A stretch of 64,000 bases of DNA. It comes from Patescibacteria group bacterium (GTDB lineage Bacteria > Patescibacteriota > Minisyncoccia > Phycocordibacterales > GCA-2747955). The translations under genes and the position numbers were made by a program. The DNA lies in contig JBLYPV010000001.1 in assembly GCA_048538215.1 (NCBI GenBank), forward strand, positions 333,499-397,498. Direction: 5' to 3'. Positions 1 through 64,000 of this stretch are shown here, piece after piece. Numbering within the stretch: the first letter of the stretch is position 1; each line of letters starts with the position of its first letter. The notes below the pieces were generated by a model, which was not told where the DNA came from, ran no database searches, and saw nothing but the letters and a program-made list of their open reading frames with translations.

Positions 1-281
1 CAGTCGCTGACGATATTGATAAATTTCGTTTGTATCTTGCAGCCGACAAACTCTATCATTATGTCTGGCACACTTTTGCAGATGAGGTAATTGAAAGCAC
101 TAAAGAGTATACAGATCCCGAGACTCGATTACTTACTAACGACAATAAGAAGTATCTCTTACTCCATATTATGGAAGGCTTTCTTAAAGCACTTCATCCA
201 TTTATGCCATTTATAACAAGTGAAATTTGGAAAGATTTTCCTAAAGAAAATAAGAAGCTCTTGCTTGCAGAGCGCTGGTAA
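1..281 (+). CDS. valS: C-terminal fragment of a class I aminoacyl-tRNA synthetase, most likely valyl-tRNA synthetase (5' end lies upstream of the window)
   Basis: Frame is open from the window edge. 'LHPFMPFITSEIW' resembles the ValRS C-terminal 'HPFMPFITEELW' motif. Stop at 279-281. Confidence 0.5.
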   Translation, partial: VADDIDKFRLYLAADKLYHYVWHTFADEVIESTKEYTDPETRLLTNDNKKYLLLHIMEGFLKALHPFMPFITSEIWKDFPKENKKLLLAERW

Positions 282-285
282 AAAT

Positions 286-789
286 CTACATATGCTGACT
301 CTTTCTTTGTGAAGTCTTCGCATATTTCTCTACAAATGTTTTACCAATCCGCTGTGCCAAGATATTAATTTGCATATCCGAAAAATCGATACTCCCATCT
401 TCTTTATATCCTGTATAGACAACAATATCTGCTTTGGCGGACTCTTTCGAAGAATTGTTAGTAATATCAAGCGTTACAATATATGTATCACCCAGTGTGA
501 TAAAAGCATCTACGCCATGGTACACATCAAAGGCTGTCCCTAGTGAGGTATAGTATCGCATCTTGCCCGATAGATCTGGATATAATTCATTGAGGCGATT
601 AATTAATTTGGTTGCCGGAAGTGGTAGCGTTTGTGGTTGCATTCGTATTGCTTCTTTCTTTGCCTCCTCGTAAGTTTTGTATTGAATTTTTTTAGTATAG
701 CTACATTCTGATTGACCACAAAAAGCCCGCTCGATATCTTTGCCTGCTTTAATTCCTATATGATGTGGTTGGTATTTTTCAAATGGCAT
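286..789 (-). CDS. hypothetical protein (167 aa)
   Basis: Intact ORF in the tight gap between valS and fba. No motif recognised. Confidence 0.5.
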   Translation of the reverse strand: MPFEKYQPHHIGIKAGKDIERAFCGQSECSYTKKIQYKTYEEAKKEAIRMQPQTLPLPATKLINRLNELYPDLSGKMRYYTSLGTAFDVYHGVDAFITLGDTYIVTLDITNNSSKESAKADIVVYTGYKEDGSIDFSDMQINILAQRIGKTFVEKYAKTSQRKSQHM

Positions 790-795
790 ATGTCT

Positions 796-1806
796 TTATA
801 ATTCCCCTCGCTCTGCTAAAGATTGCTTTTTAAGTAGCTCAAGATAGCATGTGCGCGCAGCGGGTAAATTGATATCTTCTCCTGCCCATATACTCACCGG
901 CTCACCCTGTACAGCTCGTGCAAAAGAAAAGCTTGTTTTGTTACGCATAAATTCACTTTGTGATTGTGAAATATGATTAAGAAAATTTACCGCCGTCTCT
1001 CCCGAAAGTCCCCCAGAGAGAAATACCACGCCACCAATATTCTTTGGAATTACTTCGGCGAGTAATTGTGCAGTCTTCTGCCCCACTTCCTCTGCGCTCG
1101 CCCACTCTTGGGCACTATAGCCTGAATGCACCATAGATGTTTTGAGAATTACTCCAGGAAGATACACTCCATAGCTACGCATAGTAGCAAAAAGATTTTC
1201 AAAGATACTGCACATTACAAGCTTTTTTTCTTCAATAGAATAATCCCCCTTAATGAGCACCTCTGGCTCTACGATAGGCACCACGCTGTGCCGTTGGCAG
1301 ATACCAGCATAGATTGCCATAATGACACTATTGGCCTCGATTGCGTGAGCACTGGGTGTCCCTAATTTTTTATCAATGATAAATGCGGTACGCCACTTGG
1401 CAAATCCAGCTCCGCCTTGCTTGTAAGCAATCATTCTCTCATCAAGCCCATCTAGGCCTTGGGTAAATTTTTCTGTATCTGTGCCAGGAAGTATCGCCAT
1501 TCCTCCATCTACTTTAACCCCTGGCACCATACCTTTATTTTTAATTTGCTCTACAAAGCTTTGCCCATCAAGATTATCTTGCCAAAAAGTCTCATCATGC
1601 AAAATTACTCCTGATAAATATTCTTCAATGCCGGAAGTGTTGATAAGCAAATCCCGAAAACGCCTACGATTCTCCGCTGTATTTTCCAATCCAATAGGAT
1701 CGAGTCGTTTGGGAGTAGATCGAGTAGATTCATCCGCTGCTAAAAGCCCTTTACCTGGGGTAAAAATTTGGTGAACAATTTTTTCTAATTCTTGATGATT
1801 ACTCAT
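796..1806 (-). CDS. fbaB: fructose-bisphosphate aldolase, class I
   Basis: 'GKGLLAADESTRSTPKRL' is the class I FBA signature. Full-length 336 aa. Confidence 0.85.
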   Translation of the reverse strand: MSNHQELEKIVHQIFTPGKGLLAADESTRSTPKRLDPIGLENTAENRRRFRDLLINTSGIEEYLSGVILHDETFWQDNLDGQSFVEQIKNKGMVPGVKVDGGMAILPGTDTEKFTQGLDGLDERMIAYKQGGAGFAKWRTAFIIDKKLGTPSAHAIEANSVIMAIYAGICQRHSVVPIVEPEVLIKGDYSIEEKKLVMCSIFENLFATMRSYGVYLPGVILKTSMVHSGYSAQEWASAEEVGQKTAQLLAEVIPKNIGGVVFLSGGLSGETAVNFLNHISQSQSEFMRNKTSFSFARAVQGEPVSIWAGEDINLPAARTCYLELLKKQSLAERGEL

Positions 1807-1927
1807 ATATATTTTGTGATGTTATTATTTGTCCCCAACACTAGACTCCGCAGACATAATTAGCTCAAGAGTATCCTGAATTGATGGTACTGTATATTAT
1901 TGTACAGCTCAGTGGGCTTTATGCACC

Positions 1928-2362
1928 CTATCTCTGTGGATTATTATATATAGCTTGTAAGGCATACCGAGTAGCTTCTTGTACATTTCTAAACCTGTCT
2001 CCTCCAAGCTTGACGCCACCAAACCATCTCGTCACGCACACTACTGCATTGACCACTCGTTCTCCTTGCATCACCCGCAAGATTGTCTGTCCAGCCCCCG
2101 CTTCTCCATCATCATTTTTTGTTTCAATAATTTGCCCATTGCGACGAATACGAGCTGCATAAGTATTGTGAGTAGCTTTGGCATATTTTTTTTTCGATTT
2201 GAGCTTGGCCAAAAATAGCTTAATATCCGATTCATCCTCTATTCGACCAATAGATACTGAGTACTTGCTTCCCCTGTCACTTATTATTTTTTCATACAAT
2301 ACAAAGCCACTTTTTACTTCCCAATCATCTCCAAAATCAAATTGTGTATTTTGTTTGGCCAT
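1928..2362 (-). CDS. YigZ/IMPACT family (UPF0029) N-terminal domain protein
   Basis: 'DDGEAGAGQTILRVMQ' and 'VVCVTRWFGGVKLGGDRF' match the IMPACT/YigZ family. Confidence 0.7.
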   Translation of the reverse strand: MAKQNTQFDFGDDWEVKSGFVLYEKIISDRGSKYSVSIGRIEDESDIKLFLAKLKSKKKYAKATHNTYAARIRRNGQIIETKNDDGEAGAGQTILRVMQGERVVNAVVCVTRWFGGVKLGGDRFRNVQEATRYALQAIYNNPQR

Positions 2363-2537
2363 ATATTATTGCGTCTACTTAGTCGTCATCCCGCGGCCCA
2401 AGAAAATGACACTAATGTGTGTCATCCTGGGGACTTGCAGATACGAGGCGGCAGCCAAAGTATCTGCAAGTAACCCGGGATCAAAATAATTATAATCTCT
2501 TTTTCTAAATCATTATACAGTATCTTGAAAATATCAA

Positions 2538-3644
2538 TTAATCCAAGTGATTTTGCTCTGTTATGTATCTATCCAAAATTGTATTAATCAAGTTAAAACT
2601 ATTTGCATGACTAAAATGTCCTAAATAAGACTGCACCATGGGTTCGTTTGCATCACATGCAATACCTCTTCCCGAGTTTGTTTCAAATTGGTATAGTTTC
2701 TTTTTAAATCTTTTTACCACCTTTTGTCGTACCAATGTGTGAGTAGGCTTGAGATAATACCCCAAAAAATCGATTCCATTTTTTGTACATTGCAACTTAG
2801 TTTTATCTTCGCACAACCTTAGTTTCAGATTTCTTTTCAAAAATTGATTTATAAGGCTGATTGAATGAGCTAGTTTTTCATAATCTTCATCAAGTATTAC
2901 AAAATCATCTACATATCTTACATAACGATTAAAACCAAGATCTTCTTCAATAAAATAATCTAATTCATGTAAATAAACATTGGCAAAAAACTGACTAGTC
3001 AGGTTTCCAATTGGTAGACCTTTGTTTTGATTTCCCCATAAGAGTGATTTTTCTTGAGGTAATAGATCCTTTGTCCCCGTATGACCTTTAAAAATATAAT
3101 TACCTGCAGGATTATGAAACACTATCTTTCTAGCAATCCACGAAACTTCTTCTTTCCAAGTACTACCAGCCGCACTATCGTTAATACGCTTCTCTATTAA
3201 TTGCCATAGTATTTCTTTGTCTATACTACGAAAAAAACTTGTAATATCTAACTTTACATAATAAAGTCTCTTGCCATCAATACCGCCTCGTATTGTGTAC
3301 CACCGCAATTTTTTGACTGCCTTATGAGTACCCTTGCCTTTTCGGTTTGCGTATGAACTATCCAAAAAATTCTGTTCAAACAACATCTCAATTTCATTGC
3401 ACAATAAATGATGCACAATACGGTCTCGAAAATGAGCAGCGAATACTTCCCGTGGCGAAGGCTCGGTAACAATAAAGCAAACGTGTCTTGATATTTTATA
3501 TTTCCGACTCTTCAAATCAGCCAAGAGCGCACAGAGATTCTCCTCTCGCTTTATCTCAAATTTGCACACATTAACAGTATTCTTCTTGTGCTTTAAACAA
3601 TCTTGATACGCTTTGTATAATTTTTCAAAAGTAAATATTGTCAT
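2538..3644 (-). CDS. diversity-generating retroelement reverse transcriptase
   Basis: DGR-RT motifs are present: 'FIVTEPSPREVFAAHFRDRIVHHLL', 'NRKGKGTH', 'VKLDITSFFRSI', 'GLPIGNLTSQFFANVYL', and the YxDD box 'YVRYVDDFVIL'. The track ORF extends to 3728, but that extension overlaps the TR. The probable start is the ATG at 3642-3644 ('MTIFTFEKLY'). Confidence 0.9.
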   Translation of the reverse strand: MTIFTFEKLYKAYQDCLKHKKNTVNVCKFEIKREENLCALLADLKSRKYKISRHVCFIVTEPSPREVFAAHFRDRIVHHLLCNEIEMLFEQNFLDSSYANRKGKGTHKAVKKLRWYTIRGGIDGKRLYYVKLDITSFFRSIDKEILWQLIEKRINDSAAGSTWKEEVSWIARKIVFHNPAGNYIFKGHTGTKDLLPQEKSLLWGNQNKGLPIGNLTSQFFANVYLHELDYFIEEDLGFNRYVRYVDDFVILDEDYEKLAHSISLINQFLKRNLKLRLCEDKTKLQCTKNGIDFLGYYLKPTHTLVRQKVVKRFKKKLYQFETNSGRGIACDANEPMVQSYLGHFSHANSFNLINTILDRYITEQNHLD

Positions 3645-3687
3645 AGCAGTGTCTTCAATCAAGCAAAGAACGTCAAAATAAAAAGTA

Positions 3688-3828
3688 CTAGTGGACGCAA
3701 CGAACATAATTGCCATTGCTCTTATCATTCCGGTTCACATTGCCGTTATTGAGGTTCGTTTGATATGCGTTCGTGGGCGCAGACGGCGACTCGACAGACG
3801 ACCAGTAATTGCTCGCCGTAAAGCCTGC
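3688..3828 (-). repeat. DGR template repeat (TR), 141 bp
   Basis: Gap-free match to 4478-4618 with 10 mismatches. At every mismatch the TR has T on the + strand, which is A on the coding strand. It lies 44 nt upstream of the RT start. Confidence 0.9.
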
Positions 3829-3957
3829 ACATTTATTTCCTTCTGACTCAATCATGATAACAAACTATCCCTATTTGCTGTTTAGTTCAAATAGGAGCAG
3901 AAGGTGGCATTTTTTATCCACACTCTCTTATCAAACAGATAAGCGATTCTGGGAATA

Positions 3958-4317
3958 CTACTTTTTTTGTAGAAATTTCTTCCAATTCTTCGCTTGATTC
4001 AAGGCACTAACCACATTCTCTACTACAAAGGCATAGGCCTTCTTATTACCCAATTGTTCCAATTCATTGGCCACACGAGTGTATATCAACAACTTATTCA
4101 TCTCATTTTGTATAGCTGCTACATATTCTATTCTTTGGCTCTTGTCTCGACAATCACTAGCCTGATGTACCAACAACAAAGCATCTATAGGACATTCCAG
4201 CATCTTCTCTCCCAGCATATATTTATACTGTTTTGAAAATTTAGGAACTCTTTGATACAGATCCTTGAGTATAGACATGATGTCGTTATAAATAGGAAGT
4301 TCCGAGTGTGAAGCCAT
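3958..4317 (-). CDS. avd: DGR accessory variability determinant (Avd-like four-helix-bundle protein)
   Basis: About 119 aa between target and TR. 'ELPIYNDIMSILKDLYQRVPKFSKQY...IEYVAAIQNEMNKLL' fits the Avd / 23S-rRNA-IVS four-helix-bundle family. The track ORF runs to 4389. The start is chosen at the ATG with an upstream AAGG. Confidence 0.65.
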   Translation of the reverse strand: MASHSELPIYNDIMSILKDLYQRVPKFSKQYKYMLGEKMLECPIDALLLVHQASDCRDKSQRIEYVAAIQNEMNKLLIYTRVANELEQLGNKKAYAFVVENVVSALNQAKNWKKFLQKK

Positions 4318-4414
4318 AAATATTAATACCTTACTTATACTGGGCTCTCGATACATATTTGGCTGTCGCCAAATTATGTACGAGAGCATGCGAAAATGTG
4401 TAATGACGGGTCAG

Positions 4415-4461
4415 TAGATTCCTCTCAGGCAGTCCCTGCGGGACTGCCTGAGAGGAATCTA
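4415..4461 (-). promoter_or_regulatory. perfect 22-bp-stem / 3-nt-loop hairpin (cruciform) immediately 3' of the VR
   Basis: 'tagattcctctcaggcagtccc-tgc-gggactgcctgagaggaatcta' lies about 16 nt beyond the target stop. It is absent next to the TR. It is in the position of the hairpin/cruciform that DGR target recognition needs. Confidence 0.75.
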
Positions 4462-4477
4462 GACCCTTTCCGAAATG

Positions 4478-4618
4478 CTAGTGGACGCAACGAACATAAT
4501 AGCCATTGCTCTTATCATACCGGTTCACAGTGCCGTTACCGAGGTGCGTAAGATATGCGTACGTGGGCGCAGACGGCGACTCGACAGACGACCAGTAATA
4601 GCTCGCCGTAAAGCCTGC
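4478..4618 (-). repeat. DGR variable repeat (VR) at the 3' end of the target gene
   Basis: 141-bp match to the TR covering the last 46 codons plus stop of ORF 4478..5122. Differs from the TR only at TR-adenine positions. Confidence 0.9.
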
Positions 4619-5122
4619 TGGTTTGGCGCTATCTATATCATATAGAGCTCGGAGCGCCGATGGTCCAGACAGGCGCTTGCCAGCACTCTGGCACGCACTG
4701 ACTGCGCTCGACCAATTCTGCGTGCCACCAGTATCTGCATCATCAAAGGTGAAGACACCGGTAGGATCAACAGCATAGTAGGTTTCATTGAGAGTTGCAG
4801 CCACGCCAAAGTCGATAGTGGCTAATTCGGCGCGGTAATCACTATAGGTATCAGTAGAGATCCAACAGGCAGCCCCGTCGCTCTTCTCATCCAAGGCTGT
4901 TACCATAGTTTGTACGTGGCTATCATTACAGAATCCTTCATAGGTTGAGTTGACACTATAGTAGACTGCTGCTTGGCGGTGGATGTTACTGAGAGATGAG
5001 CGGATACCAGCTTCTCTAGCATCCTCTCGTGCGCTGTTGAGTGAGGCCACGACTCCTAGTGAGAGAATACCAATGATAGCGATGACCACCAACAGTTCGA
5101 TGAGAGTAAATCCTTGCTTCAT
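4478..5122 (-). CDS. DGR target: type IV pilin-like protein with a C-terminal C-type-lectin-fold variable domain
   Basis: The N-terminus 'MKQGFTLIELLVVIAIIGIL' is a class III prepilin signal. The C-terminus '...NGYYVRCVH' resembles the CLec-fold VR terminus. The VR is embedded. The probable start is at 5120-5122, while the track ORF starts at an upstream TTG at 5200. Confidence 0.85.
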   Translation of the reverse strand: MKQGFTLIELLVVIAIIGILSLGVVASLNSAREDAREAGIRSSLSNIHRQAAVYYSVNSTYEGFCNDSHVQTMVTALDEKSDGAACWISTDTYSDYRAELATIDFGVAATLNETYYAVDPTGVFTFDDADTGGTQNWSSAVSACQSAGKRLSGPSALRALYDIDSAKPAGFTASYYWSSVESPSAPTYAYLTHLGNGTVNRYDKSNGYYVRCVH

Positions 5123-5348
5123 ATTCCTAATACTACCCCCCCCTGACAAAAAACAAGAGTCATCGTCCACATACATAAATTGGGCTGTTGGACAGCCCAA
5201 TTTTCAATTATAATTTTCAGAACCCGGGATCCAAGACTAGCCCTCGTACATTTAATTTAAAATATACGCTCGATTTACTTTTCTGGATCGCGCGATACCT
5301 CCCCTCACACACGAGACGTGTGAGGGGATTCCAGGATGACAATCCATA

Positions 5349-5822
5349 CTACTGTATAGTTTTATGTCCAATTTTACAAATAGCATCGAAGTAAGCTTTA
5401 CTAACTGGAAAGACTGATAATCGATTGCCTTTCTGCACAAGCTTCATATCAGCAAAACGCTTATCTTCTTTAATTTCCTGAAGGGTCACTACTCGTGGAA
5501 ATTTTTCTTCAAATTCTATATCTACCATATACCATATAGGACTATCAGCCGTATGCTTGGGGTCTGGATGAGCTGAGTGAGGATCTTCGGCAGTAAAATC
5601 AGGGTATCCTTCCTTTACCACTATGGCAACCCCCACCACTCCTGTATCCTTAGCAGAATTAGAATGATAAAAGAGCACCCTATCACCTTTTTTGATTTCA
5701 TCACGCATCATATTACGCACTTGATAATTGCGTGTACCATCCCAATGCTCTACCCCGTCCCGCTTTAGATCATCAATGCTATATTCGCTCGGCTCTGATT
5801 TGAATAGCCAATAGTGTCTCAT
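5349..5822 (-). CDS. EVE (PUA-like) domain protein
   Basis: 'HYWLFKSEP...RVLFYHSN...GVVGVAIVVKEGYPD' matches the EVE domain. Confidence 0.75.
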   Translation of the reverse strand: MRHYWLFKSEPSEYSIDDLKRDGVEHWDGTRNYQVRNMMRDEIKKGDRVLFYHSNSAKDTGVVGVAIVVKEGYPDFTAEDPHSAHPDPKHTADSPIWYMVDIEFEEKFPRVVTLQEIKEDKRFADMKLVQKGNRLSVFPVSKAYFDAICKIGHKTIQ

Positions 5823-5896
5823 TCTCTCAGTATAAGCCATTTGCCCACTGATGTACAAATTATCGATGTGCCGGTGTGGACCAATTATCAACTAAA

Positions 5897-5944
5897 ACTA
5901 AAAGTAGTATTTATTTGCAGGTGCAAATAAATACTACTTTTAGT
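5897..5944. repeat. palindromic intergenic element, copy 1
   Basis: 'ctaaaagtagtatttatttgc-agg-tgcaaataaatactacttttag', directly 3' of the gyrB stop. Confidence 0.8.
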
Positions 5945-6047
5945 TAGAAGCCACAAATATTAATGTTATTTCTTGAAAGAATTTTGTTAAAAATTTATTA
6001 ATCCTAACACTTTGCCTGTACAAGTTTGTACAAGCGATATCTTTGAT

Positions 6048-8108
6048 TTACATATCTATTTCTGCCAATTTTGCATTAGCTACAATAAATGCCTTGCGTG
6101 GTGCTACTTCAGTACCCATCAAAACATCAAAGACCTTGTCAGCTTCAGCTGCGTCATCAATAGTGACTTGCCGAAGAATTCGATTATTAATATCCATTGT
6201 GGTTTCATAGAGCTCATCAGCATCCATCTCACCCAATCCCTTGTAGCGTCCCACTGTCACCTTCTTGCCATCTTTTGTTTTCATCACACGCTTTTTTTCT
6301 GGCACAAAATCTCCATCTTCAGCATCCTCCTCAGCATCCTCCTCTTCCTCACTGAGTGCTAGCTCTTTATATAGCGCTTGAAGCTCTTCCTCGCTTTGTA
6401 GGTATCGTTTTTCTTTGCCTATTTCGACCTTGTAAAGTGGTGGGTTAGCTACATATAAATACCCTCCTTCTATGATTGGCTTGAAGTGGCGATAAAATAA
6501 GGTAAGCAAAAGTGTAGTAATGTGTTCTCCATCTACATCTGCATCGGTAGCAATAATAATTTTGTGATAACGAAGCTTTTCAATATCAAATGTGTCACCA
6601 ATGCCAGTACCAAAGGCAATTACCATATTCTTAATCTGTTCTGATGCGAGCATTTTATCGAGTCGAGCTCGCTCTACATTAAGCACCTTTCCTCGCAGGG
6701 GCAAAATTGCCTGAGTGCGTCGATCACGACCCGTCTTTGCCGAACCACCAGCTGAATCTCCCTCCACGATAAATAGCTCTGATTCTTCAGCAGATTTAGT
6801 CTGACAATCAGCAAGCTTACCCGGAAGGGTCAAGCCCTCGAGCGCTCCTTTACGCAAGACGCTATCCTTGGCTGCCTTGGCAGCAGCCCGAGCGCGCATA
6901 GCCAAAAGCCCCTTATTGATGATAGCTTTTGCATCGTCTGGATTTTCTTCCAAAAATTCTGCAAGTGCTTCACCAAAAGCAGACTCCACCATTCCCTTGG
7001 CTTCGGTAGATCCAAGCTTGCCTTTAGTTTGTCCTTCAAATTGTGGATCAGCTAAATGTACAGAAATGACGGCAGTAAGCCCCTCAAGTAAATCATCCCC
7101 CGTGAGAGACCCGTCTTTTTCTTTGATGAGGGTGTTCTTTTTAGCATAATTATTAACTACACGGGTGAGAGCCGTTTTAAATCCAGTAAGATGGAATCCT
7201 CCTTCTGGATTAGGAATATTATTCGCATAAGCACTAATGCGAGAAGAAATATCATCAGTATATTGAAGAGCCACCTCTACTGCCTCGCCACTTTCGGGAT
7301 TAGTGATTTGTTGAGTATAAAATATTTTTTTGCCAATCGTTTTTAATGGCTTATTAAGAAATCGTACAAGCGAAAGCAAGCCTCCTTCAAAATAAAAAGT
7401 TTGTGAAGGAGCATCGTATACTTCATCATATAAATAGATTACATCATCTGGTGGCACTATTCCTGATTCACGCAAATCAATACAATGAATGGTCAGCCCC
7501 TTCACAAGGTATGCTTGACCTCGCATATGTTGAACAAGCCACTTCCAGCTATAATTAATTTCAGGAAAAATCTCTGGATCCGCCTGAAAGGCTATGATGG
7601 TCCCCTGATGATCTGTCTTCCCCTTCTTTTTTACATCATCTTGCTTAATACCACGAGAATATTCTTGTATATAGCGACTGCCATCTTTATGCACGGCTGC
7701 CTGAGTCCACTCTGAAAGCGCATTTACAACAGATGCTCCCACGCCGTGTAAACCACCTGATATTTTGTATCCACCATCACCAAATTTACCTCCTGCGTGC
7801 AGGGTGGTCATAATTGTATCAAGTGCTGAAACGCCTGTTTTTTTGTGCTTATCTACAGGAATACCACGCCCATTATCCACCACACGCACAATATTGCCCG
7901 GTAGCAATGCCACCTCTATTCGATTAGCATATCCTGCCATTGCCTCATCGCGCGAATTATCAAAAATCTCACGAATAAGAGTGTGTAAGCCCTCTACCCC
8001 AGTAGATCCGATATACATTCCTGGGCGTTTACGCACTGGCTCTAAACCCTCTAGGATTGAGATTTGCTCAGCACCATATGCATCTTCTTGTTTCTTCTTT
8101 GCTGTCAT
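6048..8108 (-). CDS. gyrB: DNA gyrase subunit B
   Basis: GHKL ATPase, Toprim ('EGDSAGGSAK') and GyrB tail. 686 aa. Confidence 0.95.
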   Translation of the reverse strand: MTAKKKQEDAYGAEQISILEGLEPVRKRPGMYIGSTGVEGLHTLIREIFDNSRDEAMAGYANRIEVALLPGNIVRVVDNGRGIPVDKHKKTGVSALDTIMTTLHAGGKFGDGGYKISGGLHGVGASVVNALSEWTQAAVHKDGSRYIQEYSRGIKQDDVKKKGKTDHQGTIIAFQADPEIFPEINYSWKWLVQHMRGQAYLVKGLTIHCIDLRESGIVPPDDVIYLYDEVYDAPSQTFYFEGGLLSLVRFLNKPLKTIGKKIFYTQQITNPESGEAVEVALQYTDDISSRISAYANNIPNPEGGFHLTGFKTALTRVVNNYAKKNTLIKEKDGSLTGDDLLEGLTAVISVHLADPQFEGQTKGKLGSTEAKGMVESAFGEALAEFLEENPDDAKAIINKGLLAMRARAAAKAAKDSVLRKGALEGLTLPGKLADCQTKSAEESELFIVEGDSAGGSAKTGRDRRTQAILPLRGKVLNVERARLDKMLASEQIKNMVIAFGTGIGDTFDIEKLRYHKIIIATDADVDGEHITTLLLTLFYRHFKPIIEGGYLYVANPPLYKVEIGKEKRYLQSEEELQALYKELALSEEEEDAEEDAEDGDFVPEKKRVMKTKDGKKVTVGRYKGLGEMDADELYETTMDINNRILRQVTIDDAAEADKVFDVLMGTEVAPRKAFIVANAKLAEIDM

Positions 8109-8258
8109 ATTGTTGTACTCTCGTTTTCAAATAAAATAGATACCGCTTGCGTATCTCCTCAATTATACCAAAAATCCACTCATTCTGCTTGTGTTTTTTG
8201 TGTAAAATCTTGATGCCCTTGCTATGGAATATAAGACCATCATGCTACAATCGGCGGT

Positions 8259-10208
8259 ATGATAGATTCCTTTAGCGGTACTATTCGCACTACTAATAGA
8301 CAAACGGGCTATGTATCTATTCCCGACACTGATCGCTTTGTAGAAATCAGTGGAGCCGATCTCAATACCGCATTAAATAATGATACCGTACGTGTTGTAA
8401 TCACAAGCAAACAAGAGCATGCTCGTGATGATCTTGGGCGCGTTGTAAAGGTATTAAAACGAAGTAAGACAAAATTTGTAGGTCAGATTAAATATCTATG
8501 GAATGAGGAAAAGAAGAAAAAAGCACCACAATTTATTGCTGATGGCCGCGGCTTTTACCCAAACAACCCTTATATTTCTAATCTTCAATCCTTTGATGAT
8601 TTAGAAGGAAAAAAGATTGTTCTCGAACTTGAGTCTTGGGATGACCCGGCCCGAGATCCAAAAATGCGTATCGATCAAATACTTGGTGATGTGGGAGATA
8701 ATGAAGCAGAGATGCAAGCTGTAGTAATTGACCGCGGACTTGTCCTCGGCTTTGAACCAGAGATTGAAGAATTAGCTGCCCAATATAAAAAAGGTTTTAA
8801 AGAAACATTCGATAAAGAGCTCGTGCGCCGGCGTGATATGCGTGATCGGACTATGTTTACCATTGATCCAGCTGATGCCAAAGACTTTGATGATGCTCTA
8901 TCGGTGCACAAGCTTGACAATGGAAATTATGAAATTGGTATTCATATTGCTGATCCATCTTTTTTTGTCGAAGAAGGGAGTCGACTTGATGAAGCGGCCT
9001 ACGAACGAGCTACCTCTATCTATCTCGTTGATCGCACCATACCTATGCTTCCTGAGGTACTCTCTAATGATCTCTGCTCACTAAACCCCAAAGAAGAAAA
9101 GCTTACCTTTTCAGCCGTCTTTGAAATGAGCCCCAAGGCAGAAATTGTTAGCCGATGGTTTGGTGAGACAGTGACGGTCTCAGATTACCGTTTTACCTAC
9201 CAAGATGCACAAGACATTCTCGATGCTGGTAATGGTGCATATTATACAGAGCTTAGTATTCTTTCAGATATTGCAAAAATTTTACAAAAACAAAAAATAG
9301 CGGGTGGTGCAATCGAGTTTGAATCAAAGGAAGTAAAATTTGAGCTTGATAGCAAGCTCTTTCCTATACGTGTAATTCCAAAAGAGCGCTTATGGACTAT
9401 GGAAATTATAGAGGAGTGTATGCTTCTTGCCAACCGCGAAGTATCTCGATTTGTCTCTCTTGATGAACATGGCCAAGCAAATAGCCGGCCCTTTATCTAT
9501 CGTGTTCACGACAAACCAAAACAAGAAAAAATTATGGAAGCAGTGAGCTATTTGCGTACCATTGGCTTTGAAGTAGATAGCGATGGAGATGGCAATATCA
9601 CCTCGGGAGAAATTAATCGCATTCTCAAGGAACACCGAGATAGCCCCCTTGAGGATTTAATATCTATGACGCTCTTACGAGCTATGAATAAGGCAACCTA
9701 CAGCACAAAAAACATTGGCCACTACGGACTGGGCTTTGCTTATTATTCTCATTTTACCTCCCCTATTCGTCGCTATCCAGATGTCATTGCCCATCGCCTA
9801 CTTCGCCGATACCTGTCTGGTGAAGATGTGCCGGAAAGCGAGAGGGCGTATATTCAAAAGCAAGCAGAACACTCGAGTGATATGGAGCTACGCGCAGTAG
9901 AAGCTGAGCGAGAATCGATTAAATTTAAATATACTCAGCTCTTTTCTACTATGATTGGACAAGAGGTAGATGCGGTAATTTTCAAAGTGATGAAATTTGG
10001 CCTTTTAATCGAAGAAAAAGAAACTCGCGGTGAAGGTATGATAAATGTACGCAATATGGGCGGTGATTACTTTGAATTTGATGAGAAGCATATGATACTT
10101 ATCGGGAGAAATAATGGCAATAAATTTCAAGTGGGAGATAAAATTAGGGCACGAGTAATCAATGCTGATATTGAAAAAAAACAAATTGATTTTGAGCTTA
10201 TTAGCTAA
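8259..10208 (+). CDS. rnr: RNB-family 3'-5' exoribonuclease (RNase R / RNase II) with C-terminal S1 domain
   Basis: RNB catalytic motifs ('DPADAKDFDDALS', 'HYGLGFAYYSHFTSPIRRYPD'). Confidence 0.85.
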   Translation: MIDSFSGTIRTTNRQTGYVSIPDTDRFVEISGADLNTALNNDTVRVVITSKQEHARDDLGRVVKVLKRSKTKFVGQIKYLWNEEKKKKAPQFIADGRGFYPNNPYISNLQSFDDLEGKKIVLELESWDDPARDPKMRIDQILGDVGDNEAEMQAVVIDRGLVLGFEPEIEELAAQYKKGFKETFDKELVRRRDMRDRTMFTIDPADAKDFDDALSVHKLDNGNYEIGIHIADPSFFVEEGSRLDEAAYERATSIYLVDRTIPMLPEVLSNDLCSLNPKEEKLTFSAVFEMSPKAEIVSRWFGETVTVSDYRFTYQDAQDILDAGNGAYYTELSILSDIAKILQKQKIAGGAIEFESKEVKFELDSKLFPIRVIPKERLWTMEIIEECMLLANREVSRFVSLDEHGQANSRPFIYRVHDKPKQEKIMEAVSYLRTIGFEVDSDGDGNITSGEINRILKEHRDSPLEDLISMTLLRAMNKATYSTKNIGHYGLGFAYYSHFTSPIRRYPDVIAHRLLRRYLSGEDVPESERAYIQKQAEHSSDMELRAVEAERESIKFKYTQLFSTMIGQEVDAVIFKVMKFGLLIEEKETRGEGMINVRNMGGDYFEFDEKHMILIGRNNGNKFQVGDKIRARVINADIEKKQIDFELIS

Positions 10209-10237
10209 AAACAAATTAGTACCTATGTCTGCCTATG

Positions 10238-10282
10238 AGGGGTAGTATTTATTGTCAGGGGCAAATAAATACTACCCTGCGC
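10238..10282. repeat. palindromic intergenic element, copy 2
   Basis: 'gggtagtatttattgtc-agg-ggcaaataaatactaccc', just after the rnr stop. Confidence 0.8.
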
Positions 10283-10318
10283 TAGGCTAGAGCCCATCTG
10301 GTTTGCTATAATTCAAAT

Positions 10319-10804
10319 ATGTCTATAGATAATCTATACTTTCGTGCCGGAGTGGGAATGATTGTTGTACGAGATACACAAGTCGCTCTTTTTGAACGCC
10401 AGGATGTACCAGGAAATTGGCAATTCCCTCAAGGGGGGATCTCTTTAGGAGAGTCTCCAGAAGAAGCTATGTATCGGGAGCTTGAGGAAGAGACTGGCAT
10501 TACTTCTGACGATATACTTGAAATAAAACAAGTGCCCTTCCTTACTTCTTATGCATATCCTCAAAAAATGTGGCCAGGTCTACCACATACTAATAATACC
10601 CATATTGGCCAATCACAATTTTGGTACATTATTACTCTTAAAGAACATTCAGTAATCAATCTAAATAAAGCGTCTGACTATGAGTTTATAAATTACAAAT
10701 GGGTCTCCTATGATGAAATTATTGATGAAATTATCGAGTGGAAACGCCCTACCTACGAGCAACTTATAAGATACCTCAAAGCAGACCCTGTAATAGAAAA
10801 ATAG
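10319..10804 (+). CDS. NUDIX hydrolase
   Basis: Nudix box 'GGISLGESPEEAMYRELEEETGI'. Confidence 0.85.
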   Translation: MSIDNLYFRAGVGMIVVRDTQVALFERQDVPGNWQFPQGGISLGESPEEAMYRELEEETGITSDDILEIKQVPFLTSYAYPQKMWPGLPHTNNTHIGQSQFWYIITLKEHSVINLNKASDYEFINYKWVSYDEIIDEIIEWKRPTYEQLIRYLKADPVIEK

Positions 10805-10821
10805 ACAAGGTAGATACTATA

Positions 10822-13059
10822 TTATTTTGCTACCATGCTCGCCTCATCCAAAGAAACCGATAGCAATCTTGATACTCCGTCGCTTCCCATTGTCACTCCA
10901 TATAATACTCCAGCGCGCGACATCGTCTCACGATTGTGGGTAATAAGAATCAATTGTGAGTGTTCGGCCAATTGTTCAATCATATCGCTATAGCGCTTGC
11001 TATTTGCTTCATCTAAAGCAGCATCTGTCTCATCTAAAATAATAAACGGTGGTGGAGCTACCTGTGACATAGCAAACAGCAATGCAATCGAGGTAAGTGA
11101 TCGCTCTCCCCCTGAAAGCATATCAAGGGTGCTGATTTTTTTATTCGGTAAAGATACCTGCATTTCTATTCCAAGCTCATAGACATCTTCTTCTGTTCGT
11201 ACTGGCACCTCCACTTCGCGTAATCCTGCGCTTCCACCAGAAAATAATGTTTGAAAAAATGTATTAAATGAACTATTAATTTGCTCAAGCCCCCGACGAA
11301 ATTTTTCATCGAGTTGGAGTTCAAGCTCTTTAATAAGTGCTTCCAGTTGGGCCATAGATTCCTCTAAATCTGCAAGCTGTGAAGCAATATACTCTGCTTC
11401 TTTCTTTCTCTTTGTGTATTCTTCTATTACTTCTTCCCCCCCAACAGCACCAGCATATGCGATTAGTGTCCGAGTTTTGATAATTTCTTCGCGTATGTCG
11501 CTTTCAATATTAAGCAGAGAAGTAGACGCTTGAGCGTGAGACATTATTTCATCTACTTGGTGGCCAAAAAGTGCTCGTGCCTCTGCTTCTTCTGCCTCGT
11601 ATTCACCCAATCGGTGTTCTAGATCACCAATGATACGATTTATCTCTTCTACTTCGTGCTGAGCCTCGGACTGATCCTGCTGTAGCTCGAGACGCTTGAT
11701 CTGTAGCTCTTGTTTGGCTTGAGTGGGGCTAATCTGCTTGGCACGTAGGGTATCAATCTCCGCTAGTAGCTTTTTTTCAGATTGCTCAAGCTCTGCTCGC
11801 TCTGCTTCTTGAGCTTTGAAAACAGCACGGTGTTCTTCAATCTGAGCTTCATATCCCTTATCTGAAACACTCGAGTGAGTGCCTGTGAGATTATCAATGA
11901 TTTCCTGAGCCTGCGCGTGATACTCAGACCGCGCTTCTTCACTAAGTGAATCATATTCACCAAGCATATCTTCCCACACTTGCCGTGCCTCATAATCGAG
12001 CTTTAATAAGTCGAGCCGGGCACGGACCCAATCATTTACTAATTTATACAATTTTCGTGCTATCGCATCTCGCTTGTCTTTTCCCCCAAGAGCTACCTTG
12101 TGTGCTTCGGCTACTTGAGCTTCGGCAAATTCTATACGCGCCTCCATCTGGGCGATTATTTTATCACACCGAGCCTTGGCACTACGTAGCTCTCTAAGCT
12201 CTTGCTCGAGAATCACTTGAGCCGATTGAGTATCCTGCTTTTCAGACGATTCTTTTATTGGCTCATTGTCTACTTCAAGATTTTTTAAGTGAGACACAAT
12301 ATGCTCAAGCTCTTTTGTTATTTCTTGCCTACGAACCCTTGCCTTCTCAAGCTCTTGAATAATGGTGTGTTTCCCCGGAAGATACTTACTATACAAATCA
12401 GATAATGTCTTCCTGAGCTCTCGTGCTTCTTGAATTTTTTCTACCTTGCGCTTGAGCTCATGCAATCTAGGAGTATTGGCTCGCTCTTGATTTTTTACCT
12501 CTTGTAGATTTTCGCTCGTTTTAGCTAGCTTGCGTTCTGCTTCTTGTTTCTTAATTGTATACACCTTCAAGCCGAGAGCTTCTTCTACGAGCCCTTTACG
12601 GTCACGAGCTGAGAGTGTCAGTATTTTATCAGCTTCACCTTGAGAGATAATGTGATGGCCACTTGAGCCAATATTTGCACCTGCCAAAAGCTCGACTACA
12701 TCTTTGGCTCGTACTGTATTACCATTTATTTGATACTCATTATTCCCATCTCGCAAGACCGTGCGCGTGATAACCACCTCATGGTAATCAATATTGAGTG
12801 TTTTATCGCTATTGTCGAGTGTTACAGACACCCATGCTCGATTAATCTGCCCTGCCTTACCAGCAAATAGTAGGTCACTCCCCTTTTTGCTACGCATATT
12901 CTTAAAGCTCTGTTCACCAAGCACAAAACGAAAAGCCTCGGCTACATTCGATTTTCCACTACCATTTGGACCCACAATAGCTGAGATCCTGCTAGAAAAA
13001 TCAAAATGCGCTTTTTTTGCAAATGATTTATAGCCATTAATTTCTAGCGCCTTGAGATA
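10822..13059 (-). CDS. smc: SMC-family chromosome segregation ATPase (short form, about 745 aa)
   Basis: N-terminal Walker A 'IVGPNGSGKSNVAEAFRFVLGEQS', a long coiled coil, and C-terminal signature 'LSGGERSLTSIALLFAM...ILDETDAALD'. The probable start is 'MYLKALEINGY'. Confidence 0.8.
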   Translation of the reverse strand, partial: YLKALEINGYKSFAKKAHFDFSSRISAIVGPNGSGKSNVAEAFRFVLGEQSFKNMRSKKGSDLLFAGKAGQINRAWVSVTLDNSDKTLNIDYHEVVITRTVLRDGNNEYQINGNTVRAKDVVELLAGANIGSSGHHIISQGEADKILTLSARDRKGLVEEALGLKVYTIKKQEAERKLAKTSENLQEVKNQERANTPRLHELKRKVEKIQEARELRKTLSDLYSKYLPGKHTIIQELEKARVRRQEITKELEHIVSHLKNLEVDNEPIKESSEKQDTQSAQVILEQELRELRSAKARCDKIIAQMEARIEFAEAQVAEAHKVALGGKDKRDAIARKLYKLVNDWVRARLDLLKLDYEARQVWEDMLGEYDSLSEEARSEYHAQAQEIIDNLTGTHSSVSDKGYEAQIEEHRAVFKAQEAERAELEQSEKKLLAEIDTLRAKQISPTQAKQELQIKRLELQQDQSEAQHEVEEINRIIGDLEHRLGEYEAEEAEARALFGHQVDEIMSHAQASTSLLNIESDIREEIIKTRTLIAYAGAVGGEEVIEEYTKRKKEAEYIASQLADLEESMAQLEALIKELELQLDEKFRRGLEQINSSFNTFFQTLFSGGSAGLREVEVPVRTEEDVYELGIEMQVSLPNKKISTLDMLSGGERSLTSIALLFAMSQVAPPPFIILDETDAALDEANSKRYSDMIEQLAEHSQLILITHNRETMSRAGVLYGVTMGSDGVSRLLSVSLDEASMVAK

Positions 13060-13341
13060 CATATTGCAAGAATTATACCAGAGCATTGGAGATTGCCCTC
13101 CTCGGCTTTATCCACGATTGTCTCGATGTATAAATAAAAATTACTAAATACATAAGCAAGCTCTCTGCCGACTACACTTTATATAAATAAAATAGATGAT
13201 ACGCCTAGGCACCCTACCTACTATTTACTTCGTATATACCAAGACAGAAATCAGACTTTTACTTACTATGTGTCGAGTGGGGCGTGGTGCCCCGTGGCAC
13301 CACACCTTGCAAAAAATCCAACTCTCATTTAGAGTACCTGC

Positions 13342-15549
13342 ATGAGCAAACTACTAATAGTGGAATCACCTGCCAAAAGTAAAACAATCGAAAAGTATCT
13401 CGGGAGTAATTATAAAGTACTTTCTTCTGTAGGACATATTCGTGATATTCCTAAATCAGCTAGCAAGAAAGCCAACGCGGTAGATATAGAAAATGGCTTC
13501 ACTCCAAATTATGTAATCATTGATAAAAAACAAAAAGTAATAGACGAATTAAAAAAGGCGGCAAAAAAAGCCGAGGAGGTATTGATTGCTACCGACCCCG
13601 ACCGTGAGGGCGAAGCGATTGGCTGGCACATCAAAGAGGTGTTAGAACTCGGCGACGATGATTATAGCCGGATTACTTTTAATGAGATTACTAAAGATGC
13701 GGTACTTGAAGCACTTCGTCATCCACGAAAAATTGATAACAACTTAAAAACGGCCCAAGAAGCTCGTCGTGTACTTGATCGACTATTTGGCTATGGACTC
13801 TCTGGGCTTATTTGGAAAAAAGTGCGCTATGGTCTTTCTGCTGGGCGTGTACAATCACCAGCACTACGCATCTTAGCCGAGCGAGAACGAGAAATTCTTG
13901 CCTTTATTCCTGATGATTATTTTCAAATATCTGCTCAAACAAAAACAAAAAGAGGCCATCTTGTCGAGCTATCTTACCACCACGACATTTACAAAGAATC
14001 AGAAAAAGATCTCGTAGAAAGCGAGTGTGCGAGCAAAAAAGAATTTATCATACGAGATATTAAAGAAGGCGAAGTATCGCGCAAGCCCAACGCCCCCTTC
14101 ACCACCTCTACTCTCCAACAAACTGCTTCTAATCGCCTCGGCTTTGCTCCTGCTCGCACCATGCGAGCCGCCCAAAAGCTCTACGAAGCTGGGTATATTA
14201 CCTATATGCGTACCGACTCCCCTACTCTTTCCAAGCAGGCGATAACACAAATTGCTGGCTTCGTCGAAGACTCTTTTGGTAAAGATTATCTTGAGATCAA
14301 ACAATTTGCCAGCAAGAGCAAAAACGCCCAAGAGGCACATGAAGCCATCCGTCCTACAGAGGCACACAAAACAAGTGGTGGCCGTACAGACGATGAAAAG
14401 CAATTGTATAATCTCATTTGGAAGCGCACCATTGCGAGTCAAATGAAGAGCGCACAAACATTACGCACCAAAGTAATTGCCTCAAATAGCGAACATATCG
14501 ATAATTTTAGCGTTTCAGGATCACGGCTCATCTTTGATGGCTGGCTCAAAGTATTTCCTGAAGCAGCTGGCGACGATGTGCTCTTGCCCGAGCTCTCACG
14601 CGGTGACACGCTTCGACTTATCAAGCTTGAAGTAGAGGCCAAACAAACTACTCCGCCTAATCGTTATAGCGAAGCAGGCCTTATTAGAGAGCTTGAATCC
14701 CGTGGTATCGGCCGACCTTCTACCTATGCAGCGATTATCAAAACTCTACAAGACCGTGAGTATGTACACAAAGAAGGTAAGACACTCATTCCTACTGATT
14801 TAGGTATGGTAATTTCTGATTTTCTTGAAACACATTTTGCTGAATACATATCTGATGATTTTACTGCCGAGATGGAGGACAACCTCGATTTAATGTCAGT
14901 CGGTAAAAAAGAATACGTAAAAACACTTTCTGAATTCTATAAGCCCTTTACTCAGGCCATTGAAGGTAAACAAGATATTGAAAAGCTGACTACGATTGGC
15001 CCTGTAGAAGACCAATCAATTAGCTGTCCTGATTGTGGTGGCAAAATGGAGTGGAAGCTTTCAAAGACTGGTAAATTTATGTCCTGTGCACGCTTTCCCG
15101 ACTGTGAAGGTGCTCGTACTGAAGATGGGAAGGAGCTTGAAGGGCCAAAAGATTTAGGCACCACCTGCCCACGCTGTCTTGAAGAAAATAAAAAAGAGCC
15201 AGGATCACTTGTCTTACGTGATGGTCGCTTTGGGCAATTTATCTCCTGCTCTACTTATCCTAAATGTAAGTACATACAAGAAGATGAAGAGACCAAAAAA
15301 GCTAATGGGACGGGAGTGAAATGTACCGAGTGTAAAGATGGTGAGATGATGAAAAAGATGGGTCGCTTTGGAGAATTTTTTGCCTGTAGTAATTATCCTG
15401 ATTGCAAGCACGCAATCAAAGCTCTACCTACTGGTAATCACTGCCCTATGTGTGGGGCTTTAATGATGCAAGGCACCAAGACAATCCCCGAACGATGTAG
15501 CAAAAAAGAATGCCCTATGCATCGCCCTGATAAACTAGAAAAAACATAA
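13342..15549 (+). CDS. topA: DNA topoisomerase I
   Basis: Toprim N-terminus 'LLIVESPAKSKTIEKYLG', catalytic region, and C-terminal Cys4 zinc-ribbon repeats. Confidence 0.95.
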   Translation: MSKLLIVESPAKSKTIEKYLGSNYKVLSSVGHIRDIPKSASKKANAVDIENGFTPNYVIIDKKQKVIDELKKAAKKAEEVLIATDPDREGEAIGWHIKEVLELGDDDYSRITFNEITKDAVLEALRHPRKIDNNLKTAQEARRVLDRLFGYGLSGLIWKKVRYGLSAGRVQSPALRILAEREREILAFIPDDYFQISAQTKTKRGHLVELSYHHDIYKESEKDLVESECASKKEFIIRDIKEGEVSRKPNAPFTTSTLQQTASNRLGFAPARTMRAAQKLYEAGYITYMRTDSPTLSKQAITQIAGFVEDSFGKDYLEIKQFASKSKNAQEAHEAIRPTEAHKTSGGRTDDEKQLYNLIWKRTIASQMKSAQTLRTKVIASNSEHIDNFSVSGSRLIFDGWLKVFPEAAGDDVLLPELSRGDTLRLIKLEVEAKQTTPPNRYSEAGLIRELESRGIGRPSTYAAIIKTLQDREYVHKEGKTLIPTDLGMVISDFLETHFAEYISDDFTAEMEDNLDLMSVGKKEYVKTLSEFYKPFTQAIEGKQDIEKLTTIGPVEDQSISCPDCGGKMEWKLSKTGKFMSCARFPDCEGARTEDGKELEGPKDLGTTCPRCLEENKKEPGSLVLRDGRFGQFISCSTYPKCKYIQEDEETKKANGTGVKCTECKDGEMMKKMGRFGEFFACSNYPDCKHAIKALPTGNHCPMCGALMMQGTKTIPERCSKKECPMHRPDKLEKT

Positions 15550-15721
15550 GTGCCATCACTTTTCTTACAAAAAATAGTAGTAAGATAATTACAAAACTTT
15601 CCAACGCCTGCCCAAGTACCCCGCTCCAAGTAAGACAATTAAAAAACGCTCGAATTACTCGAGTCGTTTGCGTCCTGCCCGCGAAGACGACTCGTCTTCG
15701 CGGGCTTGGCTCTGTGTAGCA

Positions 15722-16249
15722 TCAAGCATTGGCGTGCGTTTCGCCGATGCTGAGCATATTTATGGCGTCGACAATTGTCCCTCCTGTTGCCACCTCATAG
15801 ACTGCCCACCGAGCTTGCACGAAAAATTCATCTACCCGATGAACATATTCCTCTATGTGATCATAGATTTCATGCACGGATCCGGTGGCCAAGAAGGTAA
15901 AACTGAGCAAGAAATAACACTCACCACTCTCCTCTTCTCGACTGAAATACAGCGTCCCAGGAGGAAATAATGTACCATGTATTATATTGGAGAGAGTGAG
16001 AAGCGAGATAAAAATCTTTGAATCAATCTTCCCGAGACTTGTTCGAAAAAGATAGGTGAGCTCATCATGATTGACCTCTACACAATTAAAGTCGTAGGTG
16101 CCCATACCTCCTCCGCCTACCTCAATTTCGCTCGACACCACGACCCCACCTCCATTTATTTGATACACTGAAGGCTTGCATCCCATCTCCTTGAGAACGA
16201 GGTGGACCATCTCCATATGTTGGTTGTCTTCAAACAATGAAGCACTCAT
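15722..16249 (-). CDS. hypothetical protein (175 aa)
   Basis: Intact ORF, glycine-rich central segment, no recognised family. Confidence 0.5.
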   Translation of the reverse strand: MSASLFEDNQHMEMVHLVLKEMGCKPSVYQINGGGVVVSSEIEVGGGGMGTYDFNCVEVNHDELTYLFRTSLGKIDSKIFISLLTLSNIIHGTLFPPGTLYFSREEESGECYFLLSFTFLATGSVHEIYDHIEEYVHRVDEFFVQARWAVYEVATGGTIVDAINMLSIGETHANA

Positions 16250-16323
16250 GTCCGTATCCTCCTTTAATAAACGAGCATTCCTTACTCAATACTATATCAT
16301 ATAAATTTGACATCCTAGAATAA

Positions 16324-16368
16324 ATTGTTGAAAAATATTTTTTTGTTATACTCATTCAGAAAGAGGAG
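16324..16368 (+). promoter_or_regulatory. sigma70-like promoter plus strong Shine-Dalgarno for ORF 16377
   Basis: TTGTTG-N16-TATACT followed by AAAGAGGAGG 8 nt before the ATG. Confidence 0.4.
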
Positions 16369-16376
16369 GAATACTA

Positions 16377-16757
16377 ATGGGTATTGATAATATGCAATCG
16401 GGCAGTTGTGGGACATCAGTGATTTACCTGCCCACGTGGTGGCGTATGCGTGATGGGCTTAGCCCTGGTGCTATATGGCATCACTACCAAATTGAAAAGT
16501 CCAGGGCAGCTCAAATATGGCTTGAGCGCCGTATGGATGCACACGCTCAAAATATGGAGTGTATCGAGGATTTGATAAGCTTAGCAAATTCGCTCAAGTA
16601 CTTCTCGCCTCCTCTCTATGAGAAAATGCGCACGAGGATTCAAGGCAGAATACACAAGCTTTATTATCAAGGAAAACGGGTGACCTATCCTACTCGTACC
16701 CTGGAAATACTGTTACCTTTATTGGTCGAGATGGGCGTCTTGGAATGTATTATATAA
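16377..16757 (+). CDS. hypothetical protein (126 aa)
   Basis: ORF with a strong upstream RBS. No family recognised. Confidence 0.5.
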   Translation: MGIDNMQSGSCGTSVIYLPTWWRMRDGLSPGAIWHHYQIEKSRAAQIWLERRMDAHAQNMECIEDLISLANSLKYFSPPLYEKMRTRIQGRIHKLYYQGKRVTYPTRTLEILLPLLVEMGVLECII

Positions 16758-16809
16758 TTTCCAAGATAGGAAAGCTGAAACCGGCGCGCAAGCGCCGGAT
16801 TTTCTATAA

Positions 16810-17433
16810 TTAGATAATCATCATATCTGCTAGAGCATAGACTATCGTGCCGAGAATATTAGTACTAATTAAAATAAATAAAAGAGCAAAAATTACTATC
16901 AAAGCATAGCGCTCCAAAAAAAGCCGGATGTGCATCATCCTTCTCGGCAATATAGCAAAAAGAATTTTTGACCCATCAAGTGGTGGTACCGGGATAAGAT
17001 TGAGGACTGCCAAAAAAAGATTCATAACCACTACCAGGTATAAAGCTTCCATTACCCCAGTCGAAAGACCCCCTAATGAGGCGAGAATGTTGAAAGCCAC
17101 AGCGAAGATAATTGCAATTGCAATATTTACTGCTGGGCCGGCAAGTGCCACCTTTGCTTCTCCCCATTTTTTGTCTCGTAAATTTTGAGGATTATACATA
17201 ACCGGCTTTGCCATCCCAAAGAAAAATCCCCCTGCAAGAAGAGTAAAAGCTGGTACCGCCACCGACCAAATTGGATCTAAATGAACGATGGGATTGAGAG
17301 TGAGGCGCCCCATATTTTTGGCGGTTGGATCACCTCCAAAAAGGGCTGCGTAGCCATGTGCCATTTCGTGTAACACGATGGAGAATAAAAGAATTGGCAA
17401 AATTATCAATAAAATTTGTGGGTCTTCTGGCAT
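16810..17433 (-). CDS. site-2 protease family (peptidase M50) membrane metalloprotease
   Basis: HExxH 'VLHEMAHGYAA', the second motif 'LNLIPVPPLDGSKI', and a multi-TM profile. Confidence 0.8.
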   Translation of the reverse strand: MPEDPQILLIILPILLFSIVLHEMAHGYAALFGGDPTAKNMGRLTLNPIVHLDPIWSVAVPAFTLLAGGFFFGMAKPVMYNPQNLRDKKWGEAKVALAGPAVNIAIAIIFAVAFNILASLGGLSTGVMEALYLVVVMNLFLAVLNLIPVPPLDGSKILFAILPRRMMHIRLFLERYALIVIFALLFILISTNILGTIVYALADMMII

Positions 17434-17480
17434 AGAAGCTATTTTAGCATAAGAAAGACTTATATAAGTAACTCCTCCCC

Positions 17481-17528
17481 CGACAGGGTAGTATTTATTT
17501 GCAGGTGCAAATAAATACTACCCTGTCG
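17481..17528. repeat. palindromic intergenic element, copy 3 (perfect)
   Basis: 'cgacagggtagtatttatttgc-agg-tgcaaataaatactaccctgtcg', in the divergent region between the M50 protease and rpmB. Confidence 0.8.
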
Positions 17529-17609
17529 AGACGAGAAGGACGGTCTGCGTGGTTTAGCACTTGCGTTTTTTGCGTACTTTGTTACTATTGCCCCACTAAT
17601 TATCTAATT

Positions 17610-17855
17610 ATGGCAAAAGAATGTGCAATCACTGGAATATCAAGTAGCAAAGCAGGGGGATACTCCAATCGTGTTCGTGCTACCCAATTTAATCCTACAG
17701 GCAATCGCCGTCAAAAAGCTAATTTACAGAAAAAGCGTATTTTTGTACCTGAGCTTGATAAAACCTTTGTTCTCACCCTCTCTACTAGAGCCATCAAAAC
17801 TATCAATAAAAATGGCGCTTACCAAGTACTCAAACAAGCTGGCATTATCAAATAA
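17610..17855 (+). CDS. rpmB: 50S ribosomal protein L28
   Basis: 'MAKECAITGISSSKAGGYSNRVRATQ' is an L28 N-terminus. The internal ATG is used rather than the track start. Confidence 0.85.
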   Translation: MAKECAITGISSSKAGGYSNRVRATQFNPTGNRRQKANLQKKRIFVPELDKTFVLTLSTRAIKTINKNGAYQVLKQAGIIK

Positions 17856-17880
17856 ATAAATCCCTCGTACTACGAGGGAT

Positions 17881-18810
17881 TTATTTATTAAACGATGGTG
17901 TCTCCATAATAATTTTTTGTCCATCCGAAAGGAGTACGATGTCTCCCATCTGTGCAGTAGATACAAGTGGTATCCTCAAGTGCCTTAACCGAGTAAGTAC
18001 TTGCTCGTGTGGATGTCCGTATGGATTATCTGATCCTACCGATACAATGGCAAGCTCTGGATCGACCGCTTGAAGAAATGCCATTGAAGATGATGTTTTG
18101 GAGCCATGGTGAGCTAATACCAATACCTCTGATGCCAATTGCTCACCATAGATATCGACGAGTCGTGCCTCTACTGATTCTTCTATATCACCAGGAAAAA
18201 GAAAATCCATATCCTGATAGCGTACACGAGCTACCACTGAATGATTATTACGGCCTCTCCCTTGATATTCTTTTTGGGGCCAGAGAATCTCAAGTGTGAG
18301 ATTCTCTCCAATTTGATACATTTCTGGGGCATCAACTATCTTGGTATTTTGATTATATTCTTCCACTAGTTTTTGCACCGTGGTATGCATAGCTCCATCA
18401 AATTCAAAAGGTGCCCAGCTGATACGCCCAAGATTAAAATTCTTTATAAAGTATGGGGTCATTGCCATATGATCTCTATCTCCATGACTAATAATTAGCT
18501 CATCGATATACCTATCAATAAAGAATCGGTAGCGCCAAAGTGCACGGACACCCTCCATACTTGGGCCTGTGTCTAGCAATAATTCATAGCCTTCTGGGCT
18601 AGCAACATACGCGCTACTTCCCTGCCCTACATCCAAAACTACCACTTCAAGTAGCTTGGGTGCATATAATTCATGATACACACGATCAATAATAAGTGCC
18701 CCAACAAGCACCCCTATGCATAGAATAATAAGCTTAAATTGTGTACGAATCATTCTTGCCATCACCTTGCATAGTAGCAAAAATAGCCTAAATGTGGTAT
18801 AACCAACCAA
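17881..18810 (-). CDS. ComEC/Rec2-related metallo-beta-lactamase-fold membrane protein
   Basis: N-terminal TM helix and the MBL motif 'LLLDTGP...ISHGDRDHM'. Confidence 0.7.
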   Translation of the reverse strand: MVGYTTFRLFLLLCKVMARMIRTQFKLIILCIGVLVGALIIDRVYHELYAPKLLEVVVLDVGQGSSAYVASPEGYELLLDTGPSMEGVRALWRYRFFIDRYIDELIISHGDRDHMAMTPYFIKNFNLGRISWAPFEFDGAMHTTVQKLVEEYNQNTKIVDAPEMYQIGENLTLEILWPQKEYQGRGRNNHSVVARVRYQDMDFLFPGDIEESVEARLVDIYGEQLASEVLVLAHHGSKTSSSMAFLQAVDPELAIVSVGSDNPYGHPHEQVLTRLRHLRIPLVSTAQMGDIVLLSDGQKIIMETPSFNK

Positions 18811-18824
18811 CCCAAAAATACTTT

Positions 18825-19412
18825 ATGGGATTCAGAGGAAGAAAAAAACAAGCACGCGATGATCGCGTCCGTATTAATGAACAAATTCATGCACCTGAGG
18901 TGCGAGTTCTTGCTGATGACGGAGAAAATCTAGGGACTATGTCATCAGATGAAGCTCTTGATATTGCCAAGAATCGAGGGCTTGATTTAGTGGAGGTATC
19001 TACAAAATCAAAACCTCCAATTGTAAAGGTTACAGATTACGGAAAATTCAAATACGAAAAGAAAAAGAAGGAGCAAGAATCACGCCAAAAATCTAAGGTC
19101 ACCGAAACTAAGGTAATCCAAGTAAAGCCAAATACAGGTGAGGGTGACTTGGTCATTAAAGCAAAAAACATCTCAAAATGGCTCAAAGAAGGTAATCGGG
19201 TAAAATTAGATTTATTTTTGCGTGGTCGGAGCAAATATATGGAGCAAGATTTTCTCAAAGAACGAATGGAGCGAGTCTTGCACTTTGTGACCGAATCATA
19301 TAAAATCGCCGACGGACCAAAGAAAAGCCCAAAAGGGCTCACCATTATTCTTGAAAGAGATACTAAAAAGAAAAATACTGATACTGTCGAAGAAAACACT
19401 ACAAATAATTAA
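18825..19412 (+). CDS. infC: translation initiation factor IF-3
   Basis: 'RINEQIHAPEVRVLADDGENLG' plus the C-terminal domain. The true start is uncertain, because infC commonly uses non-ATG starts. Confidence 0.85.
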   Translation: MGFRGRKKQARDDRVRINEQIHAPEVRVLADDGENLGTMSSDEALDIAKNRGLDLVEVSTKSKPPIVKVTDYGKFKYEKKKKEQESRQKSKVTETKVIQVKPNTGEGDLVIKAKNISKWLKEGNRVKLDLFLRGRSKYMEQDFLKERMERVLHFVTESYKIADGPKKSPKGLTIILERDTKKKNTDTVEENTTNN

Positions 19413-19421
19413 TACATCACT

Positions 19422-19616
19422 ATGGCAAAGAAAACAAACAAAGCGCTTGCTAAGCGCGTAAAAATGACTAAGGGGGGTGCTCTACAGGTACGCCCAAATA
19501 ATCGGAGCCACTACAATGCTCACGAGCGCAACCCTAGTAAAATGAAAAAGAAGGGCTGGCTTAGACTGTCGCTTCCCAAGCGTGTCTTAAGCCAATTTCT
19601 ACCACATGGTAAATAA
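19422..19616 (+). CDS. rpmI: 50S ribosomal protein L35
   Basis: Small basic protein directly after infC in canonical order. Confidence 0.8.
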   Translation: MAKKTNKALAKRVKMTKGGALQVRPNNRSHYNAHERNPSKMKKKGWLRLSLPKRVLSQFLPHGK

Positions 19617-19933
19617 AATATCTCCTCGCGTAACGCGAGGATTTTATCTCTCACTTAGAGACTAGACTTCCAAAGAGTTGCAAAGTAAGAAATTCAAGGT
19701 ACAATACCCTGCGTTAGATGCTCTGGTTTCCTTCTCATTGTTCTTGGCACAAGCCTTAAGAGAAGATGTCCGAGTCACATGTGCCTTGGTGTATGGATTG
19801 ATTAAATTCTCCTGCCAAGGTCTGTATGATTCCCCGCTAGAGCTTCTGATTATATAATTAGAAGCAATTTTATTTAGAAAAAAGAGGTCACTATGCCCGA
19901 CAAATCTGATCTCTTCTGATAACTATCAATTTT

Positions 19934-20311
19934 ATGGCACGAGTAAAACGAGGGGTAATGAAAAACAAACGTAAGAGCAAAATCTTGCGTCTTGCAAAAG
20001 GTTTTCGTAATGCCCGTAGCACAAAATATAAGCAAGCCAAGCAAGGAGTGATTCGCGCTGGCCAGCATGCCTTTGCTCACCGGAGAAAGAAAAAACGAGT
20101 AATGCGTAAGGATTGGCAGATGCGCATCAATTACGCTGTACGCAACCTTGCTGGCATCTCATATAGCTCTTTTATGGACAAGGTGCATAAAAAAGGTATT
20201 ACGGTAGACCGTAAAATTATGGCTGATATGCTACAAAATGATATGTCTGCCTTTGCTCGATTTGTCTCTTTTGTTACAGAGTCAAAAGTAGAACATACCG
20301 ATAAGGCATAG
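19934..20311 (+). CDS. rplT: 50S ribosomal protein L20
   Basis: 'MARVKRGV...RRKKKR' is an L20 N-terminus. Confidence 0.9.
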   Translation: MARVKRGVMKNKRKSKILRLAKGFRNARSTKYKQAKQGVIRAGQHAFAHRRKKKRVMRKDWQMRINYAVRNLAGISYSSFMDKVHKKGITVDRKIMADMLQNDMSAFARFVSFVTESKVEHTDKA

Positions 20312-20399
20312 GCTTATCTTTAAAAACTCACCTATACAAAAATAGTTACCTCTGGTAACTATTTTTGTGTTCTCTTACCTGTAGAATGAATGATTAGGT

Positions 20400-21074
20400 C
20401 TACTTATCTACTATTTTTTTAAGGAAGCTTCGTCGGTGAATCGGACAGAGTCCGTGTGTCTTTATATTTTTCATATGTGCTACCGTGCCATAGCCCTTGT
20501 GAGCGTAAAAATCATAAGCTGGATAACGAATATCATATTGCTCCATCACCTTATCTCGTGCCACTTTGGCATAAATAGAAGCCAGTGCTATTGAGAATAT
20601 TTTATTATCTCCTCCCGTAACTGTTTGCTGACGATACCCCTGGGGAGCTTTTAAAGAGCCATCTAGATACACAAAGATAGATTTTCGGTCTACACTTGTA
20701 TATTCTATTAGTTCCTGGAGCCCCTCCTCGATTGATTGATAGAGACATTGTGATATTCCCTGTGTATCTATTACACAAGCATCGGTGAAAATAGTACGTA
20801 CGATTATTGTACTAGATTTTTCTAAATCGATTGCGTCTTCAATGACTGACTCTCGCTTGCGAGGAGAAAGCTTTTTGCTATCCCTTACAAGGGGTAGCTT
20901 TGTTTGTACTTCTTCTATATGCGTACGCTTGATCATAACAAGCCCTACTGTAAGTGGCCCAGCGACTGGCCCCCTACCAGCTTCATCGATACCAATTATC
21001 CAGCTAACTCGTTTAGGTATATGATCCAAACCATGATGTATGTGCATAGAATGTGTATATAGTGAGTATAACAT
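20400..21074 (-). CDS. rnhB: ribonuclease HII
   Basis: 'IGIDEAGRGPVAGPL' active-site motif. Confidence 0.85.
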   Translation of the reverse strand: MLYSLYTHSMHIHHGLDHIPKRVSWIIGIDEAGRGPVAGPLTVGLVMIKRTHIEEVQTKLPLVRDSKKLSPRKRESVIEDAIDLEKSSTIIVRTIFTDACVIDTQGISQCLYQSIEEGLQELIEYTSVDRKSIFVYLDGSLKAPQGYRQQTVTGGDNKIFSIALASIYAKVARDKVMEQYDIRYPAYDFYAHKGYGTVAHMKNIKTHGLCPIHRRSFLKKIVDK

Positions 21075-21104
21075 AGGGATAGTCTGACCACGCCACCCTG
21101 CTAT

Positions 21105-21944
21105 TTACTTATCTGCTAATGTTATATAAGGCTCAATCGATTGACGATGTATACGCCAAGCTAACGCTTGAGTGCCAAGCTTCTCTCCGATTAATCGTGC
21201 TAGGGTGCGCATATATGTCCCCGAGCTCACACGTGCCCGCACGGTGACACTTATTAATTTTCTATCAATTCCAATGTCTTCCTGCAATTGTTTCCATGAA
21301 TCAAGCACCTCATTCCGCCGAAAATCTGCTCCGAGTGCTTTCGATGCCTCTTGTACATGACTTACTTGAGCTATTCTTTTCTTGACCTCCTCCACTATAT
21401 CTCCCATATTGTACGTCTGATACCCCTCTATCGCTATATCATATATTTCTACTGCTTTTTTAGGAATAGTGATTTCGTCGAGTCGCCCCTCTAGCGCCCA
21501 GAGGAAAAGTGGCTTACCTTCTACTGTTTTAGATGAAAAAATAGGATACTCTAATTCATGCTTTCCCTCAAATCCTTTAATGATTGTTTGTAGAGCCTGA
21601 TCAAGTGTTTTTTGGCTGTATTCCTCTAATTTTTGAAGATTACCAGAAGAAACAACCCCCAAAATATCCTGGGTATCCGATTGTACTCCCATAAGGACTT
21701 CCAAGATATATTCTTTATCAAGCTCTAAATATTTTCCTCGTTCTTTACAAGCATCATCAATTAAAATAAGTAGTACTCCACTTGCCATTGGATCTAAGCG
21801 CCCCGCATAAGCCATTTTCTTATCTGCTAGCTCGGGGAGCTTCTTCTTGAGATCCTTGATACACTCCAGAGGAGTGCGCCCCAGAGCTTTATTCACGGCA
21901 ATCCAATCTTTAGTTTGTTTGAGTATTTGCATCAAAATTTTCAA
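21105..21944 (-). CDS. truB: tRNA pseudouridine(55) synthase
   Basis: 'AGRLDPMASGVLLIL' catalytic-Asp motif. Confidence 0.85.
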   Translation of the reverse strand: MKILMQILKQTKDWIAVNKALGRTPLECIKDLKKKLPELADKKMAYAGRLDPMASGVLLILIDDACKERGKYLELDKEYILEVLMGVQSDTQDILGVVSSGNLQKLEEYSQKTLDQALQTIIKGFEGKHELEYPIFSSKTVEGKPLFLWALEGRLDEITIPKKAVEIYDIAIEGYQTYNMGDIVEEVKKRIAQVSHVQEASKALGADFRRNEVLDSWKQLQEDIGIDRKLISVTVRARVSSGTYMRTLARLIGEKLGTQALAWRIHRQSIEPYITLADK

Positions 21945-22722
21945 TACTATCTATAATATGCTCATATGTATCTGGCACAATAGATACGAGCTCTTGTGTA
22001 TAAATATTAATGGGCAAGCTGATAATCCCCCGCACAAAGCTATCTTGTGGATCAAACTCTGTGTGTGAAAGTGTGCCTAAAATATATGGGCCTCCGCCAG
22101 GTAATTTTACTACTACCCCCCTAGTCTCTCGATAACTTCGTGGAAGCTTGACCTCTAAAGTGCCACCCCCCTTCCCCAGGGCAGTATAAAGCACCCCATC
22201 AATAGATACTATTACTTCTTCTCGTGGGGCACTAAAAAGCTGTGCCCTACTATAATTCCCTTGCACCTGCTCTATATATCCCAGCGCGTATTGCTGAGCG
22301 CTAACCACAAGCATATCAACATCTAGCTCCCTCGAAGCTTTGAGTATGTACTGATCATACGCAGTATAGGGCGGACGGGCGATGACTCGAGCAATATATG
22401 TATCTCTACCTTCAAATTGAAATTCTTTCCATAGATCTAAATATGCTCGAGCATTTTCTTCTGCCAATATGTTTGCACTATTTTTATTTTCTAGCTCTGT
22501 TCTTAGTATTTGATTCTCTTGCCTAAGTGCTTGTACATCCTGAAATGGTAGAGTAATGTTTGAGAATAAATCTTTTCCTCCATCAAGGATTTTTGCATAT
22601 AAAAAAAATAAATTCCCCTGACCAATAATCCCATATCCAGCTAGCATAAGAAAAATTATAGTCGTAATGACTAATAAGCGTGATTTTGAAATATTAGTAT
22701 GTGATCGGGAGTTCATTATCAT
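21910..22722 (-). CDS. mreC: rod shape-determining protein MreC
   Basis: N-terminal TM plus coiled coil, directly downstream of mreB with an overlapping stop and start. Confidence 0.7.
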   Translation of the reverse strand: MIMNSRSHTNISKSRLLVITTIIFLMLAGYGIIGQGNLFFLYAKILDGGKDLFSNITLPFQDVQALRQENQILRTELENKNSANILAEENARAYLDLWKEFQFEGRDTYIARVIARPPYTAYDQYILKASRELDVDMLVVSAQQYALGYIEQVQGNYSRAQLFSAPREEVIVSIDGVLYTALGKGGGTLEVKLPRSYRETRGVVVKLPGGGPYILGTLSHTEFDPQDSFVRGIISLPINIYTQELVSIVPDTYEHIIDSIENFDANTQTN

Positions 22723-23788
22723 AAGAGACTAAGACTTCTTTATACTCATCTAGATGTTCGAGAACTACGCCAGTTCCACGAGCTACTGCGGTAAGAGGGT
22801 CGGCTACAATATGCACTGGTACTTGAATGATATTTGAAATATGCTGATCAAGGCCACTGATGAGAGCTCCACCTCCTGAAAGATAGATTCCTGATTCAAT
22901 AGTGTCTGAAATAATCTCTGGAGGAGTAGTCTCGATTACTTCCTTGATAGATTCTACAAGCGTCTCAATAGAAGAAGCCATAGCTTCTTTAATATCCTTA
23001 TCAGTAATGATAATCTCACGAGGCAAACCACTAATTAAATCTCGTCCACGCATTACTCCTTGCCGAGCTTCCCCTCCCTCAGCTATTTCTCCTACTTCAA
23101 TCTTGAGCCGTTCGGCAGTTTTCTCTCCAATTAAAATTTTATACGTATCACGCATATACGCCATTACATCTTGATTGAATTTATCTCCAGCAATTTTAAT
23201 ATTTTTACTATTGACGATTCCTCCTAAAGAAATTACAGCGATATCACTCGTCCCCCCTCCAATATCAATCATTACCGTACCTTGTGGGCTATTGACCGGA
23301 AGCCTATCACCTATGGCTGCCGCCATAGGCTCTTCTATAATATAGACTTCTCGTGCTCCCGCATCAGTAGCAGCATCCCGCACGGCTCGTGTCTCCACGT
23401 TGGTCACCCCTGATGGTACTCCTACAATCACTCGTGGACCTAAAAGTTTTGGGTGTAATTTTTCAGCAGTCCGAATCATATAGGCAATCATTTCGCCACA
23501 GACTTCAAAATTAGAAATTACTCCATCGACTACTGGACGCTCGGCATTGATGTGCCCAGGAGTCCGCCCCAGCATTTCTCTCGCAGCACTTCCTATAGCG
23601 ATTACACGATCTGTTTTGTTGTTGACCGCTACTACCGAAGGCTCATCAATCACCACCCCTTTACCTCGTAGATATACGAGTGTATTAGCTGTTCCTAAAT
23701 CAATACCAATATCATTAGAAAAAAAACGAAAAACTCTTTCTTTAAGCCCTGTTATGCTTGACATAGTAGGAGGATTATAACACACCAA
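22694..23788 (-). CDS. mreB: rod shape-determining actin-like protein MreB
   Basis: 'IGIDLGTANTLVY' and 'IDIGGGTSDIAVIS' actin-fold motifs. Confidence 0.9.
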   Translation of the reverse strand: MVCYNPPTMSSITGLKERVFRFFSNDIGIDLGTANTLVYLRGKGVVIDEPSVVAVNNKTDRVIAIGSAAREMLGRTPGHINAERPVVDGVISNFEVCGEMIAYMIRTAEKLHPKLLGPRVIVGVPSGVTNVETRAVRDAATDAGAREVYIIEEPMAAAIGDRLPVNSPQGTVMIDIGGGTSDIAVISLGGIVNSKNIKIAGDKFNQDVMAYMRDTYKILIGEKTAERLKIEVGEIAEGGEARQGVMRGRDLISGLPREIIITDKDIKEAMASSIETLVESIKEVIETTPPEIISDTIESGIYLSGGGALISGLDQHISNIIQVPVHIVADPLTAVARGTGVVLEHLDEYKEVLVSYDNELPITY

Positions 23789-23865
23789 AGAAAATAAAAT
23801 AACTAATTTTACGCCTCTGCAAGTACCTTCCTCATCTCTAGCTCAGAGTTTGGTATAATGGACAA

Positions 23866-26800
23866 ATGACTTTCGTGCATCTACATACGCACTCTCACTA
23901 CTCGCTCCTTAATGCTCTACCAAAAATTAATGAGTTGGTCGAGCGAGTAGCACAGGATGGCGACTCTGCCTTAGCTCTCACTGATGATGGCAATCTCTAT
24001 GGAGCTATTGAATTCTATAAAACCTGTCGGGAACACAATGTCAAGCCAATCATTGGAGTAGATTTTTTTGTAGCAGTACGCAGTCGACAAGATAAAATTT
24101 CAGGGATTGATTCACGGCGTTATCGCTTGGTACTCTTGGCAGAGAATTATCAAGGGTTTCGTAATCTTATGAAGCTCGTCTCTCGCTCCTACACCGAAGG
24201 CTTTTACTACAAGCCCCGTATCGACAGAGAGCTTATAGAAGAATACAAAGAAGGATTGATTGCCATCATCCCCCAATTCTCTGGTGAAACTTCAAATTAC
24301 CTCAAAATAAATGACGCTGTCCGTGCCCAAGAAGCCTGGCAATTCTACCACTCCCTATTTGGTGAAAATTGCTATTTAGAAATCTTGCATCACCCAGAAA
24401 GTGAAGAACAAACAAAGCTAAGAGAAAAAATTATTGCATTTAGTAAGACACATAATGCCCCCCTTGTAGCTACGAGTGATAGCTACTATCTATCTCCCGA
24501 TGATAAGGCCGCCCGTGATGTTTTGGTGGATGTGGGCAACGCCAAGTCCCGTGGCACTCACCGTGATGATATCGATTTTTCTCTCAAATCAAGTGGTGAG
24601 ATGGAGGGATTATTCAGCGATATATCCGAAGCTATCACTAATAGCGAGCGTATTGCTAATCAGTGCGAGCTCAATCTAAATCTTGGTAATTGGACCTTTC
24701 CTACCTACCCTATTGAAAACAATCGTGACCCTGTAGATGTGTTACGTGAGCGCGCCATGGCAGGCTTTGCTGATCGTGGTATCGCTATTGATGATATCTA
24801 CCAATCTCGTGTAGATTACGAGCTCGAAGTAATTAAAAATAAAGGTTACGATGTGTACTTCCTTGTAGTATCTGATTTAATGCAGTATGCACGAGAGCAC
24901 GAGATACTCACCAATACGCGTGGATCCGCTGCTGGCTGTCTAGTATCTTATCTTATTGGCATTACCAATATTGATCCCATAGAGTACAAGCTCCCCTTCG
25001 AGCGTTTCCTTAATCCAGAGCGACCAAGTCCCCCCGATATTGATATGGATATTGCGGATGATAAACGCGATGAACTTATTGCCTACGCCCGTGAAAAGTA
25101 CGGAAAAGACCACGTGGCTCAAATTGGCACCTTTGGTACTATGGCTGCTCGTGGGGCTGTTAAAGATACTGCCCGAGCTTTGGGATATGACTACCAAAAA
25201 GGTGATCAGATTTCCAAGCTAATCCCGATGGGTTCACAGGGCTTTGCTATGACGATTGACCGTGCGCTTGAAGAAAATCCTGATTTTGCAAAGCTCTATA
25301 AGCAAGATGCCGATACACAAGAGATTGTAGATATGGCACGGAAAATTGAGGGCTCCGCTCGACACATCTCTATCCATGCAGCCGGTGTAGTAATTGCTCC
25401 ATCAGAATATAATGGTGAACAGACTACCATTACCGATTTTACCCCCATTCAACCCGACCCAAAAGGATCTGGTAAATTGGTCACCCAATATAATATGCAT
25501 GCCGTAGAAGATGCAGGGCTTTTGAAATACGATTTCTTGGGGCTTAAAAACCTTACTATTATGTACGAGGCCATCAAGCGCATCCGCAAGACACGCACAG
25601 TAGATGTAGATTTAGATACACTGCCACTTGATGATACAACCACTTACAAAATGCTGGCTGATGGAGGCACCTATGGGGTATTCCAACTATCTTCAGAGGG
25701 AATGACTAAGTGGCTCAAAGAGCTCAAGCCTACTAATATCAATGATATTAACGCCATGGTAGCACTGTATCGTCCGGGACCTATGGAATTTATCCCTGAT
25801 TATATTAAACGTAAACGCAACGCACGACTTGTAAGCTACCCTCACCCACGCACCGAGCCCTATCTCAAAGACTCACTCGGGCTTTTAATTTATCAAGATG
25901 ACATTATGCAGCTTGCGGTAGATATGGCAGGATATTCTTGGCTAGAAGCAGACACCTTTCGCAAAGCAATGGGCAAGAAAATACCTGAACTTATGGCAGA
26001 ACAAGAGGAGCGCTTTAAGGGAGGGTGTCGTGAAAGTGGCTTGAGTGAATCTGTAATTAAGAAACTTTGGGAAAATATTGAGACCTTTGCGGCCTATGGC
26101 TTTAATAAAGGGCACGCTGCTGCTTATGGTAATGTGGCGTACAAAACAGCCTACCTCAAAGCTAATTTTCCTGCAGAATATATGGCAGCACTTTTGACAG
26201 CTGATTCAGGTAATACTGATCTTATTGCTCGAGCCACCAAAGAGTGCGAACGAATGGGTATTCCTGTATTACCACCAGATATAAATGAATCATTTGAAGG
26301 CTTTTCGGTAGTGGTGGGTGGAGGCAAGAATGGCGAAGACCAGATTCGCTTTGGATTATTTACCATCAAAAATTTTGGTGAGAATATTAGCCATACTGTC
26401 ATTGAAGAGCGTAAAGCTAATGGTGCCTACACTTCCCTCACTGATTTTCTTGAACGAGTGAATGGCAGAGATATGAATAAAAAATCACTAGAGGCCTTGA
26501 TCCTTTCTGGGGCACTTGATTCTCTTGCTGATCGTGATGCAATGCTTGGCTCTGTAGATCTGCTCCTGGAATTTGTTAAAGAATCTCGATCACGCAATGT
26601 AGCCCAAGAAAGCCTCTTTGGTGTCATAGAGGATATGGGAAGCCATGAAATCTCTCTACCAGAGCCTACCGGCACCCACATTACTCTCAAAACAGGTATG
26701 AACGAAGAGCTACACTACACCCTCCCCCTTTCAAGTAAACAAAAATTATACTGGGAGAAAGAGCTCTTGGGCTTGTATGTATCTGGCCATCCATTGGATA

Positions 26801-27111
26801 AGTATCGAGATAAAATCGAACAAAAGGGACGCAATATCAAAGGAGCTATCGCTAAAGGCTTTCAACAAAAATATACCTTTGCTGGCGTACTTTCAAACTG
26901 CCGACACATTACTACTAAAAATAATCGCCGTATGGCCTTTGCTACGCTCAGCGATACTACTGCTGGATTAGATACAGTATTTTTCTCAGATATATATAAA
27001 GAGTGTCGTGATCTCTTGCAAGACGACGCTACTGTGCAAATTACAGGCAAGCTCCAAAGAAGAGACGGTGAGTGGGGATTGTTGGCTGAAGAAATAAAGC
27101 TCTTAGACTAA
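23866..27111 (+). CDS. dnaE: DNA polymerase III alpha subunit (compact, 1081 aa)
   Basis: PHP N-terminus 'FVHLHTHSHYSLL', polymerase core, and OB-fold. Confidence 0.95.
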   Translation: MTFVHLHTHSHYSLLNALPKINELVERVAQDGDSALALTDDGNLYGAIEFYKTCREHNVKPIIGVDFFVAVRSRQDKISGIDSRRYRLVLLAENYQGFRNLMKLVSRSYTEGFYYKPRIDRELIEEYKEGLIAIIPQFSGETSNYLKINDAVRAQEAWQFYHSLFGENCYLEILHHPESEEQTKLREKIIAFSKTHNAPLVATSDSYYLSPDDKAARDVLVDVGNAKSRGTHRDDIDFSLKSSGEMEGLFSDISEAITNSERIANQCELNLNLGNWTFPTYPIENNRDPVDVLRERAMAGFADRGIAIDDIYQSRVDYELEVIKNKGYDVYFLVVSDLMQYAREHEILTNTRGSAAGCLVSYLIGITNIDPIEYKLPFERFLNPERPSPPDIDMDIADDKRDELIAYAREKYGKDHVAQIGTFGTMAARGAVKDTARALGYDYQKGDQISKLIPMGSQGFAMTIDRALEENPDFAKLYKQDADTQEIVDMARKIEGSARHISIHAAGVVIAPSEYNGEQTTITDFTPIQPDPKGSGKLVTQYNMHAVEDAGLLKYDFLGLKNLTIMYEAIKRIRKTRTVDVDLDTLPLDDTTTYKMLADGGTYGVFQLSSEGMTKWLKELKPTNINDINAMVALYRPGPMEFIPDYIKRKRNARLVSYPHPRTEPYLKDSLGLLIYQDDIMQLAVDMAGYSWLEADTFRKAMGKKIPELMAEQEERFKGGCRESGLSESVIKKLWENIETFAAYGFNKGHAAAYGNVAYKTAYLKANFPAEYMAALLTADSGNTDLIARATKECERMGIPVLPPDINESFEGFSVVVGGGKNGEDQIRFGLFTIKNFGENISHTVIEERKANGAYTSLTDFLERVNGRDMNKKSLEALILSGALDSLADRDAMLGSVDLLLEFVKESRSRNVAQESLFGVIEDMGSHEISLPEPTGTHITLKTGMNEELHYTLPLSSKQKLYWEKELLGLYVSGHPLDKYRDKIEQKGRNIKGAIAKGFQQKYTFAGVLSNCRHITTKNNRRMAFATLSDTTAGLDTVFFSDIYKECRDLLQDDATVQITGKLQRRDGEWGLLAEEIKLLD

Positions 27112-27113
27112 GA

Positions 27114-27683
27114 TTAATCTTTGTGAATATATGCAAATAAAGGGATTGCAGTGAGTGCTCCCAGCATATTAGATACGATATCAATAGCAGTATTTTCATA
27201 GCCACCTACATTTACATCTTCAATAAACACTGTAGCAAGGAATTCTATAATTTCATTAAGTCCTCCGATACCTATTGCAGCCAAGACGACTAATCCAATA
27301 AGTACTGCGCGTGAGCTAGTCTGCAAATACTTAATAGCAATTGAATATATAAGGAGAGCTACTACTAGATAACAATACCAGTGTACAAGCTGGTCATATT
27401 TAAAGATCAAGTATGGCTCCCCCACAAGCGGAATCAAAATATAAGAATATAAATACACGCCATTGATCACCACCAGGCCTCCAGCTATGTGCCCAATGAG
27501 CCATATATTAAAAAGCCAGAGCACCCATTCTTTGAAATCAACAGTACGGTCAATAAGGTGTATAAATACTACAATCCCAAGCGCTGTTACTCCATAAAAT
27601 ATAAATTCATAATTACCATCCCATATACTCCAAGCAAATAATAATCCGATAAGCAGGTAGGCAAAGCCGATAGCGTATTTCAT
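27114..27683 (-). CDS. hypothetical integral membrane protein
   Basis: 5-6 predicted TM helices. No family recognised. Confidence 0.5.
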   Translation of the reverse strand: MKYAIGFAYLLIGLLFAWSIWDGNYEFIFYGVTALGIVVFIHLIDRTVDFKEWVLWLFNIWLIGHIAGGLVVINGVYLYSYILIPLVGEPYLIFKYDQLVHWYCYLVVALLIYSIAIKYLQTSSRAVLIGLVVLAAIGIGGLNEIIEFLATVFIEDVNVGGYENTAIDIVSNMLGALTAIPLFAYIHKD

Positions 27684-27880
27684 ATACTATAAGTATAGCA
27701 TTATAAAATTGGCTCGTCTGGCCACCTAATTTTTTGCTGTTTGGTGCAAGAGTAGGTATAATGTTTTAATGATAACAAGCACCACAAACACGACCAGCTA
27801 ATGTCCGTCTACGGGGTTGTTTCTATCTACACATCAACGACCCCCCTGGTCGTATTTTTATTAGCAAATAAACATATCAT

Positions 27881-29638
27881 ATGGAACACGACAAACTATA
27901 CAAAATTCGCCATTCCCTTGCTCACCTTTTAGCGATGGCTACTATTGATACCTACCCACAAGCTAAGCTCGCCATCGGCCCAGTAATTGAAAACGGCTTT
28001 TATTATGATATTGATTTTGGTGATGAAAAAATAGGCGAAGAACATCTTAAAGAGCTCCAGAAAAAGATGAAAAAGATGGCTAGCCAATCACTTCCCTTTA
28101 CTCAAGTTGATATGAGTGAATTGGAAGCTCGAGAATATTTTAAAGATAATGAATATAAACTTGAATTGATTAATGAGATTATTGCTCGTGATGATCTGCT
28201 TACATTCTATCGTACTGGTGATACATTTATTGATCTTTGTGCTGGTGGGCATATAGATAACACCAGTGAGATTTCCACCGATGCTTTTCGACTCGAACGA
28301 GTAGCCGGCGCCTACTGGCGTGGAGATGAAAACAAGCCTATGCTCACTCGTATATATGGAGTAGCTTTTGAATCCAAAGAAAGTCTTGCAAGCTACGACG
28401 AAATGATGCGTGAGGCAAAAAAGCGAGATCATCGTAAATTAGGTCGTGAGCTCGATCTTTTTACCTTCTCAGATATGGTGGGAGCTGGATTACCTCTTTT
28501 TACTCCTCGGGGGACACTCTTACGGAATGGGATTATTAATCGTATTTGGGACATTCAAAAACAATATGGCTGGGAGTACATCACCACCCCACACATTACT
28601 AAACAAGCACTATATGAAACCAGTGGCCACTGGGAAAAATTTGGTGATGAGCTATTTAAAGTAACTGGAAAATCTGATGCTCAATTTGTGATGAAGCCAA
28701 TGAATTGCCCTCATCACACCCAAATTTTTGCTTCTCAAGCACGATCCTATCGTGATTTGCCTATCCGATACGCCGAAAATGGTGTCGTCTACCGTGATGA
28801 GCAAGCAGGAGAGCTATTAGGGCTTTCTCGTGTACGTGCTATTACCCAAGATGATGGCCACTGCTTTTGTACTCCAGAACAAGTAGAACAAGAAGTATCA
28901 AATATTATTTCTATAATCCGAGATTTCTATAATGGTATTGGCATGCTTGAAGATGGTAATTATTGGGTATCTTTGTCAGTACATGATCCAGCAAATCCTG
29001 AAAAATATATGATTCGTGAAGATGGCTTATTCCTTGAGGCAGAAAAAATTCTTGAATCAATTGCCAAAAAAGAGAAGCTCCCCTACAAACGCATTGAGGG
29101 CGAAGCTGCCTTTTATGGCCCTAAGCTTGATTTTCAATTTCGTGATGCTATTGGCCGAGAATGGCAACTTGGCACTGTACAACTTGATTTTTCTCTACCA
29201 GAACGATTCAAGCTCGAATACACCGACGCTGATGGCGAGCACAAACGCCCCGTAATGATTCACCGTGCTATTGCTGGTGCCCTCGAAAGGTTTCTCTCTG
29301 TGTATATTGAACATACCGCTGGAGCCTTCCCTTTTTGGCTAGCTCCCATACAGGTAGTAGTAATTCCAGTCAACACCGAGGCACATGGCAAAAAAGCACA
29401 AGAAGTAGCCACTGCTCTCAAAGAAGCTGGATTTCGTGCAGAGTATAATAACAACGAGAAAGTAAGTATGGGCAAACAAGTGCGTGAAGCTAAAGAGCAG
29501 AAATATCCCTACTGGATTATTATTGGTGATAAAGACATAGAACAAAATGTGCTCACGCTAGAATCTCGCGACTCTAGTGATCACCAAGAGCTTACTCTTG
29601 AACAAGTAATTGAAAAGTTTGCTTCTGAGAATAGATAA
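27881..29638 (+). CDS. thrS: threonyl-tRNA synthetase (N-terminally truncated form lacking the TGS region)
   Basis: 'HSLAHLLAMA' editing-domain motif, class II core, and anticodon-binding domain. 585 aa. Confidence 0.9.
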   Translation: MEHDKLYKIRHSLAHLLAMATIDTYPQAKLAIGPVIENGFYYDIDFGDEKIGEEHLKELQKKMKKMASQSLPFTQVDMSELEAREYFKDNEYKLELINEIIARDDLLTFYRTGDTFIDLCAGGHIDNTSEISTDAFRLERVAGAYWRGDENKPMLTRIYGVAFESKESLASYDEMMREAKKRDHRKLGRELDLFTFSDMVGAGLPLFTPRGTLLRNGIINRIWDIQKQYGWEYITTPHITKQALYETSGHWEKFGDELFKVTGKSDAQFVMKPMNCPHHTQIFASQARSYRDLPIRYAENGVVYRDEQAGELLGLSRVRAITQDDGHCFCTPEQVEQEVSNIISIIRDFYNGIGMLEDGNYWVSLSVHDPANPEKYMIREDGLFLEAEKILESIAKKEKLPYKRIEGEAAFYGPKLDFQFRDAIGREWQLGTVQLDFSLPERFKLEYTDADGEHKRPVMIHRAIAGALERFLSVYIEHTAGAFPFWLAPIQVVVIPVNTEAHGKKAQEVATALKEAGFRAEYNNNEKVSMGKQVREAKEQKYPYWIIIGDKDIEQNVLTLESRDSSDHQELTLEQVIEKFASENR

Positions 29639-29698
29639 AATCAAAACGCTACGCTATACCTAGCATTTTGATTTTATAACAAATAAATGGTTTAATTA

Positions 29699-30265
29699 TT
29701 GGTAATTGACCTATCAAGGGAGGCCTGGATGCTTGCTCATCTCAAAAAATACGCTCGAATTTCCCCCGCTTTCACCGTACGCGGTAATAGCAATGGATAT
29801 CTCGAGGATTTCTATGCTCACCATATCGGTGAATTTAATGTCGAGCCGATATATACCAATTGTCTCTCAAGAAAATCGGCTCGGCGCTATATTACCGAAA
29901 TTCCTCGTGAGGAGTGGCGGATCCTGCACTGGAAACAAACATGGAAGGAGATTTATACCAGTATATTTGATCCATGGGATAATTTGTATGCCTTTCTTTG
30001 CCCCTATGTATTCTTCTCACATCTTCGATACCTGATTAATCGGAGTGTCCATGATCCACATAGCGCCCTCTCTCTTCCTCTTGGCTACGACTGCGACTAC
30101 GTACAAGCTTTTCTCAAGCTTGATGGAATGGAGCCCGTGCAAGTTTGTATAAGCGGTGACTTCCGTATTCCCAAGTGGCAAATAGACCTCAGAAGCTGGG
30201 ATGGGCACCCCACGATCTGGCGCGAACGTGATAGGATTCTGATCCCTGCACTTAGGGGAGGCTGA
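29699..30265 (+). CDS. hypothetical protein (188 aa, Trp-rich)
   Basis: Intact ORF followed by a strong terminator. Confidence 0.5.
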   Translation: MVIDLSREAWMLAHLKKYARISPAFTVRGNSNGYLEDFYAHHIGEFNVEPIYTNCLSRKSARRYITEIPREEWRILHWKQTWKEIYTSIFDPWDNLYAFLCPYVFFSHLRYLINRSVHDPHSALSLPLGYDCDYVQAFLKLDGMEPVQVCISGDFRIPKWQIDLRSWDGHPTIWRERDRILIPALRGG

Positions 30266-30283
30266 TCCTAGACTGAGAGAAGC

Positions 30284-30316
30284 AAAAAGCCCGGCGCCGA
30301 AGGCGCCGGGCTTTTC
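30284..30316. terminator. bidirectional Rho-independent terminator
   Basis: 'aaaaagcccggcgcc-gaa-ggcgccgggcttttt' between convergent genes. Confidence 0.8.
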
Positions 30317-30332
30317 AAATAGAATACCTATA

Positions 30333-30998
30333 CTAATCATTAAACAATTGTGTAAGATTGAGGAGTGACTGAAACATCATAATGAAATTGATGTACATGT
30401 GAAGCGCTCCAAGAGTTGCCATCTTTGATTTTTGCTCATCATCTTTCAAGTGAGCAAACATCTGCCGATAAGCTTGATTATCATACACCGTCAGAGCTGC
30501 AAAAATTATCAGTGCTACCCCTGAGATAATAAAGCTGAAGGTATCACTTTGTAAAAAAATATTAGCAATAGAAGAAAAGAATATTCCCCATACTGCAGCA
30601 ATCAAGAAAGTGCCCCATCCAGATAAATCATTTTTCGTAAAGTAGCCCCAGACCGCCAAGAAAGCAAACATACTAGCAGCTACCAAGAAAATTACTACCA
30701 CGAGCATCGGGTCAGTAGCGAGGAAGTATGCTAAAAAGCCCGCCATAGTCATGCCATTAAGGGCTGCATAAGCAAGATAGAGCAAAAAAGCATTGGCAGC
30801 TGAAAGCCGATTAATTCCCCACTGCACTCCAAAAAGGATACCTAATTGAATAGCAATTAAGCCGTAAAAATACACGCTATTTTGAAAAATAACTACCAAT
30901 GGTGAATTGATGGTGAGGTATGCCATCGCAGCTGAAATAAGAATTCCTATCACCATCCACTGATAAATTGATCGAAAAAAATCTTGTACAGTATTCAT
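30333..30998 (-). CDS. Bax-inhibitor-1/YccA family membrane protein
   Basis: 7-TM profile with a BI-1-like hydrophobic pattern. The start is trimmed to 'MNTVQDFF' to avoid the mnmA overlap. Confidence 0.6.
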   Translation of the reverse strand: MNTVQDFFRSIYQWMVIGILISAAMAYLTINSPLVVIFQNSVYFYGLIAIQLGILFGVQWGINRLSAANAFLLYLAYAALNGMTMAGFLAYFLATDPMLVVVIFLVAASMFAFLAVWGYFTKNDLSGWGTFLIAAVWGIFFSSIANIFLQSDTFSFIISGVALIIFAALTVYDNQAYRQMFAHLKDDEQKSKMATLGALHMYINFIMMFQSLLNLTQLFND

Positions 30999-31006
30999 AT
31001 GAGATA

Positions 31007-32197
31007 TTATATCATGCTTTGATTTGAGCTTATAATCCCCCCTCCAAGACAAATAGTATCTTGATAAAGTACTAATGATTGCCCTTCTGCTACCCCACTA
31101 TGTGCCTCGCTGAAGCTCAAGCTATATATATCACCATCTACCATCTCGAACTGGGCTTGTAGTAATGCTCCCCGATGGCGAACTCGGCTCACCATCTTAT
31201 CACCCACTTGTGGTGCTTGATTGATCCAAGATGTATTGGTGATGTATATAATTTTTGGATTATATACCTCCAAGGATGGCGAGACGGTAATTGTATTATG
31301 CTTGGTATCCTTAGCAACAATATACATCCGTGGCATATCGGGAGTACGATACTCGGGAGCAATCTCAAAGCCACTACGCTGGCCTATAGTGAGAAAGAAA
31401 GATCCTGAGTGCTTTCCAATGACCTCGCCTACTTCATTTAATACGTCACCTCCTTCTTCATCGATATACTTAGCTAAAAATTTGCGCATCTCTACTGGGC
31501 CTACAAAGCAAATACCTTGGGAGTCTTTTTTTGTGGCAGTAAACAAGCCATATTTTTTTGCGCGACGACGTACCTTGTCTTTCTTCCAGTGTCCAATAGG
31601 AAAAATGGTATGAGATAATTGCTTTTGTGTAAGTTGGTACAAAAAATATGTCTGATCTTTATCAGCATCGGCCCCCATAGCCATGAGGGAGCTAGCTTCT
31701 TGTAACTCTGAGTCTCCACTACCTACTTCTTCTCGGACAAAATGTTGGGCGTAGTGACCAGTAGCAATATAATCTGCGCCCTGCTTGAGTGCCCACTCCA
31801 AAAAGCCTCCAAATTTTACATATTTATTACAAAAAATATCCGGATTGGGGGTGATCCCCGCACGATATGAATCAATCATATAATCAAATACATATTCTTT
31901 GTATTCTTTTTCTAAATCACACTCCATAAAAGGGATTTTTAAGTGCTCACAGACTCGTATAGCATCTAATCGCTCCTCGCGCCAATCACACTCTATCTCT
32001 GGGGGGTAGTATGTTTTTATAAAAACACCGACAACATCATATCCTCGACTTTTTAGCTCTGCAGCCGAAACACTACTGTCGACCCCTCCTGAAACACCCA
32101 CAAATACCCGCGCGCGAGCACCATGGGCTTGCTTTATCGGTGGAAAATAATTACTCATTTTCCTTTGAGAAAGAAAATTTTGAAGTGATTCAAACAT
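31007..32197 (-). CDS. mnmA: tRNA-specific 2-thiouridylase
   Basis: PP-loop 'VGVSGGVDSSV' and the catalytic cysteines. Confidence 0.9.
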   Translation of the reverse strand: MFESLQNFLSQRKMSNYFPPIKQAHGARARVFVGVSGGVDSSVSAAELKSRGYDVVGVFIKTYYPPEIECDWREERLDAIRVCEHLKIPFMECDLEKEYKEYVFDYMIDSYRAGITPNPDIFCNKYVKFGGFLEWALKQGADYIATGHYAQHFVREEVGSGDSELQEASSLMAMGADADKDQTYFLYQLTQKQLSHTIFPIGHWKKDKVRRRAKKYGLFTATKKDSQGICFVGPVEMRKFLAKYIDEEGGDVLNEVGEVIGKHSGSFFLTIGQRSGFEIAPEYRTPDMPRMYIVAKDTKHNTITVSPSLEVYNPKIIYITNTSWINQAPQVGDKMVSRVRHRGALLQAQFEMVDGDIYSLSFSEAHSGVAEGQSLVLYQDTICLGGGIISSNQSMI

Positions 32198-32315
32198 AAA
32201 GTATAGTATAGCAAATAATCACAAAGCAGAGGTGATCGGATGCATACCCTGGTATTTAGATTTGTGCATATTCTCGTTGCCCGATACTCCCCAGCTGGTA
32301 CAATCTATATACTAG

Positions 32316-33713
32316 TTGTATTTCTATATGCTTGCATCAATTTTTCCACTTGTTAGCTCTATTATTTTTCTCTCTTTTGCAGCTGCTGTTTTTCTTAGTG
32401 ATACGCGTGCGCGCGTGAAGTATATCTTTGTCACTCTTTGTTTGGCAACATTCTGGTGGCAATTTTCATGGTTTATTCTCTTTAATACCCACGATGCCGA
32501 GCTCGCCTTGCTAATCTCAAAGATTGGCTATATTGGGGTCCTATTTCTTCCGGTATTGCTCTATCAATTTATCCTTATCATCACAGATAATCGATCCACT
32601 TTTGGTCGGATCATTTTATATGTAAGCTACACCATTAGTACCATTTTTCTCATTTTGCTTCTCACCAGTGATGCCATCATTAGTGGTGTTTCTGATTTTT
32701 CTTGGGGATTTTATCCAAAAGCAGGCAGCTTTCATCCAGCTCTCATTCTCCTCACTTTTATTTTGATGGTAAGTGGGCTCCTGGTACTTTGGAAAAGATA
32801 CCGAGAAACAAGATCATTCGAAAAACAACAGCAAATTAGATTTCTTTTGTATGCAATCATACTCTATAATCTTTCAAGTATAGATTTTATCGCTAATTAT
32901 GAAGTCAATATTTATCCGATAAGCTTTATTGCACTTGGATTTTTTATTTTCCTTATCTGGCAAGGGATATCTCACCACTATTTACTAAAAATATCCAATC
33001 ATTTTAAATATATCCTAAGCTATATTTTTGTATTTATATATATGTGGATTGCCACCGAATTATATATCTTCCTATTCAAAATAATTGGTGTGCTCAGGCT
33101 CTCCCCTCTTGATGAACTCAGCCGACTATTTGTAACTGCGATTCTCGCAGGAGTAGGTATTATTATCTATCACTTTAGTACCAAATTTATTGAACAAGCT
33201 CTTTATAAATACAGGAACCCAAATCGTTTATTGATCAAAATTCACGAAGAAATTATCGATTGCGAATCAAAAAAAGAATTACTAGAAACGATGAGCCAAA
33301 TTTTAGATTTTGTTTTCTCTGTCGATCATGCTTATGTATTGGTAAAAAATGATGCTGATACAAAAGATAATATAGAGATTATTACAAGCCAGCACAGCTC
33401 TAAAAAACACCCGCTAGGAATTGGCTCTCTAAAAGATTTTGCTGGCACTAAGCATAATTTGCCTCAAGAATTAATTACTATTGATAATCTCAAATATTTT
33501 GCCCTGCTTGAAGGTACTCAAGAAAAAATAATTGAAGAGATGAAAATAAATTGTATTGCAGTGATTGCTCCTATGTACTATGAAGAGAATTTTATTGGCA
33601 ATTTGATTTTAGGAGAAAAGCCATATCAAGAGCGCTATACCGAAGAAGAAAAACGCTTTATCGAGCGTATCGTGCCTCTCTTTGCTAAAAAGCTTGCTAC
33701 GTTAAAAAAGTAA
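32316..33713 (+). CDS. membrane sensor protein: 7-TM (7TMR-DISM-like) N-terminus plus cytoplasmic GAF-like domain, no output domain
   Basis: Seven hydrophobic helices followed by a roughly 170-aa alpha/beta domain. No kinase motifs. Confidence 0.55.
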   Translation: MYFYMLASIFPLVSSIIFLSFAAAVFLSDTRARVKYIFVTLCLATFWWQFSWFILFNTHDAELALLISKIGYIGVLFLPVLLYQFILIITDNRSTFGRIILYVSYTISTIFLILLLTSDAIISGVSDFSWGFYPKAGSFHPALILLTFILMVSGLLVLWKRYRETRSFEKQQQIRFLLYAIILYNLSSIDFIANYEVNIYPISFIALGFFIFLIWQGISHHYLLKISNHFKYILSYIFVFIYMWIATELYIFLFKIIGVLRLSPLDELSRLFVTAILAGVGIIIYHFSTKFIEQALYKYRNPNRLLIKIHEEIIDCESKKELLETMSQILDFVFSVDHAYVLVKNDADTKDNIEIITSQHSSKKHPLGIGSLKDFAGTKHNLPQELITIDNLKYFALLEGTQEKIIEEMKINCIAVIAPMYYEENFIGNLILGEKPYQERYTEEEKRFIERIVPLFAKKLATLKK

Positions 33714-33737
33714 ATGATTTATCTCCTGTAGCTCTCT

Positions 33738-33747
33738 GGTATAATAT
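33738..33747 (+). promoter_or_regulatory. extended -10 promoter element (TGGTATAAT) for tRNA-Ser
   Basis: Perfect TGnTATAAT ends about 10 nt before the tRNA 5' end. Confidence 0.5.
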
Positions 33748-33756
33748 CTTCCTATT

Positions 33757-33846
33757 GGAGAGATGGCTGAGCGGCTTAAGGCGCACGCTTGGAAAGCGTG
33801 TGAGGGTTTACGCCCTCCGCGGGTTCGAATCCCGCTCTCTCCGCCA
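33757..33846 (+). tRNA. tRNA-Ser (anticodon GGA), long variable arm, CCA encoded
   Basis: Acceptor stem ggagaga/tctctcc, anticodon loop 'ttGGAaa', T-arm 'gggttcgaatccc', 90 nt. Confidence 0.9.
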
Positions 33847-34336
33847 TTTTACGATTTTGTCGGTTTTGGAAGTTTTACGCACCTGCGGTGCGATTGCCTC
33901 GCCCGCAGGCGAGGCTGAAGGGGCTGATTTTGCAACGATTTGCCACGCTCTGCGTGGCGAAAAAGAAATGTTTTGGTTTTGGATTTGGAAGTTCGAACCA
34001 ATCTTTTTTAGAAAATCCCGAATCCCTTCGGGATTTTCTTTGGAAGCGATAATTTTGGCTTGTTTGCTGTCTTTTATGAATTTCTCGGCGAGTTCGAAAG
34101 ATTTTGTTACACTTAGGTTGTAAAATTCGGATAAAAACGAGTTATGTGCAATTCAAAAAATATTTTTCTTGATGTAAAAAGGAGATAGGCTTTCTAGGAA
34201 TGGGAATAAATTTGATTTTTTCTTTATTTAAAGAGGGGGATAATATTGTGTTTTCTCCGCTCCGCTCCGAAAACGATTTATTTATAAATTGAAAAACATA
34301 ACAAAACTTATATAATACAAATAACTTTTACTTTTT

Positions 34337-35131
34337 ATGGGAAACAATATGACACTAATAGATACAAAATACTTCAAAGAGTATAGAGAAAAACTTGGTT
34401 TTACAAACCAAAATGGAGTTAAGGCATTTTTTGCTGCAAGAGATATAATTCCAACAGTAGATTATAATTATATAAATTTGCTAAATGACAGACTTCTTGA
34501 AATTGTCGCAAAAATAAATGATTTAGTTGTTGAAGATATAAAAGTAGAAGATTTAGATTTGTTTTGTGATGAAAACATTAAAACCGTTTTTGAAAAATTA
34601 AAAAATCACAACATCATTTCAAGACTAAATAATCAAGGAAGAAGACCAGAAGAAGTTTATTTTTCATGGATGCGTGGTTTTGTTATTTCATCATATTTTT
34701 TAAATGCTTTAAGTCAAGTTTTTGAAGTTGATATAGAAAATATTGATTTAATCGGAGATGACGATTTAGTAAATATTGAAACTTTCAAAAGAACACCAAA
34801 AGCAGATTTACAAATTAATTTAAAAAATGGTGAAAAAGTTAGAATTGAAGTTCAGTCAGGATTTCAAGGAATTAACGACATTAAACAGCATAAAGTTTTG
34901 GAAGCTAAAAAAATCAAAAGAGAAGAAAACATTTCTTCAATGGTAATTCATTTTGATTTATTTAATGGTCAAGTTGCTTTCGTAAAAATAGATAAAATTG
35001 ACGATGATAGTGTTAATTGGATAACAAGACAACAAATGGAAGGTCAAACTGTTTTTAATATAGACCAAAATTATTTTGCTTGGAAACTAACTGAAAATCC
35101 ACCTAAATATACAGATTTATCTTTTTCATAA
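34337..35131 (+). CDS. putative Type II restriction endonuclease (partner of the downstream C5-MTase)
   Basis: 264-aa ORF 10 bp upstream of a C5-MTase on the same strand, with the same low-GC codon usage. It contains a possible PD-(D/E)xK-like segment 'PKADLQINL...RIEVQSG'. No family confirmed. Confidence 0.4.
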   Translation: MGNNMTLIDTKYFKEYREKLGFTNQNGVKAFFAARDIIPTVDYNYINLLNDRLLEIVAKINDLVVEDIKVEDLDLFCDENIKTVFEKLKNHNIISRLNNQGRRPEEVYFSWMRGFVISSYFLNALSQVFEVDIENIDLIGDDDLVNIETFKRTPKADLQINLKNGEKVRIEVQSGFQGINDIKQHKVLEAKKIKREENISSMVIHFDLFNGQVAFVKIDKIDDDSVNWITRQQMEGQTVFNIDQNYFAWKLTENPPKYTDLSFS

Positions 35132-35140
35132 GGTATAATT

Positions 35141-36259
35141 ATGGCTAAAAAAATTAAAATTATAGACTTATTTGCAGGAGTTGGAGGATTAAGTTATGGC
35201 TTTGCTCATGACGATAATTTTGAAATTGTTGCAGCAAATGAAATTTTGCCGAATATGGCAAAAGCATACGAACTAAACCATCCGTCTGTAAAAGTATATT
35301 GCAAAGATATTAAAGAATTTGGAATTAAAGATTTAGAAAAAGATTTTGGAATTAAAAAAGGAGATGTTGATTTAATTGTTGGGGGTCCTCCTTGTCAAGC
35401 ATATTCAACAGTTGGCAAAAGACTGATAGATGATCCAAAAGGTAAATTGTTTCAAGAATATTACAGAATTCTTAAAGAATTAGACCCGAAAGTATTTTTA
35501 TTTGAAAATGTAAAAGGACTTTTATCGATGCAGGGTGGAGAATTGTTAAAAACAATTATTTCTTTGTTTGAATCATTAGGATATAAAGTTGTCTATAAGG
35601 TTTTAAATTCTGCTGATTATGGAGCACCACAAGTAAGAGAAAGAGTTATAATAATTGGAACAAAACTTAACTCTAAATTTAATTATCCTGAATCAACACA
35701 TTATAATCCAGAAGAAGAGCAAACTCTTTTGACACAAGAATTAAAACCATATTTAACTTTGGCAGAAGCAATAAGCGATCTTCCATTTATTAAAAGTAGT
35801 GAAGAAAGTTTTGAGTATTCTACTGAACCAGCAAATGAATTTCAAAAATTAATGAGAAAAAATGCTCCTGAAAAATTAATGGATCATAATGCTCCAAATA
35901 ATAATGAAAACTTAGTGAAGATTATGGAAAATCTGCCTGATGGCGGAACTCCAAAGGATTTACCAGAAGAATTAAGACCAAAAAGTGGTTTTGCAAATAC
36001 TTACTGTAGGCTTTGGTGGAATAGACCAAGTACAACAATTACAAGAAATTTAAGCACTCCTTCATCTTCAAGATGTATTCATCCGAAAGCACCAAGACCA
36101 CTAACGACAAGAGAAGGAGCAAGAATACAATGTTTTCCTGATAATTATGTTTTCTATGGTTCAAGAAGTGATAAAAATTTACAAATTGGAAATGCAGTAC
36201 CGACATTTTTATCAAGTGCTTTAAAAGATTCAATTAAGAAACATTTTTTAGAAGAATAA
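35141..36259 (+). CDS. dcm: DNA (cytosine-5)-methyltransferase
   Basis: Motif I 'DLFAGVGG', motif IV 'GGPPCQAYS', motif VI 'ENVKGL', and the C-terminal 'QIGNAVP'. Confidence 0.9.
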   Translation: MAKKIKIIDLFAGVGGLSYGFAHDDNFEIVAANEILPNMAKAYELNHPSVKVYCKDIKEFGIKDLEKDFGIKKGDVDLIVGGPPCQAYSTVGKRLIDDPKGKLFQEYYRILKELDPKVFLFENVKGLLSMQGGELLKTIISLFESLGYKVVYKVLNSADYGAPQVRERVIIIGTKLNSKFNYPESTHYNPEEEQTLLTQELKPYLTLAEAISDLPFIKSSEESFEYSTEPANEFQKLMRKNAPEKLMDHNAPNNNENLVKIMENLPDGGTPKDLPEELRPKSGFANTYCRLWWNRPSTTITRNLSTPSSSRCIHPKAPRPLTTREGARIQCFPDNYVFYGSRSDKNLQIGNAVPTFLSSALKDSIKKHFLEE

Positions 36260-36529
36260 GGAGTTTTGAAAAATGAAATACAATAATACAAAGCCCACCA
36301 AAAACGGAATAATATTGATAAATTTTTCAAAAATACGCAAGGCACATTGCACTCTCACTCCGCTATCGCTCCGTTCGGCTCGCCTAACACAGTATATGCG
36401 GTTCACTCGTTGCACTTCGCTCTCCCATATTTTGCTCCGTTTCACTCCGCAAAACATCGCATATACTGAAACGTTGTTCGCAATTGATAGGAAACAAAAA
36501 TTTATAAACAAAATAAAATATAAAATCTT

Positions 36530-36706
36530 ATGAAGCAAAAAAATCAAAATTTAATTGGAATTATAAGTGCAATTACTTCAGGAATTGCTTTTTTAGCAAT
36601 AAAATATCTTTTTTCTGGAGAAATTGATTTTTTAACTTCAATTATATTTATGTTAACTTTTGGAACTACCTATATTTTGTTACATAAATTTTTTGGTAAA
36701 AAGTGA
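36530..36706 (+). CDS. 58-aa two-TM small membrane peptide (holin/toxin-like)
   Basis: ATG...TGA ORF below the track cutoff. 'NLIGIISAITSGIAFLAIKYLF' and 'FLTSIIFMLTFGTTYILL' are hydrophobic helices. Confidence 0.35.
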   Translation: MKQKNQNLIGIISAITSGIAFLAIKYLFSGEIDFLTSIIFMLTFGTTYILLHKFFGKK

Positions 36707-36826
36707 TTTTGTTTCCTATCAACTTCTTCGGAGTTTTTCCAAAACTCCTCGACCACGCTGCGCTCTCCTCCTTTCAGTCGTCGGGGCGTATAACATGGAA
36801 TAAAAGAACAGCTTGGAATAGACGAG

Positions 36827-38062
36827 GTGGATGAAAATTTAGATTTACCAGAAGGCAAAGAACACGATGATGACAAAAAAAAGCATGGTGGAAAAGAAGA
36901 TCAACATAACGACATCTTAAAAAAAGAGGATTTAGCAAAGAAAGGAGGCGGAGATAAAAAAGACGGAGAAACTGGTGAGGGAGATAAAGGAAAGCCAAGC
37001 GAGGGTAAGTGAAAAGATGGAGAAGCTGGACACGGAGAGGGAGAAAAAGGCGAAGCAGGTAAAGGTAAAGGTGATAAGGGAGAGGCTGGCGCAGGAAAAG
37101 GAGACAAAGGTGAACCCTCTGGCATGGGACAGGGCGGAAAAGAGGGCATGGAAAATAAAGACGAAACAGGGTTACCTCCTGAATCCGCAGAAGCCGAACA
37201 AAAAAAAGTAAGCCAGGAAGGATTTTTAGTGGGCGGAGGCAAGAGCAAGTCAATCTATGCCGAACGAGTACAAAATTCCCTCATTACACACGAAGGAGAA
37301 AGCTTAACAAAAAAGGATATTGAAGAAAGAGAAAAAAGAGTTGAAAAAGTTGATCGTCGCGAGCGTTATGAAGCACGACCAGACAAAGCAAGTATGCGTG
37401 AGGTTATTAGGAGCTTACGCAGAATCATTACTGATGTATCAGAAGTCAAAAGTAGTGATGTTGATCTAAAAAGAACAGTCAAAAACTTTGCTCGTCGTGA
37501 TTTTTGATTTGACTATGAACGCGAAAGAGAAAAACAACCTGAGGTGGTTTTACTTATTGATGTAGGTGGGCCAGTAGATGAATGGAGTCCGCTAATGAAA
37601 GAAGTTGCCGAGGAAATGGCAAAAGGTCTAACGAAACTTGAAGTTTACTTATTCCATAATAATCTCTATGGATATGTATGGAAACCAGACCCAAAAGATT
37701 TACTTGCCTCTAGTTATGCAAAACCAAATTCGTTGATTGATATAAAAAAGGTAATTAAAAAGAGAAAGAAAGTAATTGTATATGGCGACGCGGAAATGTC
37801 ATACTCTGAATTTGAAGGTGACGGCTGGCCTCCAAGTGGCAACGACGAAAGAGTAGAAAAGTTTGGGATGGGTGGCGATGAGTGTTTAAATTTCATTAAG
37901 AAAAAAGCAGACTCGGTTGTGTGGATCAATCCTGTGTTTGCAAAAGAGTGGGAAGAAAGGGATGACTCGGGAACAATTGGAGCGATTAGTGAGATTGTGC
38001 CGATGCATGATCTAACTGTAGGTGGTGTGGAGGATGCAATTAAGGAGCTGATGAAGAAATAA
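36827..38062 (+). pseudogene. VWA-like (CoxE-type) domain protein with N-terminal Gly/Lys/Glu low-complexity region. One frame is interrupted by two in-frame TGA codons (37010-37012 and 37505-37507). It is either a pseudogene or a TGA-sense gene.
   Basis: Track ORFs 36827..37012, 37124..37507 and 37544..38062 all share frame 2 and are separated only by TGA. The C-terminal 'VVLLIDVGGP...LEVYLFHNNLYGYVW...VIVYGDAEM' resembles a VWA/CoxE fold. Confidence 0.55.
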
Positions 38063-38237
38063 AGGGAGCTTCCGCTTGCGCGCGCATGGGTGGGTTGGGG
38101 CAAGCGCATATAGATTTACTTGTGACATTCGGACATTCGCTAGGGTGGCGGAAAGTGCTCGTGGTGTAATATAGGCTCAAATGAAAGCCTTAAATGGGTA
38201 GAGAGACTTGAATTTGTGGAGAAAAACCTTGGGGCTT

Positions 38238-38816
38238 TCATCTATCAAAAATTTTTTCAATAGTAGACTCAATATACATTCCCACTCCGTGCGCAATTTC
38301 CGCCCACGCCATTGCCAATGCTAGAAATATAAGACTCTCCCCTGGTACCCCCTGATACTCCAAGCCCAAAGATGCTATTTGTGATTGAACAATATTGCCA
38401 CCAAACAAAGCAAGAGCAAAAAGTGACACTAGTAGATACTGCGCATCATTGATCATCTCTATATAAAATAGCTTTATACGCCCTCGATAGGCAGCGAGAG
38501 CGCTATCAAATCCAGCAAAGCCGATAATCCAGCCGATAGCTGTATAAAACCATAAGCTCTCTTGATAGCCAAAATATATTATCGCTGCGCCAATGATAGT
38601 CATCACAAATCCTAGCATAATCACTCCTCCCCTATTCATCCCCCAACGCATAATAGCTCCCTGCAAAATCATTCGGAGAATCCGTGCTGCCAAAATACCA
38701 TACACCCAAGTAAGGAGAATGCTAATCATCACTGGTGAAACCACCGTAGGAAATATCCATAGCAGGGTGAGTGCTGTAGCGATAACAAAGGTCGTACTGT
38801 CAATATATCGACTCAT
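38238..38816 (-). CDS. hypothetical integral membrane protein (192 aa)
   Basis: 5-6 TM helices. Confidence 0.5.
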   Translation of the reverse strand: MSRYIDSTTFVIATALTLLWIFPTVVSPVMISILLTWVYGILAARILRMILQGAIMRWGMNRGGVIMLGFVMTIIGAAIIYFGYQESLWFYTAIGWIIGFAGFDSALAAYRGRIKLFYIEMINDAQYLLVSLFALALFGGNIVQSQIASLGLEYQGVPGESLIFLALAMAWAEIAHGVGMYIESTIEKIFDR

Positions 38817-38874
38817 GCTGTAAATATAAGTAATAGCTGTATCCTAGCATAGAGGCTTGATTCTGTCTGATAAC

Positions 38875-39828
38875 TTATTCCCCTTGATGCTCTTCGAGGG
38901 CACGTTGCATTTCTTTTCCGGTAAGGGCCTGTACTCGCTTTTCTATTGGAGGGTGGGTAGACACCAAACGGCGAAAGCTATCTTTAATAGAATCTGCTCC
39001 TAAAAATGGATTAGCAATAAATAAGTGGCTTGTGGCTTGCGATACATTTTGCAATGGCTGTGCGTGCGACTGAATTTTTATAAGTGCCTGAGCTAGCCCT
39101 TCTGGATAGCGTGTAAGCAAAGCTCCACTGGCATCGGCGAGATACTCTCTCTTGCGTGAAACGGCTGCCTGAATAAGCTTGCCTATTAGAGGAGAAAATA
39201 TTGCGAGGGCAAAGACTATCAGTATCGTCACCCCCGCTGCAGGCCCACCCTCCCCTGATTTGTGGGAGCCAAGCATTCCCATACGCATAAATATATCAGC
39301 AAGCAAAGCTATAAAGCCAATCATAATCACTACAATTGTGCCTACCAAAATATCACGATTACCTATATGAGAAATTTCGTGTGCCACCACTCCTTCAAGC
39401 TCAGCATCATTAAGTATCTCGAGTAGGCCCGTGGTAAATGCCACCGACGCATGCTCTGGATTACGCCCTGTAGCAAAGGCATTGGGAGCAGGATCATCAA
39501 TAATGTGTACCCGAGGAGTAGGAATACCAGCAGTAATTGCCATATTCTCTACCATCCGAATGATTCGTAGATGTGATCTATTATTTCTATCAGCTTGATA
39601 TGCCCCTGTGCTCTTTAGGGCAATCTTGTCTGAAAAGTAGTAGCTTGTGATGCTAGAGAATATCGCAAGCACTAAGGCAATGACGACAATAGAAACATCT
39701 TGATACCAATAGGCAAAGACAAAAGCAATTCCTAATACTACTAATCCAAAAGTAAGAATAATAAGCCAAGTGCGTATTATATTTCTTCGTCGTTGGGTGT
39801 AGATACTGGGAATGGTAGCATTTTTCAT
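38875..39828 (-). CDS. htpX: membrane zinc metalloprotease HtpX (M48)
   Basis: 'HEISHIGNRD' HExxH motif and TM helices. Confidence 0.85.
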   Translation of the reverse strand: MKNATIPSIYTQRRRNIIRTWLIILTFGLVVLGIAFVFAYWYQDVSIVVIALVLAIFSSITSYYFSDKIALKSTGAYQADRNNRSHLRIIRMVENMAITAGIPTPRVHIIDDPAPNAFATGRNPEHASVAFTTGLLEILNDAELEGVVAHEISHIGNRDILVGTIVVIMIGFIALLADIFMRMGMLGSHKSGEGGPAAGVTILIVFALAIFSPLIGKLIQAAVSRKREYLADASGALLTRYPEGLAQALIKIQSHAQPLQNVSQATSHLFIANPFLGADSIKDSFRRLVSTHPPIEKRVQALTGKEMQRALEEHQGE

Positions 39829-39862
39829 AGTATCAATTATCTTGATAAGGAATCCTTTAAGA

Positions 39863-40447
39863 CTAGAACTGTACCTCTACCGCATCGCGTACTTCAGAAT
39901 CCTTAGGAAGCTCAAAATACTCCCGCTCAGCAAAATCACCCAATGAGACAAATAGATTGAAGGGTATTGTCTGAGTGATAGTGTTGAAATCTCGCACCGT
40001 GCCATTGTAGAATCGGCGGGCAGCTTGAATTTTATTTTCGGTATCCTCAAGAGAATTTTGTAGATCAAGAAAATTTGCATCTGCTTTCAAATCAGGATAT
40101 GCCTCGGCTACTGCCATCAGCTTGCCAAGCATTCCTCCCAATCCTGCCTCCGCTCCCGCTAATGCTCCTATGGCTTCTGCTGATACGGTGGAAGCATCTA
40201 TCTCGATCGAGGATGCCTTGCTACGGGCTTCCATTACCTGCTGAAGGGTTTCTTGTTCGTGCTTGGCATAGCCTTTGACTGCTTCTACTAAATTTGGAAT
40301 AAGATCATATCGACGACGAAGCTGAACATCAATATCTGCCCACGCTTCTTCTACTCTATTACGTAGGGTAATAAGATGATTGTACATCAATAGTGCGACT
40401 CCTACGATAACGATAAATCCAAGAATAAGGGCTACTGCTGTATTCAT
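39863..40447 (-). CDS. lemA: LemA family protein
   Basis: N-terminal TM plus 'LRNRVEEAWADIDVQLRRRYDLIPNLVE'. Confidence 0.85.
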   Translation of the reverse strand: MNTAVALILGFIVIVGVALLMYNHLITLRNRVEEAWADIDVQLRRRYDLIPNLVEAVKGYAKHEQETLQQVMEARSKASSIEIDASTVSAEAIGALAGAEAGLGGMLGKLMAVAEAYPDLKADANFLDLQNSLEDTENKIQAARRFYNGTVRDFNTITQTIPFNLFVSLGDFAEREYFELPKDSEVRDAVEVQF

Positions 40448-40568
40448 ATTTATTTATTTTAATTATTAATTATTCTCTTATTGTATCGCTTGGATGGATA
40501 TTTTGCCAGCTACACAAAAAATTGCTACAATGCTTGACACCATTTAGATAGCTGGGTGGTGCGTATTG

Positions 40569-40778
40569 ATATATATGCCTGAGTGGTGCAGATTAAATGA
40601 TAGAGGTAGACACGCGTGTCGTAGTATAGGAAATCTTTCACTAAAAATCTGTATCACTGTGGTAGATAGATATATATGCCTGAGTGGTGCAGATTAAATG
40701 ATAGAGGTAGACACGCGTGTCGTAGTATAGGAAATCTTTCATTAAAAATCTGTATCACTGTGGTAGATAGATATATAT
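40569..40778 (+). repeat. two tandem 101-bp repeats, each beginning with a pseudo-copy of the tRNA-Leu 5' end
   Basis: Units start at about 40577 and 40678, with the real tRNA at 40779. The units differ by 1 nt. Each carries 'gcctgagtggtg' + an 11-nt insertion + 'gtagacacgc' + 60 nt of promoter-like sequence. Confidence 0.85.
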
Positions 40779-40860
40779 GCCTGAGTGGTGGAATTGGTAG
40801 ACACGCTAGCCTTAGGAGCTAGTGCCTTCGGGCGTGGAGGTTCGAGCCCTCTCTCAGGTA
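40779..40860 (+). tRNA. tRNA-Leu (anticodon TAG)
   Basis: Acceptor gcctgag/ctcaggt, anticodon stem ctagc/gctag with loop 'ctTAGga', long variable arm, T-loop 'ggttcgagcc'. CCA is not encoded. Confidence 0.85.
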
Positions 40861-41023
40861 CAAATTTGCTCAAAAAGAGTCCGTAGGGCTCTTTTTGATT
40901 TGCAATTTGTATCTGAGAGAGGGGGAGAAAAAAATCGCCGGTATACAAGAGCCGAGGAATCGAGGCTGCTTGTCGGCGATGACGGGGTCGAGACCGAACG
41001 AGGAATCGAGCGAAGGTGGTGAC

Positions 41024-41045
41024 CGAGCCCTCTCTCAGGTACAAA
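41024..41045 (+). repeat. 22-bp direct repeat of the tRNA-Leu 3' end (att-like)
   Basis: 'cgagccctctctcaggtacaaa' is identical to 40843-40864. The intervening 160 bp contain a terminator-like hairpin and an internal 'gaggaatcgag' repeat. Confidence 0.8.
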
Positions 41046-41109
41046 CAATCATCCTAGGGGTGATTTTTGTTTCCTGAGAAACAACTATATGTATACAGTA
41101 GGGTGAAGG

Positions 41110-41550
41110 CTATCTTGGCAAGATCAAGCACCAGAATGTTACATTCCCAACAGTACACCGATTCCCCATTGAGGTATCCTCTGTGGCAAGAATATCTGCG
41201 GCAAGAATGACATTGTCTCGAGTAGGAGCATAAATATATCGTACACCAGAAAATCTGATGTTTTCTATAGAAATATAATCATCTATTAGCTGATAGAGAC
41301 ATAATTGTCCCTTATACATACGAAATGGCTCACAAAATGGCATATTATTGACCACTGCTGGATAGCTATCATTATTAATATAGTAGACACGCAAAGCTTT
41401 AGCTAAAGTGTACATTTGTTGTTGTGCTTGGGCTTCATGTGCCTGTGCACTATACTGATCAATTCCCTTAATCCACACCCCTACCAAAACTATGATAATG
41501 AGCACAATGAGAAGACTTTCTCCTATTCGTCGTGTTTGTTGTTTGGGCAT
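41110..41550 (-). CDS. hypothetical N-terminally membrane-anchored protein (possible pseudopilin-like)
   Basis: 'RRIGESLLIVLIIIVLVGVW' TM anchor. Not a canonical GFxxxE prepilin. Confidence 0.45.
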   Translation of the reverse strand: MPKQQTRRIGESLLIVLIIIVLVGVWIKGIDQYSAQAHEAQAQQQMYTLAKALRVYYINNDSYPAVVNNMPFCEPFRMYKGQLCLYQLIDDYISIENIRFSGVRYIYAPTRDNVILAADILATEDTSMGNRCTVGNVTFWCLILPR

Positions 41551-41569
41551 ACTGTTAGTACTTTACATT

Positions 41570-42601
41570 TTACACTAATCTTCGCTTTCGATATAGTGGA
41601 TTACGAGACGCACGACGAGAGATATAGCGAGCTATCCTCTTATTAATTTTAGATGGGAGACTATTAAGAACTCGGCAACGAGAGCTACAATATCCATGCT
41701 TAGCACCGTGACATTTATCACAGGCAAGGTGCAGAGCATGACATGGCACATACCCGCAATGATAATACTGATCCGTTTTTTGTTTGTTACACAGGTGACA
41801 ATATGATACGGGCTCTTCGCCGATTCGCTCACCAAGGCGCTCATCAAATACAAAATTAGTCCCCCGAAATTTATTTTCAATTCCCTCCTCTTCTACTTGA
41901 TGGCGATAGCTAATAATTCCTCCCTTAATATGCCGTACATTGCGGAAGCCCTGATGCTTCATCCAAGCCGATGCCTTTTCGCAACGAATACCCCCTGTGC
42001 AGTACAGAGCAATCTTTGTATCTTTTTTATCACTAAATTCCTCACCTACTTTAGCTAATTGCTCTCGAAAGGTATCTACCTGCATACGATGAGCATTCTC
42101 AAAATAACCGATCTCTGATTCATAAGCATTTCGCATATCTATCACCACTGATTCAGGATCATTGATATACTCATTCATCTCTTTTGCGCTTAAATAAGCG
42201 CCTGTATTGCTAGGATCAAAGCTTTCATCATCCAAACCATCAGCTACAATTTTTTCTTTTATTTTTACTGTAAGCTTATAAAAGCTAGTGTTATCTTGAT
42301 TAATGGCAATCTTATAAGGAATATCATTGAATTCTGGTATGGATTTGAGATGTGCATCAAAAGTATCCCAATTATCCTTTGGAACATTCATTTGTGCATT
42401 GATTCCTTCGTGTGCTAGATATATCCGCCCCAAACAACCAAGCGTGTACCATTTTTCAAAAAGCTCGTCTCGCACGGTCTCTGGATTATCAATTGGTACA
42501 TATTTATAAAATGAAAGCGTAATGCGCTCAATACCATCATTTGCTACCTCGCGTCTTCGTTCTTCTCGAGATTTGTATTGTTCTCTTTTAGAAATTTTCA
42601 T
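41570..42601 (-). CDS. trhO: rhodanese-domain tRNA uridine(34) hydroxylase (UPF0176/TrhO family)
   Basis: 'LYCTGGIRCEKASAWM' rhodanese active-site loop and a C-terminal Cys-rich tail. Confidence 0.75.
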   Translation of the reverse strand: MKISKREQYKSREERRREVANDGIERITLSFYKYVPIDNPETVRDELFEKWYTLGCLGRIYLAHEGINAQMNVPKDNWDTFDAHLKSIPEFNDIPYKIAINQDNTSFYKLTVKIKEKIVADGLDDESFDPSNTGAYLSAKEMNEYINDPESVVIDMRNAYESEIGYFENAHRMQVDTFREQLAKVGEEFSDKKDTKIALYCTGGIRCEKASAWMKHQGFRNVRHIKGGIISYRHQVEEEGIENKFRGTNFVFDERLGERIGEEPVSYCHLCNKQKTDQYYHCGYVPCHALHLACDKCHGAKHGYCSSRCRVLNSLPSKINKRIARYISRRASRNPLYRKRRLV

Positions 42602-42684
42602 ATTCCAGATATACTACCTAATATAACGCAAAATTCAATCACCTTACACATAATCTCCCACAAAATCATGCTATAATCCGCGCC

Positions 42685-43899
42685 ATGAAAGACGTATTCA
42701 ATTTTGAGATTACTCACTCGGGGCCTCATCTGTCTCGAGCTGGGGTGTACAATACTCCACATGGCAAAATCTACACGCCAGCTTTTGTGACTGTCGGTAC
42801 CAAAGCGACTGTCAAAGGATTGACTCCGGAAATGATCAAAGATTTGGGAGCCCAAGTATTTCTCGCCAATACCTACCATCTGTATCTTGCCCCCGGCGAC
42901 GAGCAAATAGCTCGTCTTGGTGCCTTACATCAATTTACCGGGTGGTATGGCCCCATGATGACCGACAGTGGTGGCTTTCAAGTGCTTTCTCTTGGGGCGG
43001 CCTTTGGCACTAATGTATCAAAGATTGCCAAAGATGATTCTGGCTACACTCAAAGCTCCATCAATGAGAATACTAAGGCTCGGGCTCGAATAAGCGAAGA
43101 TGGGGTGGAATTTCGCTCCATTCGAGATGGCTCACTACACTTTTTTACTCCAGAAAAATCAATGCAGATACAGCAAAATTTAGGAGCTGATATTTATTTT
43201 GCTTTTGATGAATGTACCTCTCCACAAGCAGATTATGGGTATCAAGTAGAAGCAATGAATCGCACCCATCGCTGGGCCAAGCGAAGCCTAGACGAACATC
43301 AACGCCTTGAAGCTCTCAAGGGCAACAGCCGACCACCTCAAGCATTATTTGGCGTTGTCCAAGGGGGTAGACATCCTGAATTACGCAAAGAATCTGCCGA
43401 GCTCCTCGGCTCTATGGATTTTGATGGCTTTGGAATTGGAGGGAGTTTTGATAAAGATGATATGGAAAGTGCTGTGGGTATTGCTTGTGCACATTTACCT
43501 AAAGATAAGCCTCGTCATTTACTAGGAATTGGTGAGCCCATTGATTTATTCCTTGGTGTCGAACAAGGAATCGACCTTTTTGATTGTGTGGCTCCGACCC
43601 GCATGGCTCGACACGGTGGAGTGCATACCCGTGATGGCAAAATCAATCTTAAATCAAAAGACAATCGAAGCTATGTAGGGCCGATTGATGCCGAATGTGG
43701 CTGTTATGCCTGTAAGCGCTTCTCTCGCGCCTATATTGCCCACCTCTTACGAGAGAAAGAAATGCTCGGTGCTACCCTTGCCTCGATACACAACCTATAT
43801 TTTATCAATCATCTTGTAGCAGATATTCGCCAATCAATTATTGATGAAAAATTTTATGAATTCAAGAATCAATTCCTCAATCGATATTATGATAATTAA
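42685..43899 (+). CDS. tgt: queuine tRNA-ribosyltransferase
   Basis: 'MTDSGGFQV' and the zinc site 'CGCYACKRFSRAYIAHL'. Confidence 0.9.
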   Translation: MKDVFNFEITHSGPHLSRAGVYNTPHGKIYTPAFVTVGTKATVKGLTPEMIKDLGAQVFLANTYHLYLAPGDEQIARLGALHQFTGWYGPMMTDSGGFQVLSLGAAFGTNVSKIAKDDSGYTQSSINENTKARARISEDGVEFRSIRDGSLHFFTPEKSMQIQQNLGADIYFAFDECTSPQADYGYQVEAMNRTHRWAKRSLDEHQRLEALKGNSRPPQALFGVVQGGRHPELRKESAELLGSMDFDGFGIGGSFDKDDMESAVGIACAHLPKDKPRHLLGIGEPIDLFLGVEQGIDLFDCVAPTRMARHGGVHTRDGKINLKSKDNRSYVGPIDAECGCYACKRFSRAYIAHLLREKEMLGATLASIHNLYFINHLVADIRQSIIDEKFYEFKNQFLNRYYDN

Positions 43900-43926
43900 A
43901 AAGTCGGGAATTGAATTCCCGACTTT

Positions 43927-44913
43927 TTAATCATCCTCACTTTCTTCATATTCCTCAATAGCGCTAATAATTGGGCCAATATCACCATCAAGAATTTTTT
44001 CTATATTTGACCATGATTTTTTGATACGATGATCGGTAATTCTGTCTTGGGGGAAATTATAAGTACGAATTTTTTCACTTCGGTCTCCTGTGCCTACCTG
44101 TTTTTTTCGGTGAGCTGCGTATTTTTCTTCGTGAGCTCTGTCCTGCATTTCTTGTAATTGTGAAAGTAAAAGCGACATTGCCCTCTCATGATTTTTTAGC
44201 TGAGTACGCTCAGCGGTGGATCGTACAGAAATTCCTGTGGGCTTGTGTGTGAGTCGTACAGCTGACTCTACCTTGTTTACATTTTGTCCCCCAGCTCCCC
44301 CCGATCGAGAAGTCTCTCGCTCGATATCGGCATCATCTATTTTTACTGTAATGCGCTTTTTGACGGGCATAATAGCTACGGTGACCGTAGAGGTATGCAC
44401 TCGGCCATTCTTTTCGGTAGCAGGAATACGCTGTACGCGATGTACACCTGTCTCGTGTCGTAGCTTTTTATAGCAATCGAGCCCTTTGACTTCAAACATA
44501 GCTTCTTTGTATCCGCCAGCCTCATTCATTGATGTATCACTCAATCGCCATTGCCATCCTTGGCTAAGGACATACTTTTCATACATCTCGGCAAGTTCTG
44601 TGGCAAAAAGTGATGCTTCATCACCCCCTGCTCCCGCACGAATTTCTAAAACAAGCTCATTAGGAAATCGTTCTTCTTCCTTTTCGCTTGCTTCAATGTG
44701 CTTGATTTGTTCTTCAATGCCTTGCAACTGCTCGTTGATTGTCGCAATATCTTCTTCTGCCATTTCTGCCATTTCTGTATCCTCTGCCAATTCTTGTGCC
44801 TCAGCTTTTTCTGTCTCTAGACGCAGATATTCATTAGCAAGAAAAGCAGTCTTAGGATTATCCAAGAAGCGAGATACATCAAATACATTGTCTTGGTCTT
44901 CTTTTTGTGTCAT
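43927..44913 (-). CDS. prfA: peptide chain release factor 1
   Basis: GGQ motif '[17 protein letters not shown]' and the RF1-type tripeptide 'IPATE' (PxT). Confidence 0.9.
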
Positions 44914-44953
44914 AGTAGGCGAAATTATAGCACATAGTGATTATAATAAAGAG

Positions 44954-45742
44954 ATGAAGCACAACAACACCTCACAAAAACAAGAGCATTACTGGCTTCT
45001 AACTGAGAAATATAATGGTGTAGCAACGCCTGAGTATTATAATGATGTGGTTCGACTAGAATCAGGAATGCCTGTAGACTTTCTTATCGGCTACCGAGAA
45101 TTTTTGAATTGCCCCATTGATCTCTCTTATCGCCCGCTCATTCCCCGCAATGAAACAGAGTTTTGGACGCAAGACATCATCACTAAATATAAAAAACAAA
45201 AAAGCTCGACTTCTCAGGCGGTGCGGGTCTTAGATATCTGTGCAGGCTCAGGCTGTATCGGAATTGCCCTACTCGCTCACCTCCCCAAAATACAAGTAGA
45301 CTTTGCTGAATATAATCCTCAATTTATTAAGCAAATACATAAAAATTTAGAGCTCAATAAGATAGATCCAGAGCGCTACCATATCTATCAATCAGATATG
45401 TTTACACAGGTAAGAGGATCGAGCCACCCACTATATGATTTGATTGTCGCCAATCCTCCCTATATTGCTCGCAATAGAAAAGATACTGTGCAACAAAGCG
45501 TGCATCATTTTGAAGATCACGGCTCGCTTTACGCGGATGACGATGGCTTGGAATATATCAAGGTGATAATAAGTGCCTTGCCCCGCTATCTTGCCCCTGG
45601 TGGTGAATGCTATATTGAGTATGATTCATGGCAAACACATCTTATCACCACATACCTCGATACCTACCACCCCACTCTTAGGTATCGCATCCTACAAGAT
45701 CAAAATGAAAAAGACAGAGTGGTACATATCTATTACAAATAA
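44954..45742 (+). CDS. prmC: release factor glutamine methyltransferase (HemK/PrmC)
   Basis: 'LDICAGSGCIG' SAM motif and 'VANPPYI'. The track ORF 44486.. is an upstream extension running antisense to prfA. The start is taken at 'MKHNNTSQ'. Confidence 0.8.
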   Translation: MKHNNTSQKQEHYWLLTEKYNGVATPEYYNDVVRLESGMPVDFLIGYREFLNCPIDLSYRPLIPRNETEFWTQDIITKYKKQKSSTSQAVRVLDICAGSGCIGIALLAHLPKIQVDFAEYNPQFIKQIHKNLELNKIDPERYHIYQSDMFTQVRGSSHPLYDLIVANPPYIARNRKDTVQQSVHHFEDHGSLYADDDGLEYIKVIISALPRYLAPGGECYIEYDSWQTHLITTYLDTYHPTLRYRILQDQNEKDRVVHIYYK

Positions 45743-45809
45743 ATAATCTATACCAACAATAAAAACTCGTCTGATAGACGAGTTTTTATAGATTGTTTCA
45801 CTGTAATTA

Positions 45810-46067
45810 CTATTTTTTTTCAGCCTTATCCATTCGTTGTTTGAATCGTTCGACGCGTCCGCCACTATCCATTACCTTTTCGGTACCAGTATAGAAGGGA
45901 TGCGAAGCACTGGAGACTTCTACTCGATATAATGGGTATTCTACACCATTAGTCCAAGTGCCTTTCTCTTCTGTCTCCACGGTAGAGCCAATCAAGAATT
46001 GAGCTTCTACAGCTTTGTCTTCAAAAATGACAGGGCGATAATTTTGTGGGTGAATATCTGCTTTCAT
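45810..46067 (-). CDS. rpmE: 50S ribosomal protein L31
   Basis: 'MKADIHPQNYRPVIFED'. Confidence 0.85.
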   Translation of the reverse strand: MKADIHPQNYRPVIFEDKAVEAQFLIGSTVETEEKGTWTNGVEYPLYRVEVSSASHPFYTGTEKVMDSGGRVERFKQRMDKAEKK

Positions 46068-46071
46068 GGTA

Positions 46072-46626
46072 CTAAGCGTTAGTGTCTTCTAATTCTTTTT
46101 TAAAAGGAATACCTAAGTGCTCGAAATAGGCGATTGCCTCTTCTCTGCTTGGGGCGGTAGTGACTATTGTAACAGCCATACTAAAGACATCTCGGATGTC
46201 TTCATCTCCTGTTTCTGGGAATATAGTGTGCTCTTTGATCCCAATAGTGAGATTACCCATCTCATCTACGCTGGTGCGAGCAATCCCCCGGAAATCTTTG
46301 GTACGTGGCAAAGCAATATGAATGAGCTTATCAAGCATATCGCGAGCTCGTTGGCCAGAAAGGGTGACCTTGAATCCAGCTGTGTCTCCCTCACGAATTT
46401 TGAATTGAGCAATCGATTTGCGTGCAGGGCTTGGAGCAATCTTTTGTCCTGCAATACGAGCCATTCGATCCTCGATTACACCCATCTTGTGAGCATCATG
46501 ACGAATGCGCCCTACCCCAGTAGAGAGTACTACCTTATCAAGGCGTGGGCATTGCATCACATTGGTATAGCCAAATTGATCTTTGAGTGTCTCGAACGCT
46601 GTTTGTTGTTGTTCTTGTACTTGCAT
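46072..46626 (-). CDS. rplE: 50S ribosomal protein L5
   Basis: Conserved L5 sequence and position after L24. Confidence 0.9.
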   Translation of the reverse strand: MQVQEQQQTAFETLKDQFGYTNVMQCPRLDKVVLSTGVGRIRHDAHKMGVIEDRMARIAGQKIAPSPARKSIAQFKIREGDTAGFKVTLSGQRARDMLDKLIHIALPRTKDFRGIARTSVDEMGNLTIGIKEHTIFPETGDEDIRDVFSMAVTIVTTAPSREEAIAYFEHLGIPFKKELEDTNA

Positions 46627-46644
46627 AATACTACTGGATTATTC

Positions 46645-46950
46645 TTAATCGAGAGATTTACCCGATGATTTAGCAATGCGCACTTTTTTGCCAGAAGTAC
46701 GATCAATCTTTACACGAGTAGGCTTGCCACTTACTGGATCGATAAGTGATACATTTGATGCATCAATGGGATGGCTCATTTCTACAATGCCTCCTTCATT
46801 TTGATCGCTAGACTTTATGTGCTTTTTCTTGATATTGACACCATCAACAATCACTTTGTTTTTATCTCGGAAAGTTTTAATCACAACGCCCTGCTTGCCT
46901 TTGTCACGGCCTGCGATGACCATTACTTTATCTCCTTGTTTGATCTTCAT
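46645..46950 (-). CDS. rplX: 50S ribosomal protein L24
   Basis: 'MKIKQGDKVMVIAGRDKGKQG' KOW motif. Confidence 0.9.
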   Translation of the reverse strand: MKIKQGDKVMVIAGRDKGKQGVVIKTFRDKNKVIVDGVNIKKKHIKSSDQNEGGIVEMSHPIDASNVSLIDPVSGKPTRVKIDRTSGKKVRIAKSSGKSLD

Positions 46951-46966
46951 ATAATTCTATTTAGAT

Positions 46967-47341
46967 TTAGACAACCTCAGGGGCAAGTGAAGCGATTTTT
47001 TGATATCCTAACTCAGAAATTTCTCGCGGAATTGGACCAAAAACACGCCCAGCTCGTGGCTCTTTTTTCCCTTCACGATTGATAATAATAATGGCATTTT
47101 CATCAAAATAAATGTATGAACCATCTTTACGGCGGAATGGCTTTCGTTGTCGTACTACTACCGCACGTACTATTTCTTTCTTCTTTATCTGTTTGCGTGG
47201 CTCAGCACTTTGCACTGAAGCAATGACTTCATCACCAATCCGTGCGTATCGTCGCTTGCTACCTCCAAGCACCTTAAATACACGAGCGGTCTTGGCGCCA
47301 CTATTGTCGCTAACTTTGACGATTGTCTGTGGTTGAATCAT
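46967..47341 (-). CDS. rplN: 50S ribosomal protein L14
   Basis: 'MIQPQTIVKVSDNSGAK'. Confidence 0.95.
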   Translation of the reverse strand: MIQPQTIVKVSDNSGAKTARVFKVLGGSKRRYARIGDEVIASVQSAEPRKQIKKKEIVRAVVVRQRKPFRRKDGSYIYFDENAIIIINREGKKEPRAGRVFGPIPREISELGYQKIASLAPEVV

Positions 47342-47366
47342 AAGCGCTTATTTTAATACTAATAAA

Positions 47367-47612
47367 TTATTCTACGATGGTGAATCGTTTATTTTTTGAG
47401 ATTGGCTTGGTCTCTTGGATGGTCACGGTATCTCCTACCTGGGCAGTATTGCCTGCATTGTGTACTTGATACTTTTTTGTAGTCTTAATGTACTTGTGGT
47501 AGCGAGGATGCTTTACCAATCGTTCTACTGCCACCACAGCAGTATCTTGCATTTTGTTTGAAGTAACAATACCAGTGAGGCGACGTGGATTGGTGTTATT
47601 TGTGTTGCTCAT
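47367..47612 (-). CDS. rpsQ: 30S ribosomal protein S17
   Basis: S17 OB-fold sequence and position. Confidence 0.9.
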   Translation of the reverse strand: MSNTNNTNPRRLTGIVTSNKMQDTAVVAVERLVKHPRYHKYIKTTKKYQVHNAGNTAQVGDTVTIQETKPISKNKRFTIVE

Positions 47613-47623
47613 AGATGTAATAA

Positions 47624-47812
47624 TTATGAATCAATAGTAGAACGAGATGATATCTCTGTCTGAAGGCGGGCAATTTCCCGACGAAGATTACGACGAGTAA
47701 CCGCTCCCGGCTTTGATTTACCCAAAGAGAAATCAAGCTCTTGGATGGCCCGCTTTTTCTGGGCGATCATTTCGCGTAATTCACTGACTTGTTTTTTTGC
47801 TAGCTTGCTCAT
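47624..47812 (-). CDS. rpmC: 50S ribosomal protein L29
   Basis: Small helical protein and position. Confidence 0.85.
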   Translation of the reverse strand: MSKLAKKQVSELREMIAQKKRAIQELDFSLGKSKPGAVTRRNLRREIARLQTEISSRSTIDS

Positions 47813-47819
47813 ATCAATT

Positions 47820-48239
47820 TTAATATCGTGCTACTACTTTTGACTTTAATGGCATTTTTGTGCCACCTTTGCGAAGTGCTTCTTTGGCTACCTCATCAGA
47901 TACTCCTGACACTTCGAAGAGGACACGCCCTGGCTCTACTTCGAAACAAAAGCCCTGTGGCTCTCCCTTTCCCTTACCCATCGGCACTTCTGCTGATTTC
48001 TCTGTCCATGGACGATCAGGGAAAATACGAATCCACATTTTGCCACTTTTTCCAATAGTACGACGAATAACCTTACGAGCAGCCTCGATTTGATTAGATG
48101 TTACTCGCTCACCAGTAGTAGCTTTCAGCCCGTGTGAGCCAAAATCTACTGAAGCGCCACGAGTGGCCATCCCTCGCTTGTTGATGTGCTTGCGAGCGGT
48201 TTGCCACTTTCTAAATTTTACCTTATTTGGGAATAGCAT
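47820..48239 (-). CDS. rplP: 50S ribosomal protein L16
   Basis: 'MLFPNKVKFRKWQ...' with start at the internal ATG. Confidence 0.9.
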   Translation of the reverse strand: MLFPNKVKFRKWQTARKHINKRGMATRGASVDFGSHGLKATTGERVTSNQIEAARKVIRRTIGKSGKMWIRIFPDRPWTEKSAEVPMGKGKGEPQGFCFEVEPGRVLFEVSGVSDEVAKEALRKGGTKMPLKSKVVARY

Positions 48240-48422
48240 ACTTGTAGTAATTACGGTGGAAACGAGCCCAACACATATGACCATACTATATCAAGACGAT
48301 ATGAATGGTGCCTCGACCAGTAGGGTAATGGCCTACTTGGCGAAGTATGTGCTAGGCACTATTGTATACCTAACAAAAGTAAGGTATACAATAGTGCCAA
48401 CCACGAGGATTGGACGATTATA

Positions 48423-49100
48423 TTATGAGCCTTTACGCTCTTTTTCAAAAAGCTCACCACGATAAATCCATACTTTGACTCCAATCACTCCATAAGGAAG
48501 ATTGGCGCGCAACTCACGATAATCGATATCTGCACGCAATGTTTGTAGTGGGATTCGGCCTCGCTTGAGATACTCTCTACGAGACATCTCCGCTCCATTA
48601 AGACGCCCTGAGATAGTAATTTTTATTCCTAATACCTCTTTATTTGCCATTGATTTCTCAATGGTCGTCTTTAATACTCGGCGGAAAGGCATTCGTCGTT
48701 CGAGCCCTTCTACTACACTTGCTGCAACAATCCCTGCATCTGCTTCTGGATTACGGATATCTTCAATCTCGATACGAATATTTTCTGGTACATGGCAATC
48801 GTGCTTCTTGAGAACCCGTACAATTCCTGATTTGAGCTCATTTACCCCCTCTCCTCCGCGACCAATAATCATTCCTGATCGGCTGGTAGCGATAATAATT
48901 TTATAATTTTTATCATCACGTTCGATTTGAATATCAGATACATACTTACCGTGTAGTTTCTGCATAAGGTAGTCTCGCACTACAGTATCTGTTTTAAGAA
49001 ATTCAACGTATTGTTTGCGACCAGCAAACCAGCGAGCCTTCCAATCACGAATACCGCTTCCTCCGAGCCGATGTGCATATGGGTGTACAATTTTAGTCAT
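48423..49100 (-). CDS. rpsC: 30S ribosomal protein S3
   Basis: KH domain plus the S3 C-terminus. Confidence 0.9.
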   Translation of the reverse strand: MTKIVHPYAHRLGGSGIRDWKARWFAGRKQYVEFLKTDTVVRDYLMQKLHGKYVSDIQIERDDKNYKIIIATSRSGMIIGRGGEGVNELKSGIVRVLKKHDCHVPENIRIEIEDIRNPEADAGIVAASVVEGLERRMPFRRVLKTTIEKSMANKEVLGIKITISGRLNGAEMSRREYLKRGRIPLQTLRADIDYRELRANLPYGVIGVKVWIYRGELFEKERKGS

Positions 49101-49104
49101 AATA

Positions 49105-49458
49105 TTATTTAGAATTATCTACTACGGGAGTAAGGGTGAGGTAGATATGAGAAAGACGGCGACGAAATGCCATCGCTCGACCACGCGATCCTGCACGATG
49201 ACGACGAAGCGATTTACCCTCTTGCACTTGAATATCTGCAATTGTAAGATCTCGAGCATCCATACCAGAATTAGCCACTGCAGAAGCGATGAGGTCTCGG
49301 ACTGCCCCTGCGTGTCGCTTGTTTACAAAAGTCAATTCAGCTAAAGCCTTTTTGGCATTTTTACCGCGTACAAAATCAGCAAGTAAGCCCACCTTACGAG
49401 GAGTGGCTCGGTAATTTTGCAATGAAGCAGTAGTCGTGTTGGCTGTAGTAGTACTCAT
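49105..49458 (-). CDS. rplV: 50S ribosomal protein L22
   Basis: L22 sequence and position. Confidence 0.9.
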   Translation of the reverse strand: MSTTTANTTTASLQNYRATPRKVGLLADFVRGKNAKKALAELTFVNKRHAGAVRDLIASAVANSGMDARDLTIADIQVQEGKSLRRHRAGSRGRAMAFRRRLSHIYLTLTPVVDNSK

Positions 49459-49472
49459 ACGAATATAATAAC

Positions 49473-49799
49473 TTATGAAGCTTTAGCAGCTTTAGCGGCA
49501 GCAATTTCTGCCTCACGCTTACGCTGATCAAGCTCTTTCTGAATTTTTCCTCCATGTCGGTGGAATGTTTTACTAGGAGAAAACTCTCCTAGTCGATGTC
49601 CTACCATATCCTCGGTAATATATACTTCGATATGCTTGCGCCCATTATGTACTCCAAAAGTAAAGCCAATCATATCTGGGTGTATTACCGAAGCACGGTC
49701 CCATACTTGTATCACTCCTGTCTCACGAGGAGAAACACCCTCTACTTTTTTGAGGATCTTTGGATTTACATATGGGCCCTTTTTAAGTGATCGTGTCAT
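49473..49799 (-). CDS. rpsS: 30S ribosomal protein S19
   Basis: '[14 protein letters not shown]', '[24 protein letters not shown]'. Confidence 0.95.
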
Positions 49800-49947
49800 A
49801 CTTGTTTACTATTTGCTATCAAGGCTTTCAACCTGACAACAAGATGGCGAGTATTCTACCAAAACTGATGATATAGTCAAATTATTCTTGATATGAAATG
49901 CTCCCTTGGATTGCATAGTTGGATTAGCTAATCTAATTTCATACAAT

Positions 49948-49987
49948 ACAAACAAAACGCTCTCCGTGAGGAGAGCGTTTTGTTTGT
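49948..49987. terminator. strong hairpin terminator downstream of rplL (bidirectional)
   Basis: 'aacaaaacgctctcc-gtga-ggagagcgttttgtt', 15-bp stem, in the gap that separates rplL from rpsS. Confidence 0.75.
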
Positions 49988-50047
49988 ATAGATTGGAGGA
50001 TTACCTACTCCCATTTTAAGGTAGATTACTCTAGTCTTCTCTATCTC

Positions 50048-50584
50048 TTATTTCAATTCTACAGTACCTCCAGCTCCTTCAATTTCTGCCTTAAGAGCTT
50101 CTGCGTCTTCCTTCTTCATACCTGTCTTAAGCACAGATGGTGCGCTGTCTACAAGCTCCTTGGCTTCTTTAAGCCCGAGCCCAAGAGCTGCCTTTACTGC
50201 CTTGATCACTCCAATTTTGCTGTCTCCAGCAGAGCTAAGCTCAACATCAAATTCTGTTTTCTCTTCGGTGGCATCATCTGCTCCAGCCCCAGCTCCTGCT
50301 ACTGCTACGGCAGCAGCTGATACACCAAATTTCTTTTCGAATACTTTAACGAGCTCATGAAGGTCCAAAACTGACATCTCTTCAATAGCACTCACAATTG
50401 ATTGAAATTTTTCTGGTACTTCTACCTCTTCTGCTTCTTCTACTACCTCTTCTTTAGCCACTGGTGCTTCCTCTTTAACTTCCTCTGCAACAGGAGCATC
50501 TTCCTCTACTACTTCTGTTTGTTCTTCAACAAGAGCTTCTGCTTGTTCCTCTACGCTCTCATCTTGTTTGATTTCGTCGGTCAT
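50048..50584 (-). CDS. rplL: 50S ribosomal protein L7/L12
   Basis: Ala/Glu-rich hinge and the C-terminal '[24 protein letters not shown]'. Confidence 0.95.
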
Positions 50585-50610
50585 AATTAATTTGTTATAA
50601 ATGAATAAAT

Positions 50611-51108
50611 TTAGGCCATAGCTTCTTTCTTTTCGGCAATAGCATTGATTCCTGATGCTAATTGCTGAATTGGTGTGTTGATGATATTTACAAACATACC
50701 ACGAAGTGTTTGCAAGTCAGGAATATTAGCTATTTCCAACATTTCTTCTTGGCTTTTGTATACTCCATCAAAGATACCACCTACGATAGCAACTCGCTCT
50801 TTGTATTTTTTAGCATGCTCTTTTACAAGACGAGCTGGTGCCATCAAATCATCACTATATGCAAGCGAAAGCTCCCCTTCTGTCTCTGGTCGAGTGCCGG
50901 AGACCTTTGTCTCTTCAAGTGCCTTTGATATGAGGGTTTTCTTGATTACCGTATATCCAACGCCCTCCTGGCTCATTTGTGTACGCATCGCTGATGTATC
51001 ATTTGCTGATAAGCCATGCGCGTGTACAAATACCGTAGTGGCAGAATTCCCTAGAATATCTTTGGCTTTGCTTAAGAGCTCTTCTTTTCTCTCGCGGGTA
51101 ATTGCCAT
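50611..51108 (-). CDS. rplJ: 50S ribosomal protein L10
   Basis: '[12 protein letters not shown]...' upstream of rplL. The internal ATG is preferred. Confidence 0.85.
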
Positions 51109-51365
51109 AATTACTATATTACTATTAACAATACTCGCACCTCCCCTAAAGAAGATAGCGATTTTCAAAAGGTAATTGTAAGACGATAAGTCTACAGAGG
51201 GATATTTAATCGTATATCTATTAGTATCCGACCCACTCTGTCTCTGACCTTTTGATACCGGAGATTATACTGTTCTCTATAAAATGTGCAAGCTTATGAG
51301 CTACGACTCTGGGTGAGTGGGGGTAGATCTCCTTTTAGAGTGAGAATATGCTCTATTTGTATACA

Positions 51366-51770
51366 TTAATTTGGATTGCAGTCACCTAGTGTAGGAGCTG
51401 TACTACGTGGGCCCGCACTTTGCTGTGAAGCAACAAAATAATTGGCATTCACTTCTGCACTCAAAGGAGCGTATATACAAAAGGCATCGGTATTGCCTGT
51501 ATTATCTATAAACTCCACGCCAGTAGGCCACGTACTGAGATGATTTTGTAATCCAATAGCAGCTGATGAAGAGCTTGTATACCCAGGAAAATTTCCCGAG
51601 ATGTCTCGGTCAAGCTCCATAGCTTTCGCTGTTTCTTTTACACCAGTGATTTTGCTACTGTCGGTCGCTTGAGTACGACCTTGATTGAGATTAGTGAATA
51701 CCGTGAGGGCGAGAATCCCGATGATTGCAATCACCATCAAGAGCTCGATCAAGGTAAAAGCTTGTTTCAT
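51366..51770 (-). CDS. type IV pilin
   Basis: 'MKQAFTLIELLMVIAIIGILA' class III signal. The start is at the internal ATG. It sits between rpsJ and rplJ. Confidence 0.85.
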   Translation of the reverse strand: MKQAFTLIELLMVIAIIGILALTVFTNLNQGRTQATDSSKITGVKETAKAMELDRDISGNFPGYTSSSSAAIGLQNHLSTWPTGVEFIDNTGNTDAFCIYAPLSAEVNANYFVASQQSAGPRSTAPTLGDCNPN

Positions 51771-51887
51771 AGCAAAATTATACCAGAGAGAGCCGTGTAA
51801 AGGTATGTATATATATGGACAACACAAAACCCACTCCTTTCACGCATATAGATATCTCTTTAATGCGCTTGAAGTGGGCTTTGATAA

Positions 51888-52217
51888 TTAGATCATTTTT
51901 ACCTCGATGCTAACACCAGAAGGTAAAGATAGATTGGTCAGAGCCTCGGTAATTTTAGTACTTGGATTCAACACATCTATTAAACGTGAGTGAATCCGCA
52001 TTTCATATTGTTCCCGAGAAGTGTTGTAAATAAATGTCGAACGATTAACAGTATATTTTTTCATTTTGGTAGGCATAGGGATTGGCCCAGCTACCTCAGC
52101 ACCTACTCGATGAGCAGCTTCGATGATTTTTTGTACCGAATCATCTAATAGCTTGTGCTCGTAGGCTGAAATTTTGATACGCAATCGTCCTTGATCAGAC
52201 TGATTGTCTTTTGCCAT
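51888..52217 (-). CDS. rpsJ: 30S ribosomal protein S10
   Basis: 'RLRIKISAYEHKLLD...PIPMPTK'. Confidence 0.95.
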   Translation of the reverse strand: MAKDNQSDQGRLRIKISAYEHKLLDDSVQKIIEAAHRVGAEVAGPIPMPTKMKKYTVNRSTFIYNTSREQYEMRIHSRLIDVLNPSTKITEALTNLSLPSGVSIEVKMI

Positions 52218-52406
52218 CTTTAATTTGATTAAAGCGGCTGGTAACGCACTTATTTTGAAAGTATACTTTCAAAATAAGTAATTTGGTTTTATTTTGTGCG
52301 ATATTTCGAGGAAGGTCGCCGCCGAGCAATCAAGCGGTACAAAGTGGTACCGTGAGTATTGCGAGGCGACAGGCCTGATAAAGAAATTCGCCAAAATAAG
52401 CCAAAT

Positions 52407-53597
52407 TTAGGCTACAACTTTGGTTACAACACCTGCTCCAACAGTCTTCCCTCCTTCGCGTACGGTGAAGCGGGTTTGATCTTCGAGTGCTACAGGAGCG
52501 TGAAGCTTTACCTTGAAAGTCACTGTATCTCCTGGCATTACCATTTCAGTACCTTCAGCAAGAGCTACCTCTCCTGTCACATCAGTAGTTCGAATATAGA
52601 ACTGTGGCTTGTATCCTGTGAAGAATGGAGTGTGTCGACCACCTTCCTCTTTCTTCAAAACATATACTTCAGCTTCAAATTCAGTATGAGGTGTTACACT
52701 TCCTGGAGCAGCAAGCACCTGACCACGAGTAATATCTTCTTTTTTGATTCCACGAATCAAGATACCAGCGTTGTCTCCAGCCTCTGCTTGCTCAAGTGAT
52801 TTATTGAACATCTCTACTCCAGTTACGGTAGTTTTTACTGTGTCATGAATACCCACGATTTCTACTTCCTCTCCTACCTTTACTGTTCCACGATCTACTT
52901 TACCAGTAACAACAGTACCTCGTCCTTCAATAGAGAAAATATCCTCTACCGGCATAAGGAAAGGCTTATCTAAGTCACGAACTGGTACTTCAAAGTAAGT
53001 ATCCATAGCTTTGGTAAGCTCCAAGACCTTTTGTACCCACTCATCATTGACATCACTTGCTTCAGTGGCTTTGAGAGCAGAACCTTGAATAAAAGGAGTT
53101 TCCTCACCATTGTATCCGTATTGGTCGAGAGTTTCTTTGATTTCCTCTTCTACGAGCATAATCATTTCCTCATCATCAACCATATCGCACTTATTAAGAA
53201 ATACGATAATTTTTGGTACTCCGGCTTGCTTGGCAAGCAAGATGTGCTCACGAGTTTGTGGCATCAATCCGTCGGTCACCGCTACCACAAGGATAGCACC
53301 GTCCATTTGAGCTGCACCGGTAATCATATTCTTGATATAGTCGGCGTGCCCTGGAGCATCGATGTGTGCGTAGTGACGATTGACTGTTTCGTACTCGTTG
53401 TGTGAAAGAGCAATGGTAATACCACGCTCTTTTTCTTCTGGAGCATTGTCAATTTCGCTAATATCGCGCATTTTCACTTGATCACCATTAAGGTGAAGTG
53501 AATTAAGAATTGCAGCCGTAAGTGTAGTCTTACCATGGTCTACGTGACCAATGGTACCTACATTCATATGTGGCTTGCTTCGATCAAAATCTGCCAT
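52407..53597 (-). CDS. tuf: elongation factor Tu
   Basis: '[18 protein letters not shown]', 'DAPGHADY', 'NKCD'. 396 aa. Confidence 0.97.
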
Positions 53598-53811
53598 AAT
53601 ATTATATGTTTAGATTAACTAATAATTTCTAATGTGGTCACTCCCCTGCTTTGATTTATGGCCCGACCATGGCTATAAACCCGAGAAAGAACAAAAGCAA
53701 TAAGGTGCCCGATATGATAGCAAATTAGTATAAAAAAACAACAATCGCCGATTTTTTTATATCGTAAAAGTGAGCCACTTAGGGACCCGGTCCCTAAGTG
53801 TATGAACATTT

Positions 53812-54402
53812 TTATAACATCGTCTGATTGATACACTCTTGTATGTATCGCTCTAGTGTTTGCTGATGAGCAGAAAGGGATACGAAATCTTGTTGGTTTA
53901 AGGTATTCTTCATAAATAGTTCTGGAGATATATCTGGAGAAAAAGCTATATCAAAATAGCCAAGTTCGTGCAATATCCGTGCCCTCCCCCATAATTCAAT
54001 ACTATAAAAGTACTTCGGAGCTAAGCTCCTTAGAGCTAGGCTTATCTCATGGAAAATATGATAGAGCACTGAATCACTATCAGCGTGAAGGGACATCTGC
54101 AGAATAAGCGCTCCGAGTCTATCCAATATACCGAGAGCTTCAAAATTATGTACTTGAGTGGTGCTTTCTATCAATCGCCCTCCGGTAATTTGATAGCCCT
54201 TGCGTGACTGAATAGCTTCGAGCTCGATATGGGCAAGCTGGTGTAAAAAATAAGCAAGCTTGGATGACTCTTTGCGCACCGAGGTGGCATGTGCGCTAAT
54301 AAGCCCATAATCACGAGTGAGGATGCGATAGCTCTTATTAGCTTCACCGATATTACTATGCCCCAAAATATAGCCGTAGGTACTTTCGATTTCGTACATA
54401 GC
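53812..54402 (-). CDS. recO: DNA repair protein RecO-like
   Basis: About 195-219 aa with an N-terminal OB-like segment 'EIESTYGYILGHSNIGEANKSYRILTRDYGLISAHA'. Assignment is tentative. Confidence 0.45.
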   Translation of the reverse strand, partial: AMYEIESTYGYILGHSNIGEANKSYRILTRDYGLISAHATSVRKESSKLAYFLHQLAHIELEAIQSRKGYQITGGRLIESTTQVHNFEALGILDRLGALILQMSLHADSDSVLYHIFHEISLALRSLAPKYFYSIELWGRARILHELGYFDIAFSPDISPELFMKNTLNQQDFVSLSAHQQTLERYIQECINQTML

Positions 54403-54470
54403 CATATGGTAGCATAGAGAGTAATCAAATAGAGAAAAGGCGCGCCGGAGGCGCGCCTTTTTGCTATACA

Positions 54471-57400
54471 TTATTCAAGTACTACCATCTCTGCCCTAAA
54501 GGCGAGCTCATTGGCGTATTGAGTGTCTCCATCAAGTGTATCTACAAAATCTACTCCACTGACACCTGCAATATCTTCTAATTCACTGAAATAGCGCTTG
54601 ACCATTCGCTCTCCTGATTCGTCCATTTGCAAATGAAGATATATTTTATCTTTAGGAGAGCAATTTTTATCTTTACGCATATTTTGAATATGTCTGACAA
54701 ACTCTCGAAAATCGCCTTCTTCTTGTAATTCTGGAGTAAGCTCGGAATCAAGCACAACGGGAACATTTGTATTTTTGTCAAAATGTATTGCTTTTACATT
54801 AAGCTCCTCACGAATACTCTGCATCAGTGCTTCATTGATCACATCTGAAAGCATCGTACCTTCATCAGCATTATAGAGCTCATCACGCAAGGTAGCAGAT
54901 GCAAGTGGCTGTCGTACCTTAAGGCCAGCACTCACCCGCGCCTCAAGTCCGCGCGAAACAAGCTCTCTAACTCGTGCCATAACTGCAATACTTTCATAGG
55001 AAATACCCCGGGTAGTCGGCCAGAGCTCGAGGTGTACTGATTCATTCTCACCTGCCTCTCGTAGCTCTCGAAAGATATACTCTGCAGTAAAAGGCATAAA
55101 GGGGGCTATAATTTTTGAAAATTCTTTAAGCACAAAGTACGTAGTACGCTGAGCATTTGCAATATCCTCCCTATCCTTGCCCTTAAATCGAGATCGGCTA
55201 CGACGTATATACCAATTAGAAAAATCCTCTACAAAGTCGTAAAAGGGAGCGCATGCTCGATCAAGCTCATAAGCATCGAGGCCTCGTGTCGCCTGCTCTA
55301 ATACTTCTTCAAGTCGTGAGAGAATCCAGCGATCCAGTGGGTGGGGTGAATCAAATGGACTATGTGTAAAATCTATATTGTCATCTCGATATATTTGGAA
55401 AAAGCTTAAAGTATTTTTAAGTCGAATAACAATTTTTTTATTAACCTCATCGATATCTTTTTCTGAAAGATTGACACTTTCTCCGCGCAACACGGGACTA
55501 TTGAGTAAGAAGTATCGCAGTGCATCTGCACCATATCTATCAAAGACTAGATCAAGCTCAGGATAATTTTGTAGCTTCTTAGACATTTTTTTGCCATCTT
55601 CTGCCATTACAAAGCCTGTCACTATTACATTCTTCATTGGGGACTTCTCAAAAAGTCCTACCCCCAAAGCAAGCAAGCTATAAAACCATCCTCGGGTCTG
55701 ATCTATCGCCTCACAAATAAAATCTGCTGGATAAGCGAAATTATCAATGCGTGATTCTGGTGTATTCTCTCCTTGATAATATTTTGAAGCATAAGGCATT
55801 GAGCCGGATTCATACCAACAATCAAACACTTCGCCTATGAGCTTGTAAGGCTCACCTTTTTCATTTTTATAGCTTACCGCATCAAGATAGGGGCGATGCA
55901 GATCAAGCTCGAATTCATTATTGTGAGGAATAGGAGCAAAATCTAAGTAATATATTTCCTCTTTGCCTGCTTTCGCTTTTTGCTCCTCTCTATATTTTGC
56001 TAATTGCTCATTTGCTACTCCCTCTACTCCTGCTTGAGCAAGGTGTATCATATCGGGGTGTGTGATAAGCAGAATCGTAGCATTTTCATACTGCTCATCT
56101 AATTCATAGATCACTTCAGTAATTCTTTTTTTAGCTTCTCGATAATACTCACCCCCTTCTAAAACAGCATCATAACCCTCTTGGGAAATACCCGCTTGCT
56201 TTACTGCTTCTTTAAATTCCTGCTCTGATGTCCCCGACAAATCATCCCCCAAGTAGCGCTTACGCAAACGATTATCTTCTCGCACTTCTTTAACACTCAA
56301 GGCATTCTCAAGCATAAGGGCAGTTTGCTTGGTGCAATTATAGGGCGAGTGGGCAATCACATCGATTGCCTTTCGCTTATGCTCTCCAAGCATATGGCTA
56401 ATACGCTTGCTTGTATCCAGCACTTCATCTTTACCCCGCTCTGATAGCCGATCAGCTTCTGCACCCACTTCAAGTGACACAAGATTGGTACTGTCTGCCA
56501 CTGATTCTCCATGTGGAATGACAATAAAGTGATTATTAGATCTTAATTTCTCCTGTATCTCATGTATTGAGCCAAGAATCTCATACTCTCCTGTAGTTTG
56601 ATTCTCCCATACAGGAAGTGGTGCTCCCCAAAAGCGAGAACGAGATACCGCCCAATCTACATTATTAGCAATCCAATTATGAAATCTCTTGTGTCCGATG
56701 TGCTCTGGTACCCAGTGCATTGCGCTATTTTCTGCAAGCATTTTCTCTCGTAGCTTGGTGGTGGCTATAAACCAGCTTGAGGTAGCGTAATTGAGAAGTG
56801 GAGTGTCACAACGCCAGCAATGCGGATATGAATGCACTATTTTTTCTTTACTAAACAAGAGCCCGCGATGTGCTAAATATTTAATAACAGCAATATCAGC
56901 AGATTGGTGATCCTCTTTAGACTTGACCAACATCCCAGCAAAATCTACAACCTCTGGAACAAACTGCCCACTAGTGGTCACGTGATGAACCATAGGGATA
57001 TTTTGCTTTTGTGCTAGGTAATAATCATCAGCACCAAAGGCAGGAGCTTCGTGGGCGATTCCTGTACCAGATTCGTCATTTACAAAATCTGCTTCATATA
57101 CTTTCCAGCCATTCTCATGATGCTCGATTGATGTGTCTGTATAAAAGTAATCAAATGGAGGAATATATGATTTGCCCACCAAAGCATCACTTCCCAAAAC
57201 ACTCAGCTCTTCCCACTCGGGAATACCCGCTTGTTGCATCACCTCTTCTAAGCGTGATTGCGCGAGAATATACTGCTCTCTTGTGTCTTCTCGCATCACA
57301 GCGACCTTTACATAAATTACTTCGGGACCCACAGCAATTGCTGTATTTCCCGGTAGTGTCCATGGAGTGGTGGTCCAGGCTAGTAGATAGGTGCCGGGCT

Positions 57401-58085
57401 CGTCTTGTAATTCAAATTTGGCGGTCACTGAAATATCAGTGATATCTGCATACCCCTCGGCTACCTCATTATTTGAAAGTGTAGTCTCACATCGAGGACA
57501 CAAGTGCATCGGCTTATAGCCTTTGTAAACAAGCCCCTTTTTATCTAATTCTTTAAAGGCCCACCAGCAAGACTCAGTATAGAGGGGATCCATGGTTTTA
57601 TAATGATCCTCCATATCTACCCAGCGCCCGGTGCGAGGGATAATCTTCTCCCAAGAATCTTTGTAGGCCAATACCTGTGCTTGTGCAGCGGTATTAAAAT
57701 TAGCAATCCCATAATCAATGATCTCTTTGCGACTATTGAGATTAAGATTCTTTTCAATAATGTTTTCAATTGGTAGACCATGACAATCCCATCCCCATTT
57801 TCGTACTACATGATAGCCTTTCATTGTGTAGTAGCGTGGAATAACATCCTTGACTGTGCCTGGTAAAATATGACCATAGTGGGGCAAGCCCGTGGCAAAT
57901 GGAGGCCCGTCATAAAACACATACTCCCCCATCCCTTCTCTACGAGAAAGGGACTTTTTGAAAATATCTTCTTCCTGCCAGAATTTTAGTATGGCTTCTT
58001 CGTCTAAAGCTGTTTGAGATTTTTGTACCTCTTCACTTTGGCCTTTTAGTTTTGATTTTTGAGTTTTACTATGTATATCAGACAT
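54471..58085 (-). CDS. ileS: isoleucyl-tRNA synthetase carrying a roughly 180-aa histidine-phosphatase-like insertion
   Basis: 'PHYGH' HIGH motif, CP1 editing domain, 'WCISRSRFWGAPLPVW', and 'KMSKK'. It is 1204 aa against a usual 900-1050. Confidence 0.95.
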   Translation of the reverse strand: MSDIHSKTQKSKLKGQSEEVQKSQTALDEEAILKFWQEEDIFKKSLSRREGMGEYVFYDGPPFATGLPHYGHILPGTVKDVIPRYYTMKGYHVVRKWGWDCHGLPIENIIEKNLNLNSRKEIIDYGIANFNTAAQAQVLAYKDSWEKIIPRTGRWVDMEDHYKTMDPLYTESCWWAFKELDKKGLVYKGYKPMHLCPRCETTLSNNEVAEGYADITDISVTAKFELQDEPGTYLLAWTTTPWTLPGNTAIAVGPEVIYVKVAVMREDTREQYILAQSRLEEVMQQAGIPEWEELSVLGSDALVGKSYIPPFDYFYTDTSIEHHENGWKVYEADFVNDESGTGIAHEAPAFGADDYYLAQKQNIPMVHHVTTSGQFVPEVVDFAGMLVKSKEDHQSADIAVIKYLAHRGLLFSKEKIVHSYPHCWRCDTPLLNYATSSWFIATTKLREKMLAENSAMHWVPEHIGHKRFHNWIANNVDWAVSRSRFWGAPLPVWENQTTGEYEILGSIHEIQEKLRSNNHFIVIPHGESVADSTNLVSLEVGAEADRLSERGKDEVLDTSKRISHMLGEHKRKAIDVIAHSPYNCTKQTALMLENALSVKEVREDNRLRKRYLGDDLSGTSEQEFKEAVKQAGISQEGYDAVLEGGEYYREAKKRITEVIYELDEQYENATILLITHPDMIHLAQAGVEGVANEQLAKYREEQKAKAGKEEIYYLDFAPIPHNNEFELDLHRPYLDAVSYKNEKGEPYKLIGEVFDCWYESGSMPYASKYYQGENTPESRIDNFAYPADFICEAIDQTRGWFYSLLALGVGLFEKSPMKNVIVTGFVMAEDGKKMSKKLQNYPELDLVFDRYGADALRYFLLNSPVLRGESVNLSEKDIDEVNKKIVIRLKNTLSFFQIYRDDNIDFTHSPFDSPHPLDRWILSRLEEVLEQATRGLDAYELDRACAPFYDFVEDFSNWYIRRSRSRFKGKDREDIANAQRTTYFVLKEFSKIIAPFMPFTAEYIFRELREAGENESVHLELWPTTRGISYESIAVMARVRELVSRGLEARVSAGLKVRQPLASATLRDELYNADEGTMLSDVINEALMQSIREELNVKAIHFDKNTNVPVVLDSELTPELQEEGDFREFVRHIQNMRKDKNCSPKDKIYLHLQMDESGERMVKRYFSELEDIAGVSGVDFVDTLDGDTQYANELAFRAEMVVLE

Positions 58086-58137
58086 ACTTATATTATTTAG
58101 CTGTGCCTCCCAGTATACCCGATGTGTCGAAAAAATT

Positions 58138-58177
58138 AAACAAAGAAAAAGACTGTGCTGGTTAATCGCGCACAGCC
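58138..58177 (-). terminator. Rho-independent terminator of the upstream ncRNA (just before ileS)
   Basis: Minus strand 'ggctgtgc-gcgattaacca-gcacagtc' followed by 'tttttctttg'. Confidence 0.7.
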
Positions 58178-58584
58178 TTCTGGTGGTGCCCCCGTGGGCA
58201 AAATCTCATGGGCTCTTTTTTTTCAGAGCGAACCCCGGGCTCTGTTACTTCCAACGGAAGTGGTACTGGCACCATACTTCCATAGCGACCTCCTTTCTCT
58301 TGTATGGCACATTTGACGATCAATCGCCCAAATGAGCCAGAAGAAGCCTCCACGTGACCCTCACTAGGAGCGAGGATATTGCGGTAGGGCAACCGCTTGT
58401 CGAGTGGTTAGCAAACGAGCGCCACCACTCTGATAGCTCAACGGTGAAGGTGTGCCGTTGAGGTGTGATCACCTCCTTTCAGGAGCGGCCATTGCCGAGC
58501 TCTTTTGCCTTGATTGCGTCCGTTTCGCGGGCGCAGTGAGCCGGACACTTACGAGTCATTCTCGTCTCCTCTCTAATGATCATC
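58178..58584 (-). ncRNA. rnpB: candidate RNase P RNA (or other structured ncRNA). GC-rich non-coding transcription unit.
   Basis: About 450 nt of high-GC non-coding sequence between ileS and argS. About 50 nt from the predicted TSS it has 'GUAAGUGUCCGGCUCACUGCGCC', compared with the P4 5' consensus GGAAAGUCCGGGCUCCAUAGGGC. About 345 nt from the TSS it has 'ACAGAGCCCGGGGUU', compared with ACAGAAnCCGGCUUA. These two segments can pair. Confidence 0.45.
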
Positions 58585-58590
58585 CCTTTC

Positions 58591-58619
58591 ATTATATTCA
58601 TAATATGCTTGACAATCAA
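58591..58619 (-). promoter_or_regulatory. near-consensus sigma70 promoter (TTGATT-N17-TATAAT) for the ncRNA
   Basis: Minus-strand 'ttgattgtcaagcatattatgaatataat'. Confidence 0.6.
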
Positions 58620-58653
58620 GTAAAATATGTGGATAGCTACTTATCCACAGTTT

Positions 58654-60342
58654 CTACATTTCATCTACTGTATCGATTCCTAAGAGATAGAGTGCGTTGT
58701 GGAGGGTCTGTCCCACGGCTTTTACTAAATCGATATTGGCGCGCATATCAGGATTGGAAGCATCGGCAATTTTGGTCTGAGCATAAAAGCTATTAAATTC
58801 TGAAGCAAGCTCGTAAGCATAGTGAGCAATGTGATGAGGCGAATAATCATCAAGTGAGCGCGTGACCATATCGGGAAATCGCAAAAGCTGGCGCTCAAGC
58901 TCTGGGGCCTTTCCTGTACGGATAGCTGGCTCACTCCCGGTAAGTAATTCTTCTGCCTCCAAGAGAGCACTTTTGGCACGCACAAAAGCATATTGAATAT
59001 AGGGTCCACTCGTGCCCTCAAATGAAAGGTCTCTTTCGAAATCAAAAACGATATTTTTGCCCGTTGCACTACGCAAGATTGCATATTTAAGCGCGGATTG
59101 AGCCACTTTTTCGGCTACTTGCTCTGGATTATCTATATCTCTCCCCTGCATTTTTTCTAATACCCGATTACCCACCTCGTATAATAAATCTTCTGCAAGA
59201 GGCACTTTGCCATCTCGAGAACTAATCTTTCCACTTGAAAGTGCCAAGCGCCCGTGATGAATAAAGTGTGATTTTTCTGACCAGCTTGGATTTATTTGCT
59301 CAACCGCTTTTTTAAGTAATTGAAAATGCTGTTTTTGCTCTATATCTGTGACCGTCAACGAACAATCAAAATTATAAGTGGCAAACTTTTTAGATATAAG
59401 CCCTGTATCTTTGCATAGGTAGGTGCCAAATCCTTGAGAATTGATGAATACATTATCAAAAAGGCCATATTTTGATCCTTCGAAAATAATCGCTCCGTCT
59501 GACTCCACAAACACACTTCCTGTGTAAGTTCGGACTATCTCCTTGCCTACTATTTCACATTCTGACTCAAAAAATAATCGTTCAAAACTACTACCTAAGC
59601 GAGTAGTGATAGATTGAAAATACTCCAAAGAAAGTGCGCGTCCTTCCTTGTATAATCTATAGGCATCAGTATCTTGGCTTTCATATATTTCTCTATTAAT
59701 TTCGTCAATACGCATCTTGGCATCTCTATCTTCTTTGTAGGCTTGCGAGCCGTGAGTATACGCCTCACCTACTTGCTCAATAGTAAATTGATTGGTGTAA
59801 GATAAATCTATCAAGCCCCAAATTGCCTTCGCTATCCCCGGTGAAACATCAGAAGGAAACGACACCGTGTGTGTTTTGGCTCCTGATATGGCGACTATGC
59901 GCTCGAGGGATGCCCCAACAAAATTATTGACCAAGTGCCCAATATGAAATGGCTTAAAAAGATTGGGAGAGCTGTGCTCTAGTAAGTATGTTTGTGTTGC
60001 AAGCTTGTCATTAGCTCCCCACTCGTTTTTAGAATCTATAATTTTTTGTTTAAGGGAAGCAAAAAATGTATTCGAAAGAATAAAATTGATATAGCCAGAG
60101 CCCGCGACCTCTACTCTATCTACTTCACTTGGGAGCCGAGCTCCCAAGTGTGTGGTGATTTGCTCGGCAAGCTCACGAGGATTTTGCCCCAATTGCTTGC
60201 CGAGCTTCATTGCTAGGGGCGTCGCAAAGTCTCCCCTACTTAATTCAACTGGGTACTCTAGCGCAATATCCCCATCATATTCTATCCCCGCCTGAGTGAC
60301 GGCATCTTGCAATAAAGTAGTGAGCTTGGCACGAATATTCAT
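58654..60342 (-). CDS. argS: arginyl-tRNA synthetase
   Basis: 'SSPNLFKPFHIGHL' HIGH-region plus the DALR anticodon-binding domain. Confidence 0.95.
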   Translation of the reverse strand: MNIRAKLTTLLQDAVTQAGIEYDGDIALEYPVELSRGDFATPLAMKLGKQLGQNPRELAEQITTHLGARLPSEVDRVEVAGSGYINFILSNTFFASLKQKIIDSKNEWGANDKLATQTYLLEHSSPNLFKPFHIGHLVNNFVGASLERIVAISGAKTHTVSFPSDVSPGIAKAIWGLIDLSYTNQFTIEQVGEAYTHGSQAYKEDRDAKMRIDEINREIYESQDTDAYRLYKEGRALSLEYFQSITTRLGSSFERLFFESECEIVGKEIVRTYTGSVFVESDGAIIFEGSKYGLFDNVFINSQGFGTYLCKDTGLISKKFATYNFDCSLTVTDIEQKQHFQLLKKAVEQINPSWSEKSHFIHHGRLALSSGKISSRDGKVPLAEDLLYEVGNRVLEKMQGRDIDNPEQVAEKVAQSALKYAILRSATGKNIVFDFERDLSFEGTSGPYIQYAFVRAKSALLEAEELLTGSEPAIRTGKAPELERQLLRFPDMVTRSLDDYSPHHIAHYAYELASEFNSFYAQTKIADASNPDMRANIDLVKAVGQTLHNALYLLGIDTVDEM

Positions 60343-60349
60343 AGCAAGA

Positions 60350-60358
60350 ATTATACCA
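60350..60358 (-). promoter_or_regulatory. extended -10 (TGGTATAAT) only about 7 nt upstream of the argS start codon. Implies a leaderless argS mRNA.
   Basis: Minus-strand 'tctctggtataat'. The same 13-mer precedes tRNA-Ser. Confidence 0.45.
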
Positions 60359-60368
60359 GAGATAGGAA

Positions 60369-60395
60369 AAGAGCGCGCCCGGAGGGCGCGCTCTT
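60369..60395 (-). terminator. Rho-independent terminator of glyA
   Basis: 'aagagcgcgccc-gga-gggcgcgctctt' followed by a T-tract on the minus strand. Confidence 0.8.
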
Positions 60396-60420
60396 AAAGC
60401 AAAATCCCAATACTCACACT

Positions 60421-61683
60421 CTAAACAAAGCTACTTGGAATGGGAAATCGTTGGCACAGATCTTTCACTGAAGCGTGCACCCTTTCTTTAATTTCTTGAT
60501 CCTGAGGGCTTCTCAAGACCTCAATCATCCACCTAGCAACTTGAGCACACTCAGCTTCTTTGAAGCCACGAGTGGTAATGGCAGGAGTCCCAAAGCGAAT
60601 ACCAGAAGGATCCATTGGCCCCCTCGGATCATCTGCAATAGAATTTTTATTGAGAGTAATTCCCACTTCGTCTAATACTACCTCTGCTTCTTTGCCAGAA
60701 ATATTCAATGAGGTCATATCCGCAAGGATCAAATGATTATCGGTGCCACCTCCCAGCATTCTTATCCCTTCTTCTCTAAAGACCTCCGCCATAGCTTGGG
60801 CATTAGCAATAATTTGTTGTGCATACTCTTTAAAGCTTGGCTTGAGTGCCTCACCAAAGGCCACTGCTTTGGCGGTAATCAAGTGCATATGTGGCCCGCC
60901 CTGGAGACCAGGGAACACTGCTTTGTTTATCTTTTTAAAAATCTCTTCATCTTCTCGTACCAAAATCATTCCACCACGTGGACCACGAAGTGTTTTGTGA
61001 GTAGTGGTAGTAATGATGTCGAAGCCCGCATGAAAAGGATTCTCAAGCACCCCTCCAGCAATCAGCCCAGCGATATGTGCCATATCAGCCATTGTAATAG
61101 CCCCTACTTCTCGAGCAATCTCGACAAATTTTTGATAATCAAGATTGCGCGAATAGGCAGAAAAGCCTGCAATGATGAGCTTTGGCTTTTCTCGAAGTGC
61201 TAGCTCGCGCATCGCCTCATAATCAATCTCTCCAGTATCAGGATTGCTCATCTTGTAAGTTGTAAACTTATATATTTTGGCAGGGTGAGTCATAGGGTGA
61301 CCATGAGTAAGGTGTCCTCCGTGAGAGAGATCCATACCCATGACTGTATCACCTGGCTCCAACAAGGCGGTGTATACCGCCAGATTAGCTGGAGCCCCCG
61401 AGAGAGGCTGTACATTAGCATAGGCACAATCAAATAACTTACAAGCTCTCTCTTGGGCAAGACGCTCGACTATATCAGTATATTCTTGCCCACCATAATA
61501 GCGCTTACCTGGATAGCCCTCGGAATATTTGTTGGTAAAAATAGAGCCTGCTGCCTCAAGTACCGCCTCTGAGACATAATTTTCAGATGGAATAAGCTCG
61601 AGCCCCTCGCTTTGACGCTTTTCCTCGCCCATTATCGCCTCATATACCTCTATATCTTGATTTTTAATGTGGTTGTATTGCAT
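60421..61683 (-). CDS. glyA: serine hydroxymethyltransferase
   Basis: PLP-lysine motif 'TTTTHKTLRGPRGG'. Confidence 0.97.
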   Translation of the reverse strand: MQYNHIKNQDIEVYEAIMGEEKRQSEGLELIPSENYVSEAVLEAAGSIFTNKYSEGYPGKRYYGGQEYTDIVERLAQERACKLFDCAYANVQPLSGAPANLAVYTALLEPGDTVMGMDLSHGGHLTHGHPMTHPAKIYKFTTYKMSNPDTGEIDYEAMRELALREKPKLIIAGFSAYSRNLDYQKFVEIAREVGAITMADMAHIAGLIAGGVLENPFHAGFDIITTTTHKTLRGPRGGMILVREDEEIFKKINKAVFPGLQGGPHMHLITAKAVAFGEALKPSFKEYAQQIIANAQAMAEVFREEGIRMLGGGTDNHLILADMTSLNISGKEAEVVLDEVGITLNKNSIADDPRGPMDPSGIRFGTPAITTRGFKEAECAQVARWMIEVLRSPQDQEIKERVHASVKDLCQRFPIPSSFV

Positions 61684-61824
61684 AAAAAATTATTATTGTC
61701 CCGGGTAAATTTTTAAGTTGTATCTATAATTGATACCACTTTAAACTAGAGCCATCCTCCCACCGCCTACTAGGATTAGTATAACAAATCTTCTATCCTT
61801 TTCAGAAAGTATATAATCGACCAT

Positions 61825-62625
61825 CTATGTAATTTTAAGGAGATTCTCAAAAAGCTTGGCTACAGCTATTGGGCCAACTCCTCCTGGGGTAGCTGAGACC
61901 AAACGAGCTTTTTTGTAGCACTCGGGGCTGATATCGCCCTCTACGCTTCCTCGCCTGGTGGCGGTGCCTGCATCAATCAGCACAACACCTTCGCGAATCA
62001 TATCACTCTTCACTATGCTTGGCACTCCGGCACCCGAAATAATAATATCCGCCTTACCCAAGATGCTCTGCTTTTGACTCTCGTCTGTATCTTTATCAAT
62101 TAACAAGGGCGCTACTTTTTGAAAGCGAAGTGCTTCCACAAGTGGCGCTCCCACAAGCCAGCCTTGCCCGATGACGGCTATTTTTTGTGATTGCCAATCG
62201 GGAACATAGCTATCGAGGATCTCGATAATTGCTAGTGCCACGGGGCTCTGTATTGTGCCCATCTTTCTTGTAGATGGATTGAGTGCATCAACATCTTTTT
62301 CTTGGGGAATGGCACCTAGGACAAGGTTGGTATCGTATCCTTCACTCAAGGGCAATTGCACAAGTAGGCCATCTACACGGGACGCCAACTCATGTATTAA
62401 GCGAAGCGCATCACTTGTACTACCCTCCTCTGGTAGAGCATAGTGCTCTACTCTCACTCCAATATCACGAGCAAATGTCTCCTTGCGAGCGACATAAGAG
62501 AGGGTGACTGGGGTGGTATTCCCTGTAATAATTCCTAAGATAGGGGCGCTACCTCGTTTGTCTATATATGACTTGAGCACCAGAGCTATCTCTGATGCTA
62601 TCTCCTTGCCATCAATTATCTCCAT
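61825..62625 (-). CDS. folD: bifunctional methylenetetrahydrofolate dehydrogenase/cyclohydrolase
   Basis: 'GVPSIVKSDMIREGVVLIDAG' NADP-binding region and 'SATPGGVGP'. Confidence 0.9.
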   Translation of the reverse strand: MEIIDGKEIASEIALVLKSYIDKRGSAPILGIITGNTTPVTLSYVARKETFARDIGVRVEHYALPEEGSTSDALRLIHELASRVDGLLVQLPLSEGYDTNLVLGAIPQEKDVDALNPSTRKMGTIQSPVALAIIEILDSYVPDWQSQKIAVIGQGWLVGAPLVEALRFQKVAPLLIDKDTDESQKQSILGKADIIISGAGVPSIVKSDMIREGVVLIDAGTATRRGSVEGDISPECYKKARLVSATPGGVGPIAVAKLFENLLKIT

Positions 62626-63299
62626 TAGTCTTCATCGTTATCATCCAGTATTCCCTCCATACCAAAGTGCTCGCTATCTTTATCTGATTCTAATTCTTTT
62701 TGAATTGCTCTATCAACATCTACCGATACGGCATCGAAATCTTGATTTGCATCAATTAAGGTATAGCTTATACCCATTTCTTGTATACCCTGCTTGTATC
62801 CTTGATAGATACGGCTTTGATACTCCATTGAGTACTGATCAAAGGAATCAGTATCACCATTTCGTGTGCCTTCCAAGCGCTTAAACGATTCTTCGGGTGG
62901 AATATCTAAAAAAATATAATGCGGATTGATACCTACTGATATGAATTGAGCTTGGGTCTCAAGTAGGTGCTCGAGCACATCATCACGCCCTGATAGATAG
63001 ACTTGATAGGCAAAAGTGGAAAGCTGAAAGCGATCACAAAATACTATCTTTCCTGCCTCCAGAGCTGGAGCTATATTTTCTATTACATTTTGCCAGCGCG
63101 CAGCATGTACTAAATAAAGCTGAGCTACAGGATCAAGATTGCCTGCCTGGGCAAACAAGAGCTCTCGAATTTCCTCACCTGCTTTGGTGGCTCCTGGCTC
63201 ACGCACAAACACGGCATCAGGATATTTTTGTTTGAGCCGTTCTATTTGGGTGGATTTACCTGAGCCACCCACCCCTTCTAGAACAATAAATTTTGACAT
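62625..63299 (-). CDS. tmk: thymidylate kinase
   Basis: P-loop 'LEGVGGSGKSTQ' and the 'DRFQLSTFAYQ' motif. Confidence 0.8.
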   Translation of the reverse strand: MSKFIVLEGVGGSGKSTQIERLKQKYPDAVFVREPGATKAGEEIRELLFAQAGNLDPVAQLYLVHAARWQNVIENIAPALEAGKIVFCDRFQLSTFAYQVYLSGRDDVLEHLLETQAQFISVGINPHYIFLDIPPEESFKRLEGTRNGDTDSFDQYSMEYQSRIYQGYKQGIQEMGISYTLIDANQDFDAVSVDVDRAIQKELESDKDSEHFGMEGILDDNDED

Positions 63300-63320
63300 A
63301 TATATTATTGTATCAAACTA

Positions 63321-63845
63321 TTATATATCTTTGGAGCTTGCTCGAGAGTATAAAGAAAAAACAAGGTCCCGATTATTTTTAGTATCAGCAGGGCAAACTA
63401 CACGACTGGTCTCGACCAGGTCTTGCTTGAGAATATCGATGGGAAAAAAAGTATCACAATTATAGGCATCCCCTTCAATATGAGTAATGTATACATCATC
63501 TACTAAGCCTGCTTCAATAAACTGTCGATATATCTCCGCCCCACCTACCACAAATGCTTCATTTGTGGTGTAGCTATCTTCAATCTGCCTAATCGCATCC
63601 TCAATTGAATGAACTACAGTGACTCGTGTATCCTCAACGGTGAATGACGCATCTCGTGTGATAACAAAAGTATGTCTCCCGGGGAGCACCCCCATATCTT
63701 GAAAATTTTTGCGTCCGGTAATAATTGGGTGCCCAAGAGTCTTTTGTTTGAAATAGGCAAAATCTGCTGGTAGGTGCCAAGGTATATTACCATTTTTACC
63801 AATACCCCATTTGGCATCACAAGCTACTATAAGTGACACTTTCAT
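63321..63845 (-). CDS. folA: dihydrofolate reductase
   Basis: 'SLIVACDAKWGIGKNGNIPWHLPADFAYFKQKT'. Confidence 0.9.
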   Translation of the reverse strand: MKVSLIVACDAKWGIGKNGNIPWHLPADFAYFKQKTLGHPIITGRKNFQDMGVLPGRHTFVITRDASFTVEDTRVTVVHSIEDAIRQIEDSYTTNEAFVVGGAEIYRQFIEAGLVDDVYITHIEGDAYNCDTFFPIDILKQDLVETSRVVCPADTKNNRDLVFSLYSRASSKDI

Positions 63846-63906
63846 ACTGAGAGTATAGCAAATTGTGATAGAATTATCGTATTAGCTAATACAATCAACC
63901 CCGCTT

Positions 63907-64000
63907 ATGAAACAATATCTTGATGCGCTCGATCATATTATGAAGGAAGGCACGGATCGCGAAGGACGCAATGGTATGACCCGTTCTGTATTTGCGATAC
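63907..64000 (+). CDS. thyA: thymidylate synthase (5' fragment, continues beyond the window)
   Basis: 'MKQYLDALDHIMKEGTDREGRNGMTRSVFAI' is a ThyA N-terminus, divergent from folA. Confidence 0.8.
   Translation, partial: MKQYLDALDHIMKEGTDREGRNGMTRSVFAI

Follow-up and report, generated by a model that had tools for sequence, protein, structure and literature searches.

A chromosomal diversity-generating retroelement in a Patescibacteria genome that very probably serves two pilin-like targets

We describe a locus from an uncultured Patescibacteria group bacterium that is very probably a chromosomal diversity-generating retroelement (DGR) of the Patescibacteria (CPR), arranged as avd, template repeat (TR) and reverse transcriptase (RT) in the BPP-1-like B1 layout, and serving two pilin-like targets. 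Its parts can be observed directly in the 64-kb stretch of DNA that was analysed (64,000 nucleotides, hereafter the window). They follow the order target with variable repeat (VR), avd, TR and RT, all on the minus strand, exactly as a preliminary description of this DNA had laid them out, and the completeness of the DGR claimed there was borne out by the lineage of the RT, the fold of Avd, the lectin-fold domain holding the VR and the restriction of mismatches to adenines. The surroundings of the DGR in the 64-kb window are housekeeping genes, and the element is cellular and chromosomal. As judged from sequence, its activity has probably been recent. CPR bacteria are rich in DGRs (PMC8144416), the element type is already well known, and the Patescibacteria copy adds an unannotated example to it; the RNA layout around the TR is the sole aspect that is potentially new. 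The preliminary description makes no mention of a second target, of the pilin character of the target, of a hairpin behind the VR or of RNA elements around the TR. While the DGR as such is ordinary, the specimen is useful for its two-target TR, its prepilin target and its RNA scaffold.

The RT gene (2538..3644, minus strand) encodes 368 amino acids with a Pfam RVT_1 match (E = 2.7e-18). The deposited protein (MFW0871181.1, 392 aa, ‘reverse transcriptase/maturase family protein’) is called too long; the start at 3644 proposed earlier is correct, and the RTs of relatives start at the same residue. The best PDB relative is chain A of 8ub7, the BPP-1 Brt (E = 6.3e-45), and BLASTP aligns the two proteins at 31% identity over residues 3-360 (E = 2e-51). 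Equivalents of Brt residues K29, F66, R74, D138, I181, G182, Q187 and D215/D216 are kept, catalytic and template-contacting ones among them, and the motifs LPIGNLTSQ and YVDD are present. The locus could instead combine a group II intron, retron or defence RT with an ordinary partial duplication of a gene, the copies having drifted apart, a reading to which the name in the public record lends itself and for which it can be said that the top NCBIfam score belongs to the group II intron RT/maturase model (TIGR04416). That score is only 123.7 bits, however, far under the cut-off of 300, and the RT falls still further under the thresholds of the retron St85 model (56.6 bits, cut-off 235) and of the Drt (defence RT) models. 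The best group II RT match in the PDB (E = 1.5e-12) is about 32 orders of magnitude worse than Brt, retron RTs likewise do no better than 1e-12, and Rfam showed neither group II intron RNA nor retron RNA (msr/msd) at the gathering threshold or at E <= 5. The comparison of HMMs thus agrees with the initial assertion that this is not a group II intron or retron RT, and its sequence places it in the DGR lineage, apart from group II intron, retron and defence RTs.

The two repeats bear on the same question. The TR (3688..3828, minus strand) is 141 nt long and holds 38 adenines and 10 AAY codons, and the VR (4478..4618, minus strand) forms the final 46 codons and the TAG stop of the target ORF (4478-5122), as had been reported. 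When aligned as the preliminary description suggested, they match without gaps over all 141 nt, with 10 mismatches at TR positions 19, 58, 68, 69, 73, 79, 80, 89, 100 and 118. The statement that only adenines are affected was confirmed by direct observation: the TR base is A at 10/10 mismatches, and the VR carries T at six of them, C at two and G at two (hypergeometric P = 7.7e-7, with 38 A in 141 nt). Drift cannot give ten of ten differences on the adenines of one copy, and the mismatch test together with the HMM, PDB and Rfam tests refutes the reading as a non-DGR RT beside a drifting duplication, to which we assign next to no probability. The changed codons are, as first listed, seven AAY and one CAA, which read Y, Y, L, H, G, T, Y and Y in the VR. 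Each of the ten changes hits one of the 22 adenines that belong to AAY or CAA codons (P = 0.0014 against random placement over the 38 A), which argues for selection on top of mutagenesis. Towards 5′ the similarity between TR and VR breaks off abruptly, towards 3′ it ends at roughly the stop codon, and the 141-nt repeat has two copies only in the 64-kb window. Adenine-only mutagenesis of the TR could encode about 1e20 protein variants, and the only TR codon that can turn into a stop by changes of A is AAG, which occurs once.

The avd accessory gene (3958..4317, minus strand; 119 aa) is recognized by HMM matches, by its model with an Avd fold and by its position, which is kept in related loci. 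The public record holds a hypothetical protein of 86 aa (ACKKL4_01880), which is too short; the ORF at 3958-4317 given at the outset is correct and begins at the same residue in relatives. The Avd HMM search that had been called for returned a match at E about 1e-8, but its score lies under the curated cut-off: NCBIfam DivGenRetAVD is matched with E = 1.2e-8 and 35 bits (cut-off 80), and Pfam bAvd with E = 3e-7 and 31 bits (cut-off 40). PF22296 is carried by 38 of the 43 Avd homologs, and a sequence-profile comparison with BPP-1 Avd gave no significant match. The AlphaFold2 (AF2) model (pLDDT 92.9) has four helices and superposes in Foldseek on BPP-1 Avd (8ub7_E and 4dwl) with TM 0.79-0.85 and rmsd 1.8-2.1, in keeping with the Avd-like four-helix bundle that had been proposed between VR and TR.

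The target gene (4478..5122, minus strand; MFW0871183.1, 214 aa) encodes a prepilin signal and a Lcl_C/DUF1566 domain carrying the VR. Its prepilin-type signal, MKQG/FTLIE, is followed by a long N-terminal helix, and the N-terminus as a whole, MKQG/FTLIELLVVIAIIGILS, shows the short leader, the G/F cleavage site, the Glu at +5 and the hydrophobic helix of a class III signal. The protein scores above the cut-offs of Pfam N_methyl (PF07963; 32.1 bits, cut-off 21.2) and TIGR02532 (34.7 bits, cut-off 16.3), and PDB pilin matches span residues 2-61. In the AF2 model (pLDDT 90.9) a helix occupies residues 7-58. Residues 131-213 match Pfam Lcl_C (35.2 bits, cut-off 34.9), and in Foldseek the best matches of the C-terminal domain are 8q4e (an Lcl C-terminal domain, E = 5e-5) and 8oks (E = 3e-4), with C-type lectins next. 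The VR thus sits, by the predicted model, in a C-type-lectin-fold (Lcl_C) domain at the C-terminus of the target. Invariant positions of the target family are F5-E9, C144 and C212, and F5-E9 is invariant in 44 homologs. These domains suggest display on a pilus and a function in adhesion. Genes for pilus assembly or a prepilin peptidase (PilB/C/D/M and the like) were absent from the 64-kb window. The unmistakable prepilin signal suggests, as a testable idea, a way in which ultra-small episymbionts could diversify an adhesin displayed on a type IV-like filament.

A second target, MFW0871135.1, is found on the same 622,806-bp contig, 48 genes away from the DGR target. At the protein level it is identical to MFW0871183.1 over residues 1-168, while 9 VR residues differ, so that two VR states can be observed directly in one genome. 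It differs from the TR-encoded sequence at 5 residues, and each of its VR residues can be reached from the TR codon by adenine-only changes, again at the protein level. Because the accession numbers track the window coordinates and there is just a single accession each for RT and for Avd, MFW0871135.1 appears to be served in trans; and because the targets are identical save for the VR, where they differ at TR-adenine codons, one TR seems to serve both, and recently. One TR with two identical targets in different VR states is near the best evidence of recent activity that any assembly can give.

RT relatives in CPR metagenomes number in the thousands, and the cassette order pilin-Lcl_C, avd, TR, RT is common to relatives. 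The data also bear on whether the DGR is now inactive, in which case the differences between TR and VR, like the two VR states, would be fossils of past mutagenic homing. The wider family offers some grounds for this. The closest relative is an element recovered in four independent metagenome assemblies with the same VR in all of them, which shows that turnover can be slow; and the distant relative L098, with only 10/24 TR/VR mismatches at A (no adenine bias) and no VR hairpin, shows that decay happens in the family. Mismatches in other related loci are A-biased (11/14, 24/27, 15/15, 17/18, 29/31, 22/24 and 20/22 at A). Against inactivity, every ORF of the present element is intact, the catalytic residues of the RT are kept, non-adenine mismatches between TR and VR are zero over 141 nt, and every RNA helix is preserved, as is the VR hairpin. 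Across 168 residues the target paralogs show not a single difference, yet 9 VR residues set them apart, and recent diversification is argued from this. We therefore regard an element that has fallen silent as quite unlikely.

The hairpin lies just downstream of the VR (4408..4466, minus strand). This potential cruciform begins 11 nt past the VR stop codon and consists of a perfect 22-bp stem (4415-4436/4440-4461), a 3-nt loop (GCA) and a 5-bp outer stem; its RNA fold has dG = -53.3 kcal/mol (z = -10.4). It has no T-tail, which rules it out as a canonical terminator. Strong hairpins are seen at the same place in 7/9 related loci with differing sequences, and the outer stems read GGGTC/GACCC here and GGGAC/GTCCC in locus L086. 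[quoted passage not shown] A BPP-1-like (GC)14 IMH is absent, the 3′ end of VR and TR being just moderately GC-rich, and the sole consistent difference at the 3′ boundary across related loci is CTAG(Y)AC in TRs versus CTAG(Y)AT in VRs. Between the hairpin and avd we observed a weak promoter-like site (TACACA-18-CATAAT; 4373..4402, minus strand), and the block CTCTCGTACATAATTTGGCGAYAGCCAAA around it is shared with L086; the promoter scan overall performed no better than chance.

Conserved RNA helices were directly observed around the TR, with covariation drawn from 9-11 loci. The 129-nt leader between the avd stop and the TR (3829..3957, minus strand) is structured: in the RNAalifold consensus of alignment A3 (9 distinct loci) it forms P1 (3956-3950/3922-3916), H1 (3946-3937/3933-3924), P2 (3904-3897/3847-3839), H2 (3895-3890/3875-3870) and H3 (3869-3865/3860-3856), all on the minus strand. 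In this alignment 94% of cells are paired against 42-47% when slid, both bases change in 20/36 pairs (3-7 after sliding), and 0/500 shuffles come up to that. The 5′ strand of a further helix, T, lies in the leader (3914-3911 and 3909-3907, minus strand) and is followed by an invariant CA (3906-3905), such that the leader runs from the helix T strand through 2 invariant nt to the P2 strand. The 3′ strand of helix T (3681..3688, minus strand; G-Y-A, a bulged C, then U-Y-Y-U) starts at the last TR base, the G of TAG. RNAalifold pairs 98% of the helix T cells in alignment A6, against 33-54% when slid, with pair types AU:6/GC:3, AU:5/GC:4 and GC:6/GU:2/AU:1; the helix is short and AU-rich, and energy alone does not single it out. 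Helix L joins the 3′ end of avd, where the codons for ...ALNQAKNWKK (4007-3979) double as its 5′ arm, to the TR-RT spacer over 25-29 bp. Its 3′ arm (3649..3678, minus strand), seen as an inverted repeat, fills most of the 43-nt spacer and stops 5 nt before the RT start codon. The helix L duplex has dG = -31 to -54 kcal/mol in 5 loci (0/40 shuffles as good), 92% of its cells are paired in alignment A2 against 39-55% when slid, and 15/29 pairs change on both sides; RNAalifold found it unaided, and it is also present in loci L159 and L160. The TR is thereby bracketed, with P2 ending 10 nt before it, helix T at its last base and helix L 2 nt after helix T. Rfam returned zero matches at E <= 5 over 2300-5400, RT-10 (the BPP-1 spacer motif) included.

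We propose, tentatively and at somewhat less than an even chance, that the reverse-transcription RNA of this CPR avd-TR-RT family is circularly permuted relative to that of the BPP-1 DGR. By analogy, and with the same reserve, helix T would be the primer-like strand, CA the linker next to it and P2 the stop-like duplex, all in the upstream leader; equally tentatively, helix L would close the whole RNA domain and cover the RT translation start. Alternatively, the helices flanking the TR could control transcription or translation, for instance by occluding the RT start or serving as processing sites, with the priming elements lying elsewhere, for example in the RT coding region. The position of the helix L 3′ arm 5 nt before the RT start codon is such that it could regulate RT translation, helix T gains no support from energy alone, and in the window it is outscored by a pairing of the TR 3′ end (GUCCAC) with the P1 3′ strand (GUGGAU). 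We nonetheless consider pure control structures rather unlikely, given that P2, helix T and helix L bracket the TR exactly, that the leader follows the order seen in BPP-1 (primer strand, 2 nt, then the cPRT Stop strand with its partner just 5′ of the TR), and that a TR-RT gap of 43 nt leaves no space for a BPP-1-like 140-nt Sp. If the permuted arrangement is real, cis-priming in CPR-family DGRs would begin at a nucleotide upstream of the template, and RT translation and RNP assembly may exclude each other. The family would then represent a second, independent RNA scaffold solution for DGR reverse transcription, backed by covariation. To our knowledge, the only DGR RNP solved is that of BPP-1, and a naturally permuted RNA would test which BPP-1 features are essential among the primer strand, the 2-nt linker, the stop duplex and the looped-out template.

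Together, these features suggest the following course of events, in which the making of cDNA, retrohoming and the parts played by the individual RNA helices are taken by homology with BPP-1. The region comprising avd, leader, TR, spacer and RT would be transcribed, and the structured RNA around the TR would be bound by RT and Avd, which may then copy the TR into cDNA with misincorporation opposite adenines. This cDNA would replace the VR at the 3′ end of the target gene, aided by the hairpin just downstream. The product would be a type IV pilin-like protein with a C-terminal lectin-fold head variable at about 11 positions (10 AAY and 1 CAA), and the same TR would also diversify the second target gene, which lies 48 genes off and is otherwise identical.

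The prototype DGR of BPP-1 (mtd-avd-TR-brt) shares with the Patescibacteria element the order and orientation of target/VR, avd, TR and RT, an RT with 31% full-length identity and conserved key residues, and, by the predicted model, the fold of Avd. In both, a C-type-lectin-fold domain has its C-terminal end encoded by the VR, the codon design is AAY, a hairpin lies downstream of the VR, and an RNA strand from the avd 3′ end pairs with a strand beyond the TR. In contrast to the phage host and tail-fibre target of BPP-1, the Patescibacteria element is chromosomal, has a pilin-like target and possesses a second, remote one. Its avd-to-TR gap is 129 nt rather than 0 and its TR-to-RT gap 43 nt rather than 144, its structured RNA precedes the TR instead of following it, and it is without the (GC)14 IMH that BPP-1 has. 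The VR hairpin, with a stem of 22-27 bp and a 3-nt loop, differs from the 8 bp and GRNA loop of BPP-1, and phage DGR hairpins (7-10 bp, GRNA loop) are in general much smaller (PMC3240598).

The DGRs described from CPR bacteria (‘DGR clade 2’ of Roux et al., 2021, PMC8144416; ‘CPR set’ of Wu et al., 2018, PMC5758913) resemble this element in their Patescibacteria MAG hosts, in their cellular, chromosomal setting and in their DUF1566/Lcl_C targets. In 90% of the CPR set the layout is TR-(avd)-RT, ‘B3’ (Wu et al., 2018, PMC5758913), whereas it is the BPP-1-like ‘B1’ in the present element and in its relatives. According to Roux et al. (2021, PMC8144416), CPR targets as a rule show no further domains that can be recognised, in contrast to the clear prepilin domain found here, and a passage in PMC6642488, citing Paul et al. 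(2017), mentions pilin-like DUF1566 targets in CPR DGRs. In Bacteroides, DGRs are reported to diversify adhesins at the tip of type V pili (bioRxiv 10.1101/2024.11.15.621889); the two systems are alike in diversifying the ligand-binding part of a pilus-associated protein, and differ in the kind of pilus (type V versus a type IV-like prepilin), in phylum and in habitat. The best structural matches of the VR-bearing domain are the C-terminal domains of Legionella pneumophila Lcl (8q4e) and Bdellovibrio Bd2740 (8oks). Both proteins are non-pilins with 13-18% identity to the VR-bearing domain, and the Pfam family, Lcl_C, is the same.

The template repeat (TR; 3688-3828, minus strand) and the variable repeat (VR; 4478-4618, minus strand) of the diversity-generating retroelement (DGR) pair gap-free over 141 nt, the VR forming the last 46 codons and the stop codon of the ORF at 4478-5122. 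They differ at 10 of the 141 positions, and at all 10 the TR carries an A, which the VR replaces with T (six), C (two) or G (two). With 38 adenines in the 141-nt TR, the probability that 10 random mismatches would all fall on A is 7.7e-7. The alignment bore out the preliminary description, which had claimed a 141-bp gap-free pair with differences only at TR adenines, and the same codons were found changed, namely seven AAY codons and one CAA codon becoming Y, Y, L, H, G, T, Y and Y. The TR contains 10 AAY codons. Of its adenines, 22 belong to AAY and CAA codons and account for all 10 changes, the 16 in scaffold codons being unchanged (P = 0.0014); the visible VR is therefore a product of selection rather than of raw mutagenesis. 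Adenine-only mutagenesis of the TR would give a computed protein repertoire of ~1e20, and a single TR codon, AAG, can turn into a stop in this way. Similarity ends at both edges of the 141 nt, just two copies of the repeat occur within the window, and a search of metagenome and viral collections for the 30-nt TR/VR core pattern returned no match. At the 3' boundary (3681-3690 versus 4471-4480), the sequence is CTAG(Y)AC after the TR and CTAG(Y)AT after the VR, as read in the window and at positions in the related loci L086-L103 (eight TR flanks and seven VR flanks inspected); this one-base difference might mark donor and recipient, like IMH* and IMH.

The reverse transcriptase (RT; 2538-3644, minus strand) matches Pfam RVT_1. 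Its best match among all PDB sequences is 8ub7 chain A (E = 6.3e-45), described in Foldseek as 'DGR ribonucleoprotein', the aligned part of which is 100% identical to brt, the RT gene of Bordetella phage BPP-1, whose DGR is the prototype; the next are group II intron RTs, none of them better than 1.5e-12. BLASTP aligns the RT with Brt from residues 3 to 360 at 31% identity, and the Brt residues named in the BPP-1 RNP structure paper are kept, with K29, F66, R74, D138, I181/G182, Q187 and D215/D216 corresponding to K20, F57, R65, D133, I212/G213, Q218 and D246/D247. A DGR-RT model is lacking from NCBIfam, whose models for group II, retron and Drt RTs each scored far under their cut-offs against the RT, and an Rfam search for intron or retron RNA found none. 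The placement of Brt far ahead in the PDB search, together with these sub-threshold scores, upholds the earlier assignment of the RT to the DGR type rather than to group II introns or retrons. In the public record, the deposited RT (MFW0871181.1, 2538-3728, 392 aa) starts 24 codons too early, inside the TR, and the locus carries no DGR label: the RT is named 'reverse transcriptase/maturase family protein', Avd 'hypothetical protein' and the target 'prepilin-type ... protein'.

The avd ORF (3958-4317, minus strand) had been described as an Avd-like four-helix bundle. The fold part of this claim stands, while the matches to Avd HMMs (E = 3e-7 and 1.2e-8) both lie under the curated cut-offs. Sequence comparisons with BPP-1 Avd, by PDB profile search and by hhalign, were both negative, so a comparison of folds was needed to match the protein to Avd. 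The model, a confident one (pLDDT 92.9), shows four helices in a bundle, and its superposition on BPP-1 Avd (4dwl, 8ub7_E) gives a TM of 0.79-0.85 and an rmsd of ~2 Å. The deposited Avd, MFW0871182.1, is truncated to 86 aa.

The target gene (4478-5122, minus strand) encodes a prepilin signal, MKQG|FTLIE, with N_methyl and TIGR02532 both above cut-off, and an Lcl_C/DUF1566 domain. In its model (pLDDT 90.9), an N-terminal helix of 52 residues is accompanied by a C-terminal domain that best matches the Legionella Lcl C-terminal domain, then C-type lectins. The 90% cluster of the target has one other member, MFW0871135.1, encoded on the same 622,806-bp contig and identical to the window target over residues 1-168, with differences at nine VR residues; from the TR-encoded sequence it differs at five residues, and at the protein level every one of its VR residues is reachable from the TR codon by adenine-only changes. 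Accessions run in window order, with endings 179 (FBA), 180 (YigZ), 181 (RT), 182 (Avd), 183 (target) and 185 (GyrB), up to 243 (SHMT), and MFW0871135.1 is therefore placed beyond the left edge of the window, 48 genes away from the target, consistent with the two-copy count of the repeat inside the window. Since the contig has one RT accession and one Avd accession, and both targets are explained by the same TR, one TR/RT would serve both. Two paralogs identical but for TR-adenine codons point to likely recent activity of the DGR, as judged from the sequences. In four assemblies of the closest relative (L086-L089), the VRs are identical.

Starting 11 nt past the target stop codon is a hairpin or cruciform (4415-4436/4440-4461, minus strand) consisting of a 22-bp perfect inverted repeat and a 5-bp outer stem, which as RNA has a folding energy of -53 kcal/mol (z = -10). 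An intrinsic terminator was rejected as an explanation, as the hairpin has no T-tail and a terminator scan found none. In BPP-1, retrohoming requires a hairpin/cruciform just 3' of the VR, and it is the structure that counts there, not the sequence of the stem (PMC3240598). A strong hairpin of differing sequence occupies the same place in seven of nine related loci, and by analogy the hairpin fits the same role as that of BPP-1, although the stems of this family far exceed the 7-10 bp known from phage DGRs. A promoter scan performed no better than chance.

The spacing around the TR differs from that of BPP-1, with 129 nt between avd and TR (none in BPP-1) and 43 nt between TR and RT (144 nt in BPP-1). 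Helix L (4007-3979/3678-3649, minus strand) joins the last avd codons (...ALNQAKNWKK) to the complementary TR-RT spacer; its duplex reaches -31 to -54 kcal/mol in five loci, with 0 of 40 shuffles as good. In an alignment of nine distinct loci, paired cells make up 92%, compared with 39-55% once the partners are slid, and 15 of 29 pairs have changed on both sides (2-6 when slid), changes in the coding arm being tracked by the non-coding arm. The 129-nt leader between avd and TR (minus strand) forms P1/H1 and P2, the latter enclosing H2 and H3, with 94% of cells paired (42-47% slid) and 20 of 36 pairs changed on both sides (3-7 slid). Helix T (3914-3907/3688-3681, minus strand) is a 7-bp pairing of A-R-R-A-(A)-UGC with G-Y-A-(C)-U-Y-Y-U that starts at the last TR base; 98% of its cells are paired (33-54% slid), and it has three covarying pairs (AU in six loci and GC in three; AU in five and GC in four; GC in six, GU in two and AU in one). 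When the avd arm, the leader, the 3' end of the TR and the spacer were folded jointly, RNAalifold found L and the leader helices on its own and predicted helix T in addition. An RT scan of metagenomes yielded only eight loci, so these covariation tests rest on 9-11 loci. In the more divergent relatives L159 and L160, L and P2 are significantly kept and, by eye, T is kept with new compensations, AAUGA/UCAUU and GGGA/UCCC. Taken as sequence-based predictions, the helices around the TR are well supported.

Helix T is weak by energy, and in the window a pairing of TR GUCCAC with the P1 3' strand outscores it. The 3' end of the TR reads GUCC(A/G)C, similar to UCCC(A/G)G in the P1 5' strand, and is able to pair with the P1 3' strand, which could be an alternative conformation. 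Two other folds gave no signal: the whole 331-nt TR region (z = +2.1), and a Handa-style fold (40 nt upstream plus 100 nt downstream), in which the duplex was no better than shuffles, the actual upstream arm being located 150-180 nt upstream of the TR. The TR region has no match among Rfam families, and the leader motif had 52 matches in viral contigs, about the chance expectation, with an RT or Avd beside none of these.

In the BPP-1 RNP, a primer strand of the RNA spacer between TR and brt (Sp 47-56) pairs with the TR 3' region, and, two nt further along this strand, Sp 59-70 forms the 'cPRT Stop' with avd 369-379, immediately 5' of the TR, so that the TR is looped out between primer and stop duplexes. 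In the leader described here, the helix T strand runs through an invariant CA into the P2 strand, whose partner ends 10 nt before the TR. This topology matches that of BPP-1, except that the strand is supplied from the upstream side of the TR; the domain is closed off by helix L. On the strength of this shared topology with a strand from the other side of the TR, we tentatively propose that the RNA of this family might be a permuted DGR RNA, an analogy in which our confidence falls somewhat short of even. Helix L stops 5 nt short of the RT start codon, so we speculate that it might gate RT translation.

The window is otherwise ordinary chromosome, with genes for aldolase, YigZ, an EVE-domain protein, GyrB, RNase R, SMC, TopA, DnaE, ribosomal proteins, EF-Tu and tRNA synthetases; a search of the window for phage genes found none. 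The EVE-domain protein (PF01878, E = 1e-54; 5349-5840, minus strand) lies directly upstream of the target gene; nothing was found to connect it with the DGR, and the neighbours differ in relatives. RT relatives number in the thousands and are mostly from Patescibacteria. Loci with the closest RT relatives repeat the window's arrangement (N_methyl/Lcl_C target, 119-aa Avd, TR, RT) and A-biased TR/VR mismatches, and the prepilin motif is present in five of nine loci inspected (two ORFs being cut by the locus end). The housekeeping neighbourhood of the cassette differs between genomes. In the window, two 11-mers, each occurring exactly twice in 64 kb, bracket the cassette, GATCCCGGGTT as a direct repeat (2472-2482, 5221-5231) and CCAGGATGACA as an inverted one (2420-2430, 5331-5341). 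Insertion of the cassette may have left them behind, or they may stem from duplication of an intergenic hairpin; no flank repeats occur in relatives, and we therefore do not claim mobility of the cassette.

Close target homologs also occur without an RT nearby. One such pilin/Lcl_C homolog (L080 8001-8639, and L081; 75% identity) occupies a ribosomal-protein operon on its own, flanked by secY and adk, and shares an identical stretch of 28 nt with the window TR (CTTTACGGCGAGCAATTACTGGTCGTCT), with neither a downstream hairpin nor an RT within 8 kb; it may be either a remote DGR target or a fixed copy. A distant relative (L098, 239-398/976-1135) has 10 of 24 TR/VR mismatches at A, which is not A-biased, and no hairpin after the VR, and is probably a decaying DGR. 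Nomurabacteria-type contigs (L092-L097; e.g. L092 2610-7074) contain a further DGR directly upstream of a cassette of B1 type (the BPP-1-like avd-TR-RT layout), with an IS110 transposase and a serine recombinase nearby. The RT of this further DGR is divergent (31% identity) and its avd lies on the opposite strand; the two correspond to the avd-RT portion of a B3-like layout (B3 being TR-(avd)-RT), for which no TR was located.

Several further features of the window were recorded. Next to tRNA-Leu(tag) (40779-40861), two-and-a-bit tandem copies of a 101-nt unit (40565-40790, 98% identical) begin with GATATATATGCCTGAGTGGTG, the sequence upstream of the tRNA-Leu gene plus its first ~12 nt, and the last partial copy continues into the real tRNA-Leu; the array looks as if the promoter and 5' end of the tRNA had been duplicated repeatedly. 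Three intergenic regions (5896-5945, 10240-10279 and 17481-17528) carry a near-identical palindrome of 34-48 nt, GTAGTATTTATTTGCAGGTGCAAATAAATACTAC, perhaps a bidirectional terminator common to them or an element of the REP type. In an IleRS-like class I tRNA synthetase of 1204 aa (54471-58085, minus strand), an inserted histidine-phosphatase domain (His_Phos_1, residues 547-698) separates the two halves of the catalytic domain. At 34337-36259 (plus strand), a C-5 cytosine DNA methyltransferase (35141-36259) follows a 264-aa ORF without a Pfam match, and the two may form a restriction-modification pair.

In conclusion, the element is almost certainly a DGR, and in every feature that could be tested the locus is as expected of one. 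The Candidate Phyla Radiation (CPR, Patescibacteria) is enriched in DGRs (PMC8144416), and pilin-like DUF1566 targets in CPR are attributed to Paul et al. (2017) in PMC6642488; in Bacteroides type V pili, pilus adhesins are diversified by a DGR (bioRxiv 10.1101/2024.11.15.621889). DGRs and pilin-like targets in CPR are thus already known, and this locus is a new, unannotated example, its RNA layout being the one aspect for which we found no description in the literature or Rfam. The avd-TR-RT layout of the element is B1 of Wu et al., who found B3 in 90% of their CPR set.

What the first reader, a model, noticed from the sequence alone, without database searches (positions are those of the whole stretch)
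4478..5122. The DGR target is a type IV pilin-like protein with a C-terminal lectin-fold VR
The target begins with a canonical class III prepilin signal (MKQGFTLIELLVVIAIIGIL). It ends with a VR encoding '...NGYYVRCVH', the CLec-fold terminus seen in DGR variable proteins. This makes it a surface-exposed pilus subunit or adhesin whose ligand-binding face is hypermutated at eight Asn-templated positions. If this is a reduced-genome episymbiont, a diversifying pilin could tune host attachment or DNA uptake. Two further pilin-like genes (41110..41550 and 51366..51770) are not targets.
Basis: partly seen in the sequence, partly recalled or inferred. Interest (0 to 1): 0.8.

Follow-up and report, generated by a model that had tools for sequence, protein, structure and literature searches.

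The report
Retroelement-diversified lectin-headed type IV pilin
A tiny-genome (Patescibacteria) bacterium uses a diversity-generating retroelement to rewrite the sugar-binding-type head of a pilus subunit, giving a concrete candidate for how such episymbionts vary what they stick to.

Summary
On the minus strand lies a complete DGR cassette: target 4478-5122, hairpin 4408-4466, avd 3958-4389, TR 3688-3828, RT 2538-3644/3728. VR (4478-4618) and TR differ at 10 of 141 bases, all at TR adenines (P about 8e-7). This changes 8 codons: 7 Asn and 1 Gln, not 8 Asn.

The same genome (a 622,806-nt Patescibacteria MAG contig) holds a second copy outside the window. It is identical except at 9 residues, all at TR-adenine codons.

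Related RTs (63-70% identity) sit in the same pilin-avd-TR-RT cassette. Other relatives diversify Lcl_C heads on ordinary membrane anchors.

No pilus assembly genes lie in the window. Surface exposure of the variable residues is inferred, not measured.

Extra finding: every DGR locus of this clade examined carries a G/C homopolymer of 8 or more bases upstream of the target gene or operon, which suggests phase variation.

Verdict: a real, probably active DGR with a little-described target type. Interest is moderate to high.

The parts
4478..5122 (-). DGR target gene: a modular type IV pilin (214 aa). The leader is MKQG, the mature N-terminus is FTLIE, the pilin module is residues 1-~130 and the CLec (Lcl_C/DUF1566) head is residues 131-214.
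   Evidence: identical to NCBI MFW0871183.1
4478..4618 (-). Variable repeat (VR): 141 nt, codons 169-214 plus the stop codon
   Evidence: 10 mismatches to the TR, all at TR adenines, P about 8e-7
4408..4466 (-). Perfect 22-bp hairpin (arms 4415-4436 and 4440-4461, loop GCA) extended by an outer GGGTC/GACCC stem. It starts 11 nt after the VR stop codon. Probable DGR target-recognition hairpin/cruciform.
   Evidence: dG -30.9 kcal/mol, z -10.6; no T-run follows. A shorter version sits at the same place in L085 and L083, with a compensatory change in the outer stem. Functional precedent: PMC3240598.
3958..4389 (-). avd (accessory variability determinant), 143 aa
   Evidence: Pfam bAvd 30.6 bits and NCBIfam DivGenRetAVD 34.4 bits, both below their curated cut-offs. 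Same position as the bAvd genes in related cassettes.
3688..3828 (-). Template repeat (TR). It holds 10 AAY codons and 1 CAA codon at the diversified positions. It lies about 44 nt upstream of the probable RT start.
2538..3728 (-). DGR reverse transcriptase. The longest ORF is 396 aa. The probable start is the ATG at 3644 (MTIFTFEK), judged from the 357-aa homologues. It carries the IGNLTSQ and YVDD motifs.
   Evidence: RVT_1 65.7 bits; sequence; homologues; identical to MFW0871181.1
5136..5143 (-). G8 homopolymer on the gene strand, 14-21 nt upstream of the ATG and abutting a -10-like TAGTAT (5130-5135). Candidate slipped-strand phase-variation tract.
   Evidence: It is the only G/C run of 8 or more in the 64-kb window. 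Equivalent tracts lie upstream of the target gene or operon in all six related DGR loci.
2472..2485 (.). 14-nt direct repeat AACCCGGGATCAAA. Its partner is at 5221-5234 (13/14 match). The pair brackets the whole cassette. Significance uncertain.
   Evidence: My own rough estimate puts the chance expectation for such a pair in 2.9 kb near 0.7, so it may be coincidence.

Best explanation
This is a chromosomal, probably active diversity-generating retroelement of a Patescibacteria (CPR) bacterium. Its variable protein is a modular type IV pilin.

Shown:
- The cassette order is target - hairpin - avd - TR - RT.
- VR and TR differ only at template adenines.
- The target carries a class III signal peptide (cleavage after Gly4, mature F1...E5).
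- It has a predicted pilin fold.
- A C-terminal C-type-lectin-fold head of the Lcl_C/DUF1566 class carries all the diversified codons.

Inferred mechanism:
1. TR RNA is reverse-transcribed by the RT-Avd complex, with misincorporation opposite adenines.
2. The cDNA replaces the VR. It is directed there by the VR 3' junction (CTAG|CATT in the VR against CTAG|TACT in the TR) and by the downstream hairpin.
3. This recodes 10 Asn (AAY) codons and 1 Gln codon. They lie at alternating positions of the last beta-hairpin of the lectin head.
4. By my arithmetic this allows roughly 15^10 x 5, about 10^12, possible heads.
5. A prepilin peptidase processes the protein. It is then presented on a type IV pilus (tip or shaft) or at the cell surface, where the variable face binds a ligand, most plausibly a glycan or protein on a host cell.

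At least one further copy of the gene elsewhere in the genome is diversified by the same TR. A G8 tract in the promoter region may add on/off or level switching.
For: DGR identity:
- 10 of 10 mismatches fall at TR adenines.
- The RT has RVT_1 and the IGNLTSQ/YVDD motifs.
- An Avd-like gene is present.
- A very stable hairpin follows the VR, as is required in the Bordetella phage DGR (PMC3240598).

Activity:
- The paralogue MFW0871135.1 lies on the same 622,806-nt contig.
- It is 100% identical over residues 1-174.
- It differs at 9 residues (175, 188, 191, 193, 195, 198, 200, 202, 208). Each is a TR AAY/CAA codon, and each change is reachable by changing adenines only.

Pilin module:
- N_methyl and TIGR02532 score above their cut-offs.
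- The AF2 model has helix 7-58 and strands 83-126.
- A profile search hits Geobacter, Thermus, Myxococcus, Neisseria and S. sanguinis pilins.
- Many stand-alone 130-150-aa pilins match residues 1-130 only.

Lectin head:
- Lcl_C matches.
- The CTLD WxxAxxxCxxxGxxL signature is present.

Variable face:
- Across 87 homologues the TR-adenine positions average 3.34 bits of entropy, against 1.92 for the other VR positions.
- These positions include the four most variable columns of the whole protein.
- They are interleaved with conserved Y/W/A/G/V/C scaffold residues.

Recurrence:
- The same pilin-avd-TR-RT cassette, with A-only or A-dominated mismatches (11/13, 24/24, 17/17), occurs in L085-87, L088 and L089-91.

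Biological plausibility:
- Lectin-like minor pilins and type IV pili mediate host binding in cultivated Saccharibacteria (PMC11623550).
Against: - No pilB/pilC/pilD/pilM/pilT gene lies in the 64-kb window; every neighbour scanned is a housekeeping gene. The rest of the genome could not be read.
- Filament incorporation, surface exposure of the variable residues and ligand binding were not tested.
- The Lcl_C Pfam score is only 0.3 bits above its cut-off, and both Avd scores are below theirs.
- Sister cassettes of the same RT clade (L092-94) put the Lcl_C head on an ordinary TM/signal anchor. The N-terminal module may therefore serve only as a display anchor.
- The paralogue was seen only as a protein. 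Its DNA, its flanks and its distance from the target (inferred from accession numbers) were not verified.
- No read-level heterogeneity data were available.
Confidence: 0.75

Rival explanations
1. The protein is a surface-anchored variable receptor that uses the class III signal only as a membrane anchor or export signal. It would resemble the class III signal sugar-binding proteins of the Sulfolobus 'bindosome' (from my own knowledge of that system). It would not be a subunit polymerised into a pilus.
For: Related cassettes L092-94 carry Lcl_C heads on ordinary N-terminal TM/signal anchors followed by an AG(N/T)LTPPG motif. This shows the head is portable between display modules. No pilus machinery lies in the window.
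Against: A complete pilin module is present: alpha1 helix, four-stranded sheet and conserved Glu5. It is homologous to stand-alone 130-150-aa pilins. Modular pilins with grafted binding modules are established filament subunits (PMC8179133).
Confidence: 0.15
2. The protein is a subunit of a competence (Com-type) pilus or pseudopilus used for DNA uptake rather than adhesion, and the variable head has no ligand-recognition role.
For: There are weak N-terminal matches to ComGC, GspG and GspH models. CPR genomes commonly pair pilin-like genes with comEC/dprA (PMC9938205).
Against: All those matches cover only the N-terminal helix and lie far below their cut-offs (32.8 against 75 bits for ComGC). 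A hypervariable lectin-fold face is characteristic of ligand-binding DGR proteins and has no known role in DNA capture.
Confidence: 0.05
3. The cassette is an inactive relic, and the VR/TR differences are old. Alternatively it belongs to a prophage and encodes a receptor-binding protein.
For: Consensus assemblies of L085, L086 and L087 from three samples are identical, so no ongoing change was seen there. The cassette sits in different genomic contexts in different genomes, which hints at mobility.
Against: The RT, avd, TR and hairpin are all intact. Mismatches are exclusively at adenines with no background drift. Two copies in one genome are identical except at the template-adenine codons. 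Flanking genes are housekeeping genes with no phage genes among them.
Confidence: 0.05

Closest known systems
Legionella pneumophila DGR and its LdtA target (CLec2/DUF1566 class, target category 'd' of Wu et al. 2018, PMC5758913)
   Same: Both have avd, TR and RT with A-to-N mutagenesis of the C-terminal DUF1566-type CLec domain of a surface protein. The VR ends in ...YVRC(V).
   Different: LdtA is exported as a lipoprotein to the outer membrane. Here the display module is a type IV prepilin signal plus a pilin fold, in a bacterium of a lineage regarded as lacking an outer membrane. The DGR hairpin has a 3-nt GCA loop and a 22+5-bp stem, not a 7-10-bp stem with a GRNA loop.
DGR-diversified Type V pilus tip adhesins of Bacteroides (bioRxiv 10.1101/2024.11.15.621889)
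   Different: The pilus system is unrelated. Type V pilins are lipoprotein precursors assembled by strand exchange. Here the protein is a type IV pilin with a class III signal and an alpha1 helix. The host phylum and ecology also differ.
Modular type IV pilins such as Streptococcus sanguinis PilB (vWA module) and PilC (lectin module) (PMC8179133, PMC9934059), and the lectin-like minor pilins of Saccharibacteria (PMC11623550)
   Same: A small pilin module has a binding module grafted on its C-terminus. The published survey of modular pilins lists Candidatus (CPR) proteins, e.g. Magasanikbacteria and Falkowbacteria, among its representative architectures.
   Different: None of those modules is reported to be hypermutated. 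Here the module is the VR-bearing CLec head of a DGR.
Bordetella phage BPP-1 DGR (Mtd) and Treponema TvpA
   Same: The mechanism is mutagenic retrohoming with AAY-rich template codons, a hairpin 3' of VR and a CLec-fold scaffold.

Membership tests
Diversity-generating retroelement | TR/VR repeat pair whose differences fall at template adenines | tested here: met
   141-nt pair with 10 of 10 mismatches at TR adenines, P about 8e-7
Diversity-generating retroelement | Reverse transcriptase with the DGR-type motif 4 ([LIV]GxxxSQ) and catalytic YxDD, adjacent to the TR | tested here: met
   RVT_1 65.7 bits; IGNLTSQ and YVDD are read in the translation. That these motifs are diagnostic of DGR RTs comes from my own knowledge of the DGR literature. 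No DGR-specific HMM was available.
Diversity-generating retroelement | Avd accessory protein | tested here: inconclusive
   bAvd 30.6 bits (cut-off 40) and DivGenRetAVD 34.4 bits (cut-off 80). Size, position and conservation in sister cassettes agree with Avd.
Diversity-generating retroelement | Target-site elements: a VR 3' junction that differs from the TR (IMH/IMH*) and a downstream hairpin | tested here: met
   Homology ends at CTAG. The VR continues CATT and the TR continues TACT, and this is conserved in the relatives. The hairpin is at 4408-4466, z -10.6. Function is inferred from PMC3240598.
Diversity-generating retroelement | Ongoing diversification | tested here: inconclusive
   Two copies in the genome differ only at template-adenine codons. 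No read-level or time-series data were available.
Type IV pilin (class III signal peptide proteins) | Short basic leader ending in Gly, Phe+1, Glu+5 and an N-terminus of about 20 hydrophobic residues | tested here: met
   MKQG|FTLIELLVVIAIIGILSLGVVA. N_methyl 32.1 bits (cut-off 21.2) and TIGR02532 34.7 bits (cut-off 16.3).
Type IV pilin (class III signal peptide proteins) | Pilin fold: a long alpha1 helix packed on an antiparallel beta-sheet | tested here: met
Type IV pilin (class III signal peptide proteins) | Prepilin peptidase and assembly machinery (PilD, PilB, PilC, PilM...) in the genome, and incorporation into a filament | not testable with these tools
   None lies in the window. The rest of the 622,806-nt contig could not be fetched.
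Lcl_C / DUF1566 C-type-lectin-fold domain (DGR 'CLec2' class) | Sequence match to PF07603 | tested here: met
   35.2 bits against a cut-off of 34.9 (marginal). Most of the 87 aligned homologues carry a precomputed PF07603 hit.
Lcl_C / DUF1566 C-type-lectin-fold domain (DGR 'CLec2' class) | CLec fold of the C-terminal domain | tested here: met
Lcl_C / DUF1566 C-type-lectin-fold domain (DGR 'CLec2' class) | Variable residues form a solvent-exposed face | not tested
   Only indirect evidence. The i, i+2 pattern (191/193/195 and 198/200/202) lies on predicted strands 188-193 and 199-203. Family entropy is very high at these positions, and conserved scaffold residues lie between them.
Mtd/TvpA (FGE-sulfatase-type CLec) variable proteins | Closest structural similarity to the FGE-type CLec fold | tested here: not met

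The most novel reading that the evidence does not exclude
Paceibacteria-type CPR bacteria may run a two-layer variation system on a host-recognition organelle. In the first layer, a DGR rewrites the lectin head of one or more type IV pilins, both in cis and at remote copies that keep the VR junction and hairpin. In the second layer, a G/C homopolymer of 8-12 bases in the promoter or leader of the same gene or operon switches its expression by slipped-strand mispairing. In the Nomurabacteria loci L089-91, the G8 tract sits inside the leader-peptide coding region and puts the pilin out of frame in three independent assemblies. If this reading is right, the pilin nature of many CPR DGR targets has been missed. 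One reason would be that gene starts are mis-called at these tracts. Another is that large surveys recorded only 'TM helix' or no domain.
Probability: 0.3. Interest if true: 0.8.

Novelty: new variant of a known kind. Interest (0 to 1): 0.6.

Why it matters
DGRs are unusually common in CPR bacteria, but reviews state that most of their targets remain uncharacterised (PMC8867640). The largest survey found that CPR-clade targets typically lack any recognisable transmembrane or conserved domain (PMC8144416).

This locus gives one abundant CPR DGR clade a concrete target: the lectin-fold head of a type IV pilin. In cultivated Saccharibacteria, type IV pili mediate host binding (PMC11623550).

That turns 'DGRs help episymbionts attach' into a testable statement. 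The variable residues are known, the display organelle is named, and the cis elements can be looked for in remote copies.

The associated homopolymer tracts, if phase-variable, would be a second and so far unreported layer of variation on the same gene.

Tried and rejected
- Genome scan. It was swamped by the N-terminal MKQGFTLI pattern and returned unrelated pilins from Elusimicrobia, Planctomycetes and others. Only L014 was a full-length relative, and the source genome was not retrieved.
- Metagenome scan. A scan with an N-terminally trimmed alignment found only two loci, L083 and L084.
- Contig look-ups. Exact look-ups of P0001 and P0121 found nothing, so the paralogue's DNA and the pilus genes of the genome could not be examined.
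- First reading of P0001. I first read it as an allele from a related strain. The exact look-up showed it is a second gene on the same contig, and I corrected the reading.
- Adjacency of the DGR. I considered that all orthologues might sit next to a DGR. This was rejected: P0002 lies between secY and adk, P0022 has no RT within 10 kb, and L083 lies next to dnaN. L083 does retain the VR junction and the hairpin, which is consistent with a remote target.
- Hairpin as a terminator. Rejected, because no T-run follows it and the scan found no terminator.
- Promoter upstream of the target. The consensus scan found none. The -35/-10 reading around the G tract is my own and is weak.
- Literature. Paul et al. 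2017 (Nat Microbiol) could not be read, so I cannot exclude that pilin-type CPR targets were already noted there. The supplement of Wu et al. 2018 is not held.
Full report
**What is there**

All parts lie on the minus strand of the first 5.2 kb of the window.

| Part | Coordinates | Note |
|---|---|---|
| Target gene | 4478-5122 | 214 aa; longest ORF reaches a TTG at 5200 |
| Intergenic hairpin | 4408-4466 | 59 nt |
| avd | 3958-4389 | 143 aa |
| TR | 3688-3828 | 141 nt |
| RT | 2538-3728 | longest ORF; probable start ATG 3644 |

- Flanking genes are housekeeping: an IMPACT/UPF0029 gene, class I aldolase, an EVE-domain protein and gyrB.
- An exact-sequence look-up identifies the target as NCBI MFW0871183.1 and the RT as MFW0871181.1. 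Both lie on a 622,806-nt contig of a 'Patescibacteria group bacterium' MAG.

**Is it a DGR, and is the repeat more than chance?**

- VR (4478-4618) and TR (3688-3828) align without gaps over 141 nt, with 10 mismatches.
- All 10 mismatches are at TR adenines. With 38 A in 141 nt the hypergeometric probability is 7.7e-7.
- Eight codons differ. Seven are AAY Asn codons (residues 175, 188, 193, 195, 198, 202, 208) and one is CAA Gln (residue 191).
- The TR has ten AAY codons in all, so residues 196, 200 and 206 are also diversifiable.
- The RT has an RVT_1 domain (65.7 bits) and reads IGNLTSQ and YVDD. I know these as the DGR-type motif 4 and the catalytic motif.
- The Avd assignment rests on sub-threshold HMM scores plus position.
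- Homology between VR and TR stops exactly at CTAG. The VR continues CATTTCGG and the TR continues TACTTTTT.

**The hairpin**

- It begins 11 nt after the VR stop codon. It has a 22-bp perfect inner stem, a GCA loop and an outer GGGTC/GACCC extension.
- Folded as DNA it gives -30.9 kcal/mol, z = -10.6 against shuffles.
- It is not followed by a T-run, so it is not an intrinsic terminator.
- A hairpin or cruciform 3' of VR is required for retrohoming in the Bordetella phage DGR and is reported as a conserved feature of DGR targets (PMC3240598).
- This one differs from that consensus, which is a 7-10-bp stem with a 4-nt GRNA loop.

**Evidence of activity**

- The best database hit, P0001, is 96% identical.
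- It has the same sequence for residues 1-174. It differs at nine residues: 175, 188, 191, 193, 195, 198, 200, 202 and 208.
- Each of these is an AAY or CAA codon in the TR, and each replacement is reachable by changing adenines only.
- I first took P0001 for a strain variant. The look-up shows it is MFW0871135.1, on the same contig, 48 accession numbers below the target.
- It is not in the window. Given the direction of the accession numbering, it must lie some 40 genes to the left of the window.
- The DGR therefore has at least two targets, one in cis and one remote. Both were diversified from the same TR after a very recent duplication or gene conversion.
- This is the strongest available sign that the element works. 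It remains protein-level evidence, and I did not see the paralogue's DNA.

**The target protein, N-terminal half**

- MKQG|FTLIELLVVIAIIGILSLGVVA is a textbook class III signal: Gly-1, Phe+1, Glu+5.
- Pfam N_methyl and TIGR02532 both score above their cut-offs.
- An AlphaFold2 model built on 87 homologues is confident (pLDDT 90.6, pTM 0.82).
- The model shows a 52-residue helix (7-58), a short helix (68-80) and four strands (83-126).
- A profile of the family hits Geobacter, Thermus, Myxococcus, Neisseria and S. sanguinis pilins and GspG.
- In an exhaustive search of 1.84 billion representatives, many stand-alone 130-150-aa proteins match residues 1-~130 only. About 75 of the top 150 match full length, and 21 clusters score E <= 1e-30.
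- The protein is thus a normal small pilin with an extra C-terminal module. That is a 'modular pilin' in the sense of Raynaud et al. (PMC8179133).

**The target protein, C-terminal half**

- Residues 131-213 match Pfam Lcl_C/DUF1566, just above threshold.
- Foldseek against the PDB gives the Legionella Lcl C-terminal domain (8q4e, E 2.6e-4) and the Bdellovibrio Bd2740 C-terminal domain. Dozens of animal C-type-lectin-like domains follow.
- A profile of the domain alone finds 8q4e (E 4e-5) and the CTLD helix signature WxxAxxxCxxxGxxL in DEC-205 and PLA2R.
- The class is DUF1566 ('CLec2', Legionella LdtA-like; PMC5758913), not the Mtd/TvpA type.
- Cys144 and Cys212 are invariant in the 87 homologues. 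Cys65 and Cys86 are conserved in at least 90% of them. This suggests two disulfides; that is my inference.

**Are the variable residues on the surface?**

- I could not compute this, because model coordinates are not exposed to the scripting tool.
- The template-adenine codons fall on and between predicted strands 188-193 and 199-203, in an i, i+2 pattern (191/193/195 and 198/200/202).
- Across 87 homologues these positions average 3.34 bits of entropy, against 1.92 for the rest of the VR.
- They include the four most variable columns of the whole protein.
- The interleaved positions are conserved: Y176, W177, A189, Y190, G197, Y209, V210, R211 and C212.
- In the Lcl structure, conserved DUF1566 residues are reported to be largely in the core (PMC11162425).
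- This fits one exposed face of a beta-hairpin, but it is an inference.

**Surroundings**

- I scanned 38 ORFs of the window against Pfam. The DGR genes and the two other pilin-like ORFs are described above.
- The rest are almost all housekeeping. They include ribosomal proteins, EF-Tu, aminoacyl-tRNA synthetases, topoisomerase I, DnaE, MreB, folate enzymes and a C5 methylase. Three ORFs had no family match.
- Of the two other 'pilin-like' ORFs, 51366-51770 is a real prepilin-type ORF and 41110-41550 is not convincing. Neither has TR homology.

**Relatives**

RT homologues are very numerous: 7,780 at E <= 1e-30 among the scored candidates. The few that carry a source name are called Patescibacteria, Paceibacterota, Pacebacteria or Nomurabacteria, apart from one partial Bacteriovoracia entry. 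I looked at six of them.

| Loci | RT identity | Cassette | TR/VR mismatches at adenines |
|---|---|---|---|
| L085-87 | 70% | N_methyl target, bAvd, TR, RT | 11 of 13 |
| L088 | 63% | N_methyl + Lcl_C target, bAvd, TR, RT | 24 of 24 |
| L089-91 (Nomurabacteria) | 63% | Lcl_C target with pilin N-terminus, bAvd, TR, RT | 17 of 17 |
| L092-94 | 53-63% | Lcl_C head on an ordinary TM/signal anchor, then an AG(N/T)LTPPG motif | not measured |

- The targets in L092-94 lie downstream of a PG_binding_1 or Big_4 gene.
- The clade therefore diversifies one kind of head on at least two kinds of display module.
- Conversely, close orthologues of the pilin occur without an RT within 6-10 kb: next to secY/adk, dnaN and dnaE.
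- L083 keeps both the CTAG|CATT junction and a hairpin TAGATTTC-GCA-GAAATCTA at the same distance.
- The outer stem is GGGAC/GTCCC in L085, against GGGTC/GACCC in the window. This is a compensatory change.
- That is what a remote target should look like.

**Mechanism: shown against inferred**

- Shown: the cassette anatomy, the adenine-specific differences, two diversified copies, the prepilin signal, the predicted pilin and CLec folds, and recurrence of the cassette.
- Inferred from the Bordetella and Legionella paradigms: TR RNA is copied by RT-Avd with adenine mis-incorporation. The cDNA then replaces the VR, guided by the 3' junction and the hairpin.
- Inferred from pilin biology: cleavage by a prepilin peptidase and display on a type IV pilus, or at least at the cell surface.
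- Inferred from the fold and from host-binding lectin-like minor pilins in Saccharibacteria (PMC11623550): the ligand is a host surface glycan or protein.
- The main rival is that the class III signal merely anchors a surface receptor that is never polymerised. The TM-anchored sister targets give this some weight. The complete pilin fold and conserved Glu5 argue against it.

**Comparison with the literature**

- DGRs in CPR are known, and DUF1566 heads are a known VR class.
- DGR-diversified Type V pilus tips were recently described in Bacteroides.
- Modular type IV pilins are known.
- For DGRs acting on type IV pilins I found only a passing list entry, 'GspG-type pilin', among 'scarcely represented' VR-holding domains (PMC11661182).
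- No paper in the library holds both 'diversity-generating' and 'prepilin' in this sense.
- The stored part of the target table of Roux et al. has 338 PF07603 entries and no PF07963 or 'pilin'.
- That paper states that CPR-clade targets typically lack recognisable TM or conserved domains.
- Paul et al. 2017 could not be read, so prior mention there cannot be excluded.
- I therefore rate this a new variant of a known kind.

**An unplanned observation: homopolymer tracts**

- The only G/C homopolymer of 8 or more bases in the 64-kb window is 5136-5143, G8 on the gene strand.
- It lies 14-21 nt upstream of the ATG and directly abuts a -10-like TAGTAT. That hexamer is conserved, with the same 7-nt spacing to the ATG, in orthologue L001.
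- Each of the six independent related DGR loci also has a tract of 8-12 G or C upstream of the target gene or its operon.
- Expected numbers are 0.008-0.07 per locus. In contrast, 1.2 Mb of unrelated loci hold only 7 such tracts against 34 expected.
- In L089-91 a G8 tract lies inside the leader-peptide coding region and separates the ATG frame from the GFTLIEL frame.
- This is so in three assemblies from three different samples. The public gene calls there start inside the alpha1 helix.
- The pattern looks like slipped-strand phase variation, but I saw no length polymorphism: L085, L086 and L087 are identical.
- Homopolymer sequencing error also cannot be excluded.
- No paper among the twelve listed for the search combined phase variation or homopolymeric tracts with Patescibacteria.

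**Verdict**

- The element is an ordinary DGR mechanistically.
- Its target, a lectin-headed type IV pilin present in at least two diversified copies, is an under-described target type. It gives CPR DGR biology a concrete, testable handle.
- Interest 0.6.

Noticed in passing
window 5136-5143; L084 4395-4402; L085 3241-3249; L088 3109-3117; L089 1974-1983, 3124-3131, 3280-3289, 3371-3378; L092 1431-1440; L093 1328-1336; L094 743-754: A G/C homopolymer of 8-12 bases lies upstream of the DGR target gene or its operon in the window and in all six related DGR loci. It is the only such run in the 64-kb window. Expected numbers are 0.008-0.07 per locus, and such runs are rare in 1.2 Mb of unrelated loci. 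This suggests slipped-strand phase variation layered on DGR variation. No length polymorphism was seen.
   Followed up: partly
outside the window, about 40 genes to the left on the same contig (protein MFW0871135.1 = P0001): A second copy of the pilin gene lies in the same genome. It is identical over residues 1-174 and differs from the window copy at 9 residues, all at TR-adenine codons. It is probably a remote second target of the same DGR. Its DNA and flanks were not seen.
   Followed up: partly
L089/L090/L091 3330-3400: In three Nomurabacteria assemblies from three different samples, the DGR-target pilin's ATG (MKSKKYKINKNICGGG...) is out of frame with GFTLIEL because of a G8 tract in the leader-coding region; nine G would restore the frame. 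Public gene calls start inside the alpha1 helix, which hides the prepilin motif.
   Followed up: partly
window 4408-4466; L085 3934-3962; L083 628-656: The hairpin 3' of VR is conserved in position. It shares a TAGATT...AATCTA core and a 3-nt loop (GCA in the window and L083, GTA in L085). The outer stem shows a compensatory change. The window version has a 14-bp expansion of the stem. The hairpin is also present in L083, which has no RT nearby.
   Followed up: partly
window 2472-2485 and 5221-5234: A 14-nt direct repeat (AACCCGGGATCAAA / AACCCGGGATCCAA) brackets the whole DGR cassette, promoter included. The cassette sits in different genomic contexts in different genomes. The repeat could be an insertion footprint or chance; my rough expectation for such a pair is about 0.7.
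   Followed up: no
L092 2321-3244; L093 2572-3228; L094 1851-2795: Sister DGR cassettes carry Lcl_C targets with an N-terminal TM/signal segment followed by a conserved A-G-(N/T)-L-T-P-(P/T)-G motif. Each lies downstream of a PG_binding_1 or Big_4 gene. This may be an unrecognised CPR surface-anchoring signal.
   Followed up: no
L089 1609-3037 and 3397-6074; L090 and L091 6462-8172: Two DGR cassettes lie side by side in the Nomurabacteria contigs. One of them has a divergent avd/RT pair with a G10 tract between the two genes. In two of the three assemblies (L090, L091) a large serine recombinase gene lies just downstream of the second RT.
   Followed up: no
window 54471-58085: A class I aminoacyl-tRNA synthetase ORF of 1204 aa (tRNA-synt_1 plus Anticodon_1) carries a histidine-phosphatase (His_Phos_1) domain at residues 547-698, within the span of the tRNA-synt_1 match. 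This is an unusual domain insertion.
   Followed up: no
It has only sub-threshold T2SSG/GspG similarity, so its pilin status is doubtful.
   Followed up: partly
window 5123-5135; L001, L084, L088 upstream of the pilin ATG: A -10-like hexamer (TAGTAT or TATAAT) lies only 6-8 nt upstream of the ATG of these pilin genes in several genomes. This hints at leaderless or nearly leaderless transcripts.
   Followed up: no

Follow-up and report, generated by a model that had tools for sequence, protein, structure and literature searches.

The restriction enzyme MaeII (A^CGT) comes from Methanococcus aeolicus PL15/Hp (Schmid et al. 1984; Fomenkov et al. 2023, PMC10113651), and the sole m5C enzyme of this strain is M.MaeII, with the sequence ACGT (PMC10113651). 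[quoted passage not shown] We analysed a 64-kb stretch of DNA (64,000 nucleotides; hereafter the window) from a 623-kb contig of a Patescibacteria (CPR) genome, in which a preliminary description had placed a low-GC island with a putative R-M pair directly behind a tRNA gene. Coordinates are those of the window, and the features given below lie on the plus strand. We conclude that, very probably, an acquired R-M block of the MaeII family replaced the front of an AAA–VWA operon beside tRNA-Ser.

The claimed drop in base composition is real. GC content is 29.4% over 34109–36784 and 41.7% in the remainder of the window (z = −8.6), and every other 2.7-kb interval of the 64 kb has at least 36.8% GC. 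Codon counts confirmed the described shift towards AGA, TTA and AAA: the AGA share of arginine codons is 91–93% in the genes of the segment versus 12% in host genes, TTA stands at 52–58% versus 18% and AAA at 89–95% versus 64%. GC3 is 13.4–13.6% in the imported genes versus a host mean of 34.6% (host minimum, 29%). The boundaries moved inwards from those first proposed. The drop does not come immediately after the tRNA, where 33847–34108 has 44% GC and is ancestral, and host composition resumes at about 36.8 kb rather than at about 38.2 kb. The foreign low-GC segment is therefore smaller than first reported, at about 34125–36797 (~2.7 kb). Its horizontal origin is supported because composition and codon usage are foreign and its nucleotide homology is to unrelated contexts.

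On the left, ARAGORN placed tRNA-Ser(GGA) at 33757–33846, upstream of the segment as described (Rfam tRNA, 55.5 bits); it is a host gene and no integration site. The 262-nt spacer behind it has a conserved core (33987–34108) that includes a terminator-like hairpin and is 81% identical to positions 7620–7743 of a relative, L033, that lacks the R-M pair. There the same spacer lies between tRNA-Ser(CGA) and an operon that consists of a small ORF followed by AAA and VWA genes. Because L033 has the tRNA-Ser and this spacer without R-M genes, the adjacency to the tRNA is older than the insertion, and the proposed integrated element at the tRNA-Ser site is not supported. Homology to L033 stops at 34108, and a junction zone (34109–34124, assigned to no strand) is unlike both the ancestral spacer and the imported block. 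Homology to other carriers starts at about 34125 (L051), 34131 (L150) and 34141 (L129).

On the right, a 5'-truncated, CoxE-like VWA pseudogene occupies 36798–38062, as defined by homologue alignment and host composition. Its homologues are 458–519 aa long and the frame in the window opens at about residue 168; the window matches the L033 operon in the spacer and in VWA residues 168–511 only. The frame contains in-frame TGAs at 37010–37012 and 37505–37507, the first aligned with a Gly of P0122 and the second with a near-invariant Arg. A TGA-interrupted VWA-like gene had been reported as part of the element; the interruption stands, with two stops, and the assignment to the element does not. 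Because its GC (41%) and GC3 (35%) are host-like, the frame is no part of the foreign segment, and it is a host gene truncated by the insertion, not cargo. The closest VWA relatives, 76–87% identical, lie in other neighbourhoods, and among the relatives compared no sister genome has an intact operon at exactly this locus. The partner AAA_5 ATPase and the small ORF of L033–L039 are absent from the whole 64-kb window. Reconstructed from this non-orthologous context, the imported block appears to have taken the place of the small ORF, of the AAA ATPase gene and of roughly the first 167 codons of VWA.

The preliminary description had seen a degraded integrated element or defence island here, and its fullest form would make all of 33847–38230 a decayed island, inserted at tRNA-Ser by an integrase since lost, with the small peptide and the VWA gene as cargo alongside the R-M pair. 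The segment does lie downstream of a tRNA gene, and at another locus (L106) a MaeII-like cassette neighbours a tRNA-Ser, with a 53-nt repeat that takes in the 3' end of the tRNA; the AAA–VWA pair, found in three neighbourhoods and by a large serine recombinase in L038, may itself be accessory. The ancestral layout in L033 and the host-like composition of both the spacer and the VWA remnant stand against such an island, as do the sharp homology boundaries that the low-GC DNA has of its own inside the stretch. The reported absence of an integrase was confirmed, with no integrase or transposase within about ±6 kb of the segment; the neighbours are ThrRS, MnmA, a 7TM protein, a membrane protein, HtpX, LemA and Tgt. 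The 64-kb window contains no second copy of the tRNA 3' end, even a partial one (19- and 26-nt patterns, ≤3 mismatches). Insertion into the tRNA itself was considered and rejected, the foreign DNA starting 262 nt past the tRNA behind a spacer common to L033. We regard the island as largely refuted and quite improbable. Apart from the R-M pair, nothing here matched a known defence system, and the AAA–VWA pair matches no PADLOC defence model.

The second gene of the pair, M (35141–36259), encodes a C5-cytosine DNA methyltransferase of 372 aa that matches PF00145 (5.5e-79, positions 1–324 of 324), TIGR00675 (3.7e-69) and PADLOC MTase_II (5e-107). Its translation has the complete catalytic motif set of a DNA methyltransferase, including motifs I (DLFAGVGG), IV (GGPPCQ), VI (ENVKGL) and X (QIGNAVP), and its product is predicted to make A-m5C-GT. 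The first gene, R (34337–35131), encodes a protein of 264 aa that we assign to the MaeII family of Type II restriction endonucleases on the basis of fold, homologues and linkage. Sequence searches with this protein gave no match in Pfam, NCBIfam, PADLOC or the PDB; it has 1271 homologues, several of which are named 'restriction endonuclease'. Its AF2 model (pLDDT 94, pTM 0.86) retrieved Hjc, RecU, HincII, DpnI and SwaI as the top Foldseek matches (probability 1.0), and the top ~45 matches are almost all PD-(D/E)xK enzymes (probability 0.8–1.0). TM-scores normalised to Hjc are 0.44–0.58, and the Foldseek E-values are only about 1e-3. The suspected nuclease fold was thus found by modelling and structural search, although profile searches were silent.

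The model shares the alpha-beta-beta-beta-alpha-beta core of solved PD-(D/E)xK nucleases (Hjc, RecU/PrfA, HincII, DpnI, SwaI) with no detectable sequence similarity to any solved chain. As in those enzymes, acidic residues lie in a helix (E105), where strand 2 begins (D157) and in strand 3 (E171). The protein differs from them in a helical domain of about 130 aa at its N terminus and in the third motif position, 173, which is Gln or variable across the family rather than the canonical Lys of (D/E)xK. In the family alignment D157 is at least 90% conserved, E105 is conserved, nearly all members have E or D at position 171, and K183 and K186, in the next helix, are at least 90% conserved. E105, D157, E171 and K183/K186 make up a candidate active site, in which, as a guess, K183 or K186 may replace the canonical catalytic lysine. 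That the R protein is a PD-(D/E)xK-fold nuclease is strongly supported by the model, and cleavage is predicted. The gap from the R stop to the M ATG is 9 nt, both genes are on the same strand, and an M homologue lies downstream on the same strand at all 66 of the 66 homologous R loci. Together with the nuclease fold and the homology to MaeII, this linkage bears out the proposed Type II geometry; an intact Type II R-M operon is strongly supported by sequence and model, with its activity predicted.

Kinship to MaeII comes from the M. aeolicus PL15/Hp genome (CP104873.1; L120). The R protein is 72% identical to the product of the gene upstream of a C5-methyltransferase there, and M is 84% identical to that methyltransferase over 369 aa with 0 gaps, the variable region included. 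PMC10113651 prints no gene coordinates; by elimination, the L120 pair would be the MaeII genes. We compared the observed/expected ratio (O/E) of ACGT in flanking DNA, which is 0.16 in 31 carriers and 0.80 in 23 controls, loci that also differ in taxonomy; the per-locus medians are 0.08 and 0.80. Among palindromes, ACGT shows the strongest depletion in 16 of the 31 carriers versus 2 of the 23 controls, with GGCC and CCGG also somewhat lower in the carrier loci. In the host DNA of the window the ACGT ratio is 0.40. The pair thus probably belongs to the MaeII (ACGT, m5C) family, its exact specificity, for which the depletion of ACGT is indirect support, and its activity being predicted.

The same evidence weighs on a reading without a working R-M system, in which the methyltransferase acts in effect as an orphan or as a regulator and the 264-aa gene either lacks activity or does not encode a restriction enzyme. 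The non-conserved lysine and the silence of Pfam, NCBIfam, PADLOC and PDB sequence searches would fit it. We consider it very unlikely, given that the R frame in the window is full length, has lost none of the residues that are at least 90% conserved in the family and has a confident nuclease fold, that its linkage to M is without exception, and that a homologous pair sits in the strain that yields MaeII. Strong avoidance of ACGT in carriers further implies pressure from cutting, beyond methylation alone.

The intact operon arrived with flanks of its own. The imported leader (34125–34336) is 93–94% identical to L126–129, 87% to L040 and 79% to L150. It carries a left-end motif, GTTATGTGC (34141–34149), a second motif, CTCCGCTCCGCTCCG (34255–34269), and a promoter-like TTGAAA-16-TATAAT (34289–34316; best scan score, 11/12); homology among five different contexts begins at GTTATACGCAATTC. 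The imported 3' trailer (36260–36475), 87% identical to L040, includes a GC-richer, non-coding-looking element (about 36340–36475) that carries CTCCGCTATCGCTCCG (36358–36373), shows no notable structure (z −1.4 and −2.2) and has a diverged copy downstream of M in L056. The only flanking repeat in the window is a 15–16-nt motif at 34255–34269 and 36358–36373. Because L040 has it too, where two exact 16-nt copies of CTCCGCTATCGCTCCG in direct orientation flank the cassette, this motif appears to have come with the R-M unit and not from a host target. Overall, nucleotide identity is 87% to L040 over 34188–36475, 93–94% to L126–129 over 34141–36282 plus 36753–36802, and 84–87% to L024–32 over the two coding sequences only.

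The remainder of the block, which we call module B (36476–36797), has 84% nucleotide identity to L123–L125, contigs of 30% GC with archaeal genes. It contains the small two-TM peptide described earlier, a 58-aa ORF at 36530–36706 bracketed by perfect 16-nt inverted arms (36484–36499 and 36707–36722). A hairpin (36730–36748) follows the arms, and then a right-end segment (36753–36802) with GCGTATAACA at 36786–36795; these last 50 nt are 94–96% identical to L126–129 and L150. Module B was also considered as a type I toxin–antitoxin (hok/sok-like) unit, in which an antisense RNA would control a small hydrophobic peptide and the mRNA would be closed by pairing of its 5' and 3' ends. Its consensus fold retains the closing helix, and the hairpin has four compensatory changes. 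The 16-bp helix between leader and 3' end is kept in three sequences (two of them independent), with one A-U to G-U change. The imported block is, from these alignments, a mosaic in which an R-M unit is joined to a 58-aa-ORF module common to archaeal contigs, and the nearest relatives of both parts are in other low-GC genomes, archaeal ones included. An assembly chimera with DNA of a co-occurring low-GC organism might be suspected, as the source is a metagenome-assembled genome and the block is 93–94% identical to contigs of other samples, but it is barely credible for a block that differs from every other copy (no X gene, a half-deleted terminator hairpin and the module B fusion) and forms a tidy internal replacement in a 623-kb contig between host-composition flanks that both follow the order of a single ancestral operon, with its spacer to the left and its VWA gene from codon ~168 to the right.

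A more tentative proposal, which we hold to be rather doubtful, is that a small 'frame', equipped with a promoter and lacking mobility genes, transports the R-M pair and carries interchangeable cargo in different low-GC genomes. The frame would consist of a conserved leader of ~200 nt from GTTATACGCAATTC and a conserved trailer of ~270 nt with inverted copies of the end motif. Its cargo could be a MaeII-like R-M pair, alone or together with an additional gene X, one Type IIG R-M enzyme of 845 aa, seen on an IMG/VR contig, or, in a covarying end variant on archaeal contigs, the 58-aa membrane-peptide gene alone. If true, it would be an undescribed non-autonomous vehicle that shuttles defence genes among DPANN-type archaea, CPR bacteria and perhaps also viruses of these hosts.

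In the course of events that we infer for the acquired block, a Patescibacteria genome took up about 2.7 kb of AT-rich DNA from a presumed foreign donor in place of the front of the operon, and the headless VWA gene would later have gained its two nonsense mutations. The block would have brought its own promoter and a complete Type IIP operon. The methyltransferase, with SAM, would methylate the cytosine in ACGT at its C5 position on both strands of host DNA, and the endonuclease, probably a homodimer as such enzymes usually are, would cut unmethylated ACGT in incoming DNA. By analogy with R-M systems in general, it may also kill cells from which the cassette is lost. What spreads in this family is the gene pair by itself, in many cases through insertion with long target duplication, the event in the window being a substitution. 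This is an ordinary kind of defence-gene acquisition, of an already known MaeII type, that is unusually well resolved.

The displaced operon resembles pairs of a MoxR/CoxD-type AAA protein and a CoxE-type VWA protein: in relatives the VWA gene begins 2 bp behind one for an AAA_5 ATPase (PF07728, 1.9e-6), and PF05762 is on record for two homologues. Unlike such pairs, the window lacks the ATPase and the VWA N terminus, and what remains has two stop codons. With the units described by Furuta and colleagues the family shares a bare R-M pair without integrase or transposase and repeats that flank many members. Locus-specific direct repeats of 50–234 nt occur at at least eight carrier loci, among them L120 (100 nt, 93% identity, around the M. 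aeolicus pair), L109 (163 nt) and L047 (234 nt). Long target duplications, repeats of >30 bp from the host target, are thus seen in other family members and not in the window, where the flanking motif would be inherited with the unit. A sub-lineage also has in common a conserved frame of leader and trailer whose ends resemble inverted repeats. In the window the event is of the substitution type, about 2.76 kb exchanged for about 2.7 kb. With the MaeII system it has the layout in common, an R gene of about 260 aa, a gap of ~10 bp and a C5-methyltransferase of about 370 aa on the same strand. The hosts differ, a methanogen for MaeII and a Patescibacteria bacterium here, and whereas the M. aeolicus pair is an insertion with a 100-nt target duplication, the pair in the window is a substitution into an AAA–VWA operon.

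Nine nucleotides separate two same-strand genes downstream of tRNA-Ser(GGA) (33757–33846): a 264-aa ORF, R (34337–35131), and a 372-aa ORF, M (35141–36259). The M protein matched PF00145 (5.5e-79, over the full profile), TIGR00675 (3.7e-69) and the PADLOC 'Type II methyltransferase' model (5e-107), and every classic C5-methyltransferase motif is visible; it is an intact C5-cytosine DNA methyltransferase, and the R gene is intact as well. The R protein had no match in Pfam, NCBIfam or PADLOC, and neither phmmer nor a profile search of the PDB found a solved relative. It has 1,271 homologues (171 clusters at 50% identity), the best 120 of which are 71–98% identical to it and come from Patescibacteria, Flavobacteriia, Campylobacterota and Methanococcus; several homologues bear the NCBI name 'restriction endonuclease'. 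We modelled R with AlphaFold from an alignment of 38 diverse members (pLDDT 94, pTM 0.86) and searched the PDB with Foldseek. Nearly all matches were PD-(D/E)xK nucleases (probability ~1.0, with E-values of just ~1e-3), including Hjc, RecU/PrfA, HincII, DpnI, SwaI and the nuclease domains of SPARDA and Card1, and an earlier structure model gave the same picture. Sequence and profile searches were negative, but the predicted structure makes the fold assignment solid, and the restriction–modification pair recognized in the preliminary description holds. Residues conserved in at least 90% of the nuclease family, with members down to 22% identity, include E105, D157, K183 and K186; position 171 is almost always acidic (E or D), and Q173, at the canonical Lys position, is variable. 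We propose E105, D157, residue 171, K183 and K186 as a candidate catalytic constellation.

Linkage of the two genes is strict. Among 80 metagenomic loci encoding a member of the nuclease family, 66 extend for 600 nt or more beyond the R gene, and all 66 carry an M homologue (72–95% identical) downstream on the same strand. M directly adjoins R in 53 loci and follows a gap of ~680 nt in 10, the other 3 reflecting BLAST fragmentation only. Where inspected (L040 and L080), the gap holds an extra 220–228-aa gene, gene X (L040 1261–1947; L080 2370–3032; L126 2581–3258). Gene X occurs in about 10 of the 66 MaeII-like loci, the nearest relatives of the window among them (93–97% R identity), and is absent from the window, the difference falling cleanly at the R–M junction. 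It resembles R weakly, in a D...E.Q-like pattern (E 0.019), and matched no Pfam or PADLOC model.

We next consider specificity. Observed-to-expected ratios were calculated by maximal-order Markov estimation for all 16 palindromic tetramers in host DNA flanking the cassette, at 31 independent carrier loci (344 kb) and 23 non-carrier loci (374 kb). The pooled ratio for ACGT was 0.16 in carriers versus 0.80 in non-carriers, with per-locus medians of 0.08 and 0.80, and ACGT was the most depleted palindrome in 16/31 carriers versus 2/23 controls. It is also the most depleted tetramer in the host DNA of the window (44 observed, 110 expected). Independent evidence comes from one R homologue (P0097), encoded on the chromosome of M. 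aeolicus PL15/Hp (CP104873.1) 10 bp ahead of a gene for a PF00145 methyltransferase of 370 aa. Commercial MaeII (A^CGT) comes from this strain, and its genome paper (PMC10113651) describes M.MaeII as an m5C methyltransferase of ACGT and the other methyltransferases present as m4C or m6A enzymes. The paper and its supplements give no MaeII gene coordinates, and the M. aeolicus pair was matched to MaeII by elimination. M of the window is 84% identical to M. aeolicus M, with zero gaps over 369 residues, the variable target-recognition region included; the R proteins are 72% identical. On the basis of ACGT avoidance and this identity, we file the pair as a putative MaeII-type ACGT system. A large family without a Pfam, NCBIfam or PADLOC model thereby receives a probable specificity (ACGT, m5C), and comparing carrier flanks with non-carrier loci is a reusable means of inferring specificity for uncharacterized restriction–modification families from metagenomes.

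Base composition marks the pair as foreign. Sliding GC is 25–32% across ~34.0–36.75 kb, with one window near 36.2 kb at 36%, and 39–47% over most of both sides. The interval 34109–36784 has 29.4% GC versus 41.7% in the rest of the window (z = −8.6), and none of 561 equal-length windows elsewhere falls below 36.8%. GC3 of the two large ORFs is 13.4–13.6% versus 34.6 ± 4.2% (minimum 29%) in 34 host ORFs, and AGA makes up 91–93% of their Arg codons versus 12% in host genes, with TTA and AAA shifted likewise. The preliminary description was right about the GC dip and codon shift and set its boundaries too wide, from immediately after the tRNA to ~38.2 kb. The 262 nt right after the tRNA have 44% GC, and a VWA-like frame at 36798–38062 is host-like (41% GC, GC3 35%); the foreign segment therefore measures ~2.7 kb, not 4.4 kb. 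Separately, a gene outside the imported block and just upstream of the tRNA (32316–33713), encoding a 465-aa HisKA_7TM-domain membrane protein, is also low in GC (34% versus 42% for the window; 32–35% by sliding GC); its closest relatives in the genome collection are at most 41% identical.

Alignment with other carriers resolves the imported block (~34125–36797) into a mosaic of two or more modules. In L024–L032 (84–87% nucleotide identity), homology is limited to the two coding sequences, in unrelated neighbourhoods; L040 (87%) is homologous over 34188–36475; and the closest loci, L126–L129 (93–94%), which carry gene X between R and M, are homologous over 34141–35143, 35140–36282 and 36753–36802. 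These homology boundaries place the left junction in 34109–34124, and the right junction, at ~36797–36802, is the exact start of VWA homology. Between the left junction and R lies a leader (34125–34336) holding the best promoter-like match of the region (TTGAAA-16-TATAAT, 34289–34316). M is followed by a trailer (36260–36475) and by module B (36476–36797), the right third of the block, whose nearest relative is a different one, an 84%-identical stretch on 30%-GC contigs encoding the archaeal proteins eIF-1A, eIF-2beta/eIF-5, PC4 and TrmB. Hosts of the nearest copies include archaea (L024–L029 and L123–L125; eIF-1A) and bacteria (L030; sigma-70, DnaG).

Module B contains the small two-transmembrane peptide reported in the preliminary description, a 58-aa ORF (36530–36706). 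It is conserved: a called gene on the 30%-GC contigs is 84% identical, and a Patescibacteria MAG encodes an identical (100%) hypothetical protein. Its leader and 3' end (arms 36484–99 and 36707–22) can form a perfect 16-bp helix that the archaeal homologues keep, with one A-U to G-U change, and a 3' hairpin (36730–48) shows four compensatory changes. As a structured RNA, the GC-richer 3' element of the trailer (about 36340–36475), outside module B, was not convincing (z = −1.4 and −2.2). The mRNAs of hok-type toxins fold back, and the layout of the 58-aa module is reminiscent of that.

The VWA (CoxE-like) frame at 36798–38062 is the 3' two-thirds of a gene whose full-length homologues have 458–519 aa and are up to 87% identical; the N-terminal ~170 residues are missing in the alignment. 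Within it, the second TGA takes the place of a near-invariant Arg (RRDF-R-FDYE; CGA to TGA), and the first stands where the one homologue sharing the same low-complexity insert has a Gly. Recoding of TGA (code 4 or 25) does not fit these Arg and Gly substitutions, the presence of 1,089–1,244-aa ORFs under code 11 and the finding that reading TGA as sense lengthens ORFs no more than reading TAG or TAA; the interrupted frame is a decaying gene. The ORFs of at least 150 codons in the window end in 36 TAA, 14 TAG and 7 TGA stops, most of the last being shadow ORFs, so that TGA almost never ends a credible gene (29696–30265, plus strand, and 38238–38816, minus strand, are listed for this). The sole release factor in the window is RF1 (43927–44940, minus strand; PAT and GGQ motifs). 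Stop-codon bias against TGA is strong, without sign of recoding.

In relatives carrying an AAA–VWA operon (L033–L039), a gene for a 560–564-aa AAA_5 ATPase always lies 2 bp upstream of VWA, together with a small ORF; neither left a trace within the 64-kb window. In L033 a tRNA-Ser(CGA) gene lies just upstream, followed by a spacer 81% identical to window 33987–34108. The L033 layout and the shared spacer point to an ancestral order of tRNA-Ser, spacer, small ORF, AAA and VWA, and ~2.7 kb of foreign DNA now stands where ~2.76 kb (small ORF, AAA gene and VWA codons 1–167) was. The spacer (L033 7620–7743) is a 125-nt non-coding stretch with a terminator-like hairpin, AAAATCCCGAA...TTCGGGATTTT, and, between two otherwise unrelated neighbourhoods, is better preserved (81%) than the coding sequence of VWA (74–76%); it matched no Rfam family, and tRNA was the only RNA family in 33600–38400.

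The preliminary description had read this locus as a degraded integrated element or a defence island downstream of tRNA-Ser, with the VWA gene as part of its content, while noting that no integrase is present. None lies within ±6 kb (the neighbours are ThrRS, MnmA, HtpX, LemA, Tgt and RF1), the window has no repeat of the tRNA 3' end (att site), and L033 has the same order of tRNA-Ser, spacer and operon. The tRNA adjacency thus appears to be inherited, not a sign of integration, and the VWA frame, host-like in composition, to be the remnant of a host operon; both had been over-read. A search of species-representative genomes, anchored on the gene upstream of the tRNA, yielded relatives of 41% identity at most and no orthologous empty site, and exact look-ups of HtpX and the 58-aa protein returned no contig on record; the ancestral operon is supported by L033, while a strictly orthologous 'before' locus was not found.

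Besides the AAA–VWA pair, L033, L038 and the window share no genes, and because it occupies three different neighbourhoods the pair may itself be an accessory, possibly mobile, module. It has no defence-system match in PADLOC or Pfam. In L038, a large serine recombinase gene (3803–5266, minus strand) lies directly upstream of the small-ORF/AAA/VWA module. MaeII-like cassettes also lie downstream of tRNA-Ser in L106 (16–103 and downstream of M; anticodon TGA) and L114 (40–129; anticodon GCT), a placement that may be coincidence or a mild preference for sites near tRNA-Ser.

Elsewhere the pair is often flanked by locus-specific direct repeats: 234 nt in L047, 163 in L109, 92 in L097, 64 in L086, 56 in L024, 53 in L106 (including the 3' end of tRNA-Ser) and 50 in L054. 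Exact flanking repeats of at least 14 nt occur at 14/56 loci versus 2/56 in a reversed-sequence control. In M. aeolicus (CP104873.1; L120 4818–4917 and 6927–7026), a 100-nt repeat, 93% identical with its copies 2,109 nt apart, flanks the pair and copies the 5' end of the Trm112-like gene that follows it, a long target duplication of which we found no mention in the available text of the genome paper (PMC10113651). The sole repeat around the genes of the window, CTCCGCTCCGCTCCG (34255–69) and CTCCGCTATCGCTCCG (36358–73), was imported with the unit, as L040 has it too. Besides insertion with long target duplication, substitution is a recognized outcome of restriction–modification movement (PMC2853133), and the window is such a case: a clean example in which a unit has overwritten an operon of the host. 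The AAA gene and the 5' end of VWA are gone, and the collateral pseudogene can still be read. It carries two warnings for annotation, that the 'TGA-interrupted' gene reflects decay and is no argument for recoding, and that a tRNA neighbour does not imply an integrative island.

Leader and trailer may also travel with other cargo. Five contexts (the window, L051, L056, L129 and L150) turn homologous exactly at GTTATACGCAATTC and are conserved to the start codon. L150, an IMG/VR contig of 26% GC, shares this leader (85% identity to L129) together with ~300 nt of the trailer (90%) at 1299–4226 on its minus strand, the counterpart of window 34131–34333 and 36244–36802. Leader and trailer there enclose a single other gene, whose 845-aa product combines HSDR_N_2, N6_Mtase and Eco57I/MmeI-type domains, as a Type IIG-like fused restriction–modification enzyme. 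The swap points fall at the CDS edges, a few nucleotides at most from the start codon and ~16 nt ahead of the stop. Scanning viral contigs with a 15-mer yielded 40 matches, one of them genuine (L150), and a scan with the leader 22-mer GGGAATAAATTTGATTTTTTCT found L150 again and nothing else; the trailer motif is CCACGCTGCGCTCTC. This thinly suggests a small frame carrying interchangeable defence cargo, a reading based on one alternative cargo only, with neither target-site duplications nor empty sites seen. In L126–L129, TGTTATACGC at the left end is matched near the right end by its exact inverted complement, GCGTATAACA, and module B of L125 has a variant end pair, TGTTAATTGC and GCAATTAACA. 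The block ends resemble 10-bp inverted repeats (window 34141–49/36786–95; L129 268–279/3235–3244; L125 ~243–252/~545–554), and the motifs covary between element variants. A simple transposon with terminal inverted repeats does not fit, because homology among L129, L150 and L125 continues ~88 nt beyond GCGTATAACA; nor was a target-site duplication seen.

If the pair behaves as Type II systems do, transcription would run from the imported promoter through R into M, M would methylate C5 of cytosine in ACGT on both strands, and R would cut unmethylated ACGT in incoming DNA, as a dimer as is usual for such enzymes. Loss of the cassette would be penalized by post-segregational cutting, which would help to explain the persistence of a recent, unameliorated block. 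The value of the locus lies chiefly in inferring a specificity for a family that has no profile model in the libraries searched, in the clean substitution and in the possible cargo-swapping frame. It also shows that small-genome CPR bacteria draw working-looking defence genes from a pool shared with archaea and free-living bacteria. This is a genuine, horizontally acquired Type II restriction–modification cassette of the known MaeII, ACGT family in a CPR genome.

Follow-up and report, generated by a model that had tools for sequence, protein, structure and literature searches.

NorQ/NorD (PMC9976466), CoxD/CoxE (PMC4240915) and RavA/ViaA (PMC3893208) are pairs of a MoxR-class ATPase and a VWA protein, and such MoxR-class AAA+ ATPase/VWA pairs, among them also CbbQ-CbbO, are the closest known systems to the protein family studied here. 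The family differs from them in several respects: its match to VWA_CoxE is sub-threshold, the DxSxS motif is replaced by D-V-G-G-P, a linker of variable length is present and the helical N-terminal domain is unmatched. The copy found in the window (the whole 64,000-nucleotide stretch of a Patescibacteria genome that was analysed) departs further from the known pairs, having neither an ATPase nor an N-terminal domain, and the system appears to be dead. As in bacterial pseudogenes that result from insertion or deletion of mobile DNA combined with nonsense mutations, it is truncated at the 5' end by an acquired cassette, its operon partner is lost and nonsense point mutations have hit codons (GGA, CGA) that a single change turns into a stop; unlike in such pseudogenes, there are no frameshifts yet, both stops are TGA and the insert consists of a restriction-modification (R-M) cassette and a tiny ORF-bearing element rather than a classical IS element. 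The two in-frame TGAs also call for comparison with code 25 (UGA=Gly; Gracilibacteria, Absconditabacteria). One of them does sit where relatives have Gly, but the other lies where Arg is conserved, GGA and CGA are the codons found in relatives, and none of the homologues comes from a code-25 lineage. We propose that the locus is, very probably, a native and recently inactivated pseudogene of a Patescibacteria-specific VWA (CoxE-like) protein, produced by an operon replacement and two nonsense mutations.

A query built from the interrupted frame retrieved 38 homologous proteins of 480-593 aa and, because these match with E-values down to 8e-168, the frame is a coding sequence and not a chance opening. 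The homologous loci are metagenome-assembled Patescibacteria labelled Falkowbacteria, Uhrbacteria, Spechtbacteria, Paceibacterota, Saccharibacteria or Nanosyncoccus (16 GTDB species loci), and these lineages use code 11; a few of the bins carry a Gammaproteobacteria label, and none of the labelled loci is assigned to Gracilibacteria or Absconditabacteria. An AAA_5 (MoxR-class) ATPase gene lies just upstream of the VWA gene in every locus that reaches that far. It encodes 493-564 aa and ends 2-5 nt before the VWA start (L001, L003-L006, L023 and L038), its product scores 28-30 bits against the Pfam model in intact relatives (cut-off 22) and it is itself usually preceded by a small ORF of 51-58 aa. 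The description of the protein as VWA/CoxE-like, given in the earlier note, stands at the level of the fold, the family having the Rossmann-like alpha/beta fold of VWA domains, but Pfam support is weak: the intact homologue P0005 matches VWA_CoxE (PF05762) with 19.1 bits, below the gathering score of 26.4. This model matches 13 of 24 family members at E<0.01 (best 7.6e-6), precomputed matches exist for P0013 and P0019, and a Pfam search with the window fragments themselves gave no match to it. In place of the canonical MIDAS metal-binding motif DxSxS, the sequence D-V-G-G-P(-V-D) is invariant in the family, and it reads IDVGGPVDEW in the window (37556-37576). A linker rich in Gly, Lys and Glu, of 36-114 residues across relatives, occupies 36950-37230, and the helical N-terminal domain lies at model residues ~60-150; neither part has a match in Pfam or PDB. 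On the basis of the AAA_5 adjacency and the sub-threshold VWA_CoxE match, the family is regarded as a putative VWA partner of a MoxR-type chaperone. Contigs end within or near the VWA gene in four of the 16 genome loci (L014, L015, L016 and L022), and the linker repeat may break assemblies.

In the window, a single plus-strand frame spans 36794-38062 when TGA is read as sense. It is limited upstream by an in-frame TAA (36791-93) and ends with a TAA at 38060-62; by an arithmetic estimate, a 422-codon run without TAA or TAG has a chance probability of ~1e-8 at 41% GC. The earlier note had placed the ORFs 36827..37012, 37124..37507 and 37544..38062 in a common frame interrupted by two TGAs only, with no TAA, TAG or frameshift. 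Both statements were confirmed by translating 36827-38062, which yields 412 codons with the two TGAs listed in Table 1 as the only internal stops. Sequence inspection revealed no convincing ribosome-binding site ahead of 36827, 37124 or 37544, and a promoter search of the plus strand found no sigma-70-like site between 36268 and 36830. When the separate fragments were compared with Pfam and NCBIfam, nothing matched except for a weak hit to NCBIfam SAV_2336_NTERM (30 bits against a cut-off of 200).

Table 1. Features of the locus, in window coordinates.
Feature	Position	Strand	Basis or remark
tRNA-Ser (GGA), native left landmark	33757..33846	+	tRNA search, Rfam
Native upstream segment with terminator-like hairpin	33987..34108	+	81% identical to L003 5620-5743
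Putative Type II R-M cassette, horizontally acquired	34142..36267	+	Low GC, homologous copies elsewhere
Putative restriction endonuclease (REase)	34337/34349-35131	+	NCBI name 'restriction endonuclease', MFW0871210.1
C5-cytosine methyltransferase (MTase)	35141-36259	+	PF00145 E=5.5e-79; MTase_II E=5e-107
Filler, no convincing gene	36268..36472	+	Unique in window and fetched loci
Mini-element, ~323-334 nt, right end of replacement	36473..36806	+	Copies in four other contigs
In-frame TAA closing the frame upstream	36791..36793	+	Conserved mini-element end (GCGTATAACA)
5'-truncated VWA_CoxE-like remnant, probable pseudogene	36799..38062	+	tblastn; L038 alignment
First in-frame TGA, from Gly codon GGA (G>T)	37010..37012	+	Relatives' codons; Gly/Lys/Glu-rich linker
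Second in-frame TGA, from Arg codon CGA (C>T transition at CpG)	37505..37507	+	Relatives' codons
Native 3' flank of VWA gene	38063..38131	+	93% match to L025 just past stop; L038 alignment to 38131

The frame is the 3' part of a longer gene and amounts to two-thirds of the usual family length. In tblastn comparisons, full-length homologues match the window only from residue ~168 on, starting at 36799, and the N-terminal ~167-170 residues, the ATPase and the small ORF have no match at E<=1 anywhere in the 64-kb window. The closest intact relative, L038, was retrieved by means of a DNA pattern that included the second TGA. It aligns to 36799-38131 with 83% nucleotide and 89.5% amino acid identity, so that the remnant corresponds to residues ~168-590 of its intact 590-aa protein, and the alignment stops exactly at 36799, upstream of which the VWA N-terminus and the ATPase gene are both complete in L038. 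The ancestral arrangement to the left can be read from L003, where a tRNA-Ser is followed by a segment resembling 33987-34108 and then by the operon of small ORF, AAA_5 and VWA genes. Between the same flanks, L003 holds a ~2.8 kb operon and the window ~2.7 kb of other DNA, the left junction of the replacement lying within 34109-34141. The GC content of the remnant is host-like. A comparison of the flanks and of the whole window with Rfam returned two tRNAs only. In another relative (L022) the match starts near the same residue, but a shared breakpoint was rejected: the contig end cuts this match and another query extends it to residue 123.

It is the R-M cassette, and not the VWA gene, that is foreign to this locus. 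The cassette stands where the small ORF, the AAA_5 gene and the 5' end of the VWA gene have been lost, has a GC content of 26-30% against ~41% for the host, and recurs with 91% nucleotide identity in L029 (5012-7127) and L030 (1123-3238) and with 83% in L026 (5202-7111), in each case in an unrelated gene neighbourhood. Its putative REase of 260-264 aa, which has no match among Pfam, NCBIfam, PADLOC or PDB models, always travels with the MTase in the loci compared; the PDB relatives of the MTase (HaeIII, HhaI and DNMT1) are recognised via the catalytic core only. A strong promoter-like site at 34289-34316 lies on the same strand as the remnant.

The mini-element at the right end carries an ORF (36530-36706) for a two-helix, hydrophobic protein of 58 aa, annotated by NCBI as a hypothetical protein (MFW0871212.1). 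A perfect 16-nt inverted repeat (36484-36499 / 36707-36722) brackets this ORF, and after it comes a GC-rich tail that includes an 8-bp hairpin. Copies that are 95-97.5% identical are found in L034 (4-358), L035 (3327-3689), L036 (93-415) and L037 (184-537), with flanks that differ among these contigs, and in L035 the copy adjoins a DpnI-like gene and an integrase. The mini-element may be a small mobile or cassette-associated module. It is also the source of the TAA that closes the frame upstream, which is not a product of VWA gene decay. The junction between mini-element and VWA gene lies at 36797-36806, within a 7-nt microhomology (ATAAAAG), as expected for illegitimate recombination, and no convincing repeats, direct or inverted, were found at the ends of the 2.7-kb insert as a whole.

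For both TGAs the ancestral codon can be read directly from relatives: it is GGA at the first site and CGA at the second. At the first site, relatives that share the repeat ...PSEGK[G]K.GEAG... all have a Gly codon: GGA in L008, L024 and L038, GGT in L007, GGC in L025. At the second, cgtgattttCGAtttgactat in L023 corresponds to cgtgattttTGAtttgactat in the window; CGA is found in L023 and L038, within a 21-nt context that is otherwise identical to that of the window. The protein alignment shows Arg at this position in 26/36 homologues, Lys in 3 and Gly in none, and at the DNA level 21/23 loci have an Arg codon; the distant relative L013 has Gly (GGC). Each TGA is one base change away from the sense codon of L038. 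Because the first site is Gly and the second is Arg, no single recoding explains both TGAs. The earlier note had remarked that the repeat is extended when the first TGA is read as Gly: Gly does fit there, but the cause is an ancestral GGA and not a variant code, and of the two TGA positions at which it had proposed to look for Gly in homologues, only the first has Gly. The second has Arg, an outcome that the note itself had named as refuting code 25. An in-frame TGA within the VWA gene occurs in none of 25 homologous loci, and 24 of these have no in-frame stop at all, the exception being L025 with a single stop, a TAA near its 5' contig end. Selenocysteine is excluded, since homologues have Gly and Arg, never Cys, at the UGA positions. 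Deamination of a cytosine methylated by the neighbouring MTase was considered as the cause of the CGA>TGA change and set aside as unsupported, TCGA being not notably avoided (O/E 0.88) and nothing tying the site to the MTase.

The host reads TGA as stop, as the earlier note had stated. Read with table 11, the window is filled with long ORFs, and reading TGA as sense merges ORFs at the VWA locus only. Among the stops of 69 non-overlapping ORFs of at least 70 aa, TAA accounts for 48, TAG for 17 and TGA for 4; one of the four TGA-ended ORFs is an antisense artefact inside the remnant, leaving 3 genuine cases among ~66, namely 15722-16249 (-), 29699-30265 (+) and 38238-38816 (-). The last of these is in NCBI exactly as a 192-aa protein. 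Extending 15722-16249 past its TGA was rejected as a case of sense reading, the 69-codon extension having a non-coding-like composition, and the other two extend by only 1 and 16 codons. No in-frame TGA is found in the ~65 other genes of the window, and no tRNA with anticodon UCA in its 64 kb of the 622-kb genome, where the only tRNAs are tRNA-Ser(GGA) and tRNA-Leu(TAG). TGA stops are rare in the window for a genome of 41% GC.

The inactivation is likely recent because the remnant keeps 98 of 101 conserved residues (53/54 invariant and 45/47 near-invariant, no worse than intact members) and its dN/dS is ~0.05 (0.054 against L038, with dS ~1.1). Pairwise dN/dS values against the relatives range from 0.03 to 0.07, but dS is saturated against all of them except L038 and the ratio was discarded as a dating tool. 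When the comparison is rooted with L023, 12 private amino acid changes fall on the window branch and 5 on the L038 branch, for similar numbers of nucleotide changes (62 and 55 respectively). This difference is not significant; at most, the sequence comparison hints at relaxed constraint on the window branch, and the excess of amino acid changes fits a very recent inactivation. Two nonsense hits correspond to an estimated 2-3% of neutral change (216 nonsense paths among 3789 possible single changes), which is compatible with the counts on the branches. Given the codon content of the remnant, TGA makes up ~25-29% of one-step nonsense mutations and the probability that both hits are TGA is ~0.07. 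The absence of frameshifts beside two nonsense hits is slightly unexpected for free drift, and neither this nor the coincidence of two TGAs is strong enough to need a special mechanism.

The sequence of events was probably the following. The replacement would have removed ~2.8 kb, made up of the small ORF, all of the ATPase gene and ~167 codons from the start of the VWA gene, and put in ~2.7 kb of foreign DNA: the low-GC REase and m5C-MTase cassette, the filler and the mini-element of ~330 nt. Its right junction was probably formed through the 7-nt microhomology, by illegitimate recombination. The 3' remnant, promoterless and partnerless, would then have drifted, or may already have been drifting, and would have gained two independent single-base nonsense mutations, GGA->TGA (Gly) and CGA->TGA (Arg). 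The anatomy of the locus, the ancestral codons and the foreign nature of the cassette are direct observations. The earlier note had left the choice between a pseudogene decayed by two independent TGA mutations and a TGA-sense (code 25-type) gene of foreign origin. The former is upheld: the ~167 N-terminal codons and the AAA_5 neighbour are gone, and L038 has GGA and CGA, each one base from TGA. The latter is contradicted by the Arg at the second site, the code-11 relatives, the host-like GC and the conserved 3' flank.

What, then, could be said for a horizontally transferred gene whose TGAs are ancestral sense codons, the donor being a phage or a lineage in which TGA means Gly (code 25) or Trp (code 4)? 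Every relative that shares the repeat has Gly opposite the first TGA, and the distant L013 has Gly at the second site. However, no close relative has Gly there, where Arg prevails in 26 of the 36 proteins and 21 of the 23 loci, the nearest relatives carry GGA and CGA and not TGA, none of the 25 loci has an in-frame TGA, no labelled locus is from Gracilibacteria or Absconditabacteria, the GC content of the remnant is that of the host and its flanks are native, and the gene is truncated under any code; we therefore give this origin almost no credence. A technical cause deserves slightly more attention, the source being a metagenome-assembled genome: the TGAs might be consensus or base-calling errors (e.g. 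systematic ones near modified bases), in which case the truncation would be the gene's only interruption, or the junction might be mis-assembled. The second site, a C>T change at a CpG in a T-rich context near an m5C methyltransferase gene, would suit base-calling errors. Yet two stop-creating substitutions in 1.26 kb without indel errors would be unusual, TCGA shows no notable avoidance (O/E 0.88) and nothing connects the site with the methyltransferase. Both ancestral flanks surround the insert in the right order and orientation, which speaks for a real replacement and against a chimera, and the microhomology at the mini-element/VWA junction is typical of illegitimate recombination. Errors of either kind are, in our judgement, very unlikely.

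The remnant might also still be expressed, from a GTG start at 36827, through read-through transcription of the R-M operon and leaky or programmed readthrough of the TGAs, or by translation of 37544-38062 alone as a VWA domain. The frame is otherwise intact with its conserved residues kept, TGA is a rare stop in the window, the promoter-like site at 34289-34316 drives the same strand, and the ~0.07 chance that both stops would be TGA could be taken to favour such expression. Against this, the constant ATPase partner of the family and the helical N-terminal domain are both gone, Gly and Arg rather than Cys in the homologues exclude selenocysteine, no convincing ribosome-binding site stands before any of the three possible starts, no promoter-like site precedes the remnant and recency, with dS 1.1 to the nearest relative, fully accounts for the conservation. 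We consider that continued expression is highly improbable. It is even harder to believe that the lineage, in whose window only 3 of ~66 genes end in TGA, terminates poorly at UGA, tolerating the TGAs as leaky codons, and that an N-terminally truncated VWA protein is made from R-M operon read-through transcripts. If so, the locus would capture a code-11 genome of the Patescibacteria (candidate phyla radiation) on its way to reassigning UGA.

Taking the locus as a decayed native gene, what it chiefly offers is a negative result: in-frame TGAs readily suggest a variant code when met in a genome of the candidate phyla, and here the close relatives reveal plain decay. Nothing at the locus needs a variant code, and it leaves the understanding of genetic codes and of VWA/MoxR systems unchanged. 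It is also a tidy case of a reduced genome in which a defence (R-M) cassette has taken the place of a host operon. For annotation, the three ORF fragments should become one pseudogene. The NCBI numbering skips from MFW0871212.1/ACKKL4_02035 (the 58-aa ORF) to MFW0871217.1/ACKKL4_02060 (the 192-aa ORF) across window positions 36707-38237; from the numbering only, this suggests that four separate CDS were annotated across the remnant instead of one pseudogene. Guessed sequences of these annotated fragments were not found in the protein collection.

Several minor observations concern the relatives and the cassette. L025, which has 87% amino acid identity and a 3' flank matching that of the window, shows an aberrant 5' end (...HNPL*KRRGGN..., with an in-frame TAG and TAA, L025 1-60), and the EDLAKK segment that immediately precedes the repeat is apparently deleted from it. 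L025 may be another copy that has decayed independently, or the contig end may have produced an artefact. The non-coding DNA on either side of the cassette (34255-34270 and 36345-36460) contains clusters of short GC-rich motifs (CTCCGC, CACTCCGC), and similar ones flank the mini-element in L035, a signal that was set aside as too weak to interpret. Across the window, 4-bp palindromes are strongly avoided (O/E: ACGT 0.40, CATG 0.58, GATC 0.61, GGCC 0.66, CTAG 0.67), which is consistent with past or present restriction pressure, and the palindrome statistics of the window assign none of them to the local MTase. The R-M cassette is widespread, its clusters at 90% identity counting 81 members for the MTase and 42 for the REase. 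The REase gene of L029 and L030 is broken into ORFs of 117 and 154 aa, which suggests that the REase has decayed in these contigs and left an orphan MTase.
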